A stretch of 28,607 bases of DNA from Myxococcota bacterium (GTDB lineage: Bacteria > Myxococcota_A > UBA796 > GCA-2862545), in the NCBI GenBank assembly GCA_039208735.1, contig JBCCQY010000116.1, positions 1 through 28,607 of the forward strand, read 5' to 3'. A program made the position numbers and the translations under genes. Under the pieces are notes generated by a model. The model did not search any database, had not been told where the DNA came from, and saw only the letters and a program-made list of their open reading frames with translations. Below, piece after piece: positions 1-28,607 of the stretch (position 1 is its first letter; every line of letters starts with the position of its first letter).

Positions 1-39
1 GCGCGATTCCCCAGGAACGCTCCCGCAATTCGCCGTAGC

Positions 40-165
40 TTATCCCAATAGATGCGCAACTGCGTCGCGTTCTTCTTTGAGTTCGTTTTCGGTCGCGAGC
101 ATGCGTTCCTTACTGAACTCATTCACCGGAAGATCGGTAACGATCTCCCACTGACCTTCCTTCCC
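40..165 (-). pseudogene. mdh: C-terminal fragment of malate dehydrogenase (MDH type 2-like), 5' part absent
   Basis: Manual minus-strand translation, not in the ORF track: GKEGQWEIVTDLPVNEFSKERMLATENELKEERDAVAHLLG* (TAA at 42-40). This resembles the MDH C-terminus pattern 'GEWEIVQGLEIDEFSRERM..T..EL.EERDAV..LL'. Similarity stops at about 165. Confidence 0.75.
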
Positions 166-176
166 CTGTCGATGTA

Positions 177-425
177 ATGAAGACCCGGTCGCTTGGGTAC
201 CAAGAGGAGGTCGATGTCGACCTTCAAGTGCTGGCGGTCCAAGAGGGAGACCAGGTCCTGCTGTGTTCCGATGGGCTTTCGGGGTTCCTCTCGCCCGAAG
301 AAATCGGCGAGGTTCTAGGGGGCAACGGCACCCAGGAAGCGGCCCGTCAGCTCATCATGATGGCCTGCGATCGAGGTGGCGACGACAACATCACGGCGGT
401 CATTGCCCGCGTTGATCCTACCTGA
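177..425 (+). pseudogene. C-terminal fragment of a PP2C/Stp1-family Ser/Thr protein phosphatase
   Basis: Motifs TRSLG, LLCSDGL and GGDDNITAV. In-frame TAA at 138-140 and unrelated sequence upstream, so the N-terminal two-thirds are missing in this assembly. Confidence 0.85.
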
Positions 426-1315
426 TGTGGACAGAGCCGCCGCGCTGGCTTTTGCCCACCCTCGGGGGAGTAGTGGCGGTTCTGGTGCTGATTCTCACGA
501 TCACGGTGCCCCGAGCGATTGCCTACGGGCGGTTGTACGACTCGCACGCGGAACTTCAGGATCGCTTGCGCTCCCTCGAGCGCGACATGAACGAAGTCGA
601 CCGCATCCTGATGCGGCTTCGTCTTTACGATGCGCAGCTTGAATCCCTCGGTGGCGCCAACGGGTCCTCAGGCCCGTATGCGGAGCTCGAGGTTCGTGAG
701 CTGCAAAGACTCCCCGAGGGAAGCCCACTCGATGGGAGAGCCGGCCCACGGATCCGACCGGTGACCGATTGGGCCGGGGGCCTCACGGCGCGCGTGGAGA
801 CCTTCCTTCGCTTGTTCGAAACAGCCGAGCCTGGTTTGACGGTGCTCGTCGAAGAGTTGGAGGGATTGTCGGCGTTGGATCGCGCTCTCCCTTCCTTTTG
901 GCCTGCGGCAGGAACCTTGACGTCGGGGTTTGGGTGGCGTCGTCACCCGCTGGGGCTGCGCTGGCGTCATCATGGCGGCATCGATCTGGACGGTCAGATC
1001 GGCGATCCTGTGTGGGCCGCGTCGGAGGGGACGGTCACGCGCATCGACGAGGTGCCCACCTACGGGCGGCTCGTGGAACTCGACCATGGCTTCGGCGTCA
1101 CCACGCTCTACGCCCATGCAAATGAAATCCTGGTCAAAGTCGGTCAACGCGTTGAGCGCGGACAACCCATTGCGTTGGTCGGCAACACGGGCCGCAGTAC
1201 CGGTCCTCACCTACACTTCGAGGTTCGGTTGGAGGGTCATGCGGTCGACCCGTTGGACTACCTTCCACTCCGAACCGGTTGGACCCCCGCTTGGCACGCG
1301 ACGCCGCGCGATTAG
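425..1315 (+). CDS. M23 family metallopeptidase with N-terminal TM helix and coiled coil
   Basis: HGGIDL (HxxxD), YAH and GRSTGPHLHFEV (HxH) motifs, hydrophobic N-terminus. TGATG overlap with the PP2C stop. Confidence 0.92.
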   Translation: MWTEPPRWLLPTLGGVVAVLVLILTITVPRAIAYGRLYDSHAELQDRLRSLERDMNEVDRILMRLRLYDAQLESLGGANGSSGPYAELEVRELQRLPEGSPLDGRAGPRIRPVTDWAGGLTARVETFLRLFETAEPGLTVLVEELEGLSALDRALPSFWPAAGTLTSGFGWRRHPLGLRWRHHGGIDLDGQIGDPVWAASEGTVTRIDEVPTYGRLVELDHGFGVTTLYAHANEILVKVGQRVERGQPIALVGNTGRSTGPHLHFEVRLEGHAVDPLDYLPLRTGWTPAWHATPRD

Positions 1316-1427
1316 CATTGCGGAGCAGCCGCGTGGTCGCTGGTTACTCGGACGAACAGGGGGCGGTTCGTCCACATCGAGGCTACGTACGCACCTCATG
1401 CCCCGGAAGGCCCCCCGAGGAAGCTCC

Positions 1428-4211
<2,784 letters not shown>

Positions 4212-4226
4212 CCGTCCTCCAAGGGC

Positions 4227-4237
4227 TGTGCTACAGC
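4227..4237 (+). promoter_or_regulatory. Putative extended -10 promoter element of rpsB-tsf (TGTGCTACAGC)
   Basis: Resembles the TGTG-type extended -10 of rpsB promoters and is followed by a GC-rich discriminator. Confidence 0.4.
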
Positions 4238-4264
4238 TTGCACCGCGCGAAAAACCCGCGCGAC

Positions 4265-4350
4265 TCACCACGCCGGAACTTCATCACGCTCCTCGGTGCC
4301 CCATGCGGGTCGGAGCAGTGATGCCGGCGGTCGACCAACCAATTTGAGGA
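4265..4350 (+). ncRNA. rpsB 5' leader (t44/S2 autoregulatory-like structure)
   Basis: Nested stems CGCCGG 4271-76 / CCGGCG 4324-29, CATCAC 4282-87 / GTGATG 4318-23, GCTCC 4288-92 / GGAGC 4312-16. The core GGTGCCC...GGGTCGG resembles the known rpsB leader. Confidence 0.7.
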
Positions 4351-4354
4351 CATC

Positions 4355-5215
4355 ATGAACGTCTCCCTCCGCGACCTGTTGCAGGCCGGCGTGCACTTTG
4401 GTCACCAGACGCGGCGTTGGTCGCCCAAGATGCGACCCTACATCTACGGCGCGAAGAACGGCATTCACATCATCGACCTGCAGCAGACGGCCAAGGGCCT
4501 GATCGGCGCAAGTCGATTCCTGACCCAGACGGTGGGCCACGGGGGTTCGGTGCTGTTCGTGGGCACCAAGCGTGCGGCTCGCGAGATTGTGGCCGAAGAA
4601 GCCCAGCGGGCCCAGATGTTCTGGGTCAACAACCGTTGGCTCGGTGGCACGCTCACGAACTGGCAGACGGTGAAGAAGTCGATCGAACGTCTGGTTCAGC
4701 TCGAACGGGCGCGTGACGAAGGTCGGTTCGATGTACTGACCAAGAAGGAAGCGCTCGGCGCGAACCGCGACATCGAGAAGATGAACAAGAACTTGGGCGG
4801 CATCAAGGGCATGAAGGGCCTGCCGTCGGTGCTCTTCATCATCGACCCGAAAAAGGAACACATCGCGGTCAAGGAAGCCACCACCCTGGGCATTCCGGTG
4901 GTCGCCCTCTGCGATACGAACTGCGATCCCACGGGCATTCAGTACGTCATTCCGGGCAACGACGACGCGATCAAGTCGATTCGCCTCTTCGCTGCATCGG
5001 CGGCCGATGCCGTGATCGAAGGGCGTGCGGTGTCAACGGGTCGTGGCGGCCAGGCCTTTGTCGATGAAGCGGCGGCACAGAGCGACGTCGAGGTTGTGCG
5101 TCGGTCGGCCACGCCTGCGGACGGGGCCGGAGTGGCGCCCGACGGGGCGGCTGCTCCGCCGGCTGAGCCTGCTCCTCCCGCAGCCGAGCCGGCTCCCGAG
5201 ATCCCCGCCGACTGA
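4355..5215 (+). CDS. rpsB: 30S ribosomal protein S2 with Pro/Ala-rich C-terminal tail
   Basis: [35 protein letters not shown]. Confidence 0.98.
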
Positions 5216-5225
5216 CGGTTCCTTG

Positions 5226-5244
5226 TCCCGGGTGCACCCCGGGA
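5226..5244 (+). other. 7-bp GC hairpin between rpsB and tsf (possible attenuator or stabiliser)
   Basis: TCCCGGG-TGCAC-CCCGGGA, with no strong U-tract. Confidence 0.35.
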
Positions 5245-5277
5245 ACCCTTCACCTCAATTCATGTTTGGAGTCCGAA

Positions 5278-5922
5278 ATGGGCGCCGCCGAAATCAAAGA
5301 GCTCCGGGAGCGTACCGGCGCGGGAATGTTGGATTGCAAGAAGGCCCTCGACGAAGCCGAAGGCGACATCGAGAAGGCGGTGGACTGGCTGCGTAGCAAA
5401 GGCATCGCCAAGGCTGCCAAGAAGGCGGGCCGCGCGGCGACCGAAGGCCTCGTCACGAGCTACATCCACGCCGGCGGCAAGATCGGCGTGCTGCTTGAGG
5501 TCAACTGCGAGACCGACTTTGTGGCCATGACGGATCAGTTCCAGGAGCTGTGCAAGGACATCGCGATGCACATCGCAGCGGCCGCTCCGGAATATACGTC
5601 GCGAGACGAAGTGCCTCCGGACGCCATTGACCGTGAGCGCGAAATCCAAAAGCAGCGTGTCCTCGAAGAAGGCAAGCCCGAAAAGGTCGCAGACAAGATC
5701 GTCGAAGGCCGGATGGGTAAGTTCTACGAAGAGAACGTCCTGCTCGAGCAGAAGTTCGTCAAGGATGACAGCAAGACCATCCAAGATGTGGTGACCGAGG
5801 CCGTGGCAACGATCGGCGAGAACATCCAGGTCCGTCGCTTTGCGCGATTCGTGCTGGGTGAAGGCCTCGAAAAGAAGGAAACGGATCTGGCCGCCGAGGT
5901 GGCCGCGACCCTGGGGCAGTGA
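5278..5922 (+). CDS. tsf: Elongation factor Ts, short form (214 aa)
   Basis: IKELRERTGAGMLDCKKAL, EVNCETDFVA. ATG 5278 after GGAG. Confidence 0.97.
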   Translation: MGAAEIKELRERTGAGMLDCKKALDEAEGDIEKAVDWLRSKGIAKAAKKAGRAATEGLVTSYIHAGGKIGVLLEVNCETDFVAMTDQFQELCKDIAMHIAAAAPEYTSRDEVPPDAIDREREIQKQRVLEEGKPEKVADKIVEGRMGKFYEENVLLEQKFVKDDSKTIQDVVTEAVATIGENIQVRRFARFVLGEGLEKKETDLAAEVAATLGQ

Positions 5923-6488
5923 TCGAGATGGACGAGTACCTCGAGTCGATGAACGAAGACATGACGAGCGCGCTGGAGGCACTGGGACGTGCACTAGCGA
6001 AGATTCGCACCGGCCGTGCAACCCCGAAACTTATCGAGGGTGTGCAGGTACTCGTCCAGTCCTACGGCACATCCATGCCGATCACCCAGCTAGCCACCAT
6101 CCAGGCCCCCGACGCCCGGCTCCTCACGGTTCAACCCTGGGACAAGACCACCATCCCGGACATCGAGAAGTCGATCGTTCAGGCGGGTTTGGGGCTGAAT
6201 CCCTCCAATGATGGCCAGCTCATCCGCATTCCGGTTCCTGCCCTGACGGCCGACCGTCGGCAGGACCTCGTCAAGCTTGCCAAGAAGGCTGGCGAGGAGT
6301 CGAAAGTACGCCTGCGGCAGGTACGCAAGGAGTACAACGACATCATCAAGGGAGCCGAGAAGGACGGAGACGTCAGCGAAGACGAATCCCGTCGGCTCCA
6401 AGCACAGATTCAGGAAGGCACTGACAAATTCGTGTCCGATGTGGACCGGATCGTGGCCGAGAAGGAGGCCGAGGTCCTCGAAGTGTGA
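5919..6488 (+). CDS. frr: Ribosome recycling factor
   Basis: KIRTGRATP, QPWDK, GLNPSNDGQLIRIPVPALT. GTGA overlap with tsf, alternative ATG at 5928. Confidence 0.96.
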   Translation: MIEMDEYLESMNEDMTSALEALGRALAKIRTGRATPKLIEGVQVLVQSYGTSMPITQLATIQAPDARLLTVQPWDKTTIPDIEKSIVQAGLGLNPSNDGQLIRIPVPALTADRRQDLVKLAKKAGEESKVRLRQVRKEYNDIIKGAEKDGDVSEDESRRLQAQIQEGTDKFVSDVDRIVAEKEAEVLEV

Positions 6489-7225
6489 CCGCACCGACTG
6501 CCAGCACGAAGGGTTTGCCCCGCCATATTGCTGTCATCATGGATGGCAATGGGCGGTGGGCCACGGAGCGTGGATGGCCACGGGTGCGAGGTCACGAGGC
6601 GGGTGCCGATAGCGTTCGAGAAATCGTCCGCGCTTGCGGCGAGATGGGCATCGATGCGCTCACCCTCTACAGCTTCTCGACCGAGAACTGGGCTCGGCCC
6701 GATGATGAAGTCCAAGCCCTGATGACACTGCTCGCGTCGTACCTCGAGAACGAGCAATCCGACCTGATGGAGAATCGGGTTCAGCTGCGGGGGATCGGTG
6801 AGATCGATCGGCTACCTGCACACGTCCACGTGTTGCTTCGGCAAGCCGAAAAGCTGACCGAGCACAATGACGGGCTCAAGCTCACCTTGGCGTTGTCCTA
6901 CGGTTCTCGTCGCGAGATCGTGGACGCCGTGCGTCGGATTGCCGATGAGGTGCAGCATGGAACGCTCGACCCCTCCGACATCGACGAGACCGCAGTGACC
7001 GAGCGGTTGTACACCGCCGGCATTCCCGATCCCGACCTGCTCGTACGCACGAGCGGCGAGATGCGGTTGTCGAACTTCATGTTGTGGCAGCTCGCCTACA
7101 CTGAACTGTACGTGACCGACGTGTACTGGCCCGATTTCCGACGCCCACATTTGGAGCAGGCTCTAGCTGCGTATGCCAAGCGTCGTCGTCGGTTTGGCCA
7201 AACCGATGCGCAGGTGGCCTCATGA
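6485..7225 (+). CDS. uppS: Undecaprenyl diphosphate synthase (isoprenyl transferase)
   Basis: HIAVIMDGNGRWA, FSTENWAR, RTSGEMRLSNFMLWQ. Confidence 0.97.
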   Translation: MTAPTASTKGLPRHIAVIMDGNGRWATERGWPRVRGHEAGADSVREIVRACGEMGIDALTLYSFSTENWARPDDEVQALMTLLASYLENEQSDLMENRVQLRGIGEIDRLPAHVHVLLRQAEKLTEHNDGLKLTLALSYGSRREIVDAVRRIADEVQHGTLDPSDIDETAVTERLYTAGIPDPDLLVRTSGEMRLSNFMLWQLAYTELYVTDVYWPDFRRPHLEQALAAYAKRRRRFGQTDAQVAS

Positions 7226-8016
7226 TGACGCGCCTGTTGGCCGCGGTCATCGGTCTCGCCATCCTGCTGCCGGCCATCATCCTAGGCGGGGTCGTGGCGG
7301 TCGAGATCGCCGTCGCCATCGCAGGTCTCATCATGACCGTCGAGTACGCCTACATGGCGTTTCCTGACGACCAGCCCGTGATGAGCATCGTTCAGGCGGC
7401 CGCCGTCGTGCTGACGTCTGGCAGCATCCTGTACTGGCCTGAGTATGGCGGACTTGCGCTCGGTGGGCTGGTTTCTGGCGTCTTCATGCTGCAGACGTTG
7501 CGTCCGGGAGCCGATCTGGATCGGACCGCCGATCTCGCAGGTCGGATCTTGCTGGGGGCGGGCTTCATCAGCCTGCTGAGCGCCATGGTGCTCCTGCGAC
7601 GTCTTGATCATGGCCTTGCCTGGGTATTTCTCGTGCTTGAGCTCGCGTGGCTTGGCGATACTGGTGCCTACTTTGCGGGCCGCTTCTTTGGCCGAACGCC
7701 GCTCTATGAGCGGATCAGTCCCAAGAAGACCTGGGAAGGTGTGGCCGGCGGCATCGTACTGGCGACGGCAGGCATGTTTGTCATCCGAGAACTCGGAGAC
7801 TTGCCGCTTTCGATTGTCGAGTGTCTCGTGATTGGTCCGATACTGACGCTGATCGGGGTACTCGGAGACCTTTGTGAATCCATGCTGAAGCGGTCGTTTT
7901 CCGTCAAAGACAGCGGGTGGATCATGCCAGGGCACGGCGGACTACTTGACCGGGTCGATAGTGTTCTGTTCGTGGCCCCCTGGCTTTATGCCTGGGTCCG
8001 GATCATGGAGGGCTGA
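7222..8016 (+). CDS. cdsA: Phosphatidate cytidylyltransferase
   Basis: ISPKKTWEG, GDLCESMLKR, KDSGWIMPGHGGLLDRVDS, multiple TM segments. Confidence 0.96.
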   Translation: MMTRLLAAVIGLAILLPAIILGGVVAVEIAVAIAGLIMTVEYAYMAFPDDQPVMSIVQAAAVVLTSGSILYWPEYGGLALGGLVSGVFMLQTLRPGADLDRTADLAGRILLGAGFISLLSAMVLLRRLDHGLAWVFLVLELAWLGDTGAYFAGRFFGRTPLYERISPKKTWEGVAGGIVLATAGMFVIRELGDLPLSIVECLVIGPILTLIGVLGDLCESMLKRSFSVKDSGWIMPGHGGLLDRVDSVLFVAPWLYAWVRIMEG

Positions 8017-8019
8017 CGA

Positions 8020-9753
8020 ATGGCCGATCTGTTGTTTTGGCTCGCGGCGGGCGGCGTCATGGTTGGCGTTCTCGTCGTCGTGCATGAGGCCGGGCACTGG
8101 ATCGTGGCGAAGCTGTTCGGCGTGGGAACTCCGGTTTTCTCGATCGGATTTGGCCCGCGAATCTTCGGCTTTCGACTTTGGGAAACCGATTTCCGAATCT
8201 CGGTGCTTCCGGTTGGCGGCTACGTGCGAATGGCGGGAGCAGACCCCTTCGGCGAAGAGTTCGCCGAGGATGAGGTCGTCAATCCCGAAGAAGACTTCAT
8301 GACGAAGCCGGTCTGGCAGCGCTTCCTCATCATGCTGGCGGGACCGGCGGCCAACCTTATTCTCCCCTTCGTGCTGTTTTCGGGCGTGCTGATGCTGGGA
8401 GAGCCCCAGCCTGATGCGGTGATCGGAGACGTGCGGCCAGGTTCGATGGCGGCAGAGCTGGGGTTGGAACCCGGTGATGAGATCACACAGATCAACGACA
8501 CGCCGATCGACAACTGGCGGGAGCTTGGGCTGGCCATCTCGTCGGTTGAAGGCCCCTTCCGCCTTTCGGTGAAACGAGATGAACAGCCCATCACGGTGCA
8601 GTTCCCCGAGTGGACAAGCGATCGACTGGGACGTCGTCTGGAAGGGGTGGGCCTATCCCACAGCAGCCCCTCGGCGACGATCGGGGTGACCGACGCGACC
8701 TCTCCGGCGTGGCAGTCCGGACTCCGGCCCGGCGACCGCATCGTGAAGGTCGACGAGTCCGAGATCGTGACCTACACCGAGTTGATCGATGCACTGACCC
8801 CAGGTCAGGCGCACACGATCGATGTGGAACGTCGGATTCCGGAAAAGGAGCCGCATCGCGTCGCAGGACTCGATGACCTGCCGAAAAAACGGACGTTGAC
8901 CCTCACCCCCGACCCGACGTGGTCTCCAAGTGCCACCGAAGCCCATCGCAACGCCTGGGGCCTTGTGCCCATCAACGTTTTTGTGGGCAGGGTGCAGCCC
9001 GAATCGGCGGCGGACAAGGCGGGGGTTCGACGTGGTGACCGCCTCATGGCGATCGACGGTGCCCAAGTGCAAACCTGGGAAGATGTGCTCGAGTACGTGG
9101 GACGCACCGTTGAAGGCATGAACGTCGAAGCGGATCCTCCTCGCGGGGGCTGCGTGAGCGCCGAAAAGAAGGTATTCGGCAACCCGCTCGAGTTGTCCCT
9201 CGTCCGTGACGGCAAGCCGGTCACCCTGACGTTTGCGCCGACGGTCGAACAGGAAACGCGCTTGGATGGCACGATCGCGTTCCGTCCCATCATGGGCGTG
9301 TCGCAGTTCAGAGGAAGCTACGCCGCAGGCGGCGAGATGGTCAAGTACTACGGCGCCTTGCAGGCCGTGTCGCGGGCCGGCGAAGAGGGGAGGCTCGTGC
9401 TCGAGACCACCATGAACTCGCTTGGCAACCTGCTCACGGGCCGCGCGAAGTTTGAAGACTCGGTCGGGGGGCCCGTCGAGATCATTCGTTCGGCCGGCTA
9501 CGCCGCCAAGCAGGGCATGTTCAAGTTCGCTCGATTGATGGGCATCATCAGCTTCAGCCTCGGCATTGTGAACCTGCTCCCCATTCCTGTGCTCGATGGC
9601 GGACAGATCTTGTTCTACGCCATCGAGGGGATTCGAGGACGCCCGCTTCCCCTCGTGCTGAGGGAGCGCATTCAGATGGTCGGCGTGCTGTTTTTGGCCT
9701 CGTTGATGGTCGTCGTGCTGGTCCTCGACATCGGGCGTTGGATCCAGGGTTGA
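8020..9753 (+). CDS. rseP: RIP metalloprotease RseP with three PDZ-like domains
   Basis: HEAGH, AGPAAN, NLLPIPVLDGG. Three A..AGL/V.PGD.I-type PDZ segments. Confidence 0.95.
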   Translation: MADLLFWLAAGGVMVGVLVVVHEAGHWIVAKLFGVGTPVFSIGFGPRIFGFRLWETDFRISVLPVGGYVRMAGADPFGEEFAEDEVVNPEEDFMTKPVWQRFLIMLAGPAANLILPFVLFSGVLMLGEPQPDAVIGDVRPGSMAAELGLEPGDEITQINDTPIDNWRELGLAISSVEGPFRLSVKRDEQPITVQFPEWTSDRLGRRLEGVGLSHSSPSATIGVTDATSPAWQSGLRPGDRIVKVDESEIVTYTELIDALTPGQAHTIDVERRIPEKEPHRVAGLDDLPKKRTLTLTPDPTWSPSATEAHRNAWGLVPINVFVGRVQPESAADKAGVRRGDRLMAIDGAQVQTWEDVLEYVGRTVEGMNVEADPPRGGCVSAEKKVFGNPLELSLVRDGKPVTLTFAPTVEQETRLDGTIAFRPIMGVSQFRGSYAAGGEMVKYYGALQAVSRAGEEGRLVLETTMNSLGNLLTGRAKFEDSVGGPVEIIRSAGYAAKQGMFKFARLMGIISFSLGIVNLLPIPVLDGGQILFYAIEGIRGRPLPLVLRERIQMVGVLFLASLMVVVLVLDIGRWIQG

Positions 9754-10409
9754 CCACGGTTGTAGCTCTGGATTCGGCGGGGCCCGTCGTAGGCGTGGCC
9801 CTGTGGCACGAAGGAGCTGCGCAGGAGCGGGTCGCCGCCGGAGGTCGAGGCACGGAACGTCAGCTGGTGGGCTTCGTTGCCGAACTCTGTGCAGAAGCTG
9901 GGGTTTCGCGTCAGGCGATTGATGCCATCGCCGTGAGCATCGGCCCGGGCGCCTTTACGGGGCTTCGCGTGGGCATCGCAACCGCTGGTGGTTTGGCCCA
10001 AGCCTTACGATGTCCGGTTGTGCCCGTGGGATCGTTGGAGCCACGAGCCCATCAAGCAGGCCTAGATGGACCGTTGCTCGTAATGCTCGACGCCCGCAAA
10101 CAGCGCGTCTATGCCGCGAGCTGGAATGGGCTAAAGGCTGACCATTCCGCCGCTGACGTCCCCCCGCACGAAGCGTTGGACTGGATGTCGGGTGGCTTTC
10201 GGGCGACTGGTGCCGGCGCTTTGGTCTATGCCGAGCTGGTGGCCCAAGCCGGAGGAACGGTGGTCTCGGACCCCAACCATCCCGGCGTGTCGCATCTGGC
10301 GCGTCTTAGTGCGGGACGTGTCGCGGATGGGATCGCGGCGGCCGAGCTCGTGCCTCGGTACTTGCGGGATCCGGACGCCGTTCTGAACCGAGGAAAGGTT
10401 CGGCGATAA
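9750..10409 (+). CDS. tsaB: tRNA threonylcarbamoyladenosine biosynthesis protein TsaB
   Basis: VALDS, AVSIGPGAFTGLRVG, LDARKQRVY, P.YLR. TTG start overlapping the rseP stop. Confidence 0.93.
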   Translation: MTTVVALDSAGPVVGVALWHEGAAQERVAAGGRGTERQLVGFVAELCAEAGVSRQAIDAIAVSIGPGAFTGLRVGIATAGGLAQALRCPVVPVGSLEPRAHQAGLDGPLLVMLDARKQRVYAASWNGLKADHSAADVPPHEALDWMSGGFRATGAGALVYAELVAQAGGTVVSDPNHPGVSHLARLSAGRVADGIAAAELVPRYLRDPDAVLNRGKVRR

Positions 10410-10418
10410 GGAACTCGC

Positions 10419-11429
10419 ATGAGCACACGGGTTGGGGTTGCCGGGGCGACAGGTGCCCTGGGACAAGAGATCATTTCGGTTTTGGATCGGGTCCAATGGC
10501 GACCGGAGACATTGCTGGCTTATGCACGTGCGAGCACGTCAATCACCCACGTCGACTATGGCGATGAACGCGTTCCCGTCGACGTGACGAGCGAGATCGA
10601 TCCCGAAGGGGACGAACTGGATTTGCTGTTCACGGCGTTGCCTTCGGAGCCCGCGCGACTTGCGATCGACCGCGCTGAACAGGCTGGGGCCTTCGTCGTC
10701 GATCTGTCAGGAGCTCGGGCGGCAGATGCACCATTGATCGTGCCTTGGATCAACCCCGAACGACTTGCCGATGATGCTTTGGTCTGGCAGATCCCCCAGG
10801 CGTCGGCGACCCTTGTGGCGTCGCTCCTTGGACCTCTGGCTCGGGCGGGCATTCGGGGGCCTGCCACCATTCAGTTGCTTGTCCCGGCCTCCGTGTCAGG
10901 TCGAGCTGCGATCGAGGAGCTTTCCCAGCAGGTGTTGGCGCTGTTCAATTCAGCACCACCGCCACGCAAGGTGTTCCCCACCGGCCTGGCCTTCGATCTG
11001 ATTCCCGCCTGGGGAAACCCCACTGAAGAGGGACCGACCGTCCACGAACAGCGCACCGTCGAGCAAGTTGGGCTGCTCTTGGGAGCGCTTGAGATGGGCC
11101 CGATCGAGGTCATGGCGGTCCAGGTGCCCATCTTTTCTGGCTTGTCGGCGTCGGTCACCCTTCATCCCACCACGCGCGTTCCTGCTGAATTGGCAAGTCG
11201 CATTCTGTCCGATGGCGGCGTGGTGGTGTCGGAGTCGGCGGCGGCTGCACAGTGGCCGCGACCCCGGAAGGTCGAGGGGGCTCCCTTCGCTCATGTCGCC
11301 CGGATCCGGACCACGGACAACGGAGCCCTGCAGTTGTGGGCCACCATGGACAACCTCCGTACGACCGCGATGGCGGCGGCGGCGACGGCCCAGGCGTTGT
11401 TCCGACGGCGGAGTGCTTCCGACGGCTGA
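10419..11429 (+). CDS. Aspartate-semialdehyde dehydrogenase-like (Usg-like) protein, catalytic residues apparently lost
   Basis: GVAGATGALGQE Rossmann motif, VVDLS, PLIVPWIN, SVSGRAAIEEL, LAFDLIP, W...DNLR. NPNCST is replaced by IPQASA and the GHS His by GLS. Confidence 0.85.
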   Translation: MSTRVGVAGATGALGQEIISVLDRVQWRPETLLAYARASTSITHVDYGDERVPVDVTSEIDPEGDELDLLFTALPSEPARLAIDRAEQAGAFVVDLSGARAADAPLIVPWINPERLADDALVWQIPQASATLVASLLGPLARAGIRGPATIQLLVPASVSGRAAIEELSQQVLALFNSAPPPRKVFPTGLAFDLIPAWGNPTEEGPTVHEQRTVEQVGLLLGALEMGPIEVMAVQVPIFSGLSASVTLHPTTRVPAELASRILSDGGVVVSESAAAAQWPRPRKVEGAPFAHVARIRTTDNGALQLWATMDNLRTTAMAAAATAQALFRRRSASDG

Positions 11430-11492
11430 CAGGTTGTCGTTGGTCGACGGTGGACAAGATTGCAGCTGACAGCCTGTCAGTCGTGGTATATG
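11426..11492 (+). promoter_or_regulatory. Dyad operator-like site(s) next to an extended -10-like element
   Basis: Perfect dyad CTGACAG-C-CTGTCAG 11466-11480, imperfect copy CTGACAG-G-TTGTCG at 11426, and TGGTATATG at 11484-11492. Confidence 0.45.
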
Positions 11493-11605
11493 CGGGCGGC
11501 TTGCCGAGGTCCGGTAGCGCGTGTCGATCGGAGACACCTCCGGGTCCAGGATTCGGCATATGGTTTGCAGACGCCCCGGCGGCCGTCCGCCCGAAGGAGC
11601 ATGTC

Positions 11606-14176
11606 GTGATCTGGTTCTCCTCCCTCGCCCTCGCCGCCCCGCCGAACCAGCAGGCCGACCTGATCGCCATCCCCGACGGTAGTGGGGTGGTCGACAGCTT
11701 GATCGTGAGCCACCCCTACGAAGACGAACCCAGCCAGATCCTGGTGGGTGTGGATCGCGGAGTTCCCGCCGCATTTGTTCTCGATCTTGACACCTGGGCC
11801 ATCACGACCCTCGACACGCCATCCGACTGCGGCGTTACGGGCGTTACGGCATTCGACCTTGAGAATGGCACAAGCCAAATCTGGATTTCGTGCTCTTCGG
11901 GTGACGTCGAAGGTCGCGAGTACGCCTCCGATGGTTCAGTGACGACCCTTGCGGGACCGACCGAACTCGCTCCCTCACTCACGGCGGTGTTCTACGACGG
12001 CTACTCCATCTCGTCGGCGGGACGCTTCGTCTACGCACTTTCGTTGCCCGGTGGCGGACAGAACGCCCAGATTCATGTGTTCGACCCCGTGACGTTGGCC
12101 ACCGACGCGCAGCTGCTCGCGAACTACCCCATGCTGCTCACGGCAACCGGCTACGAAGAGGGCTGGGTGGTGCCTACGGCAGGGCAAGGCGCGCTGGTGG
12201 TGAGCCACGGGTCGGGCGCTATGTCCACGCTCCAGCTGGCGTTGCCCGCCGCCGTCGCCATTCCCGAACAGCCGGCGTTTCCTGTAGATTGTGACGATAT
12301 GGCGCCCTCGCCCTTTATCGGTGAGGTCTTCTGCCTTGACCAGGAGACGTTTGACGACACCAGCGTCGGTCAGGTGTTCGCCTATCGCACGCAAACAAAT
12401 CAGTTCGCGCCAATCCTCGGACTAGACGGCATCACGGGTCCGCGAGCGGTGGGCGTGAGTGACGACCTGTCGGACAACTGGATTGCGGTCACCGGTGAGC
12501 AGGTCCAAGTGTGGGAGCTTGATGAGTACGGAGTTCTTGTCAATCCGGCGAATCCTGCTTTCGAAACCGAGCCATCCAACGACAACAATCCGATTCAAGA
12601 CATCGTGGCCACCGAAAGCTACCTTTTTGGCGGCGGAACCGAGGGGCGGCTTCACATTGTCACCGACCGACCCTGGGTCGATCGCGATTCGGTCATCCTG
12701 ACGCCGGGGCGGGTGATTCCGGGGGAGCAGGTAACGCTGACCTTCTCGGTCCCTGGTGATGATGTCGATTGGGAGGTTCGAGAAGGCGGTGACCGGACCG
12801 GGGCCGGGGGCGTGCTCCTTGAAGAAAGCGATGGCCCTGTCAAGGCCGGCGAGACCATTGAGGTCACGATTCCTGTCTCGGTGGAGGCCGCCGAAGGCCC
12901 GCGCGATCTTTTTGTCTTGGTGACGGACAGTGCCGGCGAAGTGGGACACGCCTCGGCGACCTACACGGTGGACGACATTCCTACTGCGCCGAACCTCCGC
13001 CAGAGTGGGGTGGGCTTTGGGGACCGGCGCGTGACCCTTGAATTCGAAGGCATCTCGGACGAAGACCTTTCGCTTTACCGCGTCTATGTCTCCACCGAAC
13101 CCTTCACTCCAGATGATGAATGGCCGAATGAGCAATCGGGGCCTGACTACCGGGGCGACACCAACCTGGTGGCTCCGTTCGACGTCGAGGCAGAGCCCGG
13201 CGAACAGCAACAGATCGCCATCTTCCCGTTGAGGAACGGCGTGACGCATTACATCGCCGTTCGCGCGGTCGATCAGGGCGGCAAGGAGAGTGAAATGAAG
13301 CGGGTGGTCGAAGGGGTCCCCGAACGCGGGCAAACCCTCTCCGAACGCACGAACGAACCGGGTGGTGCTCCCTGCGCCACCGGCGTCAGGGCAGCCTCGG
13401 GTGGAGCGATGCTCGGACTGATTGGAGCCGGGCTGTTGTTCCGTCGTCGTCAGGGAGCGTTGCTTGCGCTCGGGCTCGCCATCGGAGGGCTTGGGTTGGC
13501 TTCACCCGCGCAGGCCCAGGATGACGATGGGTATTCGCGTCAGTCGGTCTGGCAGCGCAAGGACAGCACGCCGGTACGGGCCAACCTCGAACTTCGGTAC
13601 GGCGTCCATTCACTGGCCGATGAAGATGCAGCCGCGCTGTACGATGAGTCGGTCGTCGATTCGTTTACCATTGAGGTTGGGCCGCAGATTTTCCGTTTTG
13701 TGGAAATCGACCTTGGGGTGGGCTTGATCCGGGAGAACTCGTTTACCGTTCGTCCCGGCAGCTTGATCCAGAGCAACGACGGAATGCGACTCACCGTGTT
13801 CCCCGCGTACCTCGACATCTCGGCCCGAGCCCATGTGTTCGATGAACAGCCGGTGGTACCCTTCTTCCGATTCGGCTTCGACTACGCGTTTTGGAACGAG
13901 AGCGTCGAAACCCCGAACGGCGAACGACGCAATGCGGCCCGGGGCGCGAAGGCAGGCAGCCACTACGGCGCGGGACTCAACTTGCTCATCGACACCTTGT
14001 CCCCCAATCGAGCGAGCCTCTTGGAAGCCCAGACGGGCATCAACGACACTTGGCTAACCCTCGAATGGCGCCGCAATCGCATCGACGCGCGGAATCGGCC
14101 GTGGCAAGCCGCCGTCGACCAAGGATTCACGCTGTCGGGCGATGTCTTCAGTGTCGGGCTCAAGCTCGACTACTGA
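11606..14176 (+). CDS. 856-aa envelope protein: surface domains (propeller/Ig/FN3-like) + internal MYXO-CTERM-like anchor + second signal peptide + outer-membrane beta-barrel (MXAN_2561/MXAN_2562-like fusion)
   Basis: GTG 11606 after AAGGAG gives N-terminus MIWFSSLALA-APP. FN3-like GDRRVTLEF...YRVY...LRNGVTHYIAVRAVDQGGKES. Linker GGAPCATG..MLGLIGAGLLFRRRQ-GALLALGLAIGGLGLASPAQA-QDD. The C-terminal 219 aa have alternating amphipathic strands ending GLKLDY. Confidence 0.8.
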   Translation: MIWFSSLALAAPPNQQADLIAIPDGSGVVDSLIVSHPYEDEPSQILVGVDRGVPAAFVLDLDTWAITTLDTPSDCGVTGVTAFDLENGTSQIWISCSSGDVEGREYASDGSVTTLAGPTELAPSLTAVFYDGYSISSAGRFVYALSLPGGGQNAQIHVFDPVTLATDAQLLANYPMLLTATGYEEGWVVPTAGQGALVVSHGSGAMSTLQLALPAAVAIPEQPAFPVDCDDMAPSPFIGEVFCLDQETFDDTSVGQVFAYRTQTNQFAPILGLDGITGPRAVGVSDDLSDNWIAVTGEQVQVWELDEYGVLVNPANPAFETEPSNDNNPIQDIVATESYLFGGGTEGRLHIVTDRPWVDRDSVILTPGRVIPGEQVTLTFSVPGDDVDWEVREGGDRTGAGGVLLEESDGPVKAGETIEVTIPVSVEAAEGPRDLFVLVTDSAGEVGHASATYTVDDIPTAPNLRQSGVGFGDRRVTLEFEGISDEDLSLYRVYVSTEPFTPDDEWPNEQSGPDYRGDTNLVAPFDVEAEPGEQQQIAIFPLRNGVTHYIAVRAVDQGGKESEMKRVVEGVPERGQTLSERTNEPGGAPCATGVRAASGGAMLGLIGAGLLFRRRQGALLALGLAIGGLGLASPAQAQDDDGYSRQSVWQRKDSTPVRANLELRYGVHSLADEDAAALYDESVVDSFTIEVGPQIFRFVEIDLGVGLIRENSFTVRPGSLIQSNDGMRLTVFPAYLDISARAHVFDEQPVVPFFRFGFDYAFWNESVETPNGERRNAARGAKAGSHYGAGLNLLIDTLSPNRASLLEAQTGINDTWLTLEWRRNRIDARNRPWQAAVDQGFTLSGDVFSVGLKLDY

Positions 14177-14921
14177 GCCATCCCAGCGGTGGCGCATCGA
14201 CCTTGAGTACGATGGTCGTGACTTTGCCGGGTGGCAGCTGCAACCTGGGACTGCGACCATCCAAGGCGCGATCGAAGACGCCCTGACGCACCTGTTGGGC
14301 CAGTCCGTTCGGGTCGCGGGCGCAGGCCGTACGGATGCAGGCGTGCACGCAGCGAAGCAAGTCGCGAGCTTCGTGACGACGGTGGAACGGCCCCCCGAGC
14401 GAATGCGGGGAGGCCTCAATCGATTTCTGCCGTCGTCGATCGCATGCTTGTCCGCTCAACCCGTTCCGTTGACCTTCGATCCGCGTCGCGATCCCCACGT
14501 CAAGACCTACCGGTACACCTGGTTGGTGCGTCCTAGTCGTTCGCCGTTGCGTGAGGGGAGGGTGTGGCATGAACGCCGCCCTCTCGAAGTTTCGACCATG
14601 CATACCGCAGTGCAAGCGATCGTCGGCACCCACGACTTCACGTCCTTTCGAGCCGTGGGGTGCTCGGCCAAACACCCCATTCGCACTGTGCCGGAAGCCT
14701 GCGTCGAAGCCGTTGGGGATGAAGTGCGGCTTGAGGTTCGAGGCACGGGATTTCTTCGTCACATGGTGCGGATTCTCGCGGGCACTCTGCATGAAGTGGG
14801 CCGAGGGAAACGAACCCTCGACGAGTTTGTCGCCGTGCTCGAAGGCAAGGATCGAACCCAGGCGGGGCCCACGGCCCCGGCGTCCGGGTTGCTCCTGGCT
14901 GACATTACCTACGACGAATGA
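14142..14921 (+). CDS. truA: tRNA pseudouridine(38-40) synthase TruA
   Basis: LEYDGRDFAGWQ, AGRTDAGVHA, GTHDFTSF, FLRHMVR, TAPASGL. Start position uncertain. Confidence 0.96.
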   Translation: MSSVSGSSSTTEPSQRWRIDLEYDGRDFAGWQLQPGTATIQGAIEDALTHLLGQSVRVAGAGRTDAGVHAAKQVASFVTTVERPPERMRGGLNRFLPSSIACLSAQPVPLTFDPRRDPHVKTYRYTWLVRPSRSPLREGRVWHERRPLEVSTMHTAVQAIVGTHDFTSFRAVGCSAKHPIRTVPEACVEAVGDEVRLEVRGTGFLRHMVRILAGTLHEVGRGKRTLDEFVAVLEGKDRTQAGPTAPASGLLLADITYDE

Positions 14922-15215
14922 TCATTCGAGATCGTCGTCGTCGTCGTTTCCAAGGCCCAGGTTGATGCCTTCCTCTTCATCATCGTCGCCGTCTTCAACC
15001 TCCTCTTCGAGCTGAGGAGCCGGCTCTTCTTCGGCTTCGACTTTCCGACGTTTGCCACCGCCCTTTGACAACAGCGCCTTCACGTCTTGCACGGGCGCGT
15101 TGGTCTGGTCGGCTCCGCACTCCGGGCAAATGGGAGCGGGTCGGTTGAGATCGTAGAACTTGGTGCCGCACTCGTAGCAGGTGTATCGGGTGCCCAGGCG
15201 GGTCTTGTCGAGCAT
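14922..15215 (-). CDS. FYDLN-acid domain protein (TIGR02300-like zinc ribbon with acidic tail)
   Basis: LGTRYTCYECGTKFYDLNRPAPICPECG and a D/E-rich C-terminus. Confidence 0.92.
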   Translation of the reverse strand: MLDKTRLGTRYTCYECGTKFYDLNRPAPICPECGADQTNAPVQDVKALLSKGGGKRRKVEAEEEPAPQLEEEVEDGDDDEEEGINLGLGNDDDDDLE

Positions 15216-15392
15216 GGGTCTCCTGCGAAATCGCCGTGGATGGGGAGCTTTGGTGGGTGCCTGGTCGCAATGGATCGCCGAAGCGAAGTTGAAGCGAGCG
15301 AGCGGGCATCCACCGTTGTCGACAGTTCCCTGTAGCGACGATTGTTCGAGAAGGCTACCATCGCGAGGATGGAGTCCCGCCGGAGAGGATCG

Positions 15393-16898
15393 ATGTACCG
15401 AAGTGCTTTCTTGCTACCCCTGATTGGCGTTCTCGCCGCATGCAGTGGCACAGATACGACTGTGACTTCCTCGGATCTTCGGATTGATGAGGCGGGTAAC
15501 GACGACCCGGATAGCGAAGGCACGCAAATGTGCGTGAACTCCGAAGGTCACGTGTTCGTCATCTGGATGGACAACCGTTCCGACATCAACGGCAACAAGC
15601 GGGACATCTGGTTCAACCGCTCGCTGCGTCAGGGCGATGACGGCACCTGGTTGCCCCAGCCCAAGCGCATCAATGTGGGCGATCCCAACAAGCCGGGCGA
15701 CGGTCAGGTCTACAACCCTCGCCTGACCTGCAACGACCTTGGCGTCTACGTGGTGTGGGAAGACGATCGCGATGGCCTGCTGGCCAACCATCAGATCTAC
15801 TTCAACCGCTCGTTCGACGGTGGCGACACCTGGTTGGAAGAAGACCTGCAGATCGACTCCATGGACCCGGGGGGCGGCTCCATGTCGCTGCTGCCCGAGA
15901 TCAAGGCGGTGGGTCAGAACATCCACATTGCGTGGTACGACGGCTTCAATGGCCCGTTCGACATCTACTACGCTCTGTCCTCCGACGGCGGCACGACGTT
16001 CAACTCGCCGCAGGCCCTCGACATCACGCGGGGCTTCGCGTTCTCCTCGAACCCGCGCATCGATGCCAGCATCGACGGCCAAAACGTGTGGGTTGTGTGG
16101 GAAGAGTCGCGTGACGGCCAGTCGGACATCTACGTCAACCGTTCGCGCAACGGCGGTGTGACGTTTAGCGGGGCCCAGCGGCTCGACCGTGGCGACGACA
16201 ACGGAGCCACCAACAGCTTCGCGCCCGAAATCTGCAGCGACGGGCAGCAGTTTGTCTATGTCGTGTGGCACGACGAGCGCGACAGCACCGAAAATCGCGA
16301 CATCTACTACAACTTCTCCGCCAACGCGGGGCAGGAGTGGTTCGCGGTCGCCCGTCGCCTCGACGACGGCGATGCCAATGGCTTCTCGAACAGCCTCTTC
16401 CCCACCTGTGTCAGTGAAGGCGCGATCGCCCACGTGGTTTGGCAGGACTTCCGGACGCTCAACGCGTTCGACATCTGGTACCGCGAAATCACCAACGGCA
16501 ACCCAGCTCCCGAAGAAGAGCGGGTCGACCTTGGCATTCCCAACTTCGCCGAAATCGAAGGGTTCGCAAACTCGGTAGATGCCCAAGTGGCCATTGCCGA
16601 TGGTCGCGTCGGAGTGGCGTGGGTCGACTTCCGCGAAGAAGCGGCTACGGGTGCGGATCGTGGTTTTGGTGACCTGCACTACAACTACAAGGAAGCGGGC
16701 GAGAGCTTCCAGGCCAACGACTTCCGTGTCGACAGCTGGGATGCCGGCGGTAGCTTCAAGACCGACGTGAACTTCCAGATGCTCGGTGGTCAGCTCTACG
16801 CAGCCTGGACCGATGGCCGTTCGGGCACGTTCGACATCTACTTCACCCGCCTGACGATCGGTGAAGAGGGTGAGCCGCCCGTTCGCTCCGAGAACTGA
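15393..16898 (+). CDS. Lipoprotein with about 8 Asp-box/BNR-like repeats (sialidase-fold beta-propeller)
   Basis: ATG 15393 after GGAGAGG, lipobox LAA-C. Repeated V(V/A)WxDxR...DI(Y/W)xxxSxDGGxT(W/F). Confidence 0.85.
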   Translation: MYRSAFLLPLIGVLAACSGTDTTVTSSDLRIDEAGNDDPDSEGTQMCVNSEGHVFVIWMDNRSDINGNKRDIWFNRSLRQGDDGTWLPQPKRINVGDPNKPGDGQVYNPRLTCNDLGVYVVWEDDRDGLLANHQIYFNRSFDGGDTWLEEDLQIDSMDPGGGSMSLLPEIKAVGQNIHIAWYDGFNGPFDIYYALSSDGGTTFNSPQALDITRGFAFSSNPRIDASIDGQNVWVVWEESRDGQSDIYVNRSRNGGVTFSGAQRLDRGDDNGATNSFAPEICSDGQQFVYVVWHDERDSTENRDIYYNFSANAGQEWFAVARRLDDGDANGFSNSLFPTCVSEGAIAHVVWQDFRTLNAFDIWYREITNGNPAPEEERVDLGIPNFAEIEGFANSVDAQVAIADGRVGVAWVDFREEAATGADRGFGDLHYNYKEAGESFQANDFRVDSWDAGGSFKTDVNFQMLGGQLYAAWTDGRSGTFDIYFTRLTIGEEGEPPVRSEN

Positions 16899-17159
16899 TC
16901 TGAGGGGTTGACTCGTTGGCGGCGAGGATGGCAAAGCGTCCTCGCCCCCGAGTCCCTTGACATCAGCGGAGTGCACCGATACTCCGCACCGGTTCGGACT
17001 GTTCGTCGTCTGATCTCCTGGAGATCTGCCCTACCGACGGTCCCCTACTTCTCGACCCCGTGTCCTCGCTCCTCTTCGTCTTTCGGCGACCGAGGGCGCG
17101 GCACCTCGCCCGATGTTCGCGGGATCCTCCGCACGTCGGCTCCCAAGGAAAGACTCCAG

Positions 17160-17591
17160 ATGCGTACCTACAGCGCGAAGCCCGGCGAGGTTGAGCGGAA
17201 TTGGTTCGTCGTCGACGCAAGCGAGTACAACCTCGGCCGTCTCGCCTCACGCATCGCCACCGTGCTGCGTGGCAAGCACAAGCCGACGTTCACGCCGCAC
17301 GTTGACACCGGCGACTTCGTGATTGTCATCAACGCTTCGCAGGTGAACTTGACCGGCGCGAAGCTCGAGCGGAAGCGCTATCACCGGTATTCGGGCTACC
17401 CGGGTGGGCTGCGGTCCATCGAGGCGGTCAACGTCCGCGAAGAAGACCCCGATCGGATGATTCGCCAGGCGGTTCGGGGCATGTTGCCCAAGAACTTGCT
17501 GTCACGTCGGCTGCTCTCGAAGCTCAAGGTGTATGGAGGCGCGGAACATCCGCACGCCGCCCAGAAGCCGCAACCGTTCCCGAACGTATAG
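17160..17591 (+). CDS. rplM: 50S ribosomal protein L13
   Basis: [37 protein letters not shown]. Confidence 0.98.
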
Positions 17592-17598
17592 GTCATTC

Positions 17599-17997
17599 AT
17601 GGCAAGCGAACTCGTCCAGTACTACGGCACCGGCCGACGCAAGACGTCGAGCGCCCGGGTGTTCCTGCGGCCCGGCAATGGCCATATCTTCGTCAATGAT
17701 CGTCCCCTCGAGGATTACTTCCCTCGTCCGACGCTCGTGATGGACCTCAAGCAGCCGCTCGAACTCACCGAGTCGGTCGACAAGTTCGACGCGAAGATCA
17801 CGGTGAAGGGCGGTGGCATGAACGGCCAGGCGGGAGCGATTCGACTCGGTCTGGCGCGGGCTCTCATCCTCGCCAACCCCGACTTCCGGGCCATCTTGAA
17901 GCCGGCCGGTTTGCTCACCCGCGACGCGCGGAAGGTCGAGCGGAAGAAGTACGGTCAGCGTGGTGCCCGTCGTCGCTTCCAGTTCTCGAAGCGCTAA
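17599..17997 (+). CDS. rpsI: 30S ribosomal protein S9
   Basis: [41 protein letters not shown]. Confidence 0.98.
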
Positions 17998-18015
17998 GGC
18001 CACCGAGTTCCGTCG

Positions 18016-18702
18016 ATGCCCCGTTGGTGGGCGATCATTCCGGCCCGGTGGGGGTCACGACGACTCCCCGGGAAGGTTCTCGCCCACATCGGGGGACGTT
18101 CGCTTCTCGAACACGTCTGGCGTGCGACCGCGGCCACTCCCGAATTCCATCGGGTGGTGGTCGCGACCGACGATTCTCACGTGGCGGAAGTCGCTCGCGG
18201 CTTTGGAGCCGAGGTGGAACGCACGGGTTGGGCCGATTCCGGTACGGCTCGGGCCGCGCAGGTGGCCTCCGAGGATGTGGCGGTGGCGGTCGTGCAAGCC
18301 GACCAGTTGAACCTCGAACCCGCGAGTCTCACCGCGCTCATCGCGACGATCGAGGATGCACCGATCGCCACACTGTGGACCGCCTATACCGGCGACCCAC
18401 AGGATCCGGCGAGAGTGAAGATCCGGACGGAAGGTGTCCGGGTGTTAGACTTTGCTCGAACCGTGTTTCCGGATGCGCCGCTGAGACAGCACGTAGGCCT
18501 GTATGCGTTCGCTCCAGGATGGCTTGCGCGGTGCGTGAACCGGGGTCGAACGCTGCGGGCTCACACGCATGATCTCGAGCAATTGTCCTGGCTCGACGCG
18601 GGCTATTCAATGGCAGCCCGTGAGGTCGCAGACGCGGGATGGTCGGTGGACACCCCGGCTCAGTTGGCAGAGGCGCGAGCCGTCTTCGCCGAACGAACAT
18701 AA
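18016..18702 (+). CDS. kdsB: 3-deoxy-manno-octulosonate cytidylyltransferase-like protein (divergent)
   Basis: IIPARWGSRRLPGKVLA, VVATDD, SGTAR, HVGLYAF, LEQLSWL, VDTP. Located directly before pyrG. Confidence 0.82.
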   Translation: MPRWWAIIPARWGSRRLPGKVLAHIGGRSLLEHVWRATAATPEFHRVVVATDDSHVAEVARGFGAEVERTGWADSGTARAAQVASEDVAVAVVQADQLNLEPASLTALIATIEDAPIATLWTAYTGDPQDPARVKIRTEGVRVLDFARTVFPDAPLRQHVGLYAFAPGWLARCVNRGRTLRAHTHDLEQLSWLDAGYSMAAREVADAGWSVDTPAQLAEARAVFAERT

Positions 18703-18712
18703 ACAGCCGTGA

Positions 18713-20413
<1,701 letters not shown>

Positions 20414-20480
20414 GGCGTCGCGACTGGACGCACGCCATCAAGGACGGCACGGATCTCGCATAGGATTTTGAGGGGCGGGC

Positions 20481-20508
20481 TTTACACCACGAGCTGGTGG
20501 CATATAAT
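20481..20508 (+). promoter_or_regulatory. sigma70-type promoter upstream of rpoN
   Basis: TTTACA (20481-86), 16 nt spacer, TATAAT (20503-08) in a GC-rich background. Confidence 0.6.
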
Positions 20509-20669
20509 GGAAGCGAGACGAGGGTGGCGCTGTTCTAGAAACGCAGCGCCAACCTCGCGATCCGCTCTCTCTTCACCGTTGCGTTCACGTCACTTGCGTG
20601 GACACACTCACCACGATCGATCGGGTGTCGTCAGGACATCCTTGTCGTGGTGCATCTTCCGGGGATTGC

Positions 20670-22118
20670 ATGCCTGACATTTCCGTCGGCCTCCAAATCG
20701 GGATGAAGCAGAACCTGGTGATGACGCCGATGCTGCAGCAGGCCATCAAGCTGCTGCAGTACAACCATCTCGAGATGGTGGCGCATGTCCAGGAAGCCAT
20801 GCTGGAAAATCCGACCTTGGAGGTTGTGCCGGATAGTGCGGGTTCCGAACCTGATGCAGAACGTGCCTTGCGGGATCGCACCGAACAGTCGGCAAATCAG
20901 GAGTCGAAGGAACAGGGCAACGGGGAGACGGTTGAGAATTTTGACTGGGAAGGGTTTCTCTCTCAAATGAGTGACCGCCCGGCGCGGGTTCATGGCACGG
21001 CGGGAGGCACGATCCATGACGATCTCCCCCCTATCGAAACCAATTTGACGTACGGGGAGTCCCTCGCGGATCACCTGCTTTTCCAGTTGCACCTGTTGCG
21101 ATGTGGGGAAGATGAAGCGCGCGCGGCCGAAGCGATTGTCCACTCGTTAGACGACCGAGGCTATTTGGCCGTTCCCCTCCAGGAAGTCGCCACCCAAGGG
21201 AAGGTCGATCTCGAGGTCGCAGAAGAGGCGTTGGAGCTTATCCAAAGCCTCGATCCCGTAGGGTGTGGAGCTCGGGGACTTGGCGAATGCCTCGTCATCC
21301 AGGCTCGCGTGGTGTTTCCCGAAGACGATAATTTCGAACGCATCCTGACGGATCATCTCGAAAACCTCGAACGCCGAAACTATGCCGAAATCGCTCGCAA
21401 GCTCGATCTCGAACTCGAGGATGTCATCGAGTACCACAAAATGATCCAGGAGCTGGAGCCTCGTCCTGGCCGCGGATTCACGACCGAAGACGCCCGGTAC
21501 ATCACCCCCGACATTCACGTAGTGAAGCGGCAGGGGGAATGGATGGTTTCGCTCAACGAAGATGGCATGCCGGACCTTCGGGTCAGTCGCTACTACCAAC
21601 AGGTCCTGAAAGGGGCATCCAAGGCGGACCGCGACTACCTTCTCGACAAGTTGCGGGGCGCGAAATTCCTCATCAAGTCCATCAATAATCGTCGCAGCAC
21701 CATTCGAAAGGTGATGGAAAGCATCCTAAAGTTTCAGCGTGACTTCTTTGACCACGGGGTCGACCGGCTCCGTCCCATGGTCCTGCAAGACGTTGCCGAC
21801 GACGTTGACGTGCACATGTCGACCGTCTCACGGGTCACGAAAAACAAGTATGTGCACACGCCCCATGGCATTTTCGAGCTCAAATTCTTCTTTTCCGCCG
21901 CGGTGAAGCAGCAAAGTGGCGGAGACATGGCCGCCGAGGCCATCAAGAGCAAGATCAAGACGATCATGGCCGATGAGAATCCGAAGAAGCCGATGTCTGA
22001 CCAGGCGATTGCCAATGCGCTGAAGGCGGACGGGATTCGGGTCGCCCGGCGAACGGTGGCCAAGTATCGAGAAGCCATGGGCATTTTGCCGTCATCGAAG
22101 CGTAAGCAAATGTTCTGA
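20670..22118 (+). CDS. rpoN: RNA polymerase sigma-54 factor
   Basis: Q.LVMTPMLQQAIKLLQ, HMSTVSRVT, RpoN box ARRTVAKYRE. Confidence 0.97.
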   Translation: MPDISVGLQIGMKQNLVMTPMLQQAIKLLQYNHLEMVAHVQEAMLENPTLEVVPDSAGSEPDAERALRDRTEQSANQESKEQGNGETVENFDWEGFLSQMSDRPARVHGTAGGTIHDDLPPIETNLTYGESLADHLLFQLHLLRCGEDEARAAEAIVHSLDDRGYLAVPLQEVATQGKVDLEVAEEALELIQSLDPVGCGARGLGECLVIQARVVFPEDDNFERILTDHLENLERRNYAEIARKLDLELEDVIEYHKMIQELEPRPGRGFTTEDARYITPDIHVVKRQGEWMVSLNEDGMPDLRVSRYYQQVLKGASKADRDYLLDKLRGAKFLIKSINNRRSTIRKVMESILKFQRDFFDHGVDRLRPMVLQDVADDVDVHMSTVSRVTKNKYVHTPHGIFELKFFFSAAVKQQSGGDMAAEAIKSKIKTIMADENPKKPMSDQAIANALKADGIRVARRTVAKYREAMGILPSSKRKQMF

Positions 22119-22216
22119 ACATCCTATGCCGGCGGCTTCTGCACCCGCATTCGCCTCTGATAAGATGGGGAGACACGCTCCAGCGAGGCCCGTTGCGGCC
22201 CACGAGTGAGGTCCCC

Positions 22217-22561
22217 ATGCATCTCGAAGTCACGTTCAAGAACCTTCGCCCTCGTAAGGAGGTCCGTGAACGTGCTGAGTTGTTGTTCGGCAAACTCGAG
22301 CGCTTTCTCGAGCCCGCGTCCGAAGGCCAGCTCACCGTCGAGATTGAGCACCAGGACGCCATTGTCGAGCTGATCGTCAACGCCTGGGGTGAGACGCATA
22401 CCGTGTCTCATGAAGAAGACGACCTGCGTACGTCGCTCGACAAGGTCTTCCACACCATGGAAACGAGACTGCGTCGCCACAAAGAGCGGCGGGTTGACGC
22501 GCGTCGCGTCGGAGCGCCCGAGGCGGATGGGTTCACCGTCGCCGAGATTGAGGAGGCGTGA
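22217..22561 (+). CDS. hpf: Ribosome hibernation factor HPF/RaiA family, short form (114 aa)
   Basis: Position after rpoN. MHLEVTFKNL...KLERFL...DLRTSLDKVF..METRLRRHKER matches the S30AE pattern. Confidence 0.8.
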   Translation: MHLEVTFKNLRPRKEVRERAELLFGKLERFLEPASEGQLTVEIEHQDAIVELIVNAWGETHTVSHEEDDLRTSLDKVFHTMETRLRRHKERRVDARRVGAPEADGFTVAEIEEA

Positions 22562-22712
22562 GACCGCCGGGGCCGTGACTTGTTAGCCTGCAGGGCACGC
22601 CCGCCCGGGGACCGAACCAGCCGGTCGGCACCGTGTGGGCCCGGGCTCGCATCGCCCACGACTCGTGGGCACGGAGGATCCTCCTCAGCCCGAACCCTTC
22701 CAGAGGACAATC

Positions 22713-23870
22713 ATGGCGCTCGACAACATGCTTTTCACCTCCGAGTCGGTCACTGAAGGCCACCCGGACAAGCTCTGTGACCAGGTCAGCGACGCGATTC
22801 TCGACGCCCACCTGGCGCAGGACCCTAACGCTCGCGTCGCCTGCGAAACCGCGGTGAAGACGGGCTACGCGATGGCCTTCGGCGAGATCACGAGCCGGGC
22901 GACGGTCGACCATGCGTCGATCATGCGCGAAGTCATCAAGGACATCGGCTACACCGACTCTTCGATCGGGTTCGACGGCAACACCTGCGGCATCTTGGTG
23001 GCGGTTGAACAGCAGAGCCCCGACATCGCGATGGGCGTCGACTCGTCCGACGACAAGGAACAGGGAGCAGGCGACCAAGGCATGATGTTTGGCTACGCGT
23101 GCCGGGAGACTCCCGCTCTCATGCCCGCGTCCGCCTACTTCTCGCACCGGCTGTCGGAGCGCCTTTCGGCGGTGCGCCGCGATGGCACGCTCCCCTGGCT
23201 CCGCCCCGATGGCAAGACGCAGGTGACCGTCGAGTACAAGGACGGAAAGGTGGCTCGGGTGGATGCGGTGGTCGTCTCGACCCAGCACAACGAGTCGATC
23301 GAACTCGACGACATTCGCACGGCCATGATCGAGCAGGTCATCCGGCCCACGATTCCCGTCGAGCTGCTCGACGACAACACTCGGTACTTCGTCAACCCGA
23401 CTGGCCGCTTCGTGATTGGTGGTCCCATGGGTGATGCCGGACTCACCGGCCGCAAGATCATCGTCGACACCTACGGCGGTCATGGCTCGCACGGTGGCGG
23501 AGCCTTTTCGGGCAAGGATCCGTCCAAGGTCGACCGCTCGGCGGCCTACATGGGTCGCTACATCGCGAAGAACCTCGTGGCCGCGGGCGCGTGCGACAAG
23601 GTGCAGGTGCAAATTGCCTACGCGATTGGCGTGGCCGAACCTGTTTCGGTGAATGTTGACACGATGGGCACGGGCAAGGCTGACGAAGAGAAGATCGCGA
23701 GCTGCATCCGGGAGATCTTCCCGCTCAAGCCCCAAGGCCTCATCGCTCACCTCGACCTGCTGCGTCCGATCTACCGGCCCACATCGGCGCACGGTCACTT
23801 CGGTCGGGACGGCTTCCCGTGGGAAGCGACCAACCAGATCGACGCGATCCGGACCCACCTCGGGCTCTGA
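22713..23870 (+). CDS. metK: S-adenosylmethionine synthetase
   Basis: [38 protein letters not shown] after GAGG. Confidence 0.98.
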
Positions 23871-23880
23871 TCTCGACGGG

Positions 23881-23960
23881 GTGCTCCTCGGGCCGCGACC
23901 CGCGCTCGACCCGTTACACGACTCGAGTTTGGACGGAGTCGTAAACCGTTCGAGGAGCAC
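23881..23960 (+). promoter_or_regulatory. RNA structure sequestering the sucC Shine-Dalgarno
   Basis: GTGCTCCTCG 23881-90 is the exact reverse complement of CGAGGAGCAC 23951-60. Inner stem ACGACTC 23918-24 / GAGTCGT 23936-42. Confidence 0.6.
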
Positions 23961-23963
23961 ACG

Positions 23964-25199
23964 TTGAAGATCCACGAATACCAGGCGAAGGGACTGCTTC
24001 GCGCGCACGGTGTGCCGCTGCTCGCCGGCGAACCCGCCACCACGCCCGATGAGGCGGTTGCGGCCGCGCAGAAGGTGGGCGGCGAGCTGTTTGTCGTGAA
24101 GTCGCAGATCCACGCAGGCGGTCGCGGTAAGGGACGTTTCGCCGAGGACATCCCGGCTGACGAACTCGCGAAGGCCTCCCGCGGGGAAGAGGCAGCAGGC
24201 AAGGGCGGCGTTCGCCTGGCGCGCACGATCGACGAAGTTCGCACCATCGCGGCCGACATGATTGGCAAGACGCTGGTGACCAAGCAGACTGGCATCGAGG
24301 GTAAGAAGGTCCACACGCTCTTCGTTGAGCAGGGCTGCAATATCGCGAAAGAGCTGTACCTCTCGGTGCTCCTCGACCGATCGCGCAACGAAGTGCTGCT
24401 TATGGCTTCGCAGTTCGGCGGCATGGACATCGAGGACGTGGCCGAGAACAACCCCGAGGCCATCAAGAAGGTCTGGGTCAACCCGGCCGCCGGCCTGCAG
24501 GGCTTCCAAGCGCGTCAACTCGCGTTCGGCATTGGGCTTGATGGCAAGGCCGTGAAGAGCGCGAGCAAGTTCTTCCAAGCGGTCTACCGGGCCTATGTTG
24601 CGCTCGACTGCGACATGCTCGAGATCAACCCGATGGTCGTGACGGCGGACGGGGACGTGTTCGCCCTCGACGCGAAGATGAGCTTCGACGACAACGCGCT
24701 GTACCGCCACAAGGACATCGAGGCGATGCGCGACCCGAACGAAGAGGACGAAGCCGAGCTCGAAGCCGCCAAGTACAACCTTTCGTACGTCAACCTCGAC
24801 GGAAACATCGGTTGCATGGTCAACGGCGCTGGACTCGCCATGGCCACGATGGACATCATCAAGTTCAAGGGTGCGGAGCCCGCGAACTTCCTCGACGTGG
24901 GCGGCGGGGCCAAGAAGGACCAGGTCGTCGCTGCGTTCCGCATCATCAAGCGCGACCCCAAGGTGAAGGGCATTCTCGTCAACATCTTCGGCGGCATCAT
25001 GCGCTGTGACGTCATCGCCGAAGGCGTGATCCAGGCGGTCAACGAAGTCGGTTTGGCCATGCCCTTGGTCGTCCGCTTGTCGGGAACGAACGCCGAGTTG
25101 GGGCGCGAGATCCTGGCCAAGACTGACCTCGACATCATTCCGGCGGCGGATCTAGACGAAGCCGCCAACGCCATCGTCAACGCCGTGCGGGGGGCCTGA
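23964..25199 (+). CDS. sucC: Succinyl-CoA ligase beta subunit (TTG start)
   Basis: [49 protein letters not shown]. Confidence 0.98.
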
Positions 25200-25204
25200 A
25201 TCCC

Positions 25205-26083
25205 ATGTCGATCATGATCAACAAGGACACCCGCGTCGTCGTGCAGGGCATCACCGGCTCGGCGGGTTCGTTCCACACTCAACAGTGCATGGCCTATGGC
25301 ACCAACGTGGTGGCCGGGGTGGTGCCGGGCAAGGGTGGGCAGACCTTCGAAGGCAAAGTGCCGATCTTCAACACCGTCGAAGAGGCGGTCGCGCAGACGG
25401 GCGCTGACGCTTCGATGATCTTCGTTCCGCCTCCGTTCGCGGCAGACGGCATCCTCGAAGCCATTGACGCAAAGCTCGACTTGGCCATCTGCATCACCGA
25501 AGGCATCCCGGTCCGCGACATGGTTGCGGTGGCCGCGGTCCTCGACGATCCAGAGAGCAAGACGCGTCTGGTGGGCCCCAACTGCCCGGGCGTCATCACC
25601 CCGGGTCAGTCGAAGATGGGCATCATGCCCGGCCACATCCACACGCCAGGCGGCGTAGGCGTGCTCTCGCGCTCCGGCACGCTGACCTACGAGGCAGTGG
25701 GGCAGCTTTCGGCGGTGGGACTCGGTCAGAGTTCCTGCGTGGGCATCGGGGGCGACCCCATCATCGGCACCAAGTTCATCGACGTGCTGAAGCTCTTCAA
25801 CGAGGACCCGCAGACCGAAGCCGTCATCATGATTGGTGAAATTGGCGGGTCAGCCGAGGAAGAGGCTGCATCCTGGATCAAGGCCAACATGAAGAAGCCT
25901 GTGGTGGGCTTCATCGCAGGGGCCACGGCACCTCCGGGCCGCCGCATGGGCCACGCAGGCGCCATCGTCTCCGGTGGCCAAGGCACCGCGGAGTCCAAGT
26001 TTGCCGCCCTTGAAGACGCTGGTGTCCACGTGGTGAAGTCGCCAGCGACCATGGGCCACAAGATGAAGGAAGTGCTGGGCTAA
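25205..26083 (+). CDS. sucD: Succinyl-CoA ligase alpha subunit
   Basis: [34 protein letters not shown]. Confidence 0.98.
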
Positions 26084-26086
26084 AGC

Positions 26087-27166
26087 CTACCGCCTTCGGT
26101 CGCCCCGAGCCGGGGCGGCCGGGGGCAGCCGCTCGGCGAGGCGACGGAGCCCGTCGAGCGATCGCACCCCATCCGGCAAGTCTGGCAAGAACCACGCGGG
26201 CGCACCCTGGGACTTGGCAATGAGCCGGTCGATGCGGGCGTCCTGGTCCTGAGCTCGCGCGACGGCCTCCTCGGGCAGCCGCGCGAGTCGTGGCACGGTT
26301 TCGGCCCATCCCTCGGGGGCATCGGAGAGCTTCTCCAGCTCCTCGCGAGTCGGGAACGGCCCAAGCGGTGCGGCGGCGACCCGATTGACCAAAAACCCCG
26401 CAAACCGCATCTCGCGTTCCTGCAGCTCTCCCAAGAAGCCCAGCAGGTCATTGCGTTCGGGCGCCTCCGCGTTGGCGACGAGCCAGTATCGGGTGCGATT
26501 CGAACGCAAGAGTTCGGCGACGGCGGCGGACCGCTCTCGGAACGTCTGAGAAATCTCAGAAAACAGCTCGAAGAACGTCCGGATGTCGCGCATGACGCCC
26601 TGACCCGCAAGGCGTTCGATGACGCTGAACGCGGCGCGGGTTGCGGGTCCGACGAACCGATTGGGGTCGAAGAGGCCTGCCAACAGCGAACGATCGAGGA
26701 TGGACCGTACCCGCTCGGGCGCTTGGAAGAAGTCCACCACGTGTTGGGTGGGGGGCGTGTCGACCACCACAACGTCATAGTCGCCGTCGTGCACGAGGTC
26801 GTACAACCGCTCCACCGCCATGTACTCATGCGAGCCTGACAGCCGCGTCGACACGGCCTGGTAGTAGGGGTTGGCCAGCAGTCGTTCGGCCGTCTCGGGA
26901 GAGGCCCGGTCTCGGACAATGGCGTCCCAGGTGCCCTTGCGGTCCAACATGAGGGCGGCGAGCGTTCCGGTTGCGTCCGGAAGGTCGATCGCACGAGGCT
27001 CGTTGTCGAGTGCACCAATGCCCAACGCATCCGCGAGGCGTCGCGCAGGATCGATGGTGATCACGGCTACCCGACGGCCGGCGTGGGCCTGGGCTACCGC
27101 AAAGGCAGCGGAGGTGGTGGTCTTTCCCGTTCCGCCAACCCCGCAGCAGACGTGTACCTCGGTCAC
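26087..27166 (-). CDS. ArsA/Get3-family ATPase, second of pair (Rv3680-like)
   Basis: CCGVGGTGKTT, ITIDPARRLADALG, VVVDTPP. GTGA overlap with its partner. Confidence 0.9.
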   Translation of the reverse strand: MTEVHVCCGVGGTGKTTTSAAFAVAQAHAGRRVAVITIDPARRLADALGIGALDNEPRAIDLPDATGTLAALMLDRKGTWDAIVRDRASPETAERLLANPYYQAVSTRLSGSHEYMAVERLYDLVHDGDYDVVVVDTPPTQHVVDFFQAPERVRSILDRSLLAGLFDPNRFVGPATRAAFSVIERLAGQGVMRDIRTFFELFSEISQTFRERSAAVAELLRSNRTRYWLVANAEAPERNDLLGFLGELQEREMRFAGFLVNRVAAAPLGPFPTREELEKLSDAPEGWAETVPRLARLPEEAVARAQDQDARIDRLIAKSQGAPAWFLPDLPDGVRSLDGLRRLAERLPPAAPARGDRRR

Positions 27167-28086
27167 GTGTCCTCCCGGAGCTGGGCGTACAGGGCTTGGC
27201 CCATCGTCTCGACGGACCGGTTCGCCACGTAGGGAACCACCCGCGGCGGTCTGAACCCCCGCTTCGCCACTCGGTCCTTGAGGTCGGTCAACGCGTCTAC
27301 GTGACGTTGGCGTCGCGCGGTAGCGGCTTGGACTAGCTCGCTGAGGCGCTCCCCGTGGGCCACCCTCGCCAGCGAGGCGTGCACGGCATCGAGCGACGGT
27401 GGCGGAGGAAGAGGATCGTCTTGCACGCCGTTGGCAATGATGGTGTGTGGCTGGTAGCCCTCCTCCACCAGCTGATCGGCAAGCTCGCTGGTCTCCGACA
27501 CCGGCAAGGCTTCGGGCAAGGTCACCAATACGGTTGCGGTGCGGTCGCGATCCGCAAGGAAGACCTCGATGGCCTTGGCCAGTTCGTAGAAGGGGCCTGC
27601 GCGCGTCACGTCCGTCATCGTCCGGGCCGCCTGGAGCAGCGTGAGTCCATGGCCCGTGGCCGGCGCGTCGAGGATCGTCAGATCGTAGACGGGGTCACCT
27701 CGGCGCGGATCACTGATGAGGTTCTCGATCTTGCCAAGCAGCATGAGATCGTGGAGCCCTGGTACCGCATCCACGAAGGTCGTCACGAGGCGATTGCGCA
27801 CCACACGGCGTGCGAACGGCGGTAGGCGGAGCTTGCGAGCCGCAAACTCCTCTAAGCACTCGGGAACGGTCAACGACCAAACGTCGACCCCCGGTCGTGC
27901 TGCTCGAAAGGCGAAACTTCGGCCGGTCATGCCGAACAAGGGGGGGACCGCGGCCTCTCCCAACTCGGCGATGACGACCTTTTTGCCAGCTTCAGCCGCA
28001 GCAACCGCGAGTGCGGCCGAGACGGTGCTTCGTCCGACGCCGCCCTTGCCCAGGACGACCACCAGACGGTGGTCGATCAGTCTCAC
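27163..28086 (-). CDS. ArsA/Get3-family ATPase, first of pair (Rv3679-like)
   Basis: GTG 28086 after GGAGG. GKGGVGRST, VPGL.DL..LGK, LDAPATGHG, VTLPEALPVSET. Confidence 0.9.
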   Translation of the reverse strand: MRLIDHRLVVVLGKGGVGRSTVSAALAVAAAEAGKKVVIAELGEAAVPPLFGMTGRSFAFRAARPGVDVWSLTVPECLEEFAARKLRLPPFARRVVRNRLVTTFVDAVPGLHDLMLLGKIENLISDPRRGDPVYDLTILDAPATGHGLTLLQAARTMTDVTRAGPFYELAKAIEVFLADRDRTATVLVTLPEALPVSETSELADQLVEEGYQPHTIIANGVQDDPLPPPPSLDAVHASLARVAHGERLSELVQAATARRQRHVDALTDLKDRVAKRGFRPPRVVPYVANRSVETMGQALYAQLREDT

Positions 28087-28104
28087 GATCGGGGCCTCCG
28101 GGGC

Positions 28105-28133
28105 TTGCCATCGGGTACGACCGTTCCTATATC
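28105..28133 (+). promoter_or_regulatory. Putative sigma70 promoter for the zinc ribbon-folD unit
   Basis: TTGCCA, 17 nt spacer, TATATC in the short divergent intergenic region. Confidence 0.35.
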
Positions 28134-28159
28134 GAAACGGCGTCCAGACGGAGGGGCAC

Positions 28160-28501
28160 ATGCCCATCTACGAGTACGGCTGCGAATCCTGCGGCCATCA
28201 GTTTGAAAAGCTCATGCGGATGGGAGCCGATGCGCCACCCTGCCCCGAATGCAACAGCGACCAGGTACGCAAAAAGGTCTCGCGGTCTGGCTTCGTCCTC
28301 AAAGGCGGTGGCTGGTACAAAGATCACTACGGCCTGAAAGGGGGTTCGTCGTCTTCATCGGCTTCCGATTCGAGTTCGAGCAGCTCCGATAGCGGTTCGA
28401 GCGCCGGCGAGTCTTCGTCGAGTTCCGATTCCAGTTCCTCCTCGAGCGATAGCGGTGGTTCGAGTTCCAGTTCCAAGTCTGGCGACGCGGCGGCCAAGTG
28501 A
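28160..28501 (+). CDS. FmdB-family zinc ribbon protein with Ser-rich tail
   Basis: MPIYEYGCESCGHQFE...CPEC...FVLKGGGWY.D.Y followed by poly-Ser. SD GGAGG. Confidence 0.93.
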   Translation: MPIYEYGCESCGHQFEKLMRMGADAPPCPECNSDQVRKKVSRSGFVLKGGGWYKDHYGLKGGSSSSSASDSSSSSSDSGSSAGESSSSSDSSSSSSDSGGSSSSSKSGDAAAK

Positions 28502-28607
28502 CGGCACGCCTCCTCGAAGGACGACCGCTGGGAAAGTCCATCAATCAGGGTCTCAAAGCCCGTGTTCCGAGCCTCGCGCGACCGCCGGGGCTCGCGGTCA
28601 TTCTGAC
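28498..28607 (+). CDS. folD: Bifunctional methylenetetrahydrofolate dehydrogenase/cyclohydrolase, N-terminus (runs off window)
   Basis: Manual translation from GTG overlapping the upstream stop: MTARLLEGRPLGKSINQGLKARVPSLARPPGLAVIL, matching FolD 'A.IIDG......PGLAVILVG'. Confidence 0.8.
   Translation, partial: MTARLLEGRPLGKSINQGLKARVPSLARPPGLAVIL

Follow-up and report, generated by a model that had tools for sequence, protein, structure and literature searches.

A Myxococcota gene predicted to encode an SgmI-like surface protein and an MXAN_2562-like barrel as one polyprotein

In Myxococcus xanthus the surface protein SgmI (MXAN_2561) and its neighbour MXAN_2562 are co-transcribed and show similar mutant fitness, and SgmI has been linked to pilus-dependent motility (bioRxiv 10.64898/2026.08.28.747804, in excerpt). 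In the TraA/TraB pair a MYXO-CTERM surface protein is likewise combined with an outer-membrane barrel, the two being overlapping separate ORFs (PMC11980579, in excerpt here and below). TraA is a proven myxosortase substrate. Its cleavage by MrtX depends on the Cys and can be reproduced in E. coli, and the lipid step on this Cys is itself a model (PMC11980579). One M. xanthus gene, MXAN_5598, encodes an adhesin region and an outer-membrane barrel with an internal MYXO-CTERM lying between them (Guo, Haft and Wall, mBio 2025, PMC11980579). It was proposed to be a fusion of two genes whose N-terminal part is processed and surface-anchored, and such cases were called rare. Sorting tags working away from the C-terminus are covered by references 45 and 46 of the same paper.

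The gene studied here lies on the forward strand at 11606-14176 of the window, that is, of the whole stretch of 28,607 nucleotides analysed, which belongs to a metagenome assembly (92.7% complete, 6% contamination). It is a single open frame of 856 aa with a GTG start, in agreement with the preliminary description, whose positions for GGAPC (from 13361), the internal Met (13409), RRR (13442-13450) and the end of AQA (13516) were reproduced, as was its count of 219 aa behind the second proposed cut. The codon of Cys590 is 13373-13375. A scan for consensus promoters and terminators gave nothing above chance. The following features were assigned.

10419..11429, + strand: divergent aspartate-semialdehyde dehydrogenase-like (asd-like) gene, upstream neighbour and synteny marker
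11594..11599, + strand: Shine-Dalgarno-like AAGGAG, 6 nt before the GTG start, read from the sequence
11606..11635, + strand: short N-terminal signal peptide, residues 1-10, lacking a basic n-region, with putative cleavage
11636..12670, + strand: predicted beta-propeller, about residues 11-355 (AlphaFold2 pLDDT mostly >90; Foldseek)
12671..12976, + strand: predicted Ig-like beta-sandwich, about residues 356-457, from the strand pattern in the model
12977..13330, + strand: FN3-like domain, about residues 458-575, from the model; its end matches the SgmI/MXAN_2561 model
13361..13441, + strand: internal MYXO-CTERM-like tag, GG-x-x-Cys590 and first hydrophobic helix, from conservation and spacing
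13442..13450, + strand: Arg613-615 (RRR), with a presumed dual role as basic tail of the tag and n-region of the second signal
13451..13516, + strand: internal signal peptide, h-region and AQA, with a signal peptidase I cut predicted after Ala637 from conservation and pattern
13517..14176, + strand: MXAN_2562-like outer-membrane beta-barrel with 8 predicted strands, ending in GLKLDY (NF040596, model, Foldseek)
14142..14921, + strand: truA, downstream neighbour and synteny marker (TIGR00071, above cutoff)

Like the SgmI/MXAN_2562 pair, the gene combines an FN3 domain and a MYXO-CTERM-like tag with a barrel in the same order, and the models of both families (NF045522 and NF040596) match it; it differs in being one gene instead of two, in the additional predicted beta-propeller and in scoring below both cutoffs. 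The NF045522 match covers residues 529-615 (E 8.9e-6, 25.4 bits against a cutoff of 150) and only model positions 215-304, so that neither the full length nor the 150 bits of a family member are reached. In layout the N-terminal half agrees with SgmI/MXAN_2561, having an FN3-type domain that ends in a Cys tag upstream of a barrel. The barrel half matches NF040596 with E 7.2e-20 and 71.5 bits, below the cutoff of 100 bits, and agrees with MXAN_2562 in its predicted outer-membrane barrel fold and in its place directly behind an MXAN_2561-like protein. The kinship to these two families that had been proposed therefore stands in so far as both models match, but both halves stay below cutoff. No TraA/TraB model matches the gene. 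MXAN_5598 shares with it the internal MYXO-CTERM before an outer-membrane barrel; compared by description only, it represents a different pair of genes, which resembles TraAB, includes an OmpA domain and lies beside ftsA/ftsZ (PMC11980579). The novelty of the arrangement had thus been overstated at the outset. In the excerpted description of MXAN_5598 neither a second signal peptide nor a second cut is mentioned, whereas the internal signal is conserved in the lineage studied here.

The N-terminal signal noted at first inspection was confirmed by conservation, since among 61 homologues A8 and A10 are kept in 90% or more and P13 is invariant. Foldseek placed the model of the N-terminal domain with propeller proteins, among them 1l0q and galactose oxidase. 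The region had been described as beta-rich surface domains ending in an FN3-like domain; the FN3-like end was found, and the predicted propeller making up the N-terminal 345 residues had not been named. The Ig-like region gave a weak match to Pfam A2M_BRD (E 0.021). Modelled alone, the C-terminal part folds with a pLDDT of 91.6, and Foldseek listed OmpA, NspA, OmpX and OmpW for it. The possibility that this part would not fold as a barrel, raised as an objection beforehand, was answered by an OmpA-like predicted fold.

Between the two halves lies a hinge whose elements are all conserved at an overall identity of 30-50%. G586 and C590 are invariant in 61/61 homologues, and R613-615 and A637 are conserved in at least 90% of them. 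Among 52 fused junctions the Cys is present in all, a first helix with a hydropathy of 2 or more in 49, at least three Arg/Lys in 50, a second hydrophobic stretch in 51 and an AxA motif in 50. AxA was found in 55/416 control windows from the soluble part, which are less Ala-rich, so that this contrast is overstated. The distance from Cys to Arg is 23 in the internal tag and 18-24 in 57 terminal tags of the same genome. Scoring of helices and signals relied solely on hydropathy and motifs; the internal signal passes this pattern test with a basic n-region, a hydrophobic core and A-x-A. In the AlphaFold2 model of the full chain confident domains stand on both sides of the hinge, and the pLDDT is below 50 over residues 591-637. 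The tag is not C-terminal as in ordinary MYXO-CTERM proteins, 241 residues following it, and it did not match TIGR03901 at the 20-bit cutoff; the gene was also absent from one TIGR03901 screen that gave 52 matches among 150 scored of 217 candidates. Scored against a profile that combines 42 terminal tags of its own genome, it reached 9.6 bits. Orthologous internal tags reached 24.9, 21.4 and 18.0 bits on TIGR03901, those of loci L156 and L171 being above cutoff. The MYXO-CTERM assignment accordingly holds for the Cys, the helix and the Arg cluster and for these two orthologues, but not for the model score of the gene itself. At one locus, L072, the segment from Cys to AxA lacks an Arg cluster and contains just one hydrophobic stretch, which the hairpin model does not explain.

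Relatives were compared for fused and split forms. Of 80 loci read in the same order, 71 are fused (the 52 junctions analysed in detail and 19 of 20 further loci), 7 are split and 2 could not be called, so that relatives are mostly fused and not, as had been feared, all split. Judged by sequence, the fused layout is kept across the whole order and is seen again in other lineages; fusion is thus the norm in this order and recurs elsewhere, whereas such cases were called rare in PMC11980579. In all 17 split loci gene 1 ends after the Cys-helix-Arg segment, and the barrel gene, which opens with a Met and a signal of its own, starts -7 to +33 nt from the gene 1 stop; this Met-started signal takes the position of the internal signal in 17/17. 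At least 14 changes between the fused and the split state are required on the barrel tree. The asd-like gene and truA adjoin the gene in 42/45 loci and are also neighbours of fused and split loci in other classes, including members of the families above cutoff. Some fusions of other loci carry CFI-box-CTERM in place of MYXO-CTERM; no CFI-box-CTERM was found in the genome of the window, which is 92.7% complete.

The gene encodes an SgmI-like surface protein and an MXAN_2562-like barrel in one frame, and we estimate a probability of roughly 0.8 that its product is a polyprotein that forms a hairpin through the inner membrane and is cut twice, myxosortase acting near Cys590 and signal peptidase I after Ala637. 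The N-terminal signal would direct Sec export of the propeller, Ig and FN3 domains. The first helix would then halt transfer and leave RRR in the cytoplasm, as in the MYXO-CTERM model. RRR may next serve as n-region of the second signal and restart export of the barrel, which is suggested by the split orthologues with their normal Met-started signal at that position. Signal peptidase I would free the barrel for insertion into the outer membrane. By analogy with TraA, Cys590 would be lipidated and myxosortase would cut behind it, the lipid-anchored protein reaching the surface via the type II system. The genome encodes a myxosortase (NF040914, 121 bits, cutoff 100) and three signal peptidase I genes above cutoff; the myxosortase core was above cutoff in 61/61 genomes of the order and in 0/14 controls. 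On this reading the two cuts, the lipid anchor, a 1:1 stoichiometry and binding between the halves are predicted.

We considered several other explanations for the fused frame. It is unlikely that the stop codon was simply lost and that the barrel is made mostly by initiation inside the frame, close to the Arg cluster, with the read-through product incidental. Such starts are available: an ATG, GTG or TTG lies in the first helix in 40/52 fused loci and a start codon within six codons after the Arg cluster in 20/52, the gene itself has ATG at 13409 and, four codons behind RRR, a TTG, a codon whose use is slightly raised in the junctions (0.127 vs 0.080), and native signals of the lineage can be short, uncharged and often without a basic n-region. 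However, the candidate codons scatter from -23 to +6, and from the Cys to six codons past the Arg cluster 32/52 loci have no ATG and 8/52 no ATG, GTG or TTG at all. The GTG share of Val codons is 0.448 in junctions and 0.453 in the gene body, and Met occurs in 13/57 terminal tags, where no start is needed. With no stop codon, moreover, every ribosome on the surface protein would continue into the barrel, and the precursor would need handling. A conserved internal start codon was not found among the 52 fused junctions, which speaks against initiation at Met 13409 as the source of the barrel, although the gene keeps that ATG and some additional internal initiation may occur. There is a negligible probability that the assembly is wrong here or that the stop codon was lost recently and neutrally. 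The window does come from a metagenome assembly with 6% contamination, but run X1, which may be the source sample, gave a contig covering 11921-13618 with zero differences, and a contig of run X3 from another study covers 13306-13530 with 7 substitutions and no gap, so that the stop or indel suspected near 13450 is absent from both. Furthermore, 47/49 genomes of the family match the gene, no match being interrupted by a stop, and the 71 fused loci of the order include the near-complete assemblies G024 and G009. An assembly artefact was therefore rejected.

The remaining explanations accept the fused chain and differ in its fate. Cleavage by signal peptidase I alone, with the N-terminal half staying on the inner-membrane hairpin and facing the periplasm, would agree with a tag that scores below the MYXO-CTERM model, and acceptance by myxosortase of a tag running into a second helix is a proposal made for MXAN_5598 (PMC11980579). 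We regard it as improbable: the Cys is invariant and spaced as in terminal tags, the orthologous tags of L156 and L171 exceed the TIGR03901 cutoff, and the same tag is terminal in split relatives. The single chain, in which a C-terminal barrel comes after a passenger, is also reminiscent of autotransporters; the barrel would then export and hold its own passenger. The classical (type Va) autotransporter has a 12-stranded C-terminal translocator, and hydrophobic helices flanking a basic cluster stop Sec transfer by an established membrane-topology rule. Here 8 strands are predicted for the barrel, which matches OmpA, NspA and OmpX first, while autotransporter barrels come further down the ranking with TM-scores of about 0.3; no autotransporter Pfam family matches, the two helices around RRR would stop Sec transfer, and the pair exists also as two genes. 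A chain that stays whole is thus very improbable, and a classical autotransporter was rejected on the strand number, the OmpA-like first matches, the missing Pfam match and the internal hairpin. None of the four outcomes named beforehand as contrary to the two-product polyprotein reading was obtained, and on sequence grounds that reading is supported.

Related principles are found in other proteins. In the tag profile search the NCBIfam family 'midcut-by-XrtH' matched weakly; it comprises a C-terminal-type tag processed in mid-protein. The Bradyrhizobium FbcH precursor and flavivirus-type polyproteins are single precursors split at an internal signal-like site, a stop-transfer segment being followed by a signal. 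They have no sorting tag and no lipid anchor, and their products are inner-membrane or viral; the likeness is a lead only. Non-terminal sorting tags (midcut and references 45 and 46 of PMC11980579) share the processing in mid-protein, but by sortase, archaeosortase and exosortase. Among the papers listed in literature searches, outside which most subscription papers fell, PMC11980579 alone dealt with internal MYXO-CTERM or MXAN_5598, one was relevant to MXAN_2561 and MXAN_2562, nothing relevant appeared for polyproteins with an internal signal peptide, midcut and CFI-box-CTERM did not occur, and no paper had the term fbcH. MXAN_2561, MXAN_2562, fusion and polyprotein do not occur in the Haft preprint.

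The hinge had been described for this gene alone, which proved too narrow, as it recurs with other tags and other passengers. Eight other genes of the genome have the same hinge, three of them with lipoboxes; the internal lipobox on contig C93 matches the ordinary N-terminal lipobox of a stand-alone paralogue on C5. The hinge on C105 was not found in relatives, where 2/48 other genomes matched with the upstream half only and with terminal tags. The hinge on C54 is doubtful, its upstream part being short and not protein-like, with Met codons in the first helix. Repeated fusion and fission, like the variants with a lipobox or in tandem, point to a design that can be reused. We regard it as somewhat probable that Myxococcota possess a general envelope polyprotein grammar, in which a Cys-type tag (MYXO-CTERM or CFI-box-CTERM) lends its basic tail to the signal of the next gene as n-region, neighbours fuse and split at little cost, and one hairpin yields two products with different routes (a barrel, a signal peptidase II lipoprotein or a second tagged surface protein).

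The role of the gene is likely that of the SgmI/MXAN_2562 pair, an adhesion module with the barrel holding or presenting the surface protein, and the fusion would alter only how the two proteins are made. It is uncommon for a bacterial precursor to yield two envelope proteins that follow separate routes, and in annotation pipelines these fusions appear as one hypothetical protein. As Rosetta-stone evidence, the fusion points to a joint function of SgmI and MXAN_2562, both poorly characterised, and the gene offers a direct test of the mid-protein myxosortase cutting proposed in PMC11980579. If the general grammar is true, CFI-box-CTERM would be a processed tag and barrels of the MXAN_2562 type would be dedicated partners of Cys-tagged surface proteins.

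The gene at 11606-14176 (+) consists of one uninterrupted frame of 856 residues with a GTG start and an AAGGAG sequence 6 nt upstream of it. The positions named in the preliminary description were correct: GGAPC begins at 13361, Cys590 lies at 13373-13375, the RRR cluster at 13442-13450, and the AQA motif ends at 13516 and is followed by 219 residues. Two contigs cross the junction at 13360-13520: one of sequencing run X1, possibly the source sample itself, covers 11921-13618 without any difference from the gene; the other, of run X3 in a separate study, covers 13306-13530 with seven substitutions and no gap. Neither contig shows a stop or indel across the junction. The fused frame is real and conserved. 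Very short signal peptides of 10-17 aa, in many cases with no basic n-region, stand at the N-terminus of this protein (11606-11635) and of other secreted proteins of the genome.

The two halves had been said to resemble the MXAN_2561 and MXAN_2562 families. Both NCBIfam models match, the MXAN_2562 barrel model on residues 694-856 (E 7.2e-20, 71.5 bits) and the MXAN_2561 model on residues 529-615 (E 8.9e-6, 25.4 bits), but the scores stay below the cutoffs of 100 and 150 bits, respectively. The expected match to TIGR03901, the MYXO-CTERM model, was not obtained for the query's own tag in the profile searches. With sub-cutoff scores and a tag that is not terminal, the protein is not a strict member of TIGR03901, NF045522 or NF040596; it nevertheless most likely functions like the SgmI/MXAN_2562 pair. 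The folds of both halves were predicted with AlphaFold2 from an alignment of 61 sequences (mean pLDDT of the full-length model 89.0). The model shows a beta-rich N-terminal region, matched to propeller proteins by Foldseek, followed by two beta-sandwiches and a C-terminal barrel. Two helices, 603-610 and 617-630, are predicted with low confidence (pLDDT below 50 across 591-637). Modelled by themselves, the last 219 residues form a predicted barrel of eight long strands (pLDDT 91.6) with OmpA, NspA, Ail, OprF and OmpX as closest Foldseek matches, in line with the barrel-like character attributed to this part.

The fused frame is equivalent to a pair of split genes. The split loci act as a natural control. 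In all 17 the stop codon of the first gene comes after the Cys-helix-Arg element, and the barrel gene opens between -7 and +33 nt relative to this stop codon, its Met being followed by a signal peptide. Since split barrels start in this way, the segment that follows RRR in fused loci corresponds to the barrel's signal peptide, its Met and n-region being exchanged for the tail of the tag. An asd-like gene is located upstream in 42 and truA downstream in 42 of 45 loci; the same genes also flank fused and split loci in other classes, and these common flanks support orthology.

Further features of the window
4355-9753: rpsB, tsf, frr, uppS, cdsA and rseP without pyrH and dxr, usual members of this cluster; EF-Ts is a short form (218 aa)
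10419-14921: asd-like gene and truA bracketing the fused gene, a slot which we take to be that of the pilus-related fimV in some proteobacteria
15342-16898 (+): propeller-like protein of 518 aa with BNR repeats, located between truA and rplM
26087-28167 (-): two neighbouring ArsA/Get3-fold ATPases, closest to mycobacterial BagA and BagB, below cutoff

Of 49 genomes in the family, 47 gave a match, none interrupted by a stop codon; across the class, the C-terminal 398 residues found a match in 146 of 151 genomes. Of 80 loci of the order read directly, which are not a random sample because ten were fetched for looking split, 71 were fused (52, and 19 among 20 later loci), seven split (L063-L068, L070) and two uncallable (L069, N gap; L287, cut by a contig end). 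The relatives are thus not all split, a case that had been named as speaking against the fusion. A further 45 loci (L111-L155) were all fused; many come from the same genomes and were not added to the count. Several of these records are labelled Enterobacteriaceae, Klebsiella or Alphaproteobacteria despite a Myxococcota-type locus, and the labels look unreliable. In other orders of the class all ten loci fetched were split.

C590 and G586 are invariant in 61 homologues, and R613-615 and A637 are conserved in at least 90%. The Cys is present in all of 52 fused junctions, three or more Arg/Lys in 50, the second hydrophobic stretch in 51 and AxA in 50; of 416 control windows taken from the soluble part, 55 contain AxA. 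The Cys-to-Arg spacing has a mode of 21, as in 57 terminal tags of the window's genome. One of the 71 fused loci, L072 (genome G145, 780-aa frame), does not fit the hairpin hinge: a single hydrophobic stretch runs from Cys to AEA without an Arg cluster, the cause being either a deletion made during assembly or a hinge that has genuinely collapsed. The Cys-to-Arg pattern is present in its sister L097 and in 64 further fused junctions.

We consider it probable (about 0.8) that the gene product is a polyprotein cut twice, by signal peptidase I and myxosortase. Sec would export the N-terminal part, the first helix would act as stop-transfer, leaving RRR in the cytoplasm, and the second helix would restart export; signal peptidase I would cut after Ala637 and myxosortase at Cys590. 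The surface protein would reach its destination with a lipid anchor and the barrel its own, and the two may act as an adhesion pair. In the window's genome one myxosortase core and three genes for signal peptidase I score over cutoff; a core over cutoff is likewise present in all 61 genomes tested from the order and in none of 14 controls. In M. xanthus, MrtX cleaves TraA, requires the cysteines of the tag and is active in E. coli, and lipidation and type II export are the authors' model (PMC11980579). MXAN_2561 is SgmI, which is tied to pilus-dependent motility; sgmI is co-transcribed with MXAN_2562 and shares its mutant fitness profile (bioRxiv 10.64898/2026.08.28.747804).

Alternatively, independent initiation inside the frame could account for the barrel. 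Some start codon lies within the first helix in 40 of the 52 junctions, TTG is somewhat commoner in junctions (0.127 vs 0.080), and native signals in this lineage frequently lack basic residues, all of which counts against the polyprotein. No start codon has a fixed position across the 52 junctions, which argues against this alternative; from Cys to six codons past the Arg cluster, 32 contain no ATG and eight no ATG, GTG or TTG, and the GTG share of Val codons is 0.448 in junctions vs 0.453 in the gene body. Additional internal starts may occur in fused genes, but as there is no stop codon at the hinge the full precursor of the proposed polyprotein would be produced anyway.

Of 251 genomes sampled across the phylum, 203 carry the barrel family, and five of the 30 best phylum loci are fused. 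For the window's genome the phylum search also counted a second match to NF040596. When 40 phylum loci were chosen for long open frames and called by eye, 34 were fused, two of them ambiguously (L177 and L179, Met after the Arg cluster), and six split. In eight of the 34 (L163, L169, L177, L184, L186, L189, L190, L194) CFI-box-CTERM, seven times over cutoff, replaces MYXO-CTERM ahead of helix, Arg cluster and signal; a myxosortase core was found in all five genomes with such fusions that were tested. In a quickly built barrel tree with 114 rows, 66 of them fused and 48 split (L069 omitted, family f1 thinned to 10), fused and split sisters stand together in well-supported clades and at least 14 changes of state are required; given a single gene and biased sampling, this count is only indicative and assigns no direction to the individual changes. 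On a class-level tree, with the long-branched L070 left out, holding the fused rows together was rejected (AU p 5e-5) and at least four changes are required.

The same hinge occurs with other passengers. TIGR03901 has 52 matches in the window's genome, seven with a long open tail opening in a signal-like stretch. When 15,649 frames were scanned for the motif, with reversed sequences as decoys, the yield was 50 terminal tags (decoys 2), four internal tags followed by an SPase I-like signal, including the query and the C20 gene (1), three with a lipobox (0) and six without signal (5). Both searches combined give nine hinge genes, the query among them, compared with about 66 genes that have terminal tags.

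Other hinge genes of the window's genome (G000), by contig
C125, 13111-15531 (+), L103: tandem form, thrombospondin-repeat, MtsC-like
C2, 154748-158956 (+), L104: tandem form, thrombospondin-repeat, MtsC-like
C20, 69373-72951 (-), L110: tandem form
C93, 1833-6743 (+), L106: internal tag and lipobox signal
C105, 11553-16508 (-), L105: internal tag and lipobox signal
C36, 34121-37708 (+), L109: internal tag and lipobox signal
C26, 50568-54611 (-), L107: internal tag and signal before barrel-like passenger, weak CglD match upstream
C54, 22935-25268 (-), L108: internal tag and signal before barrel-like passenger, TraB-like OmpA domain; doubtful, the upstream part being short

Each tandem gene encodes two surface proteins in succession, both preceded by a signal; the internal tag closes the first and a second, terminal tag closes the other. 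Forms similar to L103 and L104 occur in genomes G012 and G014. The lipobox passengers are predicted from their sequences to be lipoproteins cut by signal peptidase II. Genomes G014 and G028 retain the C93 hinge; the C93 passenger begins like a stand-alone lipoprotein paralogue on contig C5. Lipobox hinges were also found in G244 and G061; for the C105 hinge no fused form was found in the relatives searched. Two giant frames of genome G024 (contig C1; L221, 4649 aa, and L226, 4390 aa) have near-identical internal hinges.

In the literature searched, which covered few subscription papers, we found no published account of a fused SgmI/MXAN_2562 or of a double-use hinge. MXAN_5598 carries an internal MYXO-CTERM, with a barrel and OmpA domain behind it, and its N-terminal part was proposed to be processed; a second signal and a second cut, as proposed for the query, do not appear in the passage on this protein (PMC11980579).
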